DNA from: Savitreella phatthalungensis
Lineage: Eukaryota
Direction of reading: 5' to 3'
Length of the DNA: 64,000 nt
Assembly (NCBI GenBank): GCA_051599415.1
Contig: AP039695.1
Location: forward strand, 434,001 to 498,000
Shown: piece by piece, positions 1 to 64,000 of the stretch
Numbering within the stretch: the first letter of the stretch is position 1
How the letters are laid out: each line of letters begins with the position of its first letter
Position numbers and translations under genes: made by a program
The notes under the pieces: model-generated
Told to the model about the DNA's origin: nothing
The model's input: only the letters and a program-made list of their open reading frames with translations
Database searches by the model: none

Positions 1-3000
1 TTGCTCGCCGTCGTCGCAGATATCACTCGACCCCGTCAGGCTTCATCAGAGACGCGAGCAACTGTGATCAGTAGCATAATTGATTGTCTCGTCCACAGCA
101 CCATCCTCAGCAAAGAATCAGCCCACATCGGCCGCTTGGAAATACTCGACCTGTTCCTCAGAACCGACGTAACAACGGACAGTCTCGAGCAGATCATTAT
201 CCCTGCAGTTTGTAAAGGCTTACTGAGGCATCCTGAGGCAACGGCAGCCCCGACTGCCGAATACATCATCGCTCACGTGCGTCCGGGCGATGCAGCCGCC
301 GATGCCGTCCTGCTTGCAAAGCTTGGAAACCCTCTCGGGAACTTGTTTAAGAGCTCTGATCCGGCGACAAGGCAGAATGGAGCGCTTGCGTTCGCGCAGC
401 TGTGGGTTCGTGCAGGCGAGACCGCAAGTGTAGATCTCGCCACCTGCCTTACGGACATATACATGAAAGAGCGGCCGGCAGTCGAGCAGCGCCTGGATCT
501 GCTTCAAGCTATGACCCGCATTCGTCATGCCGCTCCAGCCAAAGCATCGACCCTTGTCAACTTCGCTCTCACCCAGCTATCGAAAGAAGGAAACGAAGCT
601 GTGACCACTGCCCTCGTCCGCACACTTTTTGCCTTCCTCGCCTTGACTCTGCACGAGCCGATACCCAAAAGCGTCGTCGATCAAGTCCAGCGCGGTCTCA
701 AGGACAAGCGACCTGCTGTTCAGAACGTCTGGGCATCGAATCTGCTCAAGCTAATCGGGTCCGGAGAAGCGCACAAGGATACACTCACCGCCGTGACCGT
801 TGTCGTGCGGGGCGAATGGTCACCGAAGAGGACATCTCAGCAAATGTTGACCAGCGGCACAGCGCTTGCATGGCTTTCGATGCTTCGCATCCTCCTGCTT
901 GACGGTCGACGGACAGGAAAGAACCCCATCGAAGAAGCCGTCCTTGAAGATCCATCTTTCGCCCTCTTTAGCCTCCACCTAACCTCACGACTTGTAGATC
1001 ACGAGCAAACGCATGCGGCTCTCGCCTTGCAGCAGATTTACCCTTACATCAACAAGAGAGAGGCTACTGCACACGCATGGGCGACCGCCTTACTCGACCT
1101 GCTCTCCCGTCTGTCCGCCCGCCGGACGACCGAGCTCTTCATCATAGCAGAGCCTGTCGCAACTGCAATGCCACTGCTCGTGAGCGCATTGACCCGTGCG
1201 CTTGCGGACGATGTAAATAAAGTAGCAGAGCGCCGCAGTCGGCTCGTCAATGCTTTCTGCGATCTCATCCGCAATTCGGCACTACCAGACGATGGAAGTC
1301 TCAAATCCAGAATTCTCCTGGACACACTCGTCCCGTTGCATGATGAAGAAGCTGGTCGGACTCAAGCCTGGATCGAGCTGTGTCAAGTACTCGGATTCGA
1401 GCCGGCTGCCTTTGTCCGTAACCATGCTGACGAAGCACTCGCGCTCGTCAACGGCACCTTTGTCGTGCCAGGCAGAGGGGCACTCCCACCTCAGGCCGCC
1501 GCGGCTCGAAATGCCCTCCAGACGCTAATCCTAGCTGACCAGGACTCCCTGATACAACGACTATCTGCCGAGCTTGCGAAGATGAGCGCTCTCGATCTTA
1601 GCATCATCACACCAGACAGTATCGCTTTGTGGGTGCGTGGGACATCATCTCAGCCTCCGGCACCTGAGGCTGTCGTGCCGAAGTCCACAACCAAGACTCC
1701 AGCAAAGCAGCCAGCGAAGAAGAACGTAACAAAGCCTGTGTCGAACGACCGGGACGTCAAGCGTGAGCAGGAGGACGCCGAATCAGTAAGCAAGGTTGAA
1801 CAGACCGCTTCTACTGTCCGCAAGGCTCTGCTCATAATCGACTGCCTGAACCAGCCATACGTTACAAATAGCAGCTGGGCTGTCATGGCGCTGCAGACGG
1901 CTTCTGATGGGCTCCTACAATTGAAGCTCTTAGCTCAACAGGAGCTGCAAAGCACACTGTTCGGTCTTGCAAAGCGCTCTTCTTGGTCTCAGGCAACACT
2001 AGCCTCAGTACTTCGTGCGTTCGTAGCCTCTAGCGATTCAGCGCCGAACGAGGACGAGCGTGACCGTGTTACGAATACGCTTTACAAGATCCAGTTCGAC
2101 AGCGAACGACAAGAGATGGATGATATGGCGGTCGTTATCACCGTCCACCTGATCCTTGCCATTCTTCGAGCACAGGGTTTGGCATGTTCATCTGACGAGC
2201 AGCGCGACGAGCAGATCGAGCTCGCGCTCGCGTGGCTTGAAAAGCACGCGGCTAGTCTTGCAACGGCAGACGTTCCTCGAGTCGCGCTCATTCACGCATT
2301 GGCAAAGCTAGCCGGTCTGCGAACGCGCATGTCGCAGGAGATCAAGGATGCATTGCAAGCCTTGGCTTCGTGCTTACGTGACACGGCGACGCCTCAGGAG
2401 CTTCGTGCCTTCACACAGCATCTCTCTGATGAGCCTGCCCACGTGCGAAGCATCTTCCTCACCAGTGCGGCCGAGCTCGATCTCAGTGATCTTGATTTCG
2501 ACCTCGATGTCTACCTCGCCCTCTACGACGACTACGAAGGTCACGCCGAGCAGGCTGACCAGCTCTGGACCGAAAATGCTCTGATCGAGCCCTCTGATTT
2601 GTCCTCACTACTTGAGGCCGGCATCTTTTCAGATAACAGCTTCGTTCGCATGACCTCTGCAGATGCGCTGATCGATGGTCTTCCAAATGATGCCGATGTC
2701 CAAGGCACGCTCGTCAAGCGTCTTGTCGATGCATACATCGCCGACGTCCGTCCGCCGCCTCCTGAGTACGACCAGTTCGGGCAGGTCATCCCGGCTACAG
2801 TGAAGGAAACAACAGGTGCAGGACCCGTGCGAGAGTCAGTTGCATACACACTTGGAGGCTTGTCGACGAAGCTGCGCGAGGAGTACCGATCTGAAGTTGC
2901 TCGTTTCCTCTTCGATAGCACTCACGTGAAAGCAGCGCCTGTCGCCGATCCGAGTGGTCGCGTGCAGGACGCCATGCTGCATGCGGGCAAGAAGCTGGTG

Positions 3001-6000
3001 GCGAGCAGCGCAGCCTGTATCGAGCAGCTCATGCCAGTCTTTGAGCAGGCGCTCCGAGTGACCGGGGCGAGTGCAGCGGACGATCATGTCCGAGAAGCTG
3101 CCGTTATTCTTTACGGTGCGTCCGCCGCCCACCTCTCAGCCGGCGACAATCGCATCTCCAGTGTCATTGACGCCCTGCTCAAGGCAGCATCGACACCGTC
3201 AGAGTCGATTCAAATCGCCATCGCCGAATGCATACCTGCACTCATTACCAAAGTTCCGCAGATCCAGGCCGACGTGTTCGATCGCACGCTCAGCTCTCTC
3301 ACAAGCGGAGCAGGATATGCAGAACGCCGCGGTGCTGCATACGTGCTTGCAGGTCTCGTCAATGGATGCGGTATCGCGAGCCTCCACAAATACGAGATTT
3401 TCGAGCATCTCGACCGTGCACAGGCAGCCAAGCAGGACGTTAAGCAACGGCAAGGCGCCATCCTCGCGCTCGAGTGTCTCGCACAAGTCCTCGGCCCACT
3501 TTTCGAGCCCTATGTCGAGAAGGCCATTCCATACCTTCTCAATGCGTTTGCCGATGTTGCAAATGAGGTTCGCAAAGCAACACAGGACGCAGCACGTATT
3601 CTTATGGCCACCTTGTCTGGATATGGCGTCAGCCTGATTCTGCCAATCCTGCTCCGTGGGCTCGGCGACTCGGCCTGGAGGTCGAAGAAGGGGTCTGTCG
3701 AGCTACTAGGCGCCATGGCTTACTGCTCGCCACGACAACTTGCAGCCTCACTGCCGATCGTCATTCCGCGTTTGACGGAGGTCCTCACTGACTCACACGC
3801 GCAAGTGCGCAACGCAGGCACACAAAGTCTCACTCAATTCGGCGAAGTCATCAACAATCCGGAGATCCAGTCCCTCGTGCCGGTCCTTCTGAAAGCGCTA
3901 GAAGACCCCAACCGCCACACAGACGCAGCAGTGGACGCACTTCTCAAGACATCCTTCATGCACTACATCGATTCTCCTTCACTCGCCATCCTTGTACCGA
4001 TCCTTCAGCGGGGTATGGGCGAACGCGCTGCTGGCGTCAAGCAGAAGTCAGCCAAGATTTTCGGTCTGCTATCTTCAATGACGAACCCAAACGACCTGAT
4101 TCCTCATATCCCGACATTGCTTCCTCGTCTACGCGTTGTCCTCAGCGACCCGGTGCCAGAAGTCCGCGCGACCTCGGCAAAGGCACTAGGTTCCCTGGTC
4201 GAGAAGCTTGGGGAGCGCAACTTCCCCACGCTCGTGAACGAGCTGCTCGACGTGCTCAACGACAAGGTCTCAAGCACAGACAGGCAAGGCGCAGCGCAGG
4301 CGATTGCAGAGGTCCTCTCAGGTCTCGGACTCGAGCGTCTCGAGGACACGTTGCCACGAATCCTCCAAGACTCGCGCAGCAAGGTCGACTACGTCCGCGA
4401 AGGATTCATCTCCCTTCTCATCTACTTGCCGGCGACCTTCGGCCCGCGATTCGCGCCGTACCTGGCCAAGTCGATTGTCCCTGTGCTGGACGGCCTGGCA
4501 GATGACTCTGACTTTGTGAGAGAGGCATCCCTACGTGCAGGCAAGATCCTGATTGCAAATTACGCGACCAAGTCCGTAGACCTCATGCTACCAGAGCTCG
4601 AAAAGGGCATGTTCAACCCGCAGTGGCGAATCCGTGTGAGCTCTCTCCAGCTCGTCGGAGACCTGCTATTCAAGATCAGTGGTATCTCAAACAAAGTCTC
4701 GACAGAGGAAGACGACGACGAGTCGCCAGTTGCAAGCGATGCCCAACGCGCAGCCATGCTCGAGTCTCTCGGACAGACACGTCGCGATCGTGTCTTCTGT
4801 CTCATCTACATCGCCAGGTTTGACCTATTCGCCATGGTGCGCTCGTCAGCCATCAACATCTGGAAGGCGCTCGTCTCCAATACGCCAAAGACACTCAAGG
4901 AGATCCTACCGACCATGCTGCGCATCATCATCGAGAACCTCGCCACGAAAGACGCCGATAATCGCGCGATCTTTGTCGAAACTCTCGGCGATCTGATGAA
5001 GAAGATGGGACAAGATCTGATGTCCCAGCTGCTGCCAGCCTTGCAGGAAGGCTTGAAGTCGTCAGACGTCCAGTACCGCGTCGGAGTCAGCGTCGCCATT
5101 TCCGAGCTTATCCGCAACGCAAGCCCAGAGCAGCTCGAGGCGTCTGAGAGCGAGCTCATCACAACGCTCCGAAGCTCTCTCATTGATCCGTCGCCGCAAG
5201 TTCGTCAAGCTGCCAACGTCGCCTTTGACTCTCTGCAGCTTAAGCTGGGCAGTGGCATCATCGATCAGATCCTGCCTGGTCTCCTGAACATGCTGCAGCT
5301 GCAGGACAGCGCGGCAGCGGCGCTGGATGCGCTTCGGGGCATGATGCAGCTACGCGCTCACATCATCCTCCCTGTCCTCCTGCCGACATTGACAAAACGG
5401 CCGATGACAGCGTTCAATCTGCGCGCTCTCAGCAGTCTCTGCAATGTCTCTGGTAACGCGCTCACAAAGCGTCTCCCGCAACTGCTCGGACTTGTCCTCG
5501 AGGCAGAAATCAACAACGAGTCACCCGTCGAAGCCGGCGAGGCTTTCGAAGGCATTCTTCTGTCTGTGCCGGACGGCGCGGAAGGCACAGCCGCTGTCAT
5601 GAACACAGTCTTCGACTTTGTCAAAACTGACGACTACAGGAAACGCGCAGCCGTCTGCAATCACTGCGTGGCCTTCTTTGCCAACACAAAGATAGACACG
5701 TCGCGGTACGTGCAGGACCTTATGCGCCACTTCATCAACCTGTTTGTTGACGGAAGTGAAGCTGTTGTGAAGGCTGCGTGGGCAGCTCAGGACGCGCTGA
5801 CGAAATCACTCCGTAAGGAAGACCTGGAGCGGCTGGTCGTACCGCTTCGCCGAGCCATCCTCGATATCAGCAATCGCGATCAAGCTGTGCCGGCATTCGG
5901 CCTGCCAAAGGGACTCAGCGCGGTCCTACCAATCTTCCTGCAAGGTCTCATGTACGGTCAGCAGTCAATCAAAGAGGAGGCTGCCAAGGGTCTCGGAGAC

Positions 6001-7233
6001 CTTGCTGCACGCACAGAGCCTGCTAGTCTCAAGCTCTTTGTGACCCAGATCACGGGTCCTTTGATCCGTGTCATCGGCGAACGTTCGAGCTCGGAAGTCA
6101 AAGATGCAATCCTCGCCTCCATGCAGGAACTTTTGGAGAAGATCCCAACAGCAGTCAAACCTTTCATCCCGCAGCTGCAGCGGACCTTCACGAAATCGCT
6201 GGCAGACCCTACGGCGGCGGTGCGAAAGCGTGCTGCGCAGTGCCTCGGTGCGCTGATTACGCTTGGCGGTCGAATTGATCCGCTTGTCACGGAGTTGGTG
6301 ACTGGTGTGAAGAACGCAGCAATCGAGGAGATCTCCGTGGCTACGCTGACGGCGTTGTTAGAAGTGACAAAGAAAGTAGGAGGCAGTATGACACCGGCCT
6401 CCAGAACACTCATCCTCAATTGCATCGAGCCGATGGTCAAGCAAGCGTCCGAGGCATCGGCCGCGCTTACGAAAATCTCCGCTGGAGACCGTCTCGCAGC
6501 AGAACTCCTCGGTATCCTAGTTCTCCACCTCGAGACCGACAAGGCGAGGGAGCTCCTGGACAGGTACGTTCTGCCTGACGAGCCGCAGCTTGTGCATTGT
6601 CTGGTGTTGAATGTGGCGATCGCGTCGAGTACGCAAAAGATCTTCGACGCAGGGCTCGATGGACTCCTGGTCGAGCAAATCGCTCGTCAGATGCAGTCGC
6701 CAGCGAGCGAAGTCGCAGAGCCGCACTGCATCGCCGCGGGCAAGTGTCTCCTGCAGCCGCACTTCACGAGCAAGCCTGCATACGTCGACATTTTCATGAG
6801 GGCACTTGCAGCAGCGGCAAAGGAACCCCCCTGTGGATCGATCGAGTGCAAACGACTGGCGCTCCTGGTCATCCGAGCCTTCGCCAATCGTCACCACCCA
6901 GCTATGACACCAGATCGGCTTGTTATCGTCGGACCAGCTATCCTGCCGAACTTGAGAGAGTCCGTTATGCCAGTTCGACTAGCTGCCGAAGGTTGTCTGA
7001 GTGGTGTGTTTGCGGTTGTCGAGCATGATCTGACGCTGGTCGAGCAACATGCACAACGACTCGCCGCCTCGGGAGACCCGAACCAGGCTCAAGCGTGGGC
7101 CGAGTACGTGAAGAAGTACGGAAGACGCGTGGTCGACAGAGAGAAGGACCGGGTGGAAGCAAGAGACTATGACGAGAATGACGATTTGGACGAAATCATG
7201 GAAGTAGAACAGGGCACCACATTCGAGGTTTGA
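1..7233 (+). CDS. GCN1: eIF2-alpha kinase (Gcn2) activator Gcn1, HEAT-repeat protein; 5' end lies outside the window
   Basis: 2410-codon open frame with Gcn1 hallmark segments (WRSKKGSVELLGAMAYCSPRQL, HYIDSPSLAILVPILQRG, WRIRVSSLQLVGDLLFKISG, FVTQITGPLIRVIGER, PFIPQLQRTFTKSLAD). Confidence 0.97.
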   Translation: MLAVVADITRPRQASSETRATVISSIIDCLVHSTILSKESAHIGRLEILDLFLRTDVTTDSLEQIIIPAVCKGLLRHPEATAAPTAEYIIAHVRPGDAAADAVLLAKLGNPLGNLFKSSDPATRQNGALAFAQLWVRAGETASVDLATCLTDIYMKERPAVEQRLDLLQAMTRIRHAAPAKASTLVNFALTQLSKEGNEAVTTALVRTLFAFLALTLHEPIPKSVVDQVQRGLKDKRPAVQNVWASNLLKLIGSGEAHKDTLTAVTVVVRGEWSPKRTSQQMLTSGTALAWLSMLRILLLDGRRTGKNPIEEAVLEDPSFALFSLHLTSRLVDHEQTHAALALQQIYPYINKREATAHAWATALLDLLSRLSARRTTELFIIAEPVATAMPLLVSALTRALADDVNKVAERRSRLVNAFCDLIRNSALPDDGSLKSRILLDTLVPLHDEEAGRTQAWIELCQVLGFEPAAFVRNHADEALALVNGTFVVPGRGALPPQAAAARNALQTLILADQDSLIQRLSAELAKMSALDLSIITPDSIALWVRGTSSQPPAPEAVVPKSTTKTPAKQPAKKNVTKPVSNDRDVKREQEDAESVSKVEQTASTVRKALLIIDCLNQPYVTNSSWAVMALQTASDGLLQLKLLAQQELQSTLFGLAKRSSWSQATLASVLRAFVASSDSAPNEDERDRVTNTLYKIQFDSERQEMDDMAVVITVHLILAILRAQGLACSSDEQRDEQIELALAWLEKHAASLATADVPRVALIHALAKLAGLRTRMSQEIKDALQALASCLRDTATPQELRAFTQHLSDEPAHVRSIFLTSAAELDLSDLDFDLDVYLALYDDYEGHAEQADQLWTENALIEPSDLSSLLEAGIFSDNSFVRMTSADALIDGLPNDADVQGTLVKRLVDAYIADVRPPPPEYDQFGQVIPATVKETTGAGPVRESVAYTLGGLSTKLREEYRSEVARFLFDSTHVKAAPVADPSGRVQDAMLHAGKKLVASSAACIEQLMPVFEQALRVTGASAADDHVREAAVILYGASAAHLSAGDNRISSVIDALLKAASTPSESIQIAIAECIPALITKVPQIQADVFDRTLSSLTSGAGYAERRGAAYVLAGLVNGCGIASLHKYEIFEHLDRAQAAKQDVKQRQGAILALECLAQVLGPLFEPYVEKAIPYLLNAFADVANEVRKATQDAARILMATLSGYGVSLILPILLRGLGDSAWRSKKGSVELLGAMAYCSPRQLAASLPIVIPRLTEVLTDSHAQVRNAGTQSLTQFGEVINNPEIQSLVPVLLKALEDPNRHTDAAVDALLKTSFMHYIDSPSLAILVPILQRGMGERAAGVKQKSAKIFGLLSSMTNPNDLIPHIPTLLPRLRVVLSDPVPEVRATSAKALGSLVEKLGERNFPTLVNELLDVLNDKVSSTDRQGAAQAIAEVLSGLGLERLEDTLPRILQDSRSKVDYVREGFISLLIYLPATFGPRFAPYLAKSIVPVLDGLADDSDFVREASLRAGKILIANYATKSVDLMLPELEKGMFNPQWRIRVSSLQLVGDLLFKISGISNKVSTEEDDDESPVASDAQRAAMLESLGQTRRDRVFCLIYIARFDLFAMVRSSAINIWKALVSNTPKTLKEILPTMLRIIIENLATKDADNRAIFVETLGDLMKKMGQDLMSQLLPALQEGLKSSDVQYRVGVSVAISELIRNASPEQLEASESELITTLRSSLIDPSPQVRQAANVAFDSLQLKLGSGIIDQILPGLLNMLQLQDSAAAALDALRGMMQLRAHIILPVLLPTLTKRPMTAFNLRALSSLCNVSGNALTKRLPQLLGLVLEAEINNESPVEAGEAFEGILLSVPDGAEGTAAVMNTVFDFVKTDDYRKRAAVCNHCVAFFANTKIDTSRYVQDLMRHFINLFVDGSEAVVKAAWAAQDALTKSLRKEDLERLVVPLRRAILDISNRDQAVPAFGLPKGLSAVLPIFLQGLMYGQQSIKEEAAKGLGDLAARTEPASLKLFVTQITGPLIRVIGERSSSEVKDAILASMQELLEKIPTAVKPFIPQLQRTFTKSLADPTAAVRKRAAQCLGALITLGGRIDPLVTELVTGVKNAAIEEISVATLTALLEVTKKVGGSMTPASRTLILNCIEPMVKQASEASAALTKISAGDRLAAELLGILVLHLETDKARELLDRYVLPDEPQLVHCLVLNVAIASSTQKIFDAGLDGLLVEQIARQMQSPASEVAEPHCIAAGKCLLQPHFTSKPAYVDIFMRALAAAAKEPPCGSIECKRLALLVIRAFANRHHPAMTPDRLVIVGPAILPNLRESVMPVRLAAEGCLSGVFAVVEHDLTLVEQHAQRLAASGDPNQAQAWAEYVKKYGRRVVDREKDRVEARDYDENDDLDEIMEVEQGTTFEV

Positions 7234-8002
7234 AGCTCCCCAAAAGACGAAATGTTCGAAGAACGATAGAGAAGAGGAGAACTTGTTCATGTACGGTAGA
7301 ATAGAAACAGATGAGTACTACTCCTGAGCACCACGGTGCTATGCAATAGCTACTGATATCTCTGAGTGACGCACGTGCAGAAGCTATCTATATCTATATT
7401 TAGCACTTGACTTGATATGATATGACCACGATCGAGGAAGGCAACCGATGAATATGACCTTGTTCAGATACGTAAACAAAAATACAAACATAATCTTGTA
7501 CGATCCCGGCAGAAGTATCATTGATCATGCATCAATGCAAACAATTGCATCAATGCATCAATTGACAGATGAATGCACAGTACTCAATTGAACAGAATTC
7601 AAGTCGAATTTCTATAACAGTCATCTCAATCTAGTATAGGATATATCGAATTGATACATAGAAGATGATCGGGTACTAACTAAACAGGCTGAACTAGAGG
7701 AGTGTAAACTTGTACGAGGATACACAGCCTCGTACAGAATTAAGCGTATACACACACACACACGTATGTGGACATAGATGCATGCAGTATATACGTACTT
7801 GAGTCGATAGAACACGCCAAGCCTTTTCACTCAACCAACAATAACACTAATACCTCAAGACCTTGACTCCAACGACACTCATTTGAAGCGCATCTGTATC
7901 TTCCTGGACTCGCCCAGCATCCGAAACTCTATCACCAGTCCAGATCCATGCCCATCAACTCCATTTCCTAAATTCACCTTCCTACACTCGAGTACCTGAG
8001 CT

Positions 8003-10084
8003 ATGACGAACAAGATCGTCGGACTCACTCTCGCCATCCTCTCGGGCTTCTTTATCGGCGTCAGCTTCGTGTTCAAGAAGAAAGGATTGCTCGCAGCAAC
8101 GGCAAAGTCAGGACTTGCAGCAGGCGAAGGTCATGCGTACTTGCGCAACTGGATGTGGTGGCTGGGAATGACATTGATGATCATTGGCGAGATCTGTAAC
8201 TTTGTCGCCTATGCCTTTACTGAAGCAATCCTCGTCACACCCCTCGGCGCTCTCTCAGTCGTGGTCTCTGCCATTGGATCCTCAATCTTCCTGAAAGAAC
8301 GACTCAGCTTCATCGGCAAAGTCGGCTGCTTTCTATGCATTCTAGGGGCAGTCGTCATCGTTCTCAATGCACCCGAACACACCTCCGTCTCGACAATCCA
8401 GGAGATGCAGAAGTACGCAATCTCGAAGGTATTCTTACCTTACGTCGGCATTATCCTCGTCATTGCCGCAGTCATGATCTTCTACGTCGGTCCGAGGTAC
8501 GGCAACAAGCACATGCTTGTATACATCACGATCTGCTCGATCGTTGGCGGTGTCAGCGTTGTCTGCACGCAAGGCTTCGGTGCCTCTGTCGTTTCGGCCA
8601 TTGGGGGAACACCGAACCAGTGGAATCAGTGGTTCCTCTGGGTCCTCCTCATCTTTGTCGTCTTTACCCTCCTGGTCGAGATCAACTATCTGAATAAGGC
8701 ACTCAACATCTTCAACACTAGCGTCGTCACTCCAGTCTATTTCACATACTTCACCACCATGACCCTCATCTCCTCCGTCATCCTCTTCCAGGGCCTAAAC
8801 GGCACAGGCGTTCAGATCGCCACTGTCGTCATGGGATTCTTGACGATTGTCGCGGGTGTCGTCCTGCTCCAAGTGGCCCTCGCAGCTCAAGACAAGCCAG
8901 ATTCTCAGGTCATGAAGAGCGAACTCGACGACATTCCCGAGGTCCTTGCCATGCCCACAGAAGATGATACGCTTGAGCCAGGTGCTGCATCCATTCGTGG
9001 CACACTCTCACTCCGACGCCTGGCGACTCGTAAGACCTCGCAAGCAGGAAGTATCGCCGTCCTCAAACGAAGGCAGACGATAAGCTCTCGCAACGTCTCG
9101 CGAGGCTTTGCGAGCTCCATGCAGTCAGTCTTCCAGGCGCCAGGCGCAAATCCCAACGATTCAAGTCCATTCTGGACCGTCGGCGACCGATCTCGTACCT
9201 GGGGCCCGAATGACAGCAACGCCCTACCCCTACACAACCGAACGATGCTATCGCCAGGAGAGAAAGATACTCCCATCCGCCTTGTCACTCGCGACCGGTC
9301 CACACGCTTCCCACAGCCGCCGCCGAAATCGTACCGAAACAACGACCTGTACGGCATGTCTCAGTCAGACTCGAAGCTCGAAGATCCCCATCGGCCGGAC
9401 CTAGCTCACCGACGAGCATCCTCGGATCTGAACGAGTACCGCAGTAGCTTCGACTACCTCGGAACGGACGCTGAGGGCGTCGACCTTGCTGACGAGTCGA
9501 CAATCCAGGACATCCCGATGAGGACGCGGGTCCAGCCAAACGCTCGATCAGACGTCTCCCAGCCACCGCTCGACGAAGCGGCGATCTACCATGCCGCTGG
9601 CGGTCACGCCAATGACGAGCTCGTCTACGTCTCTCCATCCCGACTACCCACCAGCTCGACCTCCCAAGACCACCAGCAGCAGCCACGACACATCCGCATG
9701 CAGACCGCCTCAGGCCACATCTACATGTACGAGCAGCGTGAGCGTTCGTCGGCGTCGTCATCGCTCAGACGAGGTGTCGGGACATCAGCGTCTGCTCCAG
9801 CTGATGATGATAATGCTGGTGACACACGCCGTCACACAGCCGTCAGAAAGTTCTCTGACGCTGTCAAGAAGCAATTCTCATTCACCGCAAAACCAGCTCA
9901 TCATGGACTCTACATCCCTCCCGCAACTCCCTCCTCAGCACCATCAAGACACCTAGGTCTTCCGGCACACGCATCCACACCTAGACCTGACCGGCGGGAG
10001 GATGTGGAAGGAGGCGAGATGACAGAAGAGGAGATTGTTGGGTTGGTTCCAAAAGGTCACGATCGACGACCGTCAAAGTACTGA
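8003..10084 (+). CDS. NIPA-family magnesium transporter with long disordered C-terminal tail
   Basis: Multi-TM N-terminal domain with GEICNFVAYAFTEAILVTPLGALSVV and INYLNKALNIFNTSVVTPVY motifs. Confidence 0.93.
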   Translation: MTNKIVGLTLAILSGFFIGVSFVFKKKGLLAATAKSGLAAGEGHAYLRNWMWWLGMTLMIIGEICNFVAYAFTEAILVTPLGALSVVVSAIGSSIFLKERLSFIGKVGCFLCILGAVVIVLNAPEHTSVSTIQEMQKYAISKVFLPYVGIILVIAAVMIFYVGPRYGNKHMLVYITICSIVGGVSVVCTQGFGASVVSAIGGTPNQWNQWFLWVLLIFVVFTLLVEINYLNKALNIFNTSVVTPVYFTYFTTMTLISSVILFQGLNGTGVQIATVVMGFLTIVAGVVLLQVALAAQDKPDSQVMKSELDDIPEVLAMPTEDDTLEPGAASIRGTLSLRRLATRKTSQAGSIAVLKRRQTISSRNVSRGFASSMQSVFQAPGANPNDSSPFWTVGDRSRTWGPNDSNALPLHNRTMLSPGEKDTPIRLVTRDRSTRFPQPPPKSYRNNDLYGMSQSDSKLEDPHRPDLAHRRASSDLNEYRSSFDYLGTDAEGVDLADESTIQDIPMRTRVQPNARSDVSQPPLDEAAIYHAAGGHANDELVYVSPSRLPTSSTSQDHQQQPRHIRMQTASGHIYMYEQRERSSASSSLRRGVGTSASAPADDDNAGDTRRHTAVRKFSDAVKKQFSFTAKPAHHGLYIPPATPSSAPSRHLGLPAHASTPRPDRREDVEGGEMTEEEIVGLVPKGHDRRPSKY

Positions 10085-10171
10085 GAGCGATGGCAAACGG
10101 TCAATCATTAAAGTCTTGTATCATAGAATTCTCCAAACCCAGCATTCCACAACATCCCATCGCCCACAAAA

Positions 10172-12763
10172 TCAGCCGTCAGTCATCGGTGTATCCACAT
10201 TCTCAGCCGCAACCACAGTCCTCGGTGTATGGGTGACTTGTGGTTGAGGCTGCAGGTCGTCAGCTGTGTTGGTGTCGTTGTTGTGCAGTAACCCGTCTGG
10301 GTCTGGTTTTGATTCTTGGTTCCCGTCAGCGACGTCGTCAACCTCCTGTGTGAGGTCCTTGATGTACGATGTCACCTTGTCAAACATGTCGACCATGAGA
10401 CTGTCGACGTCATCTGCGGCTGTGTCGGCCGGAGGCCTGATGGTTCTGCCGAATTTGCGCTTCGGCTTTTTGGTGGTGGCGTAGGTGTCGTGGTGGTGCG
10501 AGAGGATGCAGAGCGAGGCGTTGTGGTACCAGTCGACGAGACCTTCTTCGACAGTCGAGACGGCGCGCAGGGGTGCCTTGCCGTAGAACTGGATCACGCC
10601 AGCACATCGATCGGTCAATTGCAGCTCAGGAGGCCGGACTGATCCCTCACGCTGCTGACGGTGCGCCTGCGCAATCACCGAGAGCGCTTGGCACACGCCA
10701 GCGCATGCGTCACCACCACCGCTCATCAGCACCACCTGCGAAGCGTCAGCCAGATCGACATAGTTGTCCCACAGGTACCGGACCAGCCGAGCAGTCTCTT
10801 CGACGACGCTGTATTCGGGCGTCTTGGACGTCGACGGTCCGGCGTTAGATGCAGTCCAATCGCCTTCTGTCGTCTCGGAGTCGACTGGTAACAACTTGCC
10901 ACCGCTGTTCGCCACATCGCCACCCTCAGGCAGTCCAAAGACCGCGCGACGGACTTTCAGAGCTTCAGACAGGTACGCTGGCACGTTGACGTCGATGACG
11001 CCGTAGCCGTGGTCGACACACCAGCCAACGTATGCCGAGGCGGCATCAGGCACGAGCGTCTCGTGCAATGATAGGCCGTCAGATTGGCTTGGCGAGAGGT
11101 TTGCATGAGTAGCAGGAGCCTCGTGAATGAAGAGGACGAGCACGTCAGCAGAGTGAAAGTCTGGTGTCGATAGCGCCTGATCCTTGAACGAGGCCGATGT
11201 CCGATCATCCAACAGCGGTAATGGCACGAGGCCGTAGTCTTCTCGCAGACGGCTTGCCTGGTGCGCGCGGACGATATCGTGCATTCTCCAGGCGGCCGTG
11301 TTGTGTGTGAGGTTGTTTGCATCGATAGCGCGATGCCGGAACGCCTTTGGCCCCATACTTCGCCAGTATTGACTCTGCTCCAGGCAGACCTGGTAGACGA
11401 GCTCTGCCGCACGCGGCGATGGATTCCGCTCCTCCAATCTGGCAGGCGGAAAGCCGAGGAGCGTTCTTGCCACTGCCAGAGCGGAATTTGAAATTGCGTC
11501 CAGGTTGTAACCTCCTTCGAGCACAGCGACCACTTTGCCCTGTGCTAATTCGCACAGCATATATGTCATGATTGAATAGCCGACGGGAGTGACGAAGCAT
11601 TCGCCGATGGGATCTCCGAGTGCGGCGTCAAATCCTGCAGAGATGATGACTAGATCTGGGTTGAATTCTCTCGCAATCGGCATAACCACACGGTGGAAGG
11701 CGTGGACATAGTCTGCGTCTCCCATGTGCTTGGTGGCCCATGGGATGTTGATGTTTTTGCCGACTCCATCGCCTCGGCCGCAGCGGTCAAGATTGCCGTA
11801 AGTGCCGCCAGGGTAGAAGGTCGCGTTCTCGTATCGATGGATGGAGATGAAGAGCACGTTTGGATCGTCGTAGAATGCAGTCTGTGTGCCGTTGCCGTGG
11901 TGGACGTCCCAGTCGAGGATGAGCACCTTCTTGATTGAAGGATCGTTCTTCATCGTTGTCTTGACTGCGACGGCAACGTTATTGAAGAGGCAGAAGCCAG
12001 AAGCGACATCCGGCTCGCAGTGGTGACCTGGCGGTCTAACGATGGCGAAGGCGTTCTTCACCCGACCTTCGCAGACTGCCTTGATCGTCTCGATTGTGCC
12101 TCCGGCAGCTAGTCTGGCACAGTACGCAGATTCGTTGTTGAAGTAGACCGAGTCTGAGAAAGTTGAGAAGCGCATGAGCTGGTCGTAGGTCATATGGGCA
12201 GTCGCCAGCATGCTCTCCCAATGTGCGAGGTCGTGCGCGAGGAGGACCTCTTCCTTGAGGACCTCGCGCACAGGTATCCGCTTCATCACTCGTGGTGAAT
12301 CCTCATCCGTTGTGGAGGCTGGACCGACGAGTCCAGCTTCTTCAAGCTTTTTGTAGATGCGGTAGATTCGCCGGGGATCCTCGGGATGCGAGTCTAGTGG
12401 GTCGATGATGGAGTGAAAGCGCATGCGAGCGTCATAGCATACACCCGATGGCAGATCTCTGTGATCGACGATGCGTTTGATGGCGACGACGGTGCCATTC
12501 GGCCGTTCTGCTGTGTCCTGCTCAGATGCGACGTCAGCTGTGCTGCCGTTTGCCGTGGATGCAGCATTCATAGCAGGGCTGCCCGTGGATTGTGCGTCTT
12601 TCTCCTGGAGACTTGACTCCTGGACGAACGTGGTTGCTTCTGCCTGGGTTGGTTCGGCCATGATGTCGGTCTGAATGCCGTTCGTGCCATCTGAGATCGG
12701 AGTGTCCTCCTGCAGCACGACCGGGTTAGGTGCGGCGGTGGTGAGGAGGGGCTCTGTGGACAT
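10172..12763 (-). CDS. HDA1: Class II histone deacetylase Hda1/Clr3 (HDAC + Arb2 domain)
   Basis: HPEDPRRI, RPPGHH, GFCLFNNVA, DWDVHHGNGTQ, SAGFDA and LEGGYNL motifs; C-terminal Arb2-like region (GYGVIDVNVP, YLWDNYV). Confidence 0.96.
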   Translation of the reverse strand: MSTEPLLTTAAPNPVVLQEDTPISDGTNGIQTDIMAEPTQAEATTFVQESSLQEKDAQSTGSPAMNAASTANGSTADVASEQDTAERPNGTVVAIKRIVDHRDLPSGVCYDARMRFHSIIDPLDSHPEDPRRIYRIYKKLEEAGLVGPASTTDEDSPRVMKRIPVREVLKEEVLLAHDLAHWESMLATAHMTYDQLMRFSTFSDSVYFNNESAYCARLAAGGTIETIKAVCEGRVKNAFAIVRPPGHHCEPDVASGFCLFNNVAVAVKTTMKNDPSIKKVLILDWDVHHGNGTQTAFYDDPNVLFISIHRYENATFYPGGTYGNLDRCGRGDGVGKNINIPWATKHMGDADYVHAFHRVVMPIAREFNPDLVIISAGFDAALGDPIGECFVTPVGYSIMTYMLCELAQGKVVAVLEGGYNLDAISNSALAVARTLLGFPPARLEERNPSPRAAELVYQVCLEQSQYWRSMGPKAFRHRAIDANNLTHNTAAWRMHDIVRAHQASRLREDYGLVPLPLLDDRTSASFKDQALSTPDFHSADVLVLFIHEAPATHANLSPSQSDGLSLHETLVPDAASAYVGWCVDHGYGVIDVNVPAYLSEALKVRRAVFGLPEGGDVANSGGKLLPVDSETTEGDWTASNAGPSTSKTPEYSVVEETARLVRYLWDNYVDLADASQVVLMSGGGDACAGVCQALSVIAQAHRQQREGSVRPPELQLTDRCAGVIQFYGKAPLRAVSTVEEGLVDWYHNASLCILSHHHDTYATTKKPKRKFGRTIRPPADTAADDVDSLMVDMFDKVTSYIKDLTQEVDDVADGNQESKPDPDGLLHNNDTNTADDLQPQPQVTHTPRTVVAAENVDTPMTDG

Positions 12764-14309
12764 GGCCGTATTCGGGCTTTGTGTATATATACTGCGAATG
12801 ATTATAGGAGTGAGAGGCTTGCCAGAGGCCTTGTATCAGGTGTGCCCTCTGATAGGGCGTGGATGCAGTGGTATGTGGGGAAAGTCAAGGTATTAGGACT
12901 GTCGGACAAGTCCCGGTGGTTGGAGCAATGGGCCCTCAGGAGACCTTGCCAATTGATTTGCCTCGATCAGCGATACTCTGAGCCGCTTGCCGTTCTCCCG
13001 ACGGACGCCTGTGACGCCTTTGACGGAGGATCTGCCCGGCACGCGTGGTAGTGTGTTACCTGGAGGTTTGGCTGTATGTATATGGAGCCTCTCAACTGTG
13101 TATGTATCTGTGTGTGTATTGAGAGGTTCAAAATCCCGGATTGCAGAGCCAGGTCGATATTGACCGTAACGGATATGCAAGAAAGAGACGCGGTGAATGT
13201 GGGAGATGCACGATTGGAGATGCCCACAAGAGCGGGAACTCCAGAAAAGAATATAAGGGAGAAAGCCCGAGCACCCGTGCGCGAGGGGCAGATACGATTC
13301 TGTGATTTTGCACGTGTTCTGTGTTCAATTCTGGCTCTTAAGCCTGATTCAGAGTCTCTTGCCACAATTTCAAATTTTCAGTTTGGCACGTAAGCCACTT
13401 GATAAAGGTGATAGCCGCAAATTCAGCGGATGCAGGGTGTATCGAACAGTTGAGTGAGATGAAGGAGGCGACAAAATGTCCAGGGGGAGGTGACGAGTGC
13501 TGATGAGCCTGTGCAGAGTTCAAGCTTGAGTTTCGGTCTGAGTTCGTGGCTGCGACAGTGAGGAAGTTTTCCCTGTCTGCGCCAGTTTGAATGTTCGATT
13601 GTCTCTTTGAGTCCAGGTCTTGGACGCGTTCAAGCGGATTATCAAGTCAAAAGATATATGGACAAGCGTTAGGTCCAACTGCAGCGCCCTCTGAGAACTC
13701 AACTTTTAGACTTGATGACTGTTGAAATACGGCCACGAAGAGATGGCTGTGAGTGAGTCGGGGCGCGGGCTGTGTGTGTTGTCTCTTGATGCAACTCAAT
13801 GGAACGGGGTGTGAATGGAGTAAACGTAGTTGAGTTTGTGCATCTTTGAATAGAGTTGATAGAGGTGGGTGAGAGGACACCCGGCTGTTTAATGCCGGTC
13901 AGCCCCGAGAACCTAATTAATTTTATTCATCAATTAATAAATCCATAATTACTCCTCCATTTTCAAATAGAAAAAACCGAAAGGAGGATTTAGACGCTGA
14001 TAACACTGGGACAAAGTTTTGACTTGCATCGGCGTTGGTCACGCACCCCTACGACAATACTCTCTCTATTCTCTCTCACTTACTCACTCACTCACTCTCA
14101 ACCATCACCATCACCATCACCACCAACAACCAGCATCATCCTTCACCCCCGGTCCAACCACCAATCTCTCCTGCCAACCTTGGGGAGACGTTCCACAGCT
14201 GGCCCGTCCCATCAGTCACGTACCACGCCGTTGCTCTCCTCACACAACCCTGTGAGAGTCAAAAGATCTAAAAGCGAAACAGCCTGACTGCGCTAACCAC
14301 ATACACACA

Positions 14310-14792
14310 ATGATGACGCCTCTTAGGATGATTCCGCGCCAGGCGGTCTCTGCTGCCGGCTTCCGCCGGATGGCACACACGATCTCGACTCCATCGCTTG
14401 TGAACCTGCAACAACGGTGGGACTCGATGTCTCCAGACGAGCAGGCTGACCTGTCGACTGAACTTGCGAAGCGGCAGGAAGGTCCTTGGACCGAGTTGAC
14501 TGCTGAGGAGAAGCGTGCTGCTTACTTTGTGGCCTTTGGTCCTCACGGTCCTCGCGCTTCCTCTCACCCACCTGGCTTTGGCACGAAAGTCGCAGTCGGC
14601 ACCCTGCTCGGCCTGGGCCTTTCGACCGGCATCTTCTTCGCCATCAGGTCCATGGGCAACCCACCACCACGCACAATGACCAGAGAGTACCAGGAAGCGA
14701 CCAACGAGAGAATGATCGAGGAGAAGATCGAGCCCATCACCGGTGTCTCCTCCGAGGGATACAAGGGCAAGGGCGCTGTTCAGAGCCCTTAA
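14310..14792 (+). CDS. COX5: Cytochrome c oxidase subunit 5 (COX IV family), mitochondrial
   Basis: Arg-rich presequence; WTELTAEEKRAAYFVAFGPHGPR, one TM helix, PRTMTREYQEATNE, EPITGVSSEGYKGKG. Confidence 0.96.
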   Translation: MMTPLRMIPRQAVSAAGFRRMAHTISTPSLVNLQQRWDSMSPDEQADLSTELAKRQEGPWTELTAEEKRAAYFVAFGPHGPRASSHPPGFGTKVAVGTLLGLGLSTGIFFAIRSMGNPPPRTMTREYQEATNERMIEEKIEPITGVSSEGYKGKGAVQSP

Positions 14793-15100
14793 ATTTCGGC
14801 TTGACCTTCCCGTTCTCCTCAAACACACACTCATACACACACATGCAATCACAATCACCTCTGTAAAGGTCCGATCGGATAGTCAGGCGACATGCTGGCA
14901 CAGCTGGGGAAAAAAAGCCAAAGATGCCGTCTCACTTCGAGCGCCTTTCTACCGAAAGCGAGAGTAATACAAATCACGCAATCTGCACAACCACGCTCAT
15001 ACACATGATCCATGGCTTTGTAAAGCAAACTGACCCAGTGTCTTCAAATCCACTGTATATGTGTACGTGTACATGTGGTAAAGGAAGCTCGAAGGATCTC

Positions 15101-16387
15101 TTATGCTGCATCGTGAAACTCGTCTCCGTCTGAATCCTCGTCGTTAATGTTGTCGTCTTTGCTGGTGTCGGTTTTGGTAGGTTGAAGCTGTGGTGGCTGC
15201 TTGAGGTCGGCGGCGTGCCACCAGCCTTCGCAAGGTCGATTGACTCTTGCTGCGAGAGCAATTACGACTTCCGGGACGCGATCGCCCTCTGTCCATATAA
15301 AGAACTTGCGTTTCCAAACACTCCCTTCAGCCTTCTCCTGCTTCCGCAGATCACGCTGCGACTGCTCGATTCCAGACTTCAGCTTTGAAGCGACATCAAA
15401 CTCACCCGCCTTCAGCGCAGCACTCACACCGCCCCACAACCGGCGCGAGTCGTACGCCTGGTCACGCGCCTGCGTCGGAGTGAATGTTGCCGGCTGCATG
15501 CTCCGGAAGTTGAGGAAATCCTGTGAGGGTTGTGTGTTTGGTGTGCTAGCAGGCCTGATGCGGAGTTCGTCTGTCCAGACGCCGTCGATGATCCACTTTG
15601 CCGATTTGTCTGCGGCAGATGAAGGCGTATCTGGGGCGAATGACTGCGGTGAATACACTCGCGTCTTGACTGAATTCTTCTTCCCAGACACCCAGCCTTT
15701 CCCAGTGTACTCGTTCTCGGCCACCCAGCCGCTCGTAGACGAGATGTACGATCTGTCTGCGAGCTCGGCGTACGGTGCACCGTAGAAAAGCCCCTCGAGC
15801 GTCAGCTGCGGGAAAGTGATAAGATACCGCTCGAGCGAGCCGTCTGAGAGTGGCACGGACAACACAGAGAACCCAACCTGCTTGACCTGGATCGTCCTGC
15901 CTGAGAAGCCGCTCTTCTGACCGTTGTGTCCCTCGAGCGTGATGCCGTTGTGCGTGCGGATGAGGTAGGCTGAGATGGGTGGGTGGTGTGAGACCTGCTC
16001 TGCCGTCAGCGTCGCCACGCGTTCCTCTCTGTCTCCACCACTGCCCGTCCAGTACCCGTGGAACTCCTCGCCCAGCACAGGATTCAGTGGCTTCTTCTCA
16101 GCACCCACAGACGCATGCCGAGCGCTGAACTGACCCTTCAGCGTAGACAGATACCACTTGCACACAGCCACCATCCGCTGCTCAGGCGACACCTCGTCCT
16201 TCACGCCCGCCAGCAACTCCGGGTAGTCCGCCCAGTAGGCAGAGTACTCCAACAGCGATGTACCACTCAGGATGAACGATGGCGCAGTCAGCGTCGACAG
16301 GTCGCCAGTGAAGGTCGCGATCGATTTCAAGAATGACATCCATGTAGACTTGTTGTGTCCGGCACTCTCGCCTGCATTGTCAGTCAT
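15101..16387 (-). CDS. KES1: Oxysterol-binding protein, Kes1/Osh4 type
   Basis: WMSFLKSIATFTGDLSTLTAPSFILS, EKKPLNPVLGEEF and the EQVSHHPP signature; start placed at ATG 16387 (MTDNAG). Confidence 0.93.
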   Translation of the reverse strand: MTDNAGESAGHNKSTWMSFLKSIATFTGDLSTLTAPSFILSGTSLLEYSAYWADYPELLAGVKDEVSPEQRMVAVCKWYLSTLKGQFSARHASVGAEKKPLNPVLGEEFHGYWTGSGGDREERVATLTAEQVSHHPPISAYLIRTHNGITLEGHNGQKSGFSGRTIQVKQVGFSVLSVPLSDGSLERYLITFPQLTLEGLFYGAPYAELADRSYISSTSGWVAENEYTGKGWVSGKKNSVKTRVYSPQSFAPDTPSSAADKSAKWIIDGVWTDELRIRPASTPNTQPSQDFLNFRSMQPATFTPTQARDQAYDSRRLWGGVSAALKAGEFDVASKLKSGIEQSQRDLRKQEKAEGSVWKRKFFIWTEGDRVPEVVIALAARVNRPCEGWWHAADLKQPPQLQPTKTDTSKDDNINDEDSDGDEFHDAA

Positions 16388-16779
16388 CCTGCAGCTACGG
16401 TGTCCTCGAGAAACACAGCGAGCGCGGCGATATGTAGAGTCCTGCAAAGCGACGACTAGAGGTCTGAGTCTGAATCTGTGACCCTGATCTTTCAGGCTGT
16501 GTGAAGTCCAGGGCTGTGGTCGAGAAAGGTGCACTGGGAGCAAGCGAGTGCCTATGTCGATCAATCCTTGTTCATTGGTCGAGCTATTAAAGGACGGTAT
16601 CCTGGCTAGCACAACACTCAAATATCCAAAACACAGAAAGACAGACGCATTAAAGAAGCAGCAGCTGTACACACACTGGATTCATGCATACCAACACGTG
16701 ATTATCAGTACATAAAAATACACCTATACGTACAGTATCTTACCTGCGTTTGCCTCTATTCGAGGGTCTTGGTTCAAGC

Positions 16780-18156
16780 CTACTCGAACTCTGTGTCAAG
16801 AAAGATCTCCTGCCAGTCACTGTCGAGTGTTTGTTCGGTAGTTAGCCGACGCGCATACGCCTGATTGTCGTTGAAGTACCCATCTTCTAGCCATGCTTGC
16901 ATCTCGGACGCTTCATAAGGACCATGTATCTCGTCAGCACCTTCCCACCGAAACTCGTAAATGCCACCCTTCTCTCCCGCGTTCTCCTGAGCTCCCACAT
17001 CCTCCTCTTCGTGCTTCATCTCATACGCCTTCCCGGACAGACTCCTGTAAGCGCGCATCAGGAGCTCCTTTTCCGAGTCGTAGATATCGAGATCCATTCG
17101 TGTGAGTAATTGGCTGGCAGCTTGAGAGACTTGCTGAACCTGCTTCTTGATGTGCTCATCCCTGTCATTGCCTTGCACAGCCACACTGGCGGTCGTGGAT
17201 GACTTGTTCCGCTTCGAACGAATCGTCCGTTTCGTAGAGGCGCCGACACGCTGGAGGGCTTCGAGAAGGGTCTCGCTCGGTTGGAGGAAATCGAGAACAG
17301 TTGCCAAGAGTTCGGGAGTCCCCTTTTGCGCTTGTGCATGCTCGTGTGCAGCGTCCGCTTGGGCCCTGCGCTCGTGTGCTGCGCGGGCTGCGTCGATGTC
17401 GGTCCGCGAGACGTCCCTGAGCCATATATCCTGCGTGTCGTGCTCGTCCTTGGCCTTCCGGACGTAATTCCCCTCCTCGTCGAACCCACCTTCCTCCATC
17501 TCAGCCTCCATGTTGAATCCGTCGAGCCGCGGAGCATGATGCTTCCTCCCCATCGCACCGACCTCCTCGTCCGGCTCAGAATCATCATCCTCCCACCCGT
17601 CACCACCACGACCCCAAATCCGAGCGCGCTCCTCCACCGCGTCAAGTCTCCCGCGGTCCGCAGCTCGGTCGAGATCCGGCAATCTCGCTTCAGAGTCCTC
17701 GTCCACAACATCCATGTAGTCCTTCCGTGAGCCGAGCTCTTGCCCATCGATCTCGCTCGGCTCTAGAAAGCGCGAATCACCATCAGATCCATCCTCGTCT
17801 CCATCGTCATCACCGAAGATCGCACCTTTAGTCGCCAACGGACGTCCCGATGCCGTTCCGTCGTTGTCATCAGCTTCAGACGACGAGTCGGTGTGGTAGC
17901 CATCGAGATCAACACGCTTTCGACGCTTGGCGCCGGTAGCTACATCTGCCTGAGCAAGCGCTGTGATGGCGTCGTCGTCGTCGTCGCTGCTGTCAGTGGC
18001 GGAGGACCGTGAGGTCGTTTGCTGGCCACGCGAGATCGAGCTCGGCGTTCGGCTGTCGGGAGCTAAGGTACCTGGATGGAGAGCGTCAAATCTGACTTTC
18101 TTTGAGCTGGCCAGTGAGATGGCTGAGCCAGAACGCTTGGCTGGGACGCCCGTCAT
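16780..18156 (-). CDS. LIN1: U5 snRNP-associated GYF-domain protein Lin1/Snu40 (CD2BP2 homologue)
   Basis: KKVRF, FNMEAEMEEGGFDEEGNYVR, L-QPSETLLEALQR and C-terminal GYF domain (HGPY...MQAWLEDGYF). Likely start ATG 18156; the frame stays open to 18345. Confidence 0.9.
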   Translation of the reverse strand: MTGVPAKRSGSAISLASSKKVRFDALHPGTLAPDSRTPSSISRGQQTTSRSSATDSSDDDDDAITALAQADVATGAKRRKRVDLDGYHTDSSSEADDNDGTASGRPLATKGAIFGDDDGDEDGSDGDSRFLEPSEIDGQELGSRKDYMDVVDEDSEARLPDLDRAADRGRLDAVEERARIWGRGGDGWEDDDSEPDEEVGAMGRKHHAPRLDGFNMEAEMEEGGFDEEGNYVRKAKDEHDTQDIWLRDVSRTDIDAARAAHERRAQADAAHEHAQAQKGTPELLATVLDFLQPSETLLEALQRVGASTKRTIRSKRNKSSTTASVAVQGNDRDEHIKKQVQQVSQAASQLLTRMDLDIYDSEKELLMRAYRSLSGKAYEMKHEEEDVGAQENAGEKGGIYEFRWEGADEIHGPYEASEMQAWLEDGYFNDNQAYARRLTTEQTLDSDWQEIFLDTEFE

Positions 18157-18291
18157 GTCGACGTTGTCGCCTGATGACTGGGTGAAGATGTGCTTGCTGG
18201 TCCTGTTTCTAAATATAAAATTTTGGGGGATTTTCTTCAATGACGACAATTCGGGCGGGTAGCAACGATTTACACGGAAAGTCAAAAAAGT

Positions 18292-18345
18292 CTTCATGGT
18301 CATGGTCATGCTCATGCTCATGCTCATGCTCATGCTCATACTCAT
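18292..18345 (-). repeat. Hexanucleotide microsatellite (ATGAGC/ATGACC-type) x9
   Basis: CAT recurs every 6 nt from 18295 to 18343 on the + strand. Confidence 0.9.
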
Positions 18346-18354
18346 TAGTGTATT

Positions 18355-20052
18355 TTAGCCGTCCATCATGACGGCGTCATCTCCATTATCGTCGTCATCA
18401 GGACCATGGTGTAGTGCTACTGCTGGCGCTGCTCGCTTGGCTTGCTTGAGACGCTCTTTCATAGATAGTTTTGGCTTTTCTTTGGCGACACCATTGCTGT
18501 TGCTGGTCGCTGTGTCCTTTGCCGTCTTGCCATTCGTCGGAGGACTGTCAGGAACGTCCTGCATACTGTCCTCTCGCGCGCTTTCACGCACAGATCGAGT
18601 CTTCTTCTGGCGCCGCTCGGCACGAAGTGCTCTGCCGCGAGCACCTGCCTGGCATCCAGGACACTCAAACATCACCTCATGGGCGAAGACGTCACATTCG
18701 ATACAGAAATGCTGCCTGCACTGCGGGCATGCATACCTGCTCGATGTCTTTGTCGGAGGAGTGATGACTGTCGAGGGCTTTGTGCCGTTGCCATTTCTGC
18801 GCTGCCGGGATGATCGGGTCTCAACTGCGTCGTCTTCATTGGCTGCTTGCGGGAATCCAGTTTGACATGCGAAACAGTGGGATGATAGATATGCTTCTGC
18901 GATGTCGACCTCTTCCCAGTTGCGCAGGGGAAAAAGGTGGTGGTACGATCGAGCGAGATGCGTCGACAGGATCAGGGTGAGATTGCACACGGGACATTCT
19001 GCCGGGAGCGAGCATACCTTACTAGCGCAGCGAGGACAGTGGTAGCCACCGTGTGTTAGGCGTGCGTGGCATGCACACAGGGTCGGCTTTTCCTCGTCGG
19101 TGCGTGATGGAAAGCCGACCATGATCAAGCTTGTCTTCTTCTTGGATACCTTTGCAGCTGGTGGTGTCGTAGCCTGCATGAGCAGCTCCTTGTAATGATG
19201 CTCGTCAAGAATCACGCCGTAACCTTCGGCGTTGCCGCCGTTTGTCTGTTTGACAATCTCGCGGCAGATGGCCAGGGAAGCGGACAGTCCGACGATTCGC
19301 ACGCGGATCTTATCGTTGACTAAGCTGCCGATGGTCTGTCGAACGTCGCCAGGATCAGATGAGACGAGACTTCCATACACCATGAGAAGCTCGCGAGTGC
19401 CGTGAGAAGGCACGTTGAAGAGGGTGGCTCTTGCCATCTCGAGCGCGTTCTGAAGTGACGCATCTCCTGTACACTCTGTTTTCCGTCGTGCTCTCAGCGC
19501 GTTGATATGATCTTGTGGGTTGCCGCCGAGCTGGGAGACCATGGTGGCAACACCGTCACGCATGCCGATCACAGCCAGCTGAGAAATTGGATTCTGCTCA
19601 AAGAATTCAGACACAAAGTCGCACGCGTAATTGATGGTGAGCTCATGTCGAGACGGTCTGAGGTCCTTCTCGGCCATGGCAGAGCTGAAATCGAGTGCGA
19701 GGACGAGGTGGCGGATAATGCCGCGCTGTACAGGTGTAGCATCCTTGAGCAGTCGTTTCCGCTTTCCTGCTTCGATGATACCTGCAACGACACCGGCGAT
19801 AGAACCAAATTCATCTTCTTGGACTGTATCCCAGGATCTTTGATATTCGCTCGTCCAAGAGTAATCGCCCGTTGCACCTCCCGATCGACGTGAGATCTGA
19901 CGACGTTTGTGAGTGTCCTTGGCCTTGCGCTGCTGCTCTGCTACGGCTTGACGATTGCGTCTGCCTGGTCTGACGACGATGTCATCATCCTCGTCGAAAG
20001 CCTCTTCTCGCCTGTCAGTGTTACCCTCTTCCTCGCTGTCACTGTATGCCAT
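18355..20052 (-). CDS. SSL1: TFIIH subunit Ssl1/p44
   Basis: QRGIIRHL...DLRPSR and FFEQNPISQL vWA domain; C4 zinc finger (CPRC...CPVC, LILSTHLARSYHHLFPL); C-terminal RING-like C1 domain. Confidence 0.97.
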   Translation of the reverse strand: MAYSDSEEEGNTDRREEAFDEDDDIVVRPGRRNRQAVAEQQRKAKDTHKRRQISRRSGGATGDYSWTSEYQRSWDTVQEDEFGSIAGVVAGIIEAGKRKRLLKDATPVQRGIIRHLVLALDFSSAMAEKDLRPSRHELTINYACDFVSEFFEQNPISQLAVIGMRDGVATMVSQLGGNPQDHINALRARRKTECTGDASLQNALEMARATLFNVPSHGTRELLMVYGSLVSSDPGDVRQTIGSLVNDKIRVRIVGLSASLAICREIVKQTNGGNAEGYGVILDEHHYKELLMQATTPPAAKVSKKKTSLIMVGFPSRTDEEKPTLCACHARLTHGGYHCPRCASKVCSLPAECPVCNLTLILSTHLARSYHHLFPLRNWEEVDIAEAYLSSHCFACQTGFPQAANEDDAVETRSSRQRRNGNGTKPSTVITPPTKTSSRYACPQCRQHFCIECDVFAHEVMFECPGCQAGARGRALRAERRQKKTRSVRESAREDSMQDVPDSPPTNGKTAKDTATSNSNGVAKEKPKLSMKERLKQAKRAAPAVALHHGPDDDDNGDDAVMMDG

Positions 20053-21397
20053 CTGTTCGAACAGACGACAGGTGGGGGTGGAAGACCAGGGATGAGGAGA
20101 CTGTCAGGCGGGGAGAAGAGCTGAGAGACAGAAATTGGGGAAGAGTCAAGGACAGGTAAAGAGAAAGACGGAGTAGTCAGAGGATTGAAGTCATACGACA
20201 CCCACGAGAGGTCCACAGCAGAGTGAGAGGTCGAGATGATTTATGAGAGGACGTCACAGAAAGTAACTGCATTCGATGCACAGCCTAATCCATCACAATC
20301 GATATGTGTATCAATGTGTGGATGATAGCTAAGCTATAGGCATGATAGCTAACTAGAGTGAAGTTAAGGATCAAATTTAGCCTTTTATCGCGAGTCAGGA
20401 TTTAGAGTACACGTGATCTTCTCGATCCAAGACGAAATTGAAGGTACTGTAGCTCGAATGCACAACTTAGCATCATGGATGACATTGAACGGTAGAGATA
20501 TGAGGATCAGATGAGATTGGAAATCAAAGTATGCAGACATGACTGCAACTCGACTGATTGTCCCCTTGAACTCCACCGAATGCAGTGAGTAATTTGACGG
20601 TTGGGTGAGTGGGGCTGATTCGCTGTATGGATGAATGATTGCTACACGTGGGGATTGTGATTGGACGAAATGCTTTCATCCAATATTCCTCCGGTATTGC
20701 TTCTTCCTATCAGGAGAAGAAGGAATCAAATGGGCAGCGCCATCGTTAACAGGTACTTGTCATAGACTCCAGTGGACTCTACAGGTGAAAGATACTCCAA
20801 GGAGTATCAAATTGACCAAATTGACCTACACTAGATCATCCGTACAATCTATACAGCACTTGAGCAGCTCTCTAGCTTCTACTTCCACCAATCTAGCACA
20901 GGTCAGAACCTGAGTTCCACCGACAAGCAGAATTTACAATTGCATCCAAGTCTGAAGGGGTCCCAGTGAGTGGCCATCACTGCTCAGTCTAATTCACTCA
21001 CTGTCATCCAATGAACCAGGGTGTGTTGTGTGTTGCTCACAGGGATAATTTATAGCCTATCGATCAATCCATCACCCGGGTCGATCCCTCAAACTATCAA
21101 CCTTCTTCCAAAAATCATACATCAACTGGCTTCCGCGCTTCCCTCAGAACTAGCTCAAGATAGTTTACTCGAACAGCCAGCTGCACCAACACTCAGCTCA
21201 CTCTCATCCTAATTTATCCTTCCCTGTATATGGTTGTAGTGTACCATCCTCCGCTGTACCCGATCCACTGTCCACAGCTTCACAGTCTACGCTAGCATAG
21301 TCTACACTCCTGGTGGTGATTGACAGCACTTGCTCCGGGTTTATACTTACCAGCTCTCTACACTACGCGGGAGCATCATTCACTCACTCACTTACTC

Positions 21398-21426
21398 ATT
21401 CATTCATTCATTCATTCATTCATTCA
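21398..21426 (+). repeat. (ATTC)n tetranucleotide microsatellite upstream of VTC2/3
   Basis: About 7 consecutive ATTC units. Confidence 0.85.
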
Positions 21427-21696
21427 ACGTTGCAACATCAGTGACAGACATCGACTCCATATACTTCATACCTTGCTTACAGTGCTCCTCCGTCCAGGTC
21501 GTCTCTCCTGACTTGTGACAGGCACCATAGATCACCTGATAGCGAGTTCAAGTAAGCGAGACAGTCAGCTGATCAGCAACTTGTCTTGCATCATCATCAG
21601 CAGCGACCGTGCTGTCCAGCGCTCATCGCTCCTGCTCATTCTTCCGACCTGCTGGGGTGACAGCTTTCTCCGAGCACAGGCCCGCTCGTAATCAAG

Positions 21697-23994
21697 ATGC
21701 GCTTCGGTCAAACCCTCCGTGACAGCCAGCGCAAGGACTGGCCTTATCTAACATATGACGATCTCAAAGTCCTGCTCAAGCAAGACAAGCCAGCAGAGGA
21801 ATGGACTGAAGACGACGAGTCGCGTTTCGTCGAAAGGCTCGATGAAAACCTAGAAAAGGTCTACAGTTTCCAGGCAGAGCACTATGACAAGCTCGTCGGC
21901 GACGTCACCCGACTCGAGAACGAGCTAGACAGCATCCAATCAGCCGCCTCCCACTCCGCAGACGAGAAGCAGGTCAAGAGCTTCATCCAGGGACTCGACA
22001 ACCTGACAGAAGAGAGCAAGGAGCTGGAGAAGTACAGCCGAGTCAACTACACAGGCTTTGTCAAGATTGTCAAAAAGCACGACAAGCTTCACACAAAGTA
22101 CACAGTCAGACCGCTTCTCAATGTGCGGATGCAGGCATGTACTTTCAACAAGGAAAATTACTCTCCCCTCCTCTTCCGTCTCTCTGCATTGTATGCTGGC
22201 GTACGTGAGCTCGCAGAAGAAGATGCCAACTTGGCGAAATCGGTCGGCACGATCGATGGATCGAACTCACAAGCGGTCGGTGACGCCGCGAGCGCGCCTG
22301 CAGTATATCGATTCTGGGTACATCCGGACAACTATATGGAGGTCAAGACCTTCATCCTCCGCCGCCTTCCAGTGCTTGTCTTCACAGACAACGACAAGCA
22401 AGATGTCGACGCACAGGGCTACCACGACGATCCCACCATCACCCAGCTCTACTTCGACTCGAAATTCTTCAAGCTCTACCTCGACAAGCTGGAACACAAG
22501 CCGGAAGCAAAGTCAATCTTCGTTCAGTGGTACGGTAACCTCAAGTCTCAGGCCCAGCTCTTCGTCCACCGTGAGACTTCGACTGGCGAGGACGACTCGG
22601 AAGTCCAGGCAGATTCCTTCCCAATCAAGGAGAAATACGTCCAGGGATTCTTCGCTGGCGAGCCTGTCATGGACAAGCAGTTCAAGAAGCAGCACGACCC
22701 GGAATCTTTCAGCCGCGTGGTCAAGTCAATCCAGGCAGATGCACTTCAGAACAGACTTGAACCCATCCTCCGCGCCACATATACGCGCACAGCATTCCAG
22801 ATTCCTGGAGACGACGCCGTCAAGGTGACCCTTGACACGAACGTCGCACTGATTCGGGAGGATGCGCTTGACACAGATCGACCATGCCGTGACCCAGAAA
22901 CGTGGCACAGACGCGACATTGATGAGCAAGGACAGGAGTATCCATACAAGAGCATCAATAAGGGCGAGATCAATCGCCTGCCCTTCGGCCTGCTCGAGAT
23001 CAAGATCAAGCGCCGTCCCGGGTTCGTTGAGCCCTCTTGGATCGAGGATCTCTCGTCATCCCACCTGGTCAAGGCCGCTCCACGCTTCAGCAAGTACGCG
23101 CACGGCGTCGCCACCCTGTTTGAGAACCACGTCAACCTTCTTCCGTTCTGGCTGCCCGACGCAGACAAAGATATCCGGATCGACCCAACCAGCAGCGAGG
23201 GTCAGTCGGACGACAAGTCGTACCCGCCCAAGATGGTTTTCACTCCACGCTCACTCGAATCGAAGGCTCTGATCGAGGCTGCCCGGAACGCTCGTCACAA
23301 CGCCGGCGATTTGAAACGTCGTGGGGAATCAATCGATGCAGGCAGCAGCTCTGGCAAGTCGAAGAACAAAGAGAAGTCGAAGACGAAGGTGACGTTGGTG
23401 GCAGACACAATGGACGAAGGAAAGACTGCCAACTACGGTGCCACCCGTGACGGTGATTTGCTCGTCGGCGCAAGCCGGATGTCATCTCTGAAGCGCGTGC
23501 GCTCCATGCACCAGGTTCTCACGGGCCACACTATGCACACCGACACTTTCGACATCTCGCAGCTCCCGCCCGGTGTGAAAAAGCCCGGAAAGCTGATCAA
23601 GGACTCTGGTCCGAACAAGGTAGAAGCTAAGGTCTGGTTGGCGAATGAGCGTACGTTCATCAAGTGGATGCACGTCGGCGTCCTCCTGGCAACAGTCGCT
23701 CTCGGGCTCTACAACGCCGCAAGAACGCCTGCAGCTCGGGCAGTCGGTGCCATCTATGCCGTCATCGCCGTTGGCATGGCCGGCTGGGGCTACTACGTTT
23801 ACCAGCGACGAGCACGCATGATCCGCGATCGTTCACCAGAGCACTTTGACGCCTTCTCAGGGCCCATTCTCCTCTGCCTCGCCATGATGATCTCACTCCT
23901 AATCAACTTCTTCTGGAGATACCAAGAACTCTCCAACACACACCCACATTTAGTACCTAACATCATCAGGCCTTATGTCGCAGGCAGCCATTGA
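21697..23994 (+). CDS. VTC2: Vacuolar transporter chaperone Vtc2/Vtc3 (SPX-VTC-DUF202), polyphosphate polymerase complex subunit
   Basis: SPX (MRFG...YDDLK, NYTGFVKIVKKHDK); FWVHPDNYMEVKTFILRRLPVL; YTRTAFQIPGDD; KVEAKVWLANERTFIKW followed by 3 TM helices. These motifs match Vtc2/3 better than Vtc4. Confidence 0.9.
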   Translation: MRFGQTLRDSQRKDWPYLTYDDLKVLLKQDKPAEEWTEDDESRFVERLDENLEKVYSFQAEHYDKLVGDVTRLENELDSIQSAASHSADEKQVKSFIQGLDNLTEESKELEKYSRVNYTGFVKIVKKHDKLHTKYTVRPLLNVRMQACTFNKENYSPLLFRLSALYAGVRELAEEDANLAKSVGTIDGSNSQAVGDAASAPAVYRFWVHPDNYMEVKTFILRRLPVLVFTDNDKQDVDAQGYHDDPTITQLYFDSKFFKLYLDKLEHKPEAKSIFVQWYGNLKSQAQLFVHRETSTGEDDSEVQADSFPIKEKYVQGFFAGEPVMDKQFKKQHDPESFSRVVKSIQADALQNRLEPILRATYTRTAFQIPGDDAVKVTLDTNVALIREDALDTDRPCRDPETWHRRDIDEQGQEYPYKSINKGEINRLPFGLLEIKIKRRPGFVEPSWIEDLSSSHLVKAAPRFSKYAHGVATLFENHVNLLPFWLPDADKDIRIDPTSSEGQSDDKSYPPKMVFTPRSLESKALIEAARNARHNAGDLKRRGESIDAGSSSGKSKNKEKSKTKVTLVADTMDEGKTANYGATRDGDLLVGASRMSSLKRVRSMHQVLTGHTMHTDTFDISQLPPGVKKPGKLIKDSGPNKVEAKVWLANERTFIKWMHVGVLLATVALGLYNAARTPAARAVGAIYAVIAVGMAGWGYYVYQRRARMIRDRSPEHFDAFSGPILLCLAMMISLLINFFWRYQELSNTHPHLVPNIIRPYVAGSH

Positions 23995-24294
23995 ACAGCT
24001 GAAGGATAGACAGTAGCGCGGAAATAGTCTTAGAGGAGCCGGCGGGCGTCTAGCGTAGTCTCGTAATAGCATCACTAAATGATGCGAAAGCGAAGCATCC
24101 CTCGCTCACTCGCCTTGACTTGCTTGCCCTTTCGCCCGAATCATACAAATGTGTGCATCCATTTGACAGCGTATATTCAGTCGATCGGCTATGCCGTCGA
24201 TCGTCTTGAATCCACAATCACGATCAAATGGGATATCTTTGGAGGCTCAGTCAGACGACCTCTTCTACCGTATCCGCTCAGCATCCCGGCGTGG

Positions 24295-25839
24295 ATGCTC
24301 AAGAGTCTCATCAGAAGTACCTCGATCTCTACGACAGCCCGTATTGCATCTCGTACCATGTCTTGCCTGACGACGTCGGAGCGCAAAGCAGCTGAAGACT
24401 TCTGCGCTTTCCTAGATGCTTCACCGAGTCCCTACCACGCGGTCGATTCCGCCAAGAAGCTCTTGACCGCTGCTGGCTTTACACAGCTGCGGGAGCGTGA
24501 CCCATGGACATCGTCCACGGTCCGTGCTGGCGGAAAGTACTTTGTCACGCGAAACAACTCGTCGATTGTGGCGTTTGCGCTCGGCGGGTCATGGCGACCT
24601 GGCTCTCCTCTCGCCATCGTCGGCGCCCACACGGACTCTCCATGTCTGAAAGTAAAGCCGACGAGCGCCAAGACGTCCGAAAACTTCCTCCAGCTCGGCG
24701 TCGAGACCTACGGCGGCGGGATCTGGCACACCTGGTTCGATCGTGATCTGTCGCTGGCTGGCCGAGTGCTGGTCCGCAGGAAAGGGTCTCCCATGGTCGA
24801 CCAGCTGCTCGTCCACGTCAAGAAACCGATCCTCAGAGTACCCACGCTCGCAATCCATCTCGACAGAACCGCAAACGACGCCTTCAAATTCAACAACGAA
24901 ACACACCTGACCCCGATCCTAGGCACCATCGCAGCAGCAGCACTCCAATCACAACCACAACCACCATCACAAACCCTCCCAAAAAAAATCGGCGCACCAC
25001 TCCTCCCTGCAGACGAGAGACACCACCGGGGCCTGATCTCCCTAATTAGCAGTGAGCTAGGACTGGGTGATGGCGACGAGATTTGTGATTTCGAGTTGTG
25101 CCTGTATGACACTCAGGGTGCTTGCGTTGGTGGTCTTCACGATGAGTTTGTGTTCTCTGGGCGGTTGGACAACTTGGGATGCACGTTTGCCAGTATGCGT
25201 GGGCTTGTGCAGTCGCTCGCGGATGGTGGGCTGGGTGACGACGGGAGCGGTCGCGTGGTGGCATGCTTCGATCACGAAGAAATCGGATCGGTTTCAGCGC
25301 AGGGCGCAGACTCCAACTTCCTACCACAAATCCTAACCCGCCTCAACTCCAGAACCCTCGTCGCCCCCGGCAACAGCGACACCATCCACGGACCAGACCA
25401 CGCCCTCCACGCTCAGGCAATCGCCAAGTCATTCCTGGTCTCAGCAGACATGGCACACGCACTCAACCCAAACTACGCCGCACACTACGAGGATAACCAC
25501 AGGCCAGCACTCAACGGCGGCATCGTCATCAAGGTGAATTCGAATCAAAGGTACGCGACCAACGCCGTCGGCGTTGCTACCATGCAGGCTGTTGCGAGGA
25601 CGGGCGATCACGAGGTCCAGGTGTTTGTCGTCAGACAGGATCACCCGTGTGGTAGCACGATTGGTCCGATGCTGTCAGCGTCCATGGGCGTCAGGACTTG
25701 TGATGTCGGAATCGCCCAATTGGATATGCACTCGTGCAGGGAGATGTGTGGAGCTCAAGATATCGGGAAGGCTATCAACTTCTTCGCCACTTTCTTCAAT
25801 CACTACAATACACTCTGGAAGACGATCGAGGTCGACTGA
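24295..25839 (+). CDS. APE4: Aspartyl aminopeptidase (M18); alternative start at 24358
   Basis: SPSPYHAV, GAHTDSPCLK, GVETYGGGIWHTWFDRDL, FDHEEIGS, SADMAHA, CGSTIGP, MHSCRE. Confidence 0.95.
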   Translation: MLKSLIRSTSISTTARIASRTMSCLTTSERKAAEDFCAFLDASPSPYHAVDSAKKLLTAAGFTQLRERDPWTSSTVRAGGKYFVTRNNSSIVAFALGGSWRPGSPLAIVGAHTDSPCLKVKPTSAKTSENFLQLGVETYGGGIWHTWFDRDLSLAGRVLVRRKGSPMVDQLLVHVKKPILRVPTLAIHLDRTANDAFKFNNETHLTPILGTIAAAALQSQPQPPSQTLPKKIGAPLLPADERHHRGLISLISSELGLGDGDEICDFELCLYDTQGACVGGLHDEFVFSGRLDNLGCTFASMRGLVQSLADGGLGDDGSGRVVACFDHEEIGSVSAQGADSNFLPQILTRLNSRTLVAPGNSDTIHGPDHALHAQAIAKSFLVSADMAHALNPNYAAHYEDNHRPALNGGIVIKVNSNQRYATNAVGVATMQAVARTGDHEVQVFVVRQDHPCGSTIGPMLSASMGVRTCDVGIAQLDMHSCREMCGAQDIGKAINFFATFFNHYNTLWKTIEVD

Positions 25840-25952
25840 AGGGTATGCATGCAGCTCAAGTGGCAGGAGAGGTATGTACAATTTGGATATCATTTCGTGT
25901 CTTTCGTTTGCTTGCATTTGTTATAATTGGAATTAGAGGGGGTGGGCGATGA

Positions 25953-27965
25953 TTATCGGGGGGTGAAGCCGGTAGAGAGGAGAATCAGTTTCTTCTTTTT
26001 CTGTTGTTGCTTTGTTTGCTTCTTTGGGAAGAGGTCGTTGCCTGACTTGGACGGGGTCTCTTGAGGATCCGGCAGGGTGGACGCGGTGATGGCATTCTGC
26101 ACCGACCATTGTTCAATCTGCTCTGACCAGGATGGCGTCCCATCATTCTCGCTGCCACGGAGGTAGGTCTCCCTGCCGCTGGGTGAGACGGACGAGGGAA
26201 TGGCAGCGGTGCCCCACACGGTGCGACCGTGCTCGAACGAGGTGCCTTGGGTGAGTGGATCGAAGGCGTTGCGATCGTCTTGACTCCTGCGAGAGCCAAA
26301 GTACGACGAGTCTGCAAAGTCGTGGAGGGATGGATCGATTTGATGTGCAGATTCATCGTCGGGCGTAAAGACGGTGGCTGCATCCTCGTCAAAGTCGAAT
26401 TGCAAATCACGACCGCCGTGACGGTCTCGACGCTCTTGCGCTTGTTGTGCCCGTCGTCTTGCAGCGTCTTCTGTAGCGGCTTTGTCCTTGCGCTTTCGCC
26501 GCCGGCGGTCGATCTCTTGCTGGTAACCCTTCAGCACTTCCTCTTCAACCACGCCTGACCAGTCACACTCGAGGAAGGTGACCTCACATCCGAGCGGCAA
26601 GTGGGAGAGGTACTTGGTTCGGCGACGGAGGTCCTCAGTCAGACTTTGAGTCTGGGCAGCTTCGACGCGGGCGATGATGTGATCAGGGAATGCCGAGAAG
26701 TGCTCGAATGCCTTCTTCAAGATCCGGATGTCGAATGGCGACAGGTAGAAGTGACAACCTGTACGGGGCTGGTAGAAGTAGTAACGATCGTCCACGACGG
26801 CAGGGTTCGTGGAAGGGTGCAGGGTCGATGAATCAGCGAGGAAAGCATCAGGTGCGCTGGTGTCATGCTGTTCGTATTGCACTGGAGCCCGCTGCTGCCG
26901 ACGAAGAGCTGTGTCAGAGGTGGGCTTCGGTGCAATGCTCATGCTGTCATACAACTCTGCTGTTTCGGAGATCTTGTCCATGGCGATCGTCATCCACGGA
27001 TCTTCTTGCCCATATTGCTTTGCATCTGCTTCGCGGGAAGTCAAGAGGTCCGTGATCTCATTGTCACGTGACTGACGCATGTACTTCGCATCGCCACGCA
27101 CGATTCGGGCGTATTCAAGGACCTCTGCCTGGTTGTGCCACGGTACAGTGTCTGCATCGACCTCTGGAGCATCTCTTGGAAGAGCGTGCATTGAGCCTGT
27201 CTGGCGTGAGATGAGACGTAGAAGAACGTCGTGTCCTTGTTGTGGAATGATCTCCTGTGCTTCAAACCACTTGACGGGCCGCAAGTCTGCCGGATAGATG
27301 CCGTCGTGGCAGATTGGGCACTTTCGCCATTTGCCATTCGTACGACCGGTCTCGATATCCTCGCTTGCAAGATACCTCAGGACACAAGGATAGCAAAAGA
27401 CGTGTCCACACTTTGCCATGCGCGGCGCCACGGGGACGCTGTCGAGGCAGATTGGACAGTTGTCGCGCTGTGTCTGTGCAGATGCGATCACCTGCAGGAC
27501 GTTCTCCCAGGGAACGGGCAGGTCGGCTTGCAAGAGATTTGACCTGTATCCATCTCCTGAGGATGGATGCACGACGAATCGGTAATTCGCGTTGACGAAA
27601 TGAGCTTTGTCAAGTGGGTGATATCCGGAACCGAGACCGTAGCTGGGGTTTGTGCGCTTCGCCTTCCGGACAGGCGGTAAAGCGTTATTGTCGGTGCGCC
27701 GTGCGTACGTAAAGTTGAGCAAGTGATTGAGATTCTGCTCTGGCTTGCGGTGTGGTCGGTGGGCTTGTTTGGGGGCGCGAGCGGCATTTGCCCCGTGAGC
27801 GACTTGCGCATGATGATTGTGATTGTGATTGTGATTGTGATTGTGGTGATGTCTTGCGTTGTGTGAAGCAGACTTGCTGGCATTGCTACTGCCTGTGCCA
27901 GCATTGCCGAGGTTACCGCCTGAGCCACCCTGGATGTCAATTGTGGCAATGGACTTGTGTGCCAT
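25953..27965 (-). CDS. MAG2: RING-finger E3 ligase Mag2/RNF10
   Basis: LNHLLNF, FVNANYRFVV, CPICL...CGHVFCYPC...CPIC RING, LRRRTKYLSHLPLGC, terminal KKKKLILLSTG; N-terminal (HN)n repeat. Confidence 0.93.
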   Translation of the reverse strand: MAHKSIATIDIQGGSGGNLGNAGTGSSNASKSASHNARHHHNHNHNHNHNHHAQVAHGANAARAPKQAHRPHRKPEQNLNHLLNFTYARRTDNNALPPVRKAKRTNPSYGLGSGYHPLDKAHFVNANYRFVVHPSSGDGYRSNLLQADLPVPWENVLQVIASAQTQRDNCPICLDSVPVAPRMAKCGHVFCYPCVLRYLASEDIETGRTNGKWRKCPICHDGIYPADLRPVKWFEAQEIIPQQGHDVLLRLISRQTGSMHALPRDAPEVDADTVPWHNQAEVLEYARIVRGDAKYMRQSRDNEITDLLTSREADAKQYGQEDPWMTIAMDKISETAELYDSMSIAPKPTSDTALRRQQRAPVQYEQHDTSAPDAFLADSSTLHPSTNPAVVDDRYYFYQPRTGCHFYLSPFDIRILKKAFEHFSAFPDHIIARVEAAQTQSLTEDLRRRTKYLSHLPLGCEVTFLECDWSGVVEEEVLKGYQQEIDRRRRKRKDKAATEDAARRRAQQAQERRDRHGGRDLQFDFDEDAATVFTPDDESAHQIDPSLHDFADSSYFGSRRSQDDRNAFDPLTQGTSFEHGRTVWGTAAIPSSVSPSGRETYLRGSENDGTPSWSEQIEQWSVQNAITASTLPDPQETPSKSGNDLFPKKQTKQQQKKKKLILLSTGFTPR

Positions 27966-29661
27966 GTCTTCGGCGATTGTTGGAGTAGATATGGTTTTGG
28001 TGAATTAGTTGTGACCGTAGACCAATGAAGGACTCGGTTTTAGATTGCTGCTGAAGATGCTTGTGCGCGCACTGATGATGTTGAGATAGGAAACCTTCGC
28101 TTGCGCCCTTCGCGTTCTCAGATGAGGTATGCTTGAGGATTAAGAGCGCAGACTGACTTGGGTAATTTCGAGAGTGGTTCAAAGGGAGGCAAGCGCTTAC
28201 GCGACCTGCGACCTGCAATGACCCAGACCTCTTCCCTTTGGGAGTATACGGGTGAAGAGGTTGGAGAGTATGATGTTGTGATGATCAAGACGCGTCTGGA
28301 GAGTTGGTTAGGTATGGATGCAGTGAGGAAGGAGAGAGTAGAATGAGGGTGGGTTAGGAGAGGCGCGGGTGTATGACGAGAGTCAACTTGCTTAGGTGCA
28401 GCAAGGTAGTGAGTGTTTGAGTGATCCAGGTAGGTGAGACAGAGAAGGCGGAAGAAAGAGTTCTCGATAGAATAGTGTGCAAAGGGGGGAAAGAAAGGGA
28501 AGGGAGGAAGGGAGTTTTAGATGATTGGATTGATTGGATCTGGGACAAGTGAAAGGATGTTGGAAATGTATACGATATAGATACACAGGTGCAGTCAGTA
28601 AATAACCTGTTGTGATGTGATACGTAACTATGACTCTTTCTGGACTGTACTGATTGATTAACACTGGATCCACACATCACCAGCGTATCCAGGTTGGCTC
28701 AGTAGCAATTGACAGTGAAGCACTGAGTGATGGAAGTGGACCAGTGAATGGCAATGCATGGATGGATTAGCTACCTTTGGTTGGCTGTGGAAGATCTTCT
28801 GATCAAGTATCAGATACAGCGTAGATATTTTTTTTCAAAGAATGTTTCAGAGTCTACTAATTGTCTGAATTATTGATCACCAGCTAGCTATAGTAGGAGC
28901 ATACCTAGCCGAGGACCGGGATAGCAGGAGGCGAGCACGTGAGCGCAAGTTCGATCAAATTTGGCGATCAGTCGACTGAACCAACCTCGAAATCACAGAA
29001 TTTGATCGACCCATATATGAATCTATCTTCTTGCTATGACGATCGCTCGTACACCCAGGTGGGCAAAGAATCTTAGCATGTGATCAGACCAGGCGGAAAC
29101 CTGGAAACCTGGAAATCCTGCATCTGTATCAGCCACAAGCATTCAGAAATTGGGATGAATTTTGTGGCAGCATACACGTGAACTCAGCAATCGAATTGTG
29201 TATCCTGAGCGTGAGAATTCCTCTGCTCGATTCTGGTCAAGCTTCAGATCTTCTGTCAGTGTGCATCCGATAGTTGGCTCTTCCCTACCAGGCACCCACT
29301 CCCTCCATTCACTCACTTCCTCACTTTCCACCTTCACTGTCTGGGTCAATCATGCAACTCACTCCAGTAAGCCACGCTCACTGTCACTGTCACTCTCTCT
29401 GACCTGCTCCAACCCACCTCTCGGACTCTGCTCTGCTGCTAGCCAGGGCAATCATCCTTCCTTCCACTCACTCACTGAGAGTCTGTTACCTTCAGTCAGG
29501 CAGCAACCAGCCAGCTACCATCCTAGCGCAATCTACCAACCATCCTCAGGTCACCTTACTCCTCCTCCACTCATTCTCCCTCGCAACCTTCTCAGGTCAT
29601 CGTCTACTTTAGCATATTTCACCCAAGAACTTACACCTTCGTACATCGACAACACACGACA

Positions 29662-31574
29662 ATGCCTGCCACTACGTAAGTCACCTTTGTCAAAGTCCTA
29701 GATCCAGAATTGGAACAAAGAGCTTGATCCGCATGCCCGTCTACATCACGAGGATGCAGGTGTCTTCTCGAGGACGTTTGAACTAGGCGCGACCGGAAGC
29801 ACATGTCGGCAGACATCTATGGTCACCAAATGTCAAGTGCTGTTGCGCTCGCTACTGCTAGAGACCTGTCTTTCTCGATATACAGATTTCCTGTGAAGAA
29901 ACCTGTCTGTCATCGAAAGTCTCGGATGTCTCCTCTCTAGTCGACTCGCCAGCAACGGCCGCGATCCACCTTCTTCCTGCTTACTGGACAGATCTGTGTG
30001 AGCGATCTCTGTGAAGGGAAGTCTCATTGCCTTTGTCACCTGCTCTGTGAAGAGCTTGATAAGGACACACAAGTCAGTCGTCAGTCAGGAGTCTTGAGGC
30101 GTACGAGACAAAAGAGTCGAGATTGACCTACAATCATCATGCTCCGCTCGTTGCCTTTAAATCCAGATGAGTCAAGGCAAGTCGTCTTTGCACGACTGCC
30201 GTAGCTCTGTTTCTGAGTACGTCAAGTATTCAGGTGTTGCTGCATGGGACCAAGCCACTTCAGTATCGCGTGAGCGATACATGATCTGATGTCCCCGCGG
30301 CTAAATTCAATCGTCGGAGTTGCGCAGCTGCTGACGAGACTCTTAACGCGAGTCTCGTCTACAGACATTGTGCCCGATCGCCCTTTTTCTTAACTTCCCC
30401 GGAAGCATTTGCCCTGTTTTGTTGGCTGGCTGCCCATCTCTCCTACATCAATTTCGATCTCGGCAGATGAGGTCTACAAGCCCAGTTGCTGACCCAGTTC
30501 TACAGAGCCCCCACCAAGACCAACACACCTGTCCCGGAGTCTATCCTCAAGAAGAGGAAGACGGCCGACCAGAACAAGGCCGAGCGTGACGCCGCCCGCG
30601 TCGAGCGCAAGAAGGTAGGTCTACTCCACTGAAACTCCGCCAACCCAGCAATGTCCTCCGATTAGCGTTTCTCTTTCTGTGTTCCTCGTTCCCGATCCTG
30701 TCCTCTCTCTCTCCAGCGACGCAGCCTCCGCTTGTGATTACACCAAGCAATCATAGTCAGGAGATGCAGACAAACTTTTATTACAACATACCATCTTTCG
30801 GGTCTGAAGCGGTCTTCTACCGCGTCAAGCTGGAGAGATTTAGAGCTTGGGATCGAAATACGGGCGAGAGACTCTGAGATAACTGATCGAGAACAATCTT
30901 GTCGGCCTTTGGAACACTCAGGTTGACAGAAACTAACCCGTTTTTAGGCATCGAAGGCAAAGCGTGATGTCATCTTCAAGCGTGCTGAGAAGTACGTGCA
31001 GGAGTACCGTGCAGCTGAGCGGGAGGAGATCCGCCTGCGCCGTGCCGCCAAGCAGGCCGGTGACTTCTACGTGCCTGCTGAGGCCAAGGTCGCCTTCGTC
31101 ATCCGTATCAAGGGTATCAACAAGATTGCGCCGAAGCCACGAAAGATCATGCAGCTGCTGCGTCTGATCCAGATCAACAACGGTGTCTTTGTCAAGCTGA
31201 CCAAGGCTACCCAGCAGATGCTGACTTTGATCGAGCCATACGTCGCATACGGCGAGCCCAACCTCAAGACCGTCCGCGAGCTCATCTACAAGCGCGGTTA
31301 CGGCAAGGTCGATGGCCAGCGTATCCCGTTGTCCGACAACGCTATCATCGAGCAGGCGCTCGGCAAGTACGGCATCATCTCGATCGAGGACCTCATCCAC
31401 GAGATTATCACTGTCGGTCCAAACTTCAAGCAGGCAAACAACTTCCTCTGGCCATTCAAGCTCTCGAACCCACTCGGAGGATGGTCGGCAAAGAAGGCTC
31501 GTCACTTTGTCGAGAACGGTGACGCTGGCAACCGCGGTGACCACATCAACAAGCTCGTCCGTCGCATGAACTAG
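29662..31574 (+). CDS. RPL7: 60S ribosomal protein L7 (uL30), 249 aa; exons 29662-29675, 30506-30614, 30948-31574
   Basis: Spliced product [23 protein letters not shown]...[10 protein letters not shown]...FVIRIKGIN...[10 protein letters not shown]. Introns GTAAGT..GCTGAC..TACAG (830 nt) and GTAGGT..ACTAAC..TTTAG (333 nt) keep the frame. Confidence 0.97.
29839..30380 (+). ncRNA. Highly structured intronic RNA in RPL7 intron 1 (identity unknown)
   Basis: Many nested complementary stems found by eye, and three hairpins sharing a CTGTGAAG apex (29891, 30009, 30045). Confidence 0.6.
30728..30812 (+). ncRNA. Box C/D snoRNA, snR39/snR39B family, in RPL7 intron 2
   Basis: Terminal stem CCGCT (30728-30732)/AGCGG (30808-30812); box C variant GTGATTA (30734-30740); box D CTGA (30804-30807) preceded by ACCATCTTTCGGGT, complementary to conserved LSU rRNA ACCCGAAAGAUGGU. 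Confidence 0.9.
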
Positions 31575-31708
31575 ACCCACCCTTTCAAAAAGGGTAACAA
31601 ACCAGAAGATTTTCCATCTGCAATGAATGCATTTTTCTCCTATCTCTTAAGTACTGTACTCTCCTTCTCATATCGTGTCCACTTTTCTCCTTTGGGGGTG
31701 TGTCGATG

Positions 31709-33787
31709 CTATGAATGTCGAGCTGGTCCAAGTCGACTAGCGAAGTTGCCGGTTTTGGTAGAATTGGTGCTTGTCGGTGTATTTGAGGATGCTAGTTTGG
31801 AAGCATTCGTCGGCGGAGTCTTCCCACCCTCTCTCACATCATCACGCGATCGGCCTTCACGCTCACCCACAGCCACCTCACCACGCCCTCGACCTATCGA
31901 CCTACCATCACCGGGCGATCGTGATCTTGAACGCCGTCTGCGATCACCGTTAGTGCCGGACGACCGCGGTGGTGGGGGTGTGCGACTGCGGTGACGAGAA
32001 GGACGACGATCGTCATAGGCGTCGTAGTCGAGATCGCGGTAGCCATTGTTGGCGCGGCGGTAGTACGGGGGATCGCCATTGCGAGGACGTGGTCGGGAAT
32101 CGTCCCCACGATGACGACGTAGGTCATCGTGCCAACCACCACCACCACCAACCTCACGACGACGGTAACCGTCACCGTCAGAATCGTGAGCGTCGCTGTC
32201 GTAGCGGTGGTCACGCCTATCGCGATCGCGATCGCGAAGGGTTGGGTAGTCTCTGGTGGTCGGGGAGTCCCTGAAGCGGTGGTCCGATCGCCAGTCTCTG
32301 TATGGTTCGCGGTCTCGTGAGGGGTTGCCGTTGGTTGATGATGATGGTGGAGGAGGGCGAGCGTCGCGGGTGCCGCGGTAACCAGAGTCGGATCTGCTGG
32401 GCGGGTAAGCGCTGCCGTGGCGTTGAGGAGCCCTGCTGTCACGTCCACCTGTAGAGGTGAGAGCGTCGCGGATCACGGCATCCTCGTGCGCAGCCTTTGG
32501 CGCATCTGGCGCGCTCGACCGACCACCCGTAGCCATTGGAACAGCAGCATCTTTTGCAGCCACGGGAATTGGTGCGATCATCGGTACCTTTGCAGCAGCT
32601 TTGCCAGTCTGCTTGTATTTCTCCTTGTCGATCTCGTGCGATGGCTCGTACTGCGGCAGATCTTCGGGTTCTGCTGGACGTGGGTCGGTGGTGAAGAATT
32701 CGTGGTCGAGGGCGGCTTCTGCCGAAGGCCGCTTGTCGTGGTTGATTGAGAGGAGCTTCGAGAGCAAATCAGTGCCGGGCGGACCGAGTCGAGGCGCAAA
32801 TCGCTGCTCCAGCGTCCGCGTACACGGTCGATACGTTCTCATCGGCTCTGCACCGGGCAGCGACTGCCATCCAGGCCAATCGCGCTCGCTAGGAGTTCCA
32901 CACAGCTGCCAGACGAGTTCGCACTGATTGAGGTCGGTGGCACCACGCATGATTGGTCTTCGTTCGTACATCTCAGCCAGAATGCAGCCTGCACCCCATA
33001 GATCCGCTGCGCCAGTGTAGCGTCTGTCACCGAGAAGGATTTCCGGCGGACGGTACCACCGCGTGACAACCATGTTTGTGTATTCGCGTCGTGGCTGATC
33101 TGGTGGCGGGTTGTTGTCGAAGAGTCTGGCAAGGCCGAAGTCTGCAATCTGGACAATACCGTGGTTGTTCACAAGCAGGTTGGCAGCCTTCATGTCACGA
33201 TGGAGGATACCCTTGTTGTGCAGGTACGAGAGTCCCTGGAGGACCTGACGAAAGTAGCACTTGATCTGAGGCACGGTGATGTCGACAGCAGGGTTGTCGA
33301 GCAGACCACACAGGTCATGGTCCATATAAGGTGTGACCATGCAGATCTCCCCGCGCTGCTTCTTGTGACGATCACCGCGCTCGACCGTCATATCGCACAG
33401 TCGAATAACGTTTGGGTGATCGAGCATCTTGAGAATCTTGATCTCTCTTAATGCAGTGATTGGGAACCCATCCTTCTCGTTGTGCAACAGAATCCGCTTG
33501 AGTGCGACAATCTCCTTGGTTTTCCTGTGCTCAGCCTTTGTGACGATGCCGAAGGTGCCCTCACCAAGCTTCTCGAGCAGATTGTACTCCTTCAGCTGAC
33601 TGCATCCTGCAAACTCACGCAGTTTGACCCGCTTCGGAATCGTTGCCAGCTTTTTCAGAGGCGGCGTAGCGACCGCATCACCGGGACTCACTGGCGTCGC
33701 GGAACCAGCAGGCGTACCGTTGCCCGTGCTACTGCCTCCACCACCCACATTACCAGGCACTCCTAGGTCAGATGCTGCCCTCTTCAT
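31709..33787 (-). CDS. BUR1: Transcriptional CDK Bur1/Sgv1/Cdk9
   Basis: GEGTFG, KDGFPITALREIKILK, HRDMKAANLL, DFGLAR, YTNMVVTRWYRPPE; Arg/Asp-rich C-terminal tail. Confidence 0.94.
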   Translation of the reverse strand: MKRAASDLGVPGNVGGGGSSTGNGTPAGSATPVSPGDAVATPPLKKLATIPKRVKLREFAGCSQLKEYNLLEKLGEGTFGIVTKAEHRKTKEIVALKRILLHNEKDGFPITALREIKILKMLDHPNVIRLCDMTVERGDRHKKQRGEICMVTPYMDHDLCGLLDNPAVDITVPQIKCYFRQVLQGLSYLHNKGILHRDMKAANLLVNNHGIVQIADFGLARLFDNNPPPDQPRREYTNMVVTRWYRPPEILLGDRRYTGAADLWGAGCILAEMYERRPIMRGATDLNQCELVWQLCGTPSERDWPGWQSLPGAEPMRTYRPCTRTLEQRFAPRLGPPGTDLLSKLLSINHDKRPSAEAALDHEFFTTDPRPAEPEDLPQYEPSHEIDKEKYKQTGKAAAKVPMIAPIPVAAKDAAVPMATGGRSSAPDAPKAAHEDAVIRDALTSTGGRDSRAPQRHGSAYPPSRSDSGYRGTRDARPPPPSSSTNGNPSRDREPYRDWRSDHRFRDSPTTRDYPTLRDRDRDRRDHRYDSDAHDSDGDGYRRREVGGGGGWHDDLRRHRGDDSRPRPRNGDPPYYRRANNGYRDLDYDAYDDRRPSRHRSRTPPPPRSSGTNGDRRRRSRSRSPGDGRSIGRGRGEVAVGEREGRSRDDVREGGKTPPTNASKLASSNTPTSTNSTKTGNFASRLGPARHS

Positions 33788-34280
33788 CTCCCCGGCTCCA
33801 TCCGTCTCACGTCGTCTGACTCTGACTCGAATAAGTGAGGTGACAGTAGGTGCAATGAAGACGATCTACCGAGTGACAGGATAGACGAGGAAGCGATGAC
33901 TGGCTCCTCTTTCACCTGACGGGCTGTCAGCGAGAGTGATTGAAGGTGGGCGACCGGTGGAGGTTGCAGTATGCCCGTCGTCTTCGTCATTTTTATGATA
34001 CGAATAATGCGGGTAGGCACGCGAATCCGAGTCTGATCACGAGCACGGAGAATGGAATTCCAAAAAGTGGGAGAATGCAGCATGCATCATCATCACTCTA
34101 AAGGGGAATGGAAGAACAGAAAAGAGAGACTCTAGGTTCAACCACTCGAGACTTGAAGAGCTATAAGCATGGAGCCAATGCAATCATGATGACTGGTCGT
34201 AAGGGTGTCGGTTCCTTGTGAATTGAATAGCATATCTACAGACGACAGTCAAGGCAGTTGATGAGACAAAAAGGATTGGC

Positions 34281-35294
34281 TTATGCGGCGACCTTCTTTG
34301 TGAGCTCTGGCACGGCCTCGAACAGGTCAGCAACGAGACCGACGTCGGCGATCTGGAAGATCGGTGCGTCACCGTCCTTGTTGACGGCTGCGATGACCTT
34401 CGAGTCCTTCATGCCTGCGAGATGCTGAATGGCGCCAGAGATGCCGACTGCGATGTATAGCTCTGGTGCGACGACCTTGCCGGTCTGACCGACCTGAAGG
34501 GAGTTGTCTGCATAGCCCGCATCGACTGCCGCGCGAGATGCACCGACGGCTGCACCGAGCGCATCGGCAAGCGGCACAATCACCTTGTCAAAGTTGTCCT
34601 TGTCCTTGACTCCACGTCCACCAGAGACGACTCTTGCAGCTGAGCCGAGGTCTGGACGCTCACTCTTGGCCAGCTGCTCACTCTGCCAAACTGTGTTGAT
34701 TGACTCCTTTGGATCCTGACCGTCCTCGACCGTGGCTGAGCCTCCCTCTGCCTTTGCAGGCTCGAAAGCGGTTCCGCGGACTGTGACGAGCTTGACCTTG
34801 TCGGTCGACTGGATGGTGGCAATGGCGTTACCTGCGTAGATTGGGCGGACGAATGTGTCCTCAGATTGGACGTCGGTGATGTCTGATACCTGAGCGACGT
34901 CTAGGAGTGCTGCGGTTCGAGGCATGACGTTCTTGCCAAACGCGGAGTGTGCAGCAAAGAGATGTGTATAGGAGCCTGCCTCGACGTTTGCCTTGAGGAG
35001 CGGTGCCCATGCCTCTGGGAGTCCGTGGTCATATGCATCGCTCTCGATGACGAGAAGCTTTTCGATGCCAGAAATTCCCTTGACTTGCTCTGCTACAGAC
35101 TTTGCGCTCTTTCCAGCGATGATGCCGTGGACTGATCCTCCGACCTTGGCTGCTGCTGTGATGGCAGAGAGGGTTGTTGGTGTTACCTTGCCGTCGATGT
35201 GTTCGATGACTGCGAGTGTGGATCCATTGCGTGTGGATGAAGTGATGAGACTCCTGCGAGCGAAGACTGATCGTGCGCACCTGCTAGCGAGCAT
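34281..35294 (-). CDS. AIM45: Electron transfer flavoprotein alpha subunit, mitochondrial
   Basis: Presequence; [53 protein letters not shown]. Confidence 0.97.
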
Positions 35295-35448
35295 CTTTTA
35301 AGAGGCGCGGATGTAGAAGCTGACTGCTGTATGAGATAATGTTGAATGGTGTCAAGAAGGTATGAGAGTGAGAGGAAAGGTGTACGTAGAGAGAGTTGTG
35401 TGGAGTACAGTATAGCTAGCTAGCTGTATGTATGGATGTGAGAATCCG

Positions 35449-35477
35449 GAGAGAGACAGAGAGAGAGAGAGAGAGAG
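35449..35477 (+). repeat. (GA)n microsatellite, i.e. a CT tract upstream of ETF-alpha on the - strand
   Basis: gagagagacagagagagagagagagagag. Confidence 0.85.
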
Positions 35478-36112
35478 CCAGGGTAGTTCTGTATGGATGA
35501 TCCAGTCGACTAGTGTTGAGCAGGTGAAATGAGTACGTGTGAATGCAACCCAGTAAATTAATTACAATTAGTGAAGAAATTATAGACTTTGGAGTATGTA
35601 GAGCACATGTCTATCTATCCGTTTGATTATCGTATAAGCCGCGGTCAGAAATTTACTAAATTTATATCAATCATCTACTCAATCACATGTACACTTAATA
35701 TTTAATCTGATATTGAAGTGATCGGTCATCCATTCAAAGACAGTAGAGAAGAAGAGAGATGTAAGAAGAATCTATATCATCGATACTATCCATATTGATA
35801 TACTTGTACTGCAGTGGTATCTGAATTACTGCAGCGGAGATGATTCCGCTTCTAACACGTGACCACAGCAGATCACATCCGATCAACCACCATCCATATG
35901 CACACACATACACACATCCACACATCCCTACAACACTCCTTCAACGCTCTACTCCATCTGCTCCATCTACTCCATCCAAGCAGTGGAACAAACGTCAACA
36001 AACAGACACATACACACACCTTTCTAGACCTAGACGTTCTCTTCTTTCTTTTGACTCTTCTGCAAATTCCTCCTCCTCATGATCTGACGTGACGGTCTAG
36101 TATGACCCAGAT

Positions 36113-38942
36113 ATGATCAACATCTCACCTGTAGCCCTTTATTCCGGCCCAAGCTCTAGACAGCAGCAGCAACAGCAACATCAACAATCGCGCTCAGACT
36201 CGCAGCCAGGACAGCGTCTCAATGGAGCCACTCAGCAGGGCACCAGGCTAGTCAACGATCATGCAGAAACAGCAGTAGCTCGGTACGTTTCAGAAATCAC
36301 TTCCCTAGTGCTCATGGTCTTCCTTGCCCTCGGAAAGCCCTACTTTGACACAAACAAACACTGACACGCACAAACAGACTTACAGATCTTCTCAAGACAC
36401 CAGATGTAAGGATCTCCAAGTCTTGCGCTCACCCCTGGATTGCAATAGCACCTCGGCCCTCATCTGCACATACTCCTGCATCGGTATCTGCATGCCAAGA
36501 CACAGAAGACTGACTCTCCTGCAGGATCTCGACAAAATTGATGCCCTCATCGAACGCTTCACTCGCGAAAGAGCAGCACTCGATGCTCAGCTCAACGTCG
36601 CAATCCAAGCGCAACTCGACATCATCCAATCAGGTCTCGGCGCCATCACTACAGCTCAGAATGACATGGTCAACATCAAGCAGGAGATGGAAAAGCTAGA
36701 CAAGACCTGCACAGACACACAATCCCTCGTCCGCGACTTTGCCACAATAGACACAATATCAAAGTGTCATATCAACTTTGCCAATACGCTCGAGATGGTC
36801 GAGCACCTCGAATCTATGGGAGAGACACTCGAGAATCTCCGACAACAGCTCGACCAAGATCGAGAATCAGCCGAAGCCCAGGCAAACTCAAGGAACTTGC
36901 TGCCAATGCACTTTCAGCTCTCAAAGCTCCTCGACTTCCGGGATCAGGCGCTCAGGCAGGCTGTCAAAGCACGCAAGGACGTCCAGGAAACCCTTCGCCG
37001 GTATTTCATCCCGCTCGACAAGTTCGAGCGCGAGTTCGAAGAGCATCTTTTCATGCTCTCCTCCATTCTGCTCGACATTCTCCGGACAGGAGATCCCTCA
37101 GTCGTCGTCCGCGTCTGCAAAATCATCTACATGGAAGACCAGCAGGACAAGCGCGCACAAGCGCTCGAGCAGGCCTCGAAGACATCCGCGAGATCGACAA
37201 ACCAGCAGCGATCGACATCCAGCGGCAACACTGGCAGCTGGAGTGCCTCTGCTTCATCTGCCGCCGACAACAGCATCATCAAACGCTTCGGCGCCTTTGC
37301 CAACACCGGTCGTCAGTCACGTGACTACAAGGCCAAATTCCTGTCTGCGATCGAGCGAGCTGTCAAAGCAGACTTCCAAGGCTGTGCAGAATCCTTCAAC
37401 GAGCCACTCGAGATGCTCGACAACCTAGAGTGGATATTCCAGGACCTTACTCTCGTCCAGGAAGAGCTTGTCAAGAGGACGCCTCCGGAATGGGGCATGT
37501 TTGACGTCTTCGTTGGTTTCTATCATTCGAATTTGAGTGATCTCCTCAACAAAGTTGTCAAGCTCGAGCCAGATGGCCAGACGATTCTTAAGCTCCTTGA
37601 ATGGGTCAAGCTGTACAACTCGACGATGAAGGCTGAACTCGGTGTGGATGTCAAGAATCTAGAGCCAAAATTGTTGGACGGTCGCGAGAACGAGCTTGTG
37701 GAGGACTATCTGAAGCTGATCGTGCGCAAACTCGAAGAATGGATGTCGTCGCTGGAGAAGACAGAAACCAAATCATTTGTCGAGCGGACAGAATCTCCTG
37801 AAGAGTCTCCGGAGGGGATCTACGGCATGCAGGGTGCAGTCATCATGTTCCAAATGGTGTCCCAACAGATTGACGTGGCAGCAGACAGCGGACAGGGACG
37901 CGTGCTCGCCAGTGTTGTCTCTGAGTGCGATCGCGTGATGGCCAAGACCCGCGAGCACTGGCAACAGATGCTGGAGCACGAGGTCAGTCTGGTCAAGTCG
38001 TCGCGAGAACGACTTGCACAATCGACCAACTCGAACAGATCAGGCGGAGACCAATCCGGCGTTGACGAACCACCGCCAGGTCTAACTGACTATATCATGG
38101 CCCTGGCAAACGACCAGATCCGGGCGGCGGACTATTGCGAGGCCATCTCTGCACGTCTCTCGCCACTCGTGTCTGCCAAGTACGGCAAACCGATCGTAGA
38201 CGCGCTCTCATCGTCTACCGACGGCTTCCTCGACCTTGCCAAATCATGCCTGTCACAGCTTGTGGAATTGATCTCACTCGATGTGAGGGCAGCGTTCGAC
38301 ACGCTCTTTACAAAGGCTTGGTATGATGATTCTCACGCCGGAGCGATGAAGCTCATCTGTAACACGTACGCAGAGTACCTCGAGGACGTCCAGGCTCACT
38401 TGACTCCCGATCTCAGGGGCGTCTTTGTCGAAGCACTCTTGGAGAGCTTCATTGCAGACTACATCTCCGCTATGGCATCCAACAAGAAGGCAACCTACAA
38501 ACCACCGGCGTGTTTCGACCTCATCACAGAAGAGATCTCAGAGGCAATCCGCTTATTCAATGCCCACATGGAGATGGATCTCCTCCAACAGCAATTCGAC
38601 GTCCTCGATCTCTGCATTGCCATCCTCCAAGTCGACTCGAATACTATTGACGAGGACTATGCGAAGCTGAAGCAGCTGTGTCCGGACGTACCGAACTGGG
38701 TGGTCGAAGGCATTCTCTCGAGACGCGATGACCTCGGGAAGAAAGAAGTCAAGTCGCTCATGGACCAAGTCAGGCAGACTGCTCTCGCCCTCCAAAGCAA
38801 CCCTCACGCACTCGATCCCGCAAACTCCAGCACAGGCAGCACCACCAATAACACCGTCGGAGCAAGTGCCACAGCAACAAGCGGCGATTCAGGCATTGCA
38901 GGCGTTCAAACAGTCATGTCGAAAGTCCGAAAGCAGTCGTAG
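36113..38942 (+). CDS. SEC6: Exocyst subunit Sec6; exons 36113-36282, 36378-36405, 36525-38942
   Basis: Splicing (GTACGT..CTGAC..AACAG; GTAAGG..CTGAC..TGCAG) restores the conserved N-terminus AVARLTDLLKTPDDLDKID; also MFQMVSQQIDVAA and YIMALANDQI. Confidence 0.92.
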
Positions 38943-38966
38943 AGAGAGAGTGGGAAGAATTGTATT

Positions 38967-40124
38967 CTATTTACTGGTTGATGACATCGTCTCCATTGAC
39001 CTCTTCCTTTGGAGCGTCTTTGTCCTTCTCCTTGTCCTTGTCCTTCTCTGCTGTTGCGGCTGCGGCAGCATCTTTTTCGCAGTCTGGTCACGCTCGCGTT
39101 CACGGCGTGCGTCCTCCTGTGTTTTCCGATTGTCGATAAGATCGTGTAGTGCCATGACAGCACGAACGAGCGAGCCCAGATACACCGTCATCATACTGTC
39201 GTGCATCTGAGATCTGAAAGCGCCAGCAAGCTCAGACTCCGACCGACCAGCGAGGTCACGAGCGTGAACGCCCGGCATCGATACACCATCCTCATCCACA
39301 CCACCACCATCAATCTGCATCCCATCGCCATCGGCAGACGCCATGATAGCCCGCTGAGCTGCAGCAGCGCCGGCGTCTGCGGGTGCCAGATTCGGTAGCA
39401 GATTAAAGATGTCCTGGAGTGCGGCTAGGATGGTGTGGTTGACTGGGAGTTTGCGAGCGATCACGTTCTCTAGGTATACTTGGATTTCGTGAAGTCTGGA
39501 TGTGAGGCCCTGGAGGGATCTCAACTGCTGCTCGATCCGCTGTGACAGCGTACCCGTACTCTGGTCCCGAACATCACGCAGCAAGTGACCAACACCAATC
39601 TCCTCAGCCTCCTCAGCCTCAATCACGCTAGGGCAGTGGACAAACGTCCGGCTAGTGCTAGATCCATCATCCTTGATCTCCTCCACCGCAAAGTACGCAT
39701 CCGTCGGAATACCCACCGTCGGATTCACGTCAACAACCACAAGAACAGGGTTGGGAATCCACCGCTTGAACAGCTCGTTGATCTGGAGATCAGAAGCTCG
39801 TAATTTCGGACCGCTGTGGTACCAGCCGATCATCTTCTCCTTTGCGTTGATCTTCTTGTACATGTCGTACATGGACTCGACAAAATTGTGGTCGAGGAAC
39901 CAGACGCTAGGATTCTTCTCATCCTCCTCAAACGGCACAGCAAACGAGTTGGCCACATTCACAGTCTTCCCATTGTTCTGACCGAGCAGCACCCCGACAA
40001 CACGCCGCTTCGTACCGCTAGCAGACCGATTGTAGCTGTCAGCAACCGAAAGGAGCACTAAGGGGTGGACGGTGACAACGGTCGACGTCAGCTCGACCGT
40101 CTCTGCGGTCGTCTGAGCCACCAT
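38967..40124 (-). CDS. RPN8: 26S proteasome lid subunit Rpn8 (C-terminal frame uncertain, see findings)
   Basis: VHPLVLLSVAD, RVVGVLLG, NSFAVPFEEDEK...WFLDHN, GWYHSGPKL, IEAEEAEEIGVGHLLRD. Confidence 0.97.
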   Translation of the reverse strand: MVAQTTAETVELTSTVVTVHPLVLLSVADSYNRSASGTKRRVVGVLLGQNNGKTVNVANSFAVPFEEDEKNPSVWFLDHNFVESMYDMYKKINAKEKMIGWYHSGPKLRASDLQINELFKRWIPNPVLVVVDVNPTVGIPTDAYFAVEEIKDDGSSTSRTFVHCPSVIEAEEAEEIGVGHLLRDVRDQSTGTLSQRIEQQLRSLQGLTSRLHEIQVYLENVIARKLPVNHTILAALQDIFNLLPNLAPADAGAAAAQRAIMASADGDGMQIDGGGVDEDGVSMPGVHARDLAGRSESELAGAFRSQMHDSMMTVYLGSLVRAVMALHDLIDNRKTQEDARRERERDQTAKKMLPQPQQQRRTRTRRRTKTLQRKRSMETMSSTSK

Positions 40125-41116
40125 CAGAAACAGTAATCGAGTTTGTCAGCTTCGAACTTTGTATCAACTACTTCGGCCGGAGTAGGAGGTGTGAGGGCCT
40201 GATGGTCGTGTGTATAGAGCGCGTAGAGACGCGACTCTGTTGGAGTTCGATCGATTGAAGAGTTAAAGGGTGTGCTTTACACCATCGATGCGCGTGTGTG
40301 AATGAGCTTCATACACAGTTGCGTACGTCAACGTCTCGCGCCACAGTTCTGATTGATGTTGTGGCTGAGCAGAGCCTGAGTCTCAATTTCGAGACACGTG
40401 AAACCTTTGCAGAATGTTATTTTATTTATAGAAACGATCGCCAGTCTCATTACCTCCTGCGTCACATTGAATTGGACCTCTTACGTAGGACGTTTCAACA
40501 ATATTGCATAAGTATTCGAGGCAGTAGACGATGATGCGCATGGTTAGCACTTCGACCTGGATCAGACTGCAATGTGAATTACTTGCCGTTCACTCGTGGT
40601 ATACAATCTGATGCCCGTCAAGATGGTCAATTGAAGGAGGAAAGGAGATTGCCTATAGGAAGCTGAGCTTTAGTCTGTTTGAAATGAGCCTGACCTGGTA
40701 CAGATTAATGGTGCTTCCTTAACACTGTTTGTACGATTGACCCGTCGCACCTCTGGCAGCGCGTCAAAACGTTCGTACACGCCAGAGTAGCTTCGGCAGT
40801 TAAATTATGCCGACAGCTGTAGCACGCCGGTCAAATGGCTGCAGCTCCACTAGGCTGTCGACATCATTTGAGTGCCAAGCCCGGTACAATTCTAAGGCCA
40901 TAGCCACCTAGTCCATTCATCCTGTATGGCTTCTAATACAGCTTGCTCGGCAGACTCCTGGATCGTATGAGACTAGGTCTATCATCCAACAAGGGCGAAA
41001 GAACATCCTCTAAAGTAAATGCTGTTCACTCTCACTCACTCGGTCACTCCTACTGACTCTCTCACCTCTCTCACTCCCTCACCTCTCTCACTCCCTCACC
41101 TCTGTCACTCTCTCAC

Positions 41117-41148
41117 CCACTCACTCACTCACTCACTCACTCACTCAC
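41117..41148 (+). repeat. (ACTC)n microsatellite inside a pyrimidine-rich tract upstream of the GH76 gene
   Basis: cactcactcactcactcactcactcactcac; similar CTCA tracts precede COX5 and RPL7. Confidence 0.8.
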
Positions 41149-41837
41149 GCGCCCTGCATACGCCTCGTACATACTGTAATCCCTGTCCCATTGTCCACCT
41201 GTGATACCCCGTGCGCGCAGCAACACACTCACTCTCATTCCCTGCCTGTCCTCCAGCTCAATCACGCCCTCCGATCGATCTACCTACTCGTACTCACAGA
41301 CGTAGCAAATCTCCAGCGCGCAATCGCCGCTCAGCGACCAGACTGTCGGTCCACTGCAATCACCCATACGCACCGTGCCATCACGTACTTGCTAGAATCT
41401 TATACATTTGTGTGCGTCTTCAGTTCTGCCTCCAGCCGGCGTCTATTAGAGCGACTCGTTCACGTCAAGTCGATTCATCTCTGCATTTCTGTCACAACTG
41501 ATTCACTTAGCCTCGCTCACCCGTCTGATTGTCCAGGCGACGCTCGCTATTTCGAATTTACCGGTGCGCGCGCAACGATCTCGTTCAGACTTGCTTGTAA
41601 TCTACCTGCAGGTCGGCACGCGCATTTATCGAGCACTTCCCAATTAACGCACACGCGACAGTGGCCTCCACACGTGCCATACTGCGCACCTCTCTCTCAA
41701 AAAGTCCGCTTTGCAAAGGGAAACGGCAAAGCTTGACGCTTGACTACATCATCTCTCCACAGACGTCCCCGATCTGCGAGCTAGATCCCGCTTCTGAACG
41801 CGATTTCTAGCGAATTGAAAGACAGTCACCTCTAAAT

Positions 41838-43208
41838 ATGAAGTTCTCCCTTGCGCCGCTGCTTCTGCTGGCTGCCGCACCATCCACACTCGCTATCGAT
41901 CTCGATCCAACATCTACATCCTCCCTGGTCAATGCTGCACAGATCGCAGCGCTCAACCTGATCCAATACTACGATGGATTTCGCAAAGGTGGCACCATTG
42001 GCATGTTCCAGTCGCCCGTCTACTGGTGGGAGGCTGGAGCAGCATGGAATGCATATGTCGACTTCTGGCACTACACTGGCAATTCGAGTTATAACCAAGT
42101 CGCTCTGACAGCCCTGCAGTGGCAGGTCGGCAGCAATAACGACTACCTTCCGTCCAACTTCTCCACATCCGCCGGTAATGATGACCAGGCTTTCTGGGCG
42201 ATGGCGGCCATGACTGCGGCAGAGCGCAACTTTACAAACCCTGCATCTAATCAACCGGGATGGCTGGCGCTTGCGCAGGCCGTGTTCAATCAGCAGGCAA
42301 CCCGATGGGACACACAGTACTGTGGTGGAGGTCTCCGTTGGCAGGTGTACGCCTTCAACACTGGTTACACGTACAAGAACTCGATTTCGACAGCTTGCTT
42401 CTTCAATCTCGCAGCTCGTCTCGCTCGCTACACAGGAAACCAGACCTACGCAGACTGGGCTGAAAAGGTGTGGCAGTGGCAACTGAGTTCCGGATTTACC
42501 AACAGCCAAACGTATGCCATCTATGACGGTGCCAGCATCTACAATTGCTCCGGCCTGAACCTGGTGCAATGGACGTACAACAACGGTCTGTTCCTGGGAG
42601 GTGCAGCATACATGTACAACTTTACAAAAGGTAACACGACCTGGCAGCAGCGTGTCGACAGCCTCATCACCCGTGCTCAGACAGATTTCTTCCAGAACAG
42701 CATTGTATTTGAGCCTGCCTGTGAGCCTTACGACATCTGCAACGTCGACCAGCACTCGTTCAAAGGTTATCTCACGCGTAATATGGGGTACACCATGTCA
42801 ATGTATCCGGGATCGATAGGTCGCTTGCAACCGTTGCTGCAAGCATCAGCCAAGGCAGCTGCGAAGGCGTGTACGGGATCACTGAACGGATTCACCCAGA
42901 TGTGTGGGTTCCACTGGACCTGGAACAACGGCACGTATGACGGCTCTAACTCTGTCGGTTTCCAGACCGGTCAGAACATGGCAGCCCTCGAGACAATTAT
43001 CGCCAACCTCGCTCTCCAGAGACCAGCACCATACACCAACGTCACAGGCGGAACGTCACAGGGCAACGCCGCAGCAGGCGTCCAAGGCTCACAGGCAACA
43101 CCTTTCTCCATCAAGCCAGCAACGACGGCCGACAAGGCAGGCGCCGGTATCCTGACGGCTTTGTTTGTTGGCGGATGTGTTGGATTCTCCTGGTGGCTGG
43201 CATTCTAG
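41838..43208 (+). CDS. DCW1: GH76 mannan endo-1,6-alpha-mannosidase (Dcw1/Dfg5), GPI-anchored
   Basis: Signal peptide; YWWEAGA, GNDDQAFW catalytic DD, CGGGLRWQ, YKNSIS, WTYN, DQHSFKG; C-terminal ADKAGAGILT + hydrophobic tail. DCW1 versus DFG5 cannot be resolved. Confidence 0.93.
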   Translation: MKFSLAPLLLLAAAPSTLAIDLDPTSTSSLVNAAQIAALNLIQYYDGFRKGGTIGMFQSPVYWWEAGAAWNAYVDFWHYTGNSSYNQVALTALQWQVGSNNDYLPSNFSTSAGNDDQAFWAMAAMTAAERNFTNPASNQPGWLALAQAVFNQQATRWDTQYCGGGLRWQVYAFNTGYTYKNSISTACFFNLAARLARYTGNQTYADWAEKVWQWQLSSGFTNSQTYAIYDGASIYNCSGLNLVQWTYNNGLFLGGAAYMYNFTKGNTTWQQRVDSLITRAQTDFFQNSIVFEPACEPYDICNVDQHSFKGYLTRNMGYTMSMYPGSIGRLQPLLQASAKAAAKACTGSLNGFTQMCGFHWTWNNGTYDGSNSVGFQTGQNMAALETIIANLALQRPAPYTNVTGGTSQGNAAAGVQGSQATPFSIKPATTADKAGAGILTALFVGGCVGFSWWLAF

Positions 43209-44529
43209 GAGGAGTTCGTGTACAAGCAACTCAAAAATCGGTGGTATCGTGTCCATCAGGGAAGTGACAGCAGCTTTGCACCTCTTCCCAACCACATCAC
43301 GGCTTACCTCACACCCACCCCAACCCCAGATTCACAAGCCAGAGTCAGAGACGCAGACAGATTTGTAGATAGTATTGCACATTATTGATGATTGTCAAAG
43401 CTTATGATTGAGTGACCAGTCTGTTGCTGCGTTGACTCACGAAGTGGGCACGGTCTCAGGCACAACATGACAGGCACGCGCATATCTTTCTGACGTTCGT
43501 GATGGAGAATCGTTCATGAACTAGATAACTACCGAAGTTCCTTTGACTCGGCCAGGATCTTCAGCGTGCAGACCTAAGGTGGTGATCTGACGCAGAGGAT
43601 GATGGGAAAGTCGAAGGTCAAAGGGATTCGTCAGAAGGCGTCACTGTCCTGCCCCGGGGGTCCCCTAAAGGACCAAAACGCCAATGGGCAAGAGATCATC
43701 GTCAGTGCGGTAGGGAATTTCCCTTCGCACTGTATGGGTATGGAACAACTCTCGACAGTAAAGTCAAAAAGCCGTCCATCAGAAAAGAGTTCTCACTCAT
43801 ACCGGACAGTGACGGTTCGGATCATCTTCCGAATTTAGCTTTGTAGCTTGTTTAGAGAAACAAGACTAGACGCTTACTATCATTTGATTCTGAAGAGTAT
43901 CGTCGTGAAGATTTGAATCAGGGACCTTGACCTCCTTATATAGACGCAGGTGGGTGTGGGTGTGAGTAGGAGAGTGAGTGAGCGTGTGGGAAGTCTCTCT
44001 CCATCCAGGCCTGACTCACCCAGGCACCATTCATCCATCCATTCAATCATTCAGCTGCCTGCAGGTCCAGTAAGCCAGATCCACTGAAATCGAACATTTT
44101 GCAAAGAACAAGTCTGATCACCCCGTGAGCGAGGCTGGTCAAGGTCAGATCATTCAATGTGAAGTGAAACAATCAATGAGGATTTTCCACGGCCAATCTG
44201 ATTGCAGTTGATTTGGAAGTTTCCATGTCGAATTTCAAATTCAAGGTGACAGAACGATCGATGGTCTAATTGTGCATCCTGATTTGAAATTTGTGCATTG
44301 ATAGAAATTTGAATTTTCCTCAGCGCAGTCTGCAGTCCATGCATGGCAACCATGACTTCCATCTTAAAACTCTAACTGAACGATGTTGTTACGTGCACGG
44401 GAACACCACACCCACAGTCATACATATATTCACCATAAGATTGATCATCAAAGTAAACAACACAACCCTGCACAACATATATATCATCCTTGCTGCACAA
44501 ACGATCTTCTTCCCCCCTCTTGACCACCA

Positions 44530-45207
44530 ATGTCGGAGTGTATAGAGCTGATTGCAGACACGCAAAAGACCTTCTCGATCGGCAATGACCTAGGCGCACT
44601 CTCTCGGATCGGCGGGGCTGTGATTGAGGCCCGTCGAATCCGAGGTCGTCGACGTAATGAGAGTCGTCAAGTGGTGAGTGAATCGCGTCGAGCGCTCGAC
44701 ATGGCTCGTGAGTCGCTCGATATGGTCCGTCGGAAGGTCGACGGAGTGCTGGATGCAGACGACCTAGCATCCATCCACAACCTTCCAGGCATTTCATCCC
44801 TCTCGCCTTTCAATCCGTCGAGCGCGACACACAGGACGCACGAGGACCTCATGGCAGCACTCGACCGGGCGAAATTTGGTCTTGCCAAGGAGATCAACGA
44901 CGTCGAGTCGACCACCCACATCCTCGAGTCGTCACTCCGCAGAAGGCGTGAGGAGCTGACGGCGTCGTCGGCGGACGTCAGACGCGAACCAGATGCGTTC
45001 CAGGGGTCTGAAGGCCACGTGCTCAAACTAGCAGTCTACAGGGACCTCGGCATCACCCTGCACGAGTCTCCACACCAGCACGGAACCTACACAAAGGCAG
45101 TCATCAGATCACCGCGCAACGACAACGTCCATATCGTCACCCTCGACAGCAACAGCACGGGTGAAATCTCCTACGCCGACCAGCTCTGGACACTCGCGTC
45201 CCGGTAG
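44530..45207 (+). CDS. SPC24: Kinetochore Ndc80-complex subunit Spc24
   Basis: N-terminal LI..T..TF....D..ALSRI, coiled coil with LDRAKFGLAKEINDVES, C-terminal LKLAVYRDLGI...YTKAVIR...VHIV...QLW. Confidence 0.88.
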   Translation: MSECIELIADTQKTFSIGNDLGALSRIGGAVIEARRIRGRRRNESRQVVSESRRALDMARESLDMVRRKVDGVLDADDLASIHNLPGISSLSPFNPSSATHRTHEDLMAALDRAKFGLAKEINDVESTTHILESSLRRRREELTASSADVRREPDAFQGSEGHVLKLAVYRDLGITLHESPHQHGTYTKAVIRSPRNDNVHIVTLDSNSTGEISYADQLWTLASR

Positions 45208-45294
45208 TCACACTGTAGAGTAGGAGGGCCAAAAGGACACATCGATATGTGTAGTTGATTGTATGTACATGAATCTAGGAGAGTCTCGAGTGGG

Positions 45295-46134
45295 TTACGA
45301 GAGCAGGATTGAGAGTAGGACGATGGTGACGATGAAGATCAGGATCAGCGTCAGACACAGCTTTCTCTTTCGCGAGCGCCGTTGCGACCTTTCAGCCTTG
45401 CGCAACTGGTGATCAGCGTACTCGGCATCGACAGCGACATTGTCGATATTGGCCTCAATCGAATCAACCATCTCCCCTTGCTGCCGTACCATCGTTCCCA
45501 GATCTCTAAAAATCTCATTCAGCTCCGTGATTCCCTGCTCGATGTTCTGAATCTCAGCTTCACGCTCCTCGATCAGGGCTTCATTGTACTCGACTTCTGC
45601 CTCGTCAGCGAGCGTCTGCTGCTGCTGTTGCTGTTGCTGCTGCTGCTGCTGTTGCAGTGGTGTGGCGTCGATGAGAGGGGTCTCGATCTCGACAATGTCC
45701 TGCTTGGCTCGACCGACGACGGCGCGCTCGTATTCGGCTGCTTTCCGCTGGACGGCCTGGAAGTTGGCTGCGGCCCTGGCGAAATCCCTAGACAACTTCT
45801 CCCTCGTCACGCGCGCAGCATCGCCAGCATACCCATCCTCACGCGCAGCCTCCAGCATCTTCAGCGTCTCACCAGCATCCTTGATACCAGATCGCGTGCC
45901 CTCAAGCAGTTTCCGCAACGACGCCTCCCGCCCAGCACCATCCGTCGTCGGCGGCTGTGTGGATGACTGCTGCTGAGCATGCAGCAGGCGCTGCAGCTGC
46001 GTCACGTTGCTCGAGATCTGGAAAATGTGCCGCGACATGGTGTTGGTCAGCTGCGCAAACTCAGACGTAGATCCACCCGTCGGTCTGCTCTTGCTCGTCC
46101 CCGCACCGCCATTGCCGAGCGTGTTGAACGACAT
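45295..46134 (-). CDS. PEP12: Endosomal/vacuolar syntaxin (Pep12/Vam3-like Qa-SNARE)
   Basis: Habc region; SNARE motif EREAEIQNIEQGITELNEIFRDLGTMVRQQGEMVDSIEANI; C-terminal TM; polyQ linker. Confidence 0.88.
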   Translation of the reverse strand: MSFNTLGNGGAGTSKSRPTGGSTSEFAQLTNTMSRHIFQISSNVTQLQRLLHAQQQSSTQPPTTDGAGREASLRKLLEGTRSGIKDAGETLKMLEAAREDGYAGDAARVTREKLSRDFARAAANFQAVQRKAAEYERAVVGRAKQDIVEIETPLIDATPLQQQQQQQQQQQQQTLADEAEVEYNEALIEEREAEIQNIEQGITELNEIFRDLGTMVRQQGEMVDSIEANIDNVAVDAEYADHQLRKAERSQRRSRKRKLCLTLILIFIVTIVLLSILLS

Positions 46135-46418
46135 GCTGACTCAGGCGACAACCGCCAGATGTGAACTAGTTGATGCGACTGGGCGCAGCTCGTGCGCTTC
46201 GTGTCTTGGCGTGTCTCGTTGATGTGAACGCACGAATGCGGTTGCCTAATCTTTTTGACGTACGTAGACAGATCAACTGTGTTGATCAACTTTACGCTCT
46301 TTTGCATCTGCATTTCGAAATGTGGCAGCTCAAATGCACACGCGCCATGCACATGGGTGATCAGCCCAGCATCAAGTCAACGCAAGGTTCTTGAGCACAC
46401 TATCACCGTATTGAGGAC

Positions 46419-46480
46419 ATGGCCGAGTCATAGCTCTCATGGCTGAGTCATGGCTTTGATGGCCGAGTCATAGCTTTCAT
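46419..46480. repeat. Tandem 20-bp repeat x3
   Basis: ATGGCCGAGTCATAGCTCTC / ATGGCTGAGTCATGGCTTTG / ATGGCCGAGTCATAGCTTTC. Confidence 0.9.
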
Positions 46481-46515
46481 TACTTTCATAATTACATCAC
46501 AGACGCCATGTCGAT

Positions 46516-46534
46516 TGTGTGTGTGTGTGTGTGT
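46516..46534 (+). repeat. (TG)n microsatellite
   Basis: About 9 TG units. Confidence 0.85.
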
Positions 46535-46567
46535 GCCGATGGTCATCGTCTTCGGATAACCGATTGG

Positions 46568-47326
46568 CTAGGTGAGCTTGATGATTGGGATCATCAGGAA
46601 GATGGAGAGGAAGACGACGGCAATAGCGCCAAAGGACAGCCAGGTGGTGCCCGAAGATGTCTTACTGTACTTGCCTAGCCTCTTGCCAGCTGATGTCATC
46701 TTGCCGGCGTTCTGGCTGAGAGCCTCGCCGACCTTGTCGATGAGGGCGTTGTCCTTTGTGATGGCTTCGCCGAATTTGACCTGCGACGCTCGTAACGCCC
46801 TCGCCATCTCGAGCAACTCCTCTGAAATCCGATCCTGCGTCTCGCGATCATCCTCCAGCACCTTCTCCTCTGAGCGCTTCTCCGCATCCAGACTTCCAAA
46901 CAACGCATCCCGCGGGCGTTCAGAGTCGACTAAGTTCTGCATCGACTGCGCATCCGATGACTCTGTTGCAGCCTTCTCTGCATGCTTCTTCTCCTCAGCT
47001 TCTGCTGCAGCGGCCGCCGCCTCTGCGACGTCCAGCAGCTCAGCTTGCCGCTCCGCTAGTCGTTCCGCTATCTTCTCAACCCGCGTCCGCTCGAGTTTCA
47101 GTGGTCGAGATGGTTTCGTCTGCCGCTCAACATCGATGAGTAGTGTGTGCGCGTAGTCCAGGTTCTGATGCTCGGTCAGTATAAGCTCCGGGGTCACTAT
47201 TCTGAGCCTCGTGTGACGAACCTTTCGTAGCTTCTGCACATAGAAGCCATCGCTTTCCGCTATCGCCTCGCGGCTCGTCAAGCCGTCAAGCCGATCTAGT
47301 AAGTCACCGAGCGTATCGACATCCAT
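46568..47326 (-). CDS. USE1: ER SNARE Use1/Slt1
   Basis: QDRISEELLEMARALRASQVKF...KDNALID SNARE-like heptads and a C-terminal TM anchor. Confidence 0.8.
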   Translation of the reverse strand: MDVDTLGDLLDRLDGLTSREAIAESDGFYVQKLRKVRHTRLRIVTPELILTEHQNLDYAHTLLIDVERQTKPSRPLKLERTRVEKIAERLAERQAELLDVAEAAAAAAEAEEKKHAEKAATESSDAQSMQNLVDSERPRDALFGSLDAEKRSEEKVLEDDRETQDRISEELLEMARALRASQVKFGEAITKDNALIDKVGEALSQNAGKMTSAGKRLGKYSKTSSGTTWLSFGAIAVVFLSIFLMIPIIKLT

Positions 47327-47497
47327 TGTGTCCGTCTGGAGGACAACACGTCTGCCTATCCTAATAAAGTGCCCGATTTGAAATGACGTTTTTTACTAGG
47401 TCCACACCACATCGCGGGTAGTCTGACCTTCAGAGGCGCGCAAGCACATCACGATTCAACTCGCTCGGCAGAAGAGCGTGACTGGCTCCTGAGGCGG

Positions 47498-47979
47498 ATG
47501 TCGTTTCTGCTGGTGATTGTAGGCCCGGCTGACGAACCGCTGTACCAGCTGGAGTTTGGAACTTCTCGGTCAGGCGGTGATGGAACCGCACGGTTCAGAG
47601 AGGATGCTCGGCCAATGAACCAATTCATCCTCCACTCGAGTCTCGACATTGTGGACGAGCTCATCTTCAAAGACGCTCAGATGTACATGAAGACGGTAGA
47701 TCGGTTCAACAACGCACACATCTCTGCATTTGTCACCGCAGGCAGTAAGTTTTCCCCGTAGGCTCCGTGATGTTGCTTGGCCTACTGACATGTTGTCTAG
47801 ATGTCCGATTTTTGCTGCTGCACGACGTCAAGAACGATGAAGCCATCAAGACATTCCTCAACGACCTGTATGAGCTCTACCTGAAGACCATCATGAACCC
47901 GTTCCACGAACACAACGCACCCATCACATCATCCGCTTTCGATGGACGTGTACGAGCGCTTGCGCGCAAGTACTTGTGA
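47498..47979 (+). CDS. TRS20: TRAPP subunit Trs20/sedlin, 141 aa; exons 47498-47744, 47801-47979
   Basis: NQFILHSSLDIVDE, MYMKTVDRFN; 56-nt intron GTAAGT..ACTGAC..CTAG gives TAGNVRFLLLHD; ends FDGRVRALARKYL. Confidence 0.95.
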
Positions 47980-48088
47980 TGACAATGAGGACCGCTGGAC
48001 TGACATCGATGGACGATTATGTACAATACATTTGATGCTAACGCGACGTAACGTGAAGTGATGTTATGTTGGTGACGGGTGAGTTGGT

Positions 48089-48535
48089 CTATGCGCTGAC
48101 ACCCTCGCGAGGCGGGATTTTTACGGTCTTTGCATCGTAGAAGCCCAATCGACGGATGCGTGGCTCTGTCGGATCGGCAGGGAGCGTGTGGGCGCGGTCA
48201 TAGACGATGCCGACGAATTGGCGTCTGGGGAATGCGGGATCCTTGTAGTATTTGACGAATCCAGGCTGAAGGGCAAACAGGGTATGGTCGCGACCCATGC
48301 CAACGTGCTGGCCTGCGTGCCACACAGTACCGCGCTGGCGAACGATGATCTGACCAGTCTTGATCGCCTGGCCACCGGATCGCTTGATTCCGAGACGTTG
48401 ACCAGGAGAATCCTTGTTGTTCTTGGCTGTACCACCTGCACGCTTTGTAGCGAACCGCACCTGATTAAATAGTGTACCGTCAAGGGCCGTCTGAGTCCCT
48501 GTTGACCGCACTAGCGATCGGAACAAGCCAGACAT
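48089..48535 (-). CDS. MRP7: Mitochondrial ribosomal protein bL27m
   Basis: [52 protein letters not shown]; start ATG 48535. Confidence 0.93.
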
Positions 48536-48882
48536 TGGTGTAGAGCAGGCGATGAGGTAGATTCTACAGTGCTGGGATATGTAGATGATGGTTGGTGCAC
48601 TGTGGATTTTCTTTTCCTCAGAGTGTGTACTTGGAGTGTATATGCTGTGCTGCGGTGAAGTGGATATTTGTGCATTCATTCGAGACAAGCGATCGATGCA
48701 TTTACTCGGGGTTCTATAGCCATACTACAGATTCATACGAACACATCGTCATCTACAGCTTCAACAGTAAGAGCAGCAAGCGTTCGCAGCAGTGAGATCT
48801 ATCAAGCGATCGACCCATCGATCTCATTCTGATTTTCTACACTGGTTGCGACTCCTTCCAGCCGACGTGCAGCGAGAACAAG

Positions 48883-49204
48883 ATGGTTAGGCCAGTCGTC
48901 TCGGCAGGGTGAGTGATACGCGCGGATTTGATCGCTTCATGGACGTACAGTTTGCTGACTGACATTTTCCAGATATGCCACCTTTTGTACAGTGCTCTCG
49001 TTGTTCGCTATGCTCATTCTCGGCTTGATAGCGGTCTTCTTCACAATAGGCGCAACAGCGCTCGTCGATGGCCTGCCAGAGGATGTGAGCGGGAAAGATG
49101 CAGCTGCGACTTGCGTTGCAACCGTGGTGGTATACGCCGTCTTCTTCATTTTCTGTGGTTCGCAGGTCTACCTGAATCGGCAACAGGGCCAGATTCAGCT
49201 ATGA
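48883..49204 (+). CDS. V-ATPase Vo subunit f (YPR170W-B / RNASEK homologue), 85 aa; exons 48883-48908, 48973-49204
   Basis: Spliced MVRPVVSAGYATFCTVLSLFAMLIL...VYAVFFIFCGSQVYL, two TM helices; 64-nt intron GTGAGT..GCTGAC..CCAG. Confidence 0.88.
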
Positions 49205-49310
49205 TGCCTCCCGGATATACGCTCTACCTCTCATGACCAGTCATCAATCATCTCATTAACGTACAATAAATCGACCCGTCCATCCCGTGAAAAAGGTCGC
49301 CGCAAATCGA

Positions 49311-50174
49311 TCATGCCTCCTCTGCCATGACACTCCGACGATGGCGCTGGTATGGCCGTAGACGCCATTCAACATCCGCGTCCTCTTGATCGATCGTGCC
49401 TAGCTTGATCTCGAACATTCGCATCTCAAATCGTGGACCAACTTCCGCAAGCTCGACCTGTCTGTTGCCCGTCCGAACAAAGACGTGATTTCGGAAAGAG
49501 ATGTAGTCATCGCGGTTGGCGAATGTGACGACGCGTGGTGAGGCCGCAGGAGGCGATGGCGGAAAGAGTGCTTTGAGGACATTTGATGTTCGCTTGCCGA
49601 GCTTGCTTGACATGTTGTCGAGGATCAGGTTCGGGTAGGCCTCTGACACAGTGCCGACGTCTGGGATATCGTGCCTGAGGACGACGTTGTGGAGGGAGAA
49701 TGAGACGGTGGGTCCATACGGGAAATGGGAGATGACAAGAGCATCTGGCTTGCCTCGGGTCTCGTGTAAGACGATCAAGTCAGTGACCTCACTGGCTCTG
49801 CATGCGCCAACAATGTCGCGGACAACGTGATTACCTCGATTGATGCGCTGGGAGTTCGGTATTAGCAGGCGGAACTCCTTGGCGAATTGAGCTAGCTTTG
49901 TGGAGGGATCACGTGATGTTGTGATGAGAATCTTGGGCTCGCGTTCACCGAGAGTGCGGTACTCGTCATCCATATCTGCCAATTCCGCACTGTCGTCGAA
50001 GCGGTAGTCCGCGCGCAGCTTTGCATCGTCACGAATCTCGCGGGAAATGTTCTTCTTGTCGTTCTCCAGGGCACGTTTGAGCTGACTGCGCTTCTCGTGA
50101 AGCTGTGCCTCCTGAAGCTGCTGCATGCGGCCATGCAGGTACTGTCGGCGTTCTCTGGCCGTCTTACGCAGCAT
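49311..50174 (-). CDS. IMP4: U3 snoRNP Brix-domain protein Imp4
   Basis: MLRKTARERRQYL, TTSRDPS, HETRGKPDAL, ELAEVGPRFEM. Confidence 0.97.
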   Translation of the reverse strand: MLRKTARERRQYLHGRMQQLQEAQLHEKRSQLKRALENDKKNISREIRDDAKLRADYRFDDSAELADMDDEYRTLGEREPKILITTSRDPSTKLAQFAKEFRLLIPNSQRINRGNHVVRDIVGACRASEVTDLIVLHETRGKPDALVISHFPYGPTVSFSLHNVVLRHDIPDVGTVSEAYPNLILDNMSSKLGKRTSNVLKALFPPSPPAASPRVVTFANRDDYISFRNHVFVRTGNRQVELAEVGPRFEMRMFEIKLGTIDQEDADVEWRLRPYQRHRRSVMAEEA

Positions 50175-50715
50175 ACTGAATACTCAAAATGGGGTCTTGC
50201 GATGGCTTTCTTGTATCGAAGAGAAACTGGAAGCGCACTGACTGCTACAGTTGTATTCAGATGATCGACTTCAACTCCTGAATGGCTGTTGCTGTAGCTG
50301 TTGAAACTCCTGAAAGGCTATTGCTGTGGCTGCTGTTCTTGTTGCCTACAGTCCAGTGTATGATGTTTGTACCTGAGGATGTATTGCGTGCATGATATTG
50401 ATCTTGTTGAAGTGATGATATATCCATACACGTACTCGATGCAGTGCGCGTAATTCATAATTTACAGTGCATCATCAATCTCATTCAGCCGTGTCAATAT
50501 GCTAGTATACTGTGCTGTGATAGACAGTGTATACGCAATCATCACTATACCTCACCCAAGGGAATACTTGCTATAGCCCAATAGAAGACTTCGCTTCACG
50601 GCAGTTCACAGTAAATCGACAGACTCAGCTAGACGCGCATCGACTGGGATACATTCACAGAGGTCAGACGAGAGATTCATAGATCACTCAGCCACTTACA
50701 GACCAAAGCTGGGTC

Positions 50716-52260
50716 ATGGAGGCAGAAGAAGAGGTGGCAAGCTTCTGTGCCGTCACTGGTGCAGACCCGTCTGCAGCTCAACAGTACCTGGAATTCGCAG
50801 GTGGAGATCTAGAGCAGGCCATTCTCCTCTTCTATGAAAGTGGCGGTCAGACAGGAGCATCCACCTCGTCGGGCTTGAATGCCACCACCTCCACTCATTC
50901 AGCCCCACGTCAGACGATAGACACCGATGATGGTCCGATTGAGATTCCAGACGATGACGAGGATGATGAAGCTATGGCACGGCGGCTTGCCTCTGAGTGG
51001 GGAGGGTCTGGCGCAGGCACGGCTAACGAAGTTCGCGCTCCCATTGCACGCACCCAGGGTGTACTACAGGATGAGATGCCCTTTGACCCGACATCTCTGC
51101 CAGGGATCTTGGGTAATAGATTCGACGCATTGGGCGGGGTGATGAATGGCGGCAGCTCCGGCAGGAGTTCGCGCGGCAGTGGGATCGGTCCTTCCACAAG
51201 GCGAGGCATGGCTCCCCGTGGCATTTTCAATCAGGCCGCACCCAGCGTGTGGGATCGTGTCGGTTCAGACGAGTTTGGGATCGCTGGCGATCGTGAGCTT
51301 GCAGAGAGTACTGGCGGAGCTAGTGAAGACTCTGCCAAGTCATCCCGCCTCGCTCGCCTCTTCCAGCCTCCGTTTGATATCATGGCAGACGTTGACCTCG
51401 AATCTGCCAGATCGGAGGCTCGCGCAGACTCCAAATGGATCATGGTCAATCTGCATGACAGCAGCGATTTCTCATGTCAGATGCTCAACAGAGATCTGTG
51501 GAAAGATCGAACCGTCAAGGCTATCGTCAAAGAGCATTTCCTCTTTCTGCAGTACAACAAGGACAGTGATGATGGTCTATCATACCTGCAGTTCTATCCA
51601 GTCCGTCGGTATCCTCACATCAGTATTCTAGATCCACGCACGGGTGAAAAGGTACGCGAATGGGACAGGGTGGTTGAGCCGGTCGACTTCATCTCAGAGG
51701 TTACGGAGTTTCTGGAGAGCTTCTCTCTCGACGAAGCTGCCTCGAACCCAGTGCATAAGCGACCAAAGACTCCCGCTAAACGTCCCGAGGATATGAGTGA
51801 AGAAGAGCAGCTGAATGCAGCGATTCTAGCATCCGCGGGATTCTCAGCGGGCAACCACACCAACGCATACAGCAGCAACGACAATGGCACGAAATCTAAT
51901 GACAACGAGACCCGCGCAGCGGCAGAGATGGATGAGGAGAATAATGATGATGTACAGGTCATTGATGCGCCTGCCGATGATGCCTTCTCTCGGATTCCAG
52001 CTGAAGTGGGATCGGAGCCAGCAGCATCCGCGCCCGATACAACGCGTATTCAGCTGCGATTACCTAAAGGCCGGATTGTCAGGCGATTCAACCTCAATGA
52101 CCCTGTCGAGCAAGTTTTCAGCTTCGTCAAGACACAGAAACCTGGAGCGCGCTTCAAGATTGTCTTCAACAGAGATAATCTGATCGACAAACTAGAGCAG
52201 ACGGTGGCTGAAGCAGGTCTGAAGAACGCCAGCTTACAAGTCGAGTTCGACGAGGAATAA
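50716..52260 (+). CDS. UBX5: UBA-UAS-UIM-UBX Cdc48 cofactor (Ubx5/UBXN7)
   Basis: UBA-like N-terminus; LARLFQPPFDIM; FSCQMLNRDLWK; ILDPRTGE; UIM MSEEEQLNAAILAS; C-terminal UBX. Confidence 0.92.
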   Translation: MEAEEEVASFCAVTGADPSAAQQYLEFAGGDLEQAILLFYESGGQTGASTSSGLNATTSTHSAPRQTIDTDDGPIEIPDDDEDDEAMARRLASEWGGSGAGTANEVRAPIARTQGVLQDEMPFDPTSLPGILGNRFDALGGVMNGGSSGRSSRGSGIGPSTRRGMAPRGIFNQAAPSVWDRVGSDEFGIAGDRELAESTGGASEDSAKSSRLARLFQPPFDIMADVDLESARSEARADSKWIMVNLHDSSDFSCQMLNRDLWKDRTVKAIVKEHFLFLQYNKDSDDGLSYLQFYPVRRYPHISILDPRTGEKVREWDRVVEPVDFISEVTEFLESFSLDEAASNPVHKRPKTPAKRPEDMSEEEQLNAAILASAGFSAGNHTNAYSSNDNGTKSNDNETRAAAEMDEENNDDVQVIDAPADDAFSRIPAEVGSEPAASAPDTTRIQLRLPKGRIVRRFNLNDPVEQVFSFVKTQKPGARFKIVFNRDNLIDKLEQTVAEAGLKNASLQVEFDEE

Positions 52261-52497
52261 TGACTTAGCAAGTAGTGAATCAGAGAATCACAAAGTAGCT
52301 TGTCAACTCGTCTGTTTTTACTTGGCCTGGGCTCAAACTAAGGTTACCATAGTATCATGAACAATAGTTGCCTGCGGGCCGTCACGTGAATCTAATTTGT
52401 CTCCACACCGGATACTGCTCAATCATCCGCAGAAAATGCACCCTTGTGCACAGCTCATAAAAGGAGACCACGTCTGCAGCGTGCTATACCTCGACTT

Positions 52498-53115
52498 ATG
52501 GTGCAGCGTCTCCGCTGGCTAGAAGCCATATCAGGCACAGTACCCATCGTACTGACATATGCCTATTTTCCGGCCCTCATTGCTGAGCCTGTTGCTACCA
52601 TCGCGAAATTGACGCCTTTCGTATTGCTGTCAACGGTAATTCCACTGTTTGCTTCAGGTGCTCCGCCTGCCAACATACTCTACAGCGTTGCTGTGTCATC
52701 TACACTTGGAACGGCTCTCCTGTACACAGTCGCTGTGCTATTTGGCGCGCCTGTGACCGTCCTTTTCAGCGAGACCGCAGGACTATCGCTCCATTGTGCG
52801 CTCACAAGTCTCCTGCCGGCGCTCACGTATACGCGCCCACCGACCTTGGATCGCCTGCAGAGGCCACATGCACTGACAGAATGGGCCGATGGCAGCTACG
52901 GCTACATCATCGGCACACTAGCAGGCGCGTACGCAGGTTGCATTCCAATACCACTCGATTGGGATCGGCCCTGGCAACGGTGGCCCGTCACTGTCTACAC
53001 CGGCGCGTGCATCGGCCTAGCTCTCGGCACAATCTCGGAAGCTCTCTATGACCTGTACACCATAAGATCGAAACCCAAGACTGCAAAACCTTCCTCGAAA
53101 GCGAAGACGAATTAG
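52498..53115 (+). CDS. GPI11: GPI ethanolamine-phosphate transferase subunit Gpi11/PIG-F
   Basis: VLFGAP and GAYAGCIPIPLDWDRPWQRWPV signature; start uncertain. Confidence 0.92.
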   Translation: MVQRLRWLEAISGTVPIVLTYAYFPALIAEPVATIAKLTPFVLLSTVIPLFASGAPPANILYSVAVSSTLGTALLYTVAVLFGAPVTVLFSETAGLSLHCALTSLLPALTYTRPPTLDRLQRPHALTEWADGSYGYIIGTLAGAYAGCIPIPLDWDRPWQRWPVTVYTGACIGLALGTISEALYDLYTIRSKPKTAKPSSKAKTN

Positions 53116-53484
53116 AAGACCTCTACTTTGCACGCTCTGTCAATGCGTGCACGTGTACTGGGCAGAGCGTTCAAGAGCTAGACGGCCTGAACTTGCCGCA
53201 CAAGCCCTGCAGATCGTTCTCATGCCGACCGTCTGTATTTGACTGATGCGGCGGTTTATATGCCGGTGCACAAGACAGGATTCTGCCAGTTGACCCTTTT
53301 GGGCGATCAAAGGGTGGCGTCCAACTAATTTCATACGACAACGGAGAAAACGCTGCAGAATCCAGCCGTTACCGGCGACAAAGCGAGAAGCCAACATAAC
53401 AAAGACGTACACAGTGGCAGTACATAAGACAGTGTTGTACACGAGGGGTGTCCCACCGTCTCAGCAGCACTGTCGCACTCGATC

Positions 53485-54236
53485 ATGTTCTTGAGCACCA
53501 CTTCGTCCACTTTACTCACCGTCTTTGCAATAGCGCATATTGCGTCTGTCGGCGCAGCGGACTCCTCGAGCGCAGTGGTCCTGCCAAACTGCGCCCAGGC
53601 GTGCTTCAGCAGCGCTGCAGCTCTATCGACGTGCCCCGACAACACGCCGAAATGTATTTGCACGGACAATGTCTGTAAGTCTCCATAACCTGTGACTCAA
53701 GCTGCGGCACAGCCGCTGACGAAACCTGCTCCACAGTCATCACCGGGGTAGCCAACTGCATCGTTCCAGTCTGCTCGGCATCCGACGTCCAGCTCACAGA
53801 GCAGTATGCTACGCTTCTCTGCCGCACGATCGCCGGCATCAATCCGGGACCGCAGATCGCAGCGGCCGTCGCTGCAGCTAGTGCGTCGTCGCTTGCGGCA
53901 GCCAGTCCATCTACCACTGCCGAATCTGCAACTACGGATGCTGCTGCAGCGAGTACCCCTACAGAGGTCGCAACCTCGCCTGCGGAAGTAGCATCGGCGA
54001 CATCGTCCTCGGTAGCCAGCGAGGCGGCGCCGACTTCTGCAATCTCGTCAGCTGCGTCATCATCAGCGTCAGTCTCGGACATTTCCGCTACCCTCCCTGT
54101 GTCTATGCCTATGTCGACGCTCCCGAGATCCTCATCGTCCGACGCCACACCGATCAAAGGTTTCAAAGGTCGCGTGATGGTTACGCTAGGCGTCGTCACG
54201 GCTTCTGTTGCCGCTGCGGTATTACTCGTTCTCTGA
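53485..54236 (+). CDS. Secreted CFEM-domain, Ser/Ala/Thr-rich, probably GPI-anchored protein, 229 aa; exons 53485-53674, 53737-54236
   Basis: Signal peptide; after removing a 62-nt intron (GTAAGT..GCTGAC..ACAG) there are 8 Cys in CFEM spacing (LPNCAQAC..TC..KCIC..NC..VC..LC); hydrophobic C-terminus. Confidence 0.88.
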
Positions 54237-54274
54237 CATAGCTAATGTACAAAATCTCTGACAAATGTCTATTG

Positions 54275-55891
54275 TCACATGGGACTCATGAGGTAGGCGT
54301 TGAGAGCTTTGAGCCAGGCACGTGCAGGCTGACAAACGATTCCACCTGGTCTCTGAGTAGCAGCAGCGAGATGAGTGACTTGGGCTGTCCAACGTTGGAC
54401 CAACGGCTTATCGATCTCATGCCTCTTTCTACGATCCGCTCTCATGTACTCGCCACCGTCCTCAGCAGCATCGCTGAACAGAACGGCAAGCATAATCGCC
54501 CCAGTGCTTGCCTTCGTCTTACACAGATCGTCGTCCGTGAGCACGACTTTTCGAGAGCCGTGCAACGCCGCATACGCGCCAGCGATGGCCGATAGAATGG
54601 GCGTGATGAGCCTAGCATGAGTGACAGAGCCATCGATGGGGATGTGAAGGTAGTTTGGTGGAGACTTGGAGTCCTGAAACACGGCATGTTTCAAACTCAG
54701 GTCGATCACGAGATCATAGGTTTCGCATAACGCCGGCGACATCTGTGCCGCTAGATGTATGCCTGTCCCTTCCCCGATGGTCAAGACGTTTGGCGATTCT
54801 CTGGTCTCCAGGTCGCTGAGGTTGCTGGGTGCGAGAGCACGGACTCTCGCCACAAGCTCGTCGATGCGCCGTTCCATCAGGAATTCTCTGGGCGTGTCGT
54901 CAGTAGGGTCGTTGTCGAACGACAGTAAGTCAGTCGGATGCGAGTGCAGCATCGACGGGGTCAACCCACGTGACCAGAACTCCTCGTCATCGCCAGCACC
55001 CTGCACGTAAGTGCGGCCGCGTGATCGCTCGATTCCATCAGACACAGCACGCGACGCCGTCACCAAAACAACCGGCAGAAACGGCAGCTCTGCAGGATGT
55101 GCCTGCGTGAGCGTAGATGCAGGTGTGACCCACAGTGGCCGGAGTGGTCGATCCTTCAGGTATGGCGCAACGTCACAGGCCACGTTCATGAAGCTACCAG
55201 AGACAATGTCATCCACAAAGCCATCGATGACCGACTCGATGGACGCTTTCTCAGATGCCGAGACAGCCTGTCGAGGCACATGAAGAGCTAGTGCATCCTC
55301 GTCAATCAACCAGCTGGGTGGATCTTTCAGGTGAGAGGCAATTCTGGAGACCGCGCGATTGAGGACGCAGCACCAGATGGGGATTGTCTTGGTAAGGGCG
55401 TCTGGCATGGACTTGCCCTTGCGTGTGGAGTCGACGATGACGATGCCGTTATGACGTGCAGCGAGACAGAGCACGTGGAGGTTCAGGCGCCGGCGGGAGA
55501 ACGCCCACTTGCCATAGTGTCCGTCGGTCGACTTGAAGTAGCACGTGGAGATGGGATTTGGAACGTACCAGACGCCAGCGCGTTCATTCGCAACTGCCGG
55601 CAGCTTCCATGCTGCAGCCGCATCAGACACAAACGAGGAATCTTCTCGGATACTGAGCAATCGATCATATAGCCCTCGAGTGCTCTTGCGAATGTCTTTC
55701 CGGACTTGCACGAGATCCGATGCCCAGGTCAGCGACGCACCAAGGACACAATTTCTGGAAGAAACAGGATCTGCGGCAGATGGAGCGCGTGCTTGGATGC
55801 TGAGGGACGAGAAGAGAGCATCTGCTTCAGCTGCTTCTTTTGGAGACAAGACGTGCGGGAGTTCTTCTGCATCGAGACTATCTTCCGACAT
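54275..55891 (-). CDS. RIT1: Initiator tRNA A64-2'-O-ribosylphosphate transferase
   Basis: RLLSIREDS, ANERAGVWY, YFKSTDGH, VDSTRKGKSMPDALTKTIPIWC, YVQGAGDDEEFWSRGLTP; start ATG 55891. Confidence 0.95.
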   Translation of the reverse strand: MSEDSLDAEELPHVLSPKEAAEADALFSSLSIQARAPSAADPVSSRNCVLGASLTWASDLVQVRKDIRKSTRGLYDRLLSIREDSSFVSDAAAAWKLPAVANERAGVWYVPNPISTCYFKSTDGHYGKWAFSRRRLNLHVLCLAARHNGIVIVDSTRKGKSMPDALTKTIPIWCCVLNRAVSRIASHLKDPPSWLIDEDALALHVPRQAVSASEKASIESVIDGFVDDIVSGSFMNVACDVAPYLKDRPLRPLWVTPASTLTQAHPAELPFLPVVLVTASRAVSDGIERSRGRTYVQGAGDDEEFWSRGLTPSMLHSHPTDLLSFDNDPTDDTPREFLMERRIDELVARVRALAPSNLSDLETRESPNVLTIGEGTGIHLAAQMSPALCETYDLVIDLSLKHAVFQDSKSPPNYLHIPIDGSVTHARLITPILSAIAGAYAALHGSRKVVLTDDDLCKTKASTGAIMLAVLFSDAAEDGGEYMRADRRKRHEIDKPLVQRWTAQVTHLAAATQRPGGIVCQPARAWLKALNAYLMSPM

Positions 55892-56950
55892 GTGATCAAA
55901 CACGTGCTTTGAGCATCTCCCGTTCAAATGATCTCCCGAAGCGGAATTGTCTGACGAGAACTTCGTGTCCGACTATCGAGACTACTCGTTCGACATAGCC
56001 GTTCGAGGACTATACCAGCAGGACTCTCTGAACAGGACTTGCGTGTGCTTGTACTTGTGGCTAGGCTTCAACATCCGTTCCATGTAGTCTCGAGTGTGCA
56101 TTGACAAAGCCGGTGTGGACTTCCAACAGTGCAAATGCTGGCCGAATGCACAAACAATTTAGTTGTTGATACAAGAAACGAGGCAAATGAAGGAATGCAC
56201 GGTAAAGCAGGCTAGGAACTCTCAAACGGCAACCTATGCGCATGTGTCTGTCAATGGACATTCTCCTGTTCTCATTCTGAAACGTCACTGTAAACTATTG
56301 GTGTCGAGATCACTGTCACCATGCTCTCCATCCTCTCTCGATCATTCTCGGCATGATGTCAACGACAATCCACTTTGGAGTGGATCTCTTACCTCTGACT
56401 CTACATAGTACACACCATCCTCTTTCGTCATCACACAATATCCGTCTCAGATAAGCAGAGCCCGTGAAGTCTGACAGCACAACAGAACAGGCCATAACGT
56501 TAAAGACGTCAGACACTGCGCACTGGATACTGATCTGACGCGAGTTCAGACGCGTAGTCTCTCTTCCCGAGAGCTCTGGATTTGACAAAACCCCTCATGA
56601 AAGCTGTCAAAAGCTACGACGGTGAGGAAATTTCATGCTCTCTTGTTGATCCGTGTCTTAGACAATTGTGGAAGACTCAACTTCGTGCTCGGTCAGTATA
56701 CACCTCGACACGTCCAAAACTCTTATAAGAAGCGCTAGCTATAGACACAAGCTCGAGTCCAGAGCTCTGTGATCACGAGTCTGGCGAATCACCATCTGGG
56801 AGTGGAGGTGACCCAGTACAATCCAGTCTGAGCAAGCTGTGTTCGTCACTCACATCGAAGGCTGGGAGCTCTTCAACTTTGCAAAACGGCATTTGGTCTT
56901 GTTTGACCCGCGCTTTTCATTTCAGTTTGAGGCTGTCAAATTGAGACATA

Positions 56951-59644
56951 ATGGGGTCATCAATGAGCCGAGCTGGACGCTCGTCAAGTAGAGCTTGTTC
57001 TGCCGTGGATGGCGTGCCCGGCCAGCGAGATTATTCGATTGACGAAATCCCGAGAAGCGAATCGTTCCTTCAACAAGAAGACTCAACGCTATTGGACCTG
57101 CCGATGCAACCGCGGCGGAGATTGGTCTCACCTCATTACGTAGGCCGCTTCGAAGCCGAGGATGAAATGAATAGGGCTGCGGAAATGATCTCGAGGACCT
57201 TGCTCCCTGAGCGGCGTAGTCTATTGCTGGCTCCACCACCTGGTACACAGACACGACGGCAGATTGAAAGGCCCGCATTTGCGAAAGCGCCTCGGAGTGG
57301 TTCAGAAAATCTCCACACAGCGCAACTTGAACAAACTTACCAATTTTCCGGGTCACGAAAGTGGCAATCCCCAGCACGACAAAATGCCCTCGCACGCAAA
57401 GACAATGAGCAGTACAATGCTCGACTGAGACATAGCAAAACTTTCAATGGTGTCTCACTTGCGCATACTCTGTCCTACCGTGCATCATTGTCTCATTTGC
57501 AGGACAATGTTCTCGAAAACAACGAAACCCGGGATATGAACAGCCATTTCGTCGAGACAGTAAGCAGGCAACAGCAAAAACCACGCCGGTCAACGACTGG
57601 TTCGACTACATTTGCAAATGAAGAGCTTAAACTCAGATGCTTCTTGCCAAGCAATTTCCAGTCTTCTAGTGATGTTACCGACATACGGAAGCAAGCGCAC
57701 AATGCGCCAGCATACCTAAATGAGCACTCACATTGGCACGCTGCAGCTCAGGAGCAATCGTCGGCAACAGCTAATCAAAGTGCAGCTGTGGCGCCGTCAC
57801 TGCCTGAACGGACTCGTTCATTACCAGACCCAAAAGCTGCTGCGGGTTTGCTACGGTCCCAGACGTTGACGTTCGATGCTTACGAAGCTCAACGAGAAGG
57901 TCGCTCCCTGCGAGTGGTCAACGGCGCGCCGAGCCCGTGTCCATCGACACCAGATAGCGTACCTAGACCAGCAGCAACACGAACTGGGCAAGGCTATCCT
58001 CCGGAGGCTCGTCTGAGACAACTTCAAGATCTTAATGATGAACCTCAAGGCAATGCGTTTCAATGCAAGAAAGCGAAGCAGCCTTGTAGCCAAGCATCCT
58101 CTCCGGTACCAAGCTATAATAGCCAGCCAGCTACCCACTTTAGACGGGTCAGCAGCTCGCAAGAGAAGCAAAAGGCGTTCTCACAGGCTCAATCAGCGAC
58201 TCCGGCTCGTCACTTACAACGCCGACTCAGCAGCTGGTCGAATTTGACTGGCATGAAGGGCTTCCGCGTATTCAAACGCAAAGCAAAGCTTGATGACACT
58301 GCGGACGCGACGAGTCAACCGGATCGACTGATCAGTGAGACAAGGCAGGCCGACGGGCTCTGTATCCGTGACTCCGGCAGAGAATACAGATACTCGGAGC
58401 TTGCGATTGATGTACGCAACACCGTTACAAATGTCCTACAGCAGTCTGATGCCGAAGGATCTTCGAGGAGACCACTCTCGGCGCCGCGTCCTCGTTTGGC
58501 AGCAATTCAAAGAAATCCACCTGTATTGCCGCATGACATCAAGGGCAAGTCCCCGGAATCACAGTTTCGTCAAGCGCATACAGAAGCACCGTCTCCTGAC
58601 TCGCCGAGATGGAGTCCTAGCGATCAGTCCATTGGCTGGTCTTCACGTGTCCCGATCAAAGCGAAGCGTGCTCGCACTCTCGCAGAGATCAAGGCTATAC
58701 GAGCTTCTTCTCCAATGTATTCGGGTCCAAACGCTATTGACTTTGATGAGCTGAGAGAAGCGCTTGCTGTAATGGAAGCTGCTGATGAAGCAGCAGCGAC
58801 CCGAGACCCGCAATTATCACCTGCACTGAGCATGACACGGAGTCTATCGTCACGCTCGCGATTTAGCGTCACAGTCGGAGGTGTGCCCCTGACTCCCAGC
58901 AGGCGGAATCCATCTAGCTCAAGCGTTAGCGCTCCAGTTTCTCCTGGCGTTCGGAGTGTCAGTGGTGTCCTCGAAGGCGTTGCCGAGAGCCCAGCCTCGC
59001 TGACGAGCAGGAGCACAATCGGTAGCTGCTCGCCACGCTCGCAAACATCCTTACTAAGCTTTCCACGACAGTCCCCCTCACTCCGACCTGAGGATAACTA
59101 TGGCGTCGCCACTTGCCAGCCGCGACCCATTGGCGTGTTCTACTCCCGGTCTGGCAACCTTGACGAAATCGACTTCCGTCTCCGTCCTCGTCTCGAGCAG
59201 AAGTCAGCAGAGACAACACAAGCCGCTGCGTCTGAGAAACACGAGCCATTCGTCGTCTCTCTCGCGCAAGCGGACGAGTATACCGCACAGCGCGACACTC
59301 GTCGTGCACGGCGCGATGCAGCTCGCTTGTCAGCTATCACTGCCAGCAGCAGTGATGACTCTGTGGCAAGCTTCTACTCAGCTCCAACCGATCTTTCCGA
59401 CTCCCACCAGAACTACTCCCATCTTAACAAACCTGCAAGTCAGAGCCACCGCCCAGGTCGTCATCACTATCGCTCCGGCAGCCGACTGGACTCTATGTCG
59501 ACGCCATTTAAAGTGTATCGTATCCCGGCGGTGCCGAAATCGACGGACCGAGACAGCTCCAAGGACGTCCGGGCTTCCGATGACCCGGGCCACGGAAGTT
59601 CCGGACGGTCGGCGTCGTTACAGCCTCTTCAGTCGAGGACGTGA
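56951..59644 (+). CDS. Hypothetical 897-aa Ser/Arg/Pro-rich, largely disordered protein
   Basis: Long uninterrupted ATG-initiated ORF filling the space between RIT1 and UTP13; no recognised domain. Confidence 0.75.
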   Translation: MGSSMSRAGRSSSRACSAVDGVPGQRDYSIDEIPRSESFLQQEDSTLLDLPMQPRRRLVSPHYVGRFEAEDEMNRAAEMISRTLLPERRSLLLAPPPGTQTRRQIERPAFAKAPRSGSENLHTAQLEQTYQFSGSRKWQSPARQNALARKDNEQYNARLRHSKTFNGVSLAHTLSYRASLSHLQDNVLENNETRDMNSHFVETVSRQQQKPRRSTTGSTTFANEELKLRCFLPSNFQSSSDVTDIRKQAHNAPAYLNEHSHWHAAAQEQSSATANQSAAVAPSLPERTRSLPDPKAAAGLLRSQTLTFDAYEAQREGRSLRVVNGAPSPCPSTPDSVPRPAATRTGQGYPPEARLRQLQDLNDEPQGNAFQCKKAKQPCSQASSPVPSYNSQPATHFRRVSSSQEKQKAFSQAQSATPARHLQRRLSSWSNLTGMKGFRVFKRKAKLDDTADATSQPDRLISETRQADGLCIRDSGREYRYSELAIDVRNTVTNVLQQSDAEGSSRRPLSAPRPRLAAIQRNPPVLPHDIKGKSPESQFRQAHTEAPSPDSPRWSPSDQSIGWSSRVPIKAKRARTLAEIKAIRASSPMYSGPNAIDFDELREALAVMEAADEAAATRDPQLSPALSMTRSLSSRSRFSVTVGGVPLTPSRRNPSSSSVSAPVSPGVRSVSGVLEGVAESPASLTSRSTIGSCSPRSQTSLLSFPRQSPSLRPEDNYGVATCQPRPIGVFYSRSGNLDEIDFRLRPRLEQKSAETTQAAASEKHEPFVVSLAQADEYTAQRDTRRARRDAARLSAITASSSDDSVASFYSAPTDLSDSHQNYSHLNKPASQSHRPGRHHYRSGSRLDSMSTPFKVYRIPAVPKSTDRDSSKDVRASDDPGHGSSGRSASLQPLQSRT

Positions 59645-59736
59645 GCACAAACCCCGTATACAGTTATTCACTCGTTGTAGCCCGTCTTTTGTACACTTAG
59701 CATTTGACTATCCTGCTCTACTCTGACAGGCTGATT

Positions 59737-62286
59737 CTACATCTGATCGTCTCCACCGGCGATCAGTGACCCAGCAGCACCCATTTCCTTCAGGGTGAAG
59801 TCCACCAGATAAGATGCTGCGACGAGGTCTGATACGCGAGTGTAGTGCCTCTCGGTGTATGCAAGTAGTGGATCTACGATGGTTTTGAGATCGTTTGCTG
59901 CCTTTTGGGTCACTCCATCTGCAGCATTATCGTCGTCGTCGTTATCGTGGGTTTCGTCATCAGGTGACTCAACACGCGTGCGCGAGAGCGACATGAGCTC
60001 TTCCGCTCCATACGCATGCAGGACCGCTGACAGGACTGCTTGAGCGACAGAGGATGTCCTGGCGTTGGTGTTCCAGTCGCGGACGCGTTCAAGGAGTTTC
60101 GCTAGACGAGGTTGTCTCCTTTGTGGAGTCACAGAGAGCATGAAGTCTGGGTCCTGGAGGACGGCATCGACGGCGTAGAGTCCCGTGGCGGAGTCCGGAT
60201 CGCCGTCGGCGTTGCGTCGTTCGAGGACGTCGGTGAACAGAGCGAGGAGTTTTCCTGGACGGTCTAGTTGCAGGGCAAGTTGGATGGCTTGCTTCCAGTC
60301 ACCGCGACGGACGACATTCTCCAGGCGCTGTTCGCGCTCGATGCGTCGCTCGTCTTCCGCTGCGCGTTTCGCAGCCGTCTCTGCAGTGACGTCCTCCCAG
60401 ACGGTGACCACGGAATCACCACCGCCAGAAACGATTGTCTTCCCATCACCAGACACCGACAGCGACCATACACGGTCAGTGTGGTTGTCGAGGGTGGTGA
60501 TACATTCCGAGGTCTTGCTGACCGCATCCCAAACCTTCACGAGACCGTCACCGCCGGCAGAGACGAGTTGGCGACCGGCGTTGAGCCAGCGGAGTTTCAG
60601 GACGGAGTTTGTGTGCCCTTCGAGCGTTCGGATGCACGTGTAGTCGTGAAGAGCCCAGATCTTGATGCTTCTGTCACCAGAAGACGTTGCTATCGTCTTG
60701 TCGTGCGCTGAGAATCTGCAGTCCCAAACACCTCGTTTGTGACCTTTCAGCACGGCGACCACACTTCCGGTCGATGCATCCCATAATTTACACAAACGGT
60801 CCTGCGAGCACGATGCAATCGTCGAGTCATCTGGCGACAGGTCGATGGCGTTGATGTCGCGATCGTGTGCTTTGACGGTCCACTGTGAACGCTTTGGATT
60901 AGTGGGAGACCACGACTTGAGCGTCAGGTCATTCGAAGCCGTGTACAGTGTCTCGGGTAAAGCTGCTTCGTCTTCTGCGGTCAGTGGCGTGCCAGACGTG
61001 AGCTTCGCCAGAACGTGGGCTGTAGGGACGCGAGCGAGCGCCACTGCAGTGACATTGTCGGTGTGTCCAGCAAACGAAGCAATGCATGTCTGGGTCTGCA
61101 GATCCCATATCCGGGCAGTGTTGTCCTTGGCGCCGGTTGCCAGAAAGCGGCCACTGTAGTCCGTGTCGATGGTGAGGATGATTTCAGAGTGTCCTGTAAG
61201 GACGTCTACAGCATTTGTCGCCGGGTTCAGCAAATGTAGATCTTCAGAATTCGAAGCGACAGCAAGTCTGTCTCCGCCAAGGACATGCGTGACGTCAATA
61301 ATCTCGTCAAATTGCCCAACCGTGCGCCGCAGAATTGGCAGCTCTTTACTTGCCAAAGAGTGTGTGATAATCGTCTGATTCGTGCTGACAGACACCAATT
61401 CGAGCGCCCCATCAAGTACTTGGGCTTGCTGAATAGCGACCTCGGTCGTGGCTTCGTCTGCAGATACTGCAACCTCTCTTCGTGTTGCGAGGTCTAGCAC
61501 ACGCACCCTGTTGCGTTCTCCGCCTAGGAAAATCAGGTCTGCTTCGAGGCCCAACGCTCCCTCAGGCAAACAGCCAACGGTCTCGATCGACTCGTAGACT
61601 GGAACGGATGCTTTCAATTTCATGGTCGTCAGGTCCCAGATATTGACGAGCTGATCGCGCCCGGCGGAGACAAGCGTCTTTCCATCTACATCGAAATCGA
61701 GTCCGCGGACAACAGAGGTATGGCCATTGTCGAACTGTCCCACGCATGTCGATTTGACGAGGTCCCAGACACGTATCCGGCAGTCGTCCGCACCAGAGGC
61801 CAGGTACCACCGCGTTGAGCCGGCGCGGCCGTAGAAGCGTAAAGCCGAGACAATGCCACCGTGTCCGCGAAAGTTGTGAGTGACGAAACCGCCTGCGAGA
61901 TCCCATACTTTGACAAGGCCGTCTGCACCTCCAGTTGCGAGCAATGTGGATGTGGAGTCGATTGCGAGTGTGATGACTGGTGCATCATGTGCTTTCGCAC
62001 TGCGGAGCAGCTTGCCGGACGGCAGGCTGTATGTGCGGACAAGGACTGATCGTGATGCTACGACGACGTAGTCACCATCAGGAGCGACTGCAATGCTCGT
62101 CACAGGCTCTCCATCGCCCTTCAGGTAGATCACCTTTGAGCCTGTAGCGTACTCTGTGATCTGAACGCCATCACGCAGCGTTGTCGCCAGCAAGCCTCCA
62201 CCCAGACCGACCGGACCGCCAGTATAAATTGGCGATGTCTCGGATACTACTGCGTAAGAGCTGCGCAAGCCCTTGGCAGGAGCCAT
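59737..62286 (-). CDS. UTP13: U3 snoRNA-associated WD40 protein Utp13
   Basis: PIYTGG, THNFRGHGG, many WD repeats, LKGHKRGVW; C-terminal RDWNTNARTSSVAQ...YTERHY Utp13 domain. Confidence 0.96.
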   Translation of the reverse strand: MAPAKGLRSSYAVVSETSPIYTGGPVGLGGGLLATTLRDGVQITEYATGSKVIYLKGDGEPVTSIAVAPDGDYVVVASRSVLVRTYSLPSGKLLRSAKAHDAPVITLAIDSTSTLLATGGADGLVKVWDLAGGFVTHNFRGHGGIVSALRFYGRAGSTRWYLASGADDCRIRVWDLVKSTCVGQFDNGHTSVVRGLDFDVDGKTLVSAGRDQLVNIWDLTTMKLKASVPVYESIETVGCLPEGALGLEADLIFLGGERNRVRVLDLATRREVAVSADEATTEVAIQQAQVLDGALELVSVSTNQTIITHSLASKELPILRRTVGQFDEIIDVTHVLGGDRLAVASNSEDLHLLNPATNAVDVLTGHSEIILTIDTDYSGRFLATGAKDNTARIWDLQTQTCIASFAGHTDNVTAVALARVPTAHVLAKLTSGTPLTAEDEAALPETLYTASNDLTLKSWSPTNPKRSQWTVKAHDRDINAIDLSPDDSTIASCSQDRLCKLWDASTGSVVAVLKGHKRGVWDCRFSAHDKTIATSSGDRSIKIWALHDYTCIRTLEGHTNSVLKLRWLNAGRQLVSAGGDGLVKVWDAVSKTSECITTLDNHTDRVWSLSVSGDGKTIVSGGGDSVVTVWEDVTAETAAKRAAEDERRIEREQRLENVVRRGDWKQAIQLALQLDRPGKLLALFTDVLERRNADGDPDSATGLYAVDAVLQDPDFMLSVTPQRRQPRLAKLLERVRDWNTNARTSSVAQAVLSAVLHAYGAEELMSLSRTRVESPDDETHDNDDDDNAADGVTQKAANDLKTIVDPLLAYTERHYTRVSDLVAASYLVDFTLKEMGAAGSLIAGGDDQM

Positions 62287-62713
62287 GTCAGATCAGCTGA
62301 GAGGGAAGTTATAGGTCCAGGTGACGAATCCTTCAAGCTGGCATCGTGTTGTCAATGAATCTGGGTTGAGTGCTGACAGCCTTGCAAGATGTCTATCGAG
62401 CTGTACAGTGCCGCTGATGCTAATGACAGAGGATGGAAGATGAAGGTGATGACGATGATGAAGCTGCCCGCGTGAAGGAGTGAGTGAGTGAGTGTGCCTG
62501 GCTGCACTGTATACGATCAATCTTTCTGACCATGTATTGATCACGTGAACACTAATTTGGATTTCCCCGTGCGCAAGCTTCAATCACATGCAATTGACTG
62601 ATCCTTTGTACAAGGATGCACAGAGAAGGTTGAAGTCATCAGGATGCTCTTCATCTCTAGCTTGACCCCCTCTTCTGACAGCATAACTGTAGTTTAGCTG
62701 CTCATATACGAGG

Positions 62714-64000
62714 ATGTTTGACCTGTGGAACGCTGATGACTTCTTCAGCTGGAAACCCGAAGCCGATGGAAGTTCATTGACTCGGAAGGGCGCGCTGAAC
62801 GAGACCGGCTTCTACCGGTATGCAGCCAGTGAAGTCAATGGACCTTCTGATATGTTTGTACGCGTCCGGCTACGATTCAAGGATGGAAGTTTGCTTACAG
62901 ATCATGAGATTCGGCGTGTGTGGCTTGCTCTGAGACTACGCCATCCACTGCTCGACACCACTTTCTTGTACAACGAGGGAGGCGAGAATGGTGCTACAGC
63001 ACGAGAGCTACCGCTGGACATCGTGTACAGGCATCAAGGTGCGGAAGAACGAGCCGAGTCAGCATTGGCCATCGTTACTTTACAGGATGAGTCAGAGTTA
63101 GACTGGGCTCGCCGACGCAATGAGCTGACAAATGGCGAAAGACGCATTGCAGACACCAGGGTTGCCAGATTAGTTGTCTATCGAACAACTGACGGCAGCG
63201 TCGCCGACTTTGTGTTTCTCCTCGCCCATGCTATCGCAGATGGCGTAAGCTCGATCGTTCTTCAAAAGGATCTGGTTGACCTCGTGACGGGGGCGGCGAA
63301 CTGCGAAATACCTTCACGAGCATGGACGGAAGGGAGATTACCACCTGGCTTAGAAGGATGTCTACCGCACACGCGGCCCGCAGGCGCTATCGCTCCTCAC
63401 CGACCCAAAAAGTCCGCGAAGCAGAGGTGGCACGAAGCTTTCCAGTACGCTCTTTGGGAAGTAAGGACTGCGCGACGCCCTTCACCGCCGATGCACTGGC
63501 CGTTCTGGCAAGCTGTACCGGAGACTCGTCAATCAATCCGCCGATTCGATGTTGCACAGTCAAAACGTATCATTCGTGCGTGCAAAGCCCATGGCGTGAC
63601 TGTCGGTCATCTGATCTACGCTGCCGCCACCGCGGCCTTCACAAACATCTCGATCGATCTGGCGGAAGGCAGACTCACAGATGACACGATCGATCTACAA
63701 TTACCAAGACCCCTGGGAGCGACGAGCGGCATCACGACGTTTGCGGTCGGCACCCCGATGAACGCACGGGGCTATTTGCGCCGACCGTGGCGGACAAATT
63801 CGGCGGAGAGTCGAAGGAGTGATTTGTGGATGACGCTGGCGTTCCTCGACTTGCCTGTGCCGTGTGTGGAGGTGAGGCGAGACACTGCATCAACAGGCAC
63901 GCGGATGTGGGCGCTGGCCAAGGTCGCAAAGAGACTGACCCGCGCGGCGACGAACGACAAACATTTCGCCGACCAGATGTACATCACGCAGGAACGCCGC
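62714..64000 (+). CDS. CoA-dependent acyltransferase (alcohol O-acetyltransferase/condensation-like fold), 3'-truncated
   Basis: Manual translation: MFDLWNADDFFSW...VWLALRLRHPLL...FLLAHAIADGVS...SKRIIRACKAHGVTVGHLIYAA...VGTPMNARGYL, open to the window end; HxxxDG motif. Missing from the ORF track because there is no stop in the window. Confidence 0.85.
   Translation, partial: MFDLWNADDFFSWKPEADGSSLTRKGALNETGFYRYAASEVNGPSDMFVRVRLRFKDGSLLTDHEIRRVWLALRLRHPLLDTTFLYNEGGENGATARELPLDIVYRHQGAEERAESALAIVTLQDESELDWARRRNELTNGERRIADTRVARLVVYRTTDGSVADFVFLLAHAIADGVSSIVLQKDLVDLVTGAANCEIPSRAWTEGRLPPGLEGCLPHTRPAGAIAPHRPKKSAKQRWHEAFQYALWEVRTARRPSPPMHWPFWQAVPETRQSIRRFDVAQSKRIIRACKAHGVTVGHLIYAAATAAFTNISIDLAEGRLTDDTIDLQLPRPLGATSGITTFAVGTPMNARGYLRRPWRTNSAESRRSDLWMTLAFLDLPVPCVEVRRDTASTGTRMWALAKVAKRLTRAATNDKHFADQMYITQERR

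Follow-up and report, generated by a model that had tools for sequence, protein, structure and literature searches.

The RPL7 gene and its introns

The window, that is, the whole 64,000-nt stretch of Savitreella phatthalungensis DNA that was analysed, carries a uL30/RPL7 gene on its plus strand, as judged by Pfam matches to Ribosomal_L30_N and Ribosomal_L30. Sequence reading placed exon 1, which consists of the ATG plus 11 nt, at 29662–29675. An equally short exon 1 (ATG GCN GCN ACT AC/GT) was found in the metagenome RPL7 loci L008, L031, L036 and L039. Intron 1 (29676–30505) is 830 nt long, starts with GTAAGT, ends with CAG and contains a putative branch site, CUGAC, at 30489–30493. Exon 2 (30506–30614) has 36 codons plus 1 nt and matches profile positions 1–28 of Ribosomal_L30_N; intron 2 was placed at 30615–30947 by the gene model made from the sequence, and exon 3 (30948–31574), which is in the ORF list, holds 208 codons plus the stop and matches both Pfam families. 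Within the 64-kb window there was no further copy of the intron 1 sequence of the kind a dispersed repeat would give. An antisense ORF at 29833–30072 (79 aa) was rejected as a gene, as it had no homologue among proteins of 43–139 aa and belonged to no Pfam family. A search with the neighbouring kinase yielded hits from mixed fungal phyla. Contigs from four sequencing runs matched positions 29685–29835 and 30041–30922 with 95–99% identity, which carries no information on expression or conservation; none of the contigs from these four runs covered 29836–30040, nor were any joints seen in them.

Intron 2 contains a putative C/D-box snoRNA of the snR39/snR59/SNORD96 type (30728–30812, plus strand), whose boxes and stem were assigned by eye. 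Its terminal stem is CCGCU/AGCGG and its C-like box UGUGAUUA; the guide reads ACCAUCUUUCGGG and the D box CUGA. At gathering scores, Rfam gave no match in the window. Below that threshold, SNORD96, snoR29 and snR39 matched the guide plus D box with 18.6–23 bits (gathering scores 40–50). What this RPL7 intron 2 has in common with snR39/snR59 (RF01197) and SNORD96 (RF00055) is the guide plus D box, ACCAUCUUUCGGGUCUGA. A 13-mer of this snoRNA, with at most one mismatch, was located just upstream of exon 3 in 27 of the 80 metagenome RPL7 loci.

Intron 1 is predicted to be closed by a long zipper stem

The whole of intron 1 folded at −286.8 kcal/mol, compared with −251.8 ± 5.3 kcal/mol for 20 shuffles (z −6.6), which bears out the claim of the original prediction that the oversized RPL7 intron 1 has non-random RNA structure. 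In the minimum free energy (MFE) structure, a 5' arm at 29726–29807 paired with a 3' arm at 30364–30438 to form a zipper stem of 61 bp. Cofolding of the two arms gave −72.4 kcal/mol, compared with −48.2 ± 3.9 kcal/mol for 200 shuffles of the 3' arm (z −6.2), and 64 inter-arm pairs, three of them G·U. The predicted zipper loops out about 555 nt and would draw the 5' splice site and branch point close together. Long-range helices joining the 5' part of intron 1 to its 3' part were also predicted in L008, L031, L036 and L070 but not in L039, the fifth of the introns that were folded.

An inverted-repeat search identified a perfect hairpin (inverted repeat I2) at 30328–30364, adjoining the 3' zipper arm; it is represented in the MFE structure by the helix 30329–30342/30350–30363.

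Three predicted hairpins share a motif at their tips

The 8-mer CTGTGAAG occurs three times on the plus strand of intron 1, at 29891, 30009 and 30045, as had been stated, and every complementary stretch named around these copies was found in the sequence. ACAGATTTC and GAAACCTGT are complementary save for one A·C mismatch, TCTC/GGGA and GCTGTTGC/GCAACGGC are complementary with one G·U pair each, and GCTC/GAGC, CTAGAGA/TCTCTAG and TGTGTG/CACACA are present as complementary stretches.

Hairpin 1 (29857–29941) is predicted to be a long rod, composed of the MFE helices 29857–29864/29934–29941, 29865–29874/29915–29925 and 29877–29890/29898–29911; the rod was also obtained when 29830–30080 was folded. 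Motif copy 1 (29891–29898) lies in its predicted 7-nt CUGUGAA loop, with C29890–G29898 as the closing pair. Hairpins 2 (30006–30019) and 3 (30031–30064) belong to a multibranch domain at 29983–30085, closed by the helix 29983–30000/30066–30085, and have GUGA loops at 30011–30014 and 30047–30050, respectively. The domain and both hairpins appeared in the MFE and the centroid structures, and in the whole-intron fold the pairing probability of the GUGA bases was at most 0.02, while that of the flanking bases was 0.93–1.0. Both whole-intron structures, MFE and centroid, retained all three hairpins.

The proposal that every copy sits at a hairpin tip thus held in the folds of 29830–30080 and of the whole intron, whereas folding exactly 29839–30071 placed only two of the three there. 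The further proposal of an identical apex applied to copies 2 and 3, which are CU-GUGA-AG tetraloops; because copy 1 has a 7-nt loop, the apex is not strictly identical across the three hairpins. A GNRA tetraloop on a Watson–Crick stem was predicted for hairpins 2 and 3 and for a hairpin at 30263–30280, but not for hairpin 1, owing to its 7-nt loop.

Hairpins 2 and 3 have a 10-nt exact repeat in common (family D10), and CTCTGTGAAG is repeated at a spacing of 36 nt. TRF reported no tandem repeat over the hairpin region, and the aligned hairpin units had little in common beyond the motif; a tandem-repeat origin of the hairpins was rejected on these two grounds.

We then compared the motif and the hairpins with chance expectation. 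On both strands of the 64-kb window, CTGTGAAG was present in five copies, against 3.68 expected. When the window was dinucleotide-shuffled 100 times, 27 of the shuffled sequences had some 8-mer three times within 165 nt, and the real window contained about five such clusters. The argument that the motif should occur only once per 65 kb was therefore post hoc, and the raw 8-mer cluster is weak evidence. The stability of the local fold at 29830–30080 was ordinary (z −0.50; 56 of 200 shuffles were equally stable). The hairpin context of the motif, unlike the raw 8-mer count, is unusual. When the flanks were shuffled 1000 times with the motifs fixed, none of the copies was at a tip in 730 shuffles, one in 243, two in 26 and all three in a single shuffle. 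GUGA loops on stems of at least 4 bp were found three times in the intron (30011, 30047 and 30270), compared with a mean of 0.10 in shuffled sequences, and none of 2000 shuffles reached three; over the whole window there were six per strand. The minus-strand copy of CTGTGAAG at 22380 is also located at a hairpin tip, though it is antisense to a long ORF.

A conserved core lies downstream of the hairpins

The only parts of intron 1 with fungal counterparts were 30088–30099 and 30201–30322, both downstream of the hairpins. They belong to a structured core at about 30088–30343; at least 12 further RPL7 introns of fungi have counterparts of it, which are probably homologous. Block A, GGAGUCUUGAGG (30088–30099, plus strand), is a 12-mer identical to block A of L028–L031 and L033. 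GGRGTCTTGAGG occurs once in the window, counting both strands, and none of 100 shuffles contained a match. By eye, 30088–30095 can pair with 30336–30343, forming a candidate closing helix, P1. The 5' arm of the perfect hairpin at 30328–30364 overlaps this candidate partner, so block A (30088–30095) and the 3' arm of the hairpin (30329–30363) vie, by eye, for 30336–30343 beside the zipper arm; P1 and this hairpin may therefore be in competition. A direct overlap of the regulatory structure with the zipper, as in mutual exclusion, was not found by eye.

The second part, 30201–30322 on the plus strand, was defined by model R1, by covariation and by the MFE structure. It contains the hairpin P3 (30213–30220/30226–30233), the helix P4 (30239–30243/30297–30301 and 30245–30247/30294–30296) and the tail UAAAUUCAAUCGUCGGAGUU (30302–30321); the predicted third GUGA hairpin, at 30263–30280, lies inside P4. 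R1 was built from 10 other loci, with the window excluded, and it aligned the full P3, P4 and tail at 30201–30322 with 10.7 bits (E 0.0086 over 1 kb). Over the whole window the core match ranked second (E 0.55), practically level with a short spurious match. P3 and P4 were also present in the window's own MFE structure. The covariation of P4 was analysed in alignment A6, which comprises the window, L001, L002 and eight further loci. There, 95.5% of 88 cells were paired, compared with at most 48.9% in slid controls; five of the eight pairs had changed on both sides, and a covariation score as high as the one observed was not attained in any of 500 shuffles.

Other searches gave less. On L001, R1 found the expected placement but weakly (4.6 bits, E 0.66), and on L002 the correct site was not found. 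An nhmmer profile of the ascomycete-type element gave no match to the window with filters on or off, and the window site was not among the matches of the block A/B covariance model R2 up to E 10. The core does not contain CUGUGAAG.

The hairpin stretch was compared with the same intron in other fungi. CTGTGAAG was not present in RPL7 intron 1 of any of the 80 metagenome loci; among six other long intron 1 sequences, TGTGAA was found in one only, at a different position. When the hairpin stretch was compared with nine introns of the ascomycete type, their 5' parts proved dissimilar to it, and GNRA-capped hairpins were not enriched in intron 1 of the relatives (0.82 per kb; background density, 0.84 per kb). 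The closest loci, L001 and L002, end before the hairpin part of the intron, and the comparison of the hairpins covers distant loci only. Block A lies about 412 nt from the 5' splice site in the window, compared with about 210–225 nt in L008, L031 and L036. Because of this longer spacing, the hairpin stretch looks lineage-specific, as judged from the distant loci.

Discussion

The architecture of intron 1, as predicted here, is that described for yeast RPL7A/B. In S. cerevisiae, intron 1 of RPL7A and RPL7B has a zipper stem and a conserved 'Hooks structure' bound by Rpl7, according to PMC12311795 and PMC4937481. Rpl7 binds the conserved intron 1 structure and represses RPL7B splicing, as described in PMC12311795, so the yeast precedent that had been invoked is real. 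The gene is the same, and so is the intron position, after the first few codons. Both introns are long, with their 5' and 3' parts in a zipper stem (a predicted one here), in both the part that is looped out contains a conserved structure of several helices, and in both genes the second intron has a snoRNA of the snR39/snR59 type. By eye only, blocks B and D of the element described here resemble two short segments of the yeast RNA given in table S2 of PMC12311795, whose order differs. There are further differences: the intron is 830 nt here and 409 nt in yeast, the zipper is far longer here (about 61 bp), and nothing in the yeast sequence given in that table corresponds to the three CUGUGAAG hairpins. 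A search of the 80 loci with an 18-nt yeast motif gave no true match and one chance-like minus-strand match. Like the 'rpl7' motif of Li and Breaker (2017), the core is a conserved structure in a fungal L7 intron; that study (PMC5640933) describes 'rpl7', of about 30 nt, and 'rpl7-l8-s3' as conserved structured motifs in fungal L7 introns and proposes control of splicing by L7 binding. Rfam 15 had no match to the intron 1 elements in the window or in 11 other loci, where its sole match was a 5S rRNA gene in L031. Other ribosomal-protein introns of yeast, namely those of RPL18B, RPL28 and RPS22B (PMC13232506) and of RPL30, RPS14B and RPL22B, are reportedly autoregulated at splicing as well. There, too, an RNA structure in the pre-mRNA lets a ribosomal protein sense when it is in excess, with proteins and structures that differ from those of RPL7; we know of no other autoregulated ribosomal-protein intron of yeast described with three repeated GNRA-capped hairpins.

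Because it is conserved in other fungi, the core is most likely the protein-sensing part of the intron, and by analogy with yeast we infer that the protein it senses may be uL30. The original prediction had proposed a binding or regulatory role for the three hairpins themselves. This was not supported, as the conserved parts lie downstream, the motif is absent from the 80 loci and there is no GNRA excess among relatives. We consider it about an even call that the hairpins, although real predicted structures, are accessory modules and not the conserved regulatory element of the intron. The zipper (29726–29807/30364–30438) would loop out a domain holding the core at about 30088–30343, and the hairpins (29857–30085) would occupy the stretch between the 5' zipper arm and the core. 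They would be self-folding modules, one rod and a small three-way domain with stable GUGA caps, which may pack away the additional sequence and thereby keep it from competing with the zipper or the core. Local duplication on a small scale, selection for a stable GNRA cap, or both could account for the shared tip. Several results sit uneasily with such a packaging role. GUGA-capped hairpins are strongly enriched (0 of 2000 shuffles), the same loop on all three GNRA hairpins is a narrower pattern than a requirement for just some stable cap would give, and the presence of the same 8 nt at the tips of three differing stems resembles a recognised motif; moreover, evidence for duplication is thin, given the TRF result and units that share little but the motif.

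That resemblance is what one would expect if the hairpins were extra sites for uL30 or another RNA-binding protein, a multivalent platform tuning an autoregulatory switch, which we regard as rather unlikely. The hairpins lie directly 5' of the conserved core in an RPL7 intron 1, the loop is constant on differing stems, and both the hairpin context and the GUGA enrichment are non-random. In addition, the basic N-terminal region of eukaryotic L7 is reported to bind RNA. In the yeast case, repression was lessened by deletion of any one among several stems in the structure that Rpl7 binds, and multiple contacts are expected by the authors of PMC12311795. However, uL30 is highly conserved, so a loop recognised by uL30 would be expected to recur, and the motif was not in intron 1 of the 80 RPL7 loci, the conserved core has no CUGUGAAG and relatives show no GNRA excess. 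Among the literature matches listed for UGUGAAG there was no RNA-binding motif, only miRNA, siRNA and primer contexts. This missing conservation, in the 80 loci and in the nine ascomycete-type introns, is consistent with neutral hairpins that arose by chance and small duplication, as are the tripled 8-mers in 27 of 100 shuffles, the about five clusters in the window, the local fold z of −0.5 and the minus-strand copy at 22380 that is likewise at a hairpin tip. A lack of function is nevertheless doubtful, as three copies at tips occurred in 1 of 1000 flank shuffles (two or more in 27), three GUGA hairpins occurred in none of 2000, and the whole-intron MFE and centroid structures keep the hairpins.

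It is very unlikely that the GUGA loops make tertiary tetraloop–helix contacts that compact the looped-out domain, or that they stabilise one of two alternative folds. GNRA loops dock in the minor grooves of helices, GUGA being reported to favour CU:AG, and one highly structured intron here contains three GUGA tetraloop hairpins; AGUCUC-like strands at 29919, 30021, 30089 and 30351 could, for alternative folds, compete for the single GAGACU at 30336. The feature is, however, absent in relatives, and we know of no tertiary tetraloop–helix contact described in a spliceosomal intron. A separately processed ncRNA had been offered as another identity of the hairpin region; such a small RNA, for instance a snoRNA, is extremely unlikely. 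The gene does host a snoRNA in its intron 2, and a stable product is reported from yeast RPL7B intron 1 in PMC4937481; against this, Rfam had no match to intron 1 up to an E of 10, neither a C/D box pair nor H/ACA boxes were seen by eye, and the antisense ORF has neither homologues nor a Pfam match. An H/ACA snoRNA at 29839–30075 was rejected by eye, as an ANANNA hinge is missing, no pocket is suitably spaced, and the ACA would fall within the closing helix.

A more elaborate role for the GUGA-capped CUGUGAAG hairpins can be imagined, which we hold to be distinctly improbable. They could be a multivalent addition, specific to the lineage, to an intron RNA that is ancient and senses uL30; by recruiting extra uL30, perhaps via its basic N-terminal extension, or by docking into zipper or core helices, they would determine the threshold for the core to override the 61-bp zipper and block splicing. 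At present the three hairpins are an unexplained local peculiarity, and they offer a clean, mutable feature beside the core.

To our knowledge, RPL7 autoregulation via intron 1 has been shown in S. cerevisiae only, and a conserved RPL7 intron structure has reportedly been found in Saccharomycetaceae and Candida. The window and a dozen metagenome loci suggest that the same RPL7 design is much wider among fungi: exon 1 is tiny, intron 1 is long, zipped and contains a structured core, exon 2 is short, and intron 2 carries a snoRNA. As P4 is kept by compensatory changes, the region 30088–30343 provides a concrete target for uL30 feedback outside budding yeast.

Gene structure and the intron-2 snoRNA

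Sequence reading placed a uL30/RPL7 gene on the + strand, with exon 1 at 29662-29675, an 830-nt intron 1 at 29676-30505, exon 2 at 30506-30614, intron 2 at 30615-30947 and exon 3 from 30948; exons 2 and 3 gave the Pfam matches Ribosomal_L30_N and Ribosomal_L30. Rfam, at below gathering scores, indicated an snR39/snR59/SNORD96-type C/D-box snoRNA within intron 2 (about 30728-30812, + strand), with guide ACCAUCUUUCGGG, D box CUGA and terminal stem CCGCU/AGCGG; its C box, UGUGAUUA, is degenerate. In yeast RPL7A/B, the second intron hosts a snoRNA of the snR39/snR59 type. This intron-2 arrangement, as outlined for yeast in PMC5295604, is mirrored in the window. Searching metagenomes with the protein sequence of exon 3 yielded 80 RPL7 loci (handles beginning with L), and in 27 of them the 13-nt snoRNA guide lies directly upstream of exon 3. 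The nearest loci, L001 and L002 (80% protein identity), have fused exons 2 and 3 (1-420 and 1-450, respectively) and thus carry neither intron 2 nor the snoRNA there.

Three hairpins in intron 1

Motif counting confirmed three + strand copies of CTGTGAAG in intron 1 (29891, 30009 and 30045), each within one of three hairpins spanning 29857-30085. Two further copies occur in the window, both on the minus strand; that at 22380-22387 may cap a hairpin, UUGUC-UGUGAA-GACAA, and, lying antisense to an ORF of 765 codons, is probably there by chance. The complementary stretches listed in the original prediction were all found in the sequence. Its placement of every copy at a hairpin tip held when 29830-30080 or the whole intron was folded, and for two of the three copies when 29839-30071 was folded alone. 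The identical apex that it described applied to copies 2 and 3, which form CU-GUGA-AG tetraloop hairpins with pairing probabilities of at most 0.02 for loop bases and 0.93-1.0 for flanking bases; copy 1 has a 7-nt loop.

The claim that such an 8-mer cluster is rare by chance proved to be a post hoc argument: of 100 dinucleotide-shuffled versions of the window, 27 had some 8-mer tripled within 165 nt, and the real window contains about five such clusters. The others lie at 7528-7555 (TGCATCAA(T)), 15794-15932 (CTCGAGCG), 41029-41096 (a CT-rich stretch) and 51180-51276 (TGGGATCG). The local fold of 29830-30080 was not unusually stable relative to shuffles (z -0.50). Two other tests, both chosen post hoc with the data already seen, addressed hairpin context. 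When the motifs were fixed and their flanks shuffled (n=1000), no copy was at a tip in 730 shuffles, one in 243, two in 26 and all three in 1. Intron 1 contains three GUGA loops on stems of at least 4 bp (30011, 30047 and 30270) vs a mean of 0.10, a count reached by 0 of 2000 shuffles; across the window, each strand carries six hairpins of this kind. The three hairpins exist both in the sequence and in the predicted structure, and they are statistically odd.

A conserved core downstream of the hairpins

K-mer sharing and motif scans identified a multi-block intron-1 element in at least 12 distinct loci (L008, L014, L028-L033, L036-L038 and L040). Conservation in these loci spans almost all of intron 1, including 5' blocks (UAGUCGUCCUUCUCGCUGGAG, CAGCUCGAUC) and a 3' hairpin, GAGAAUG...AUUCU. 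Neither this element nor intron 1 of the window matched a family in Rfam 15. RNAalifold, applied to an alignment of ten loci (A3), predicted a long-range closing helix, a block A hairpin in which AU pairs change to GC, hairpin P3, a 3' hairpin and helix P4 (GUCGG-A-UGA with UCA-CCGAU).

The corresponding window region lies at about 30088-30343. The block A 12-mer GGAGTCTTGAGG has a single copy in the window, at 30088, when both strands are searched, and 0 of 100 shuffles had a match. When a 1-kb region was searched with R1, a covariance model built from the ten loci only, with the window excluded, 30201-30322 aligned with P3, P4 and the tail at 10.7 bits (E 0.0086); with the search extended to the whole window, this site came second (E 0.55), trailing a spurious 39-nt match by a tenth of a bit. 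R1 was weak on L001 and failed on L002. A search of the window for the core with nhmmer gave no match, and R2, a model of blocks A and B, did not recover the window site. In an alignment of the window with L001, L002 and eight other loci (A6), P4 was paired in 95.5% of 88 cells, with slid controls at 48.9% or less; both-sided changes occurred in five of its eight pairs, and none of 500 shuffles attained its covariation score. P3 and P4 are also present in the window's own MFE structure. The window core is probably homologous to that of the other fungal loci.

The zipper stem and comparison with yeast

The whole intron folded at -286.8 kcal/mol vs -251.8 +/- 5.3 for 20 shuffles (z -6.6), and this exceptional stability is mainly due to a predicted zipper stem of about 61 bp, pairing 29726-29807 with 30364-30438 and interrupted by a mismatch every 3-7 bp. 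Cofolding of the two arms gave -72.4 kcal/mol vs -48.2 +/- 3.9 when the 3' arm was shuffled (n=200), with 64 inter-arm pairs, three of them G.U; the whole-intron MFE adds 29706-13/30494-501. About 50 nt remain on each side toward the splice signals, and about 555 nt are looped out, with the three hairpins in the 5' half of the loop. Long-range 5'-3' helices were also predicted in intron 1 of L008, L031, L036 and L070, and none in that of L039. By eye, block A (30088-30095, GGAGUCUU) is a near-copy of 30350-30357 (GAGUCUCG), the 3' arm of a neighbouring perfect hairpin. The two could compete for one partner, GAGACUCU at 30336-30343, and the three segments may form a switch adjoining the zipper.

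In S. cerevisiae, as summarized in PMC12311795, Rpl7 represses RPL7B by binding a conserved intron-1 'Hooks structure', which competes with a zipper stem required for efficient splicing; the yeast zipper described there is far shorter than that of the window. The Hooks structure is described from Saccharomycetaceae and Candida (PMC4937481; PMC8216456), and from the introns of fungal L7 genes Li and Breaker (PMC5640933) outline two motifs, 'rpl7', about 30 nt long, and 'rpl7-l8-s3'. By the scans made, Rfam 15 contains none of these elements. In the yeast intron of PMC12311795, two short segments look by eye like blocks B and D.

Interpretation of the hairpins

In several metagenome loci this short exon 1 is likewise followed by a complete, long intron 1 (L008, 620 nt; L031, 643 nt; L036, 525 nt; L039, 375 nt); L001 and L002 cover just its final 255-290 nt. 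Public sequencing runs gave short contigs near-identical to the window, with coverage that excludes 29836-30040. The contig of L031 also carries a 5S rRNA gene (5131-5250, minus strand), about 1.5 kb downstream of RPL7. A small hairpin, GAUU-GNRA-GGUU, lies about 45-60 nt into intron 1 of L028, L029, L031, L033 and L008, and is missing from L032, L036 and L037; its loop varies among GAAA, GUAA and GUGA, a pattern that would be consistent with selection for a GNRA loop in the loci that have it.

The first proposal, that the hairpins are extra protein-binding sites, appears unlikely: CTGTGAAG is present in intron 1 of 0 of the 80 loci (its six matches are within the gene, downstream of it or on the opposite strand), and GNRA-capped hairpins show no excess in intron 1 of 14 relatives (0.82 vs a background of 0.84 per kb). 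That they are neutral sequence is similarly doubtful; the flank-shuffle and GUGA tests indicate that the hairpins are no trivial by-product of base composition. A role as tertiary-contact modules is improbable, and processing of the region into a separate small RNA very improbable. No similarity was seen between the hairpin stretch and the 5' portions of nine long intron 1 sequences from the metagenome loci. In the window, about 412 nt separate the 5' splice site from block A; in L008, L031 and L036 the distance is about 210-225 nt, and from this comparison the hairpin stretch looks like lineage-specific extra sequence. The best reading, to which we give roughly an even chance, is that the hairpins would fold on their own as accessory modules beside a conserved sensor core.
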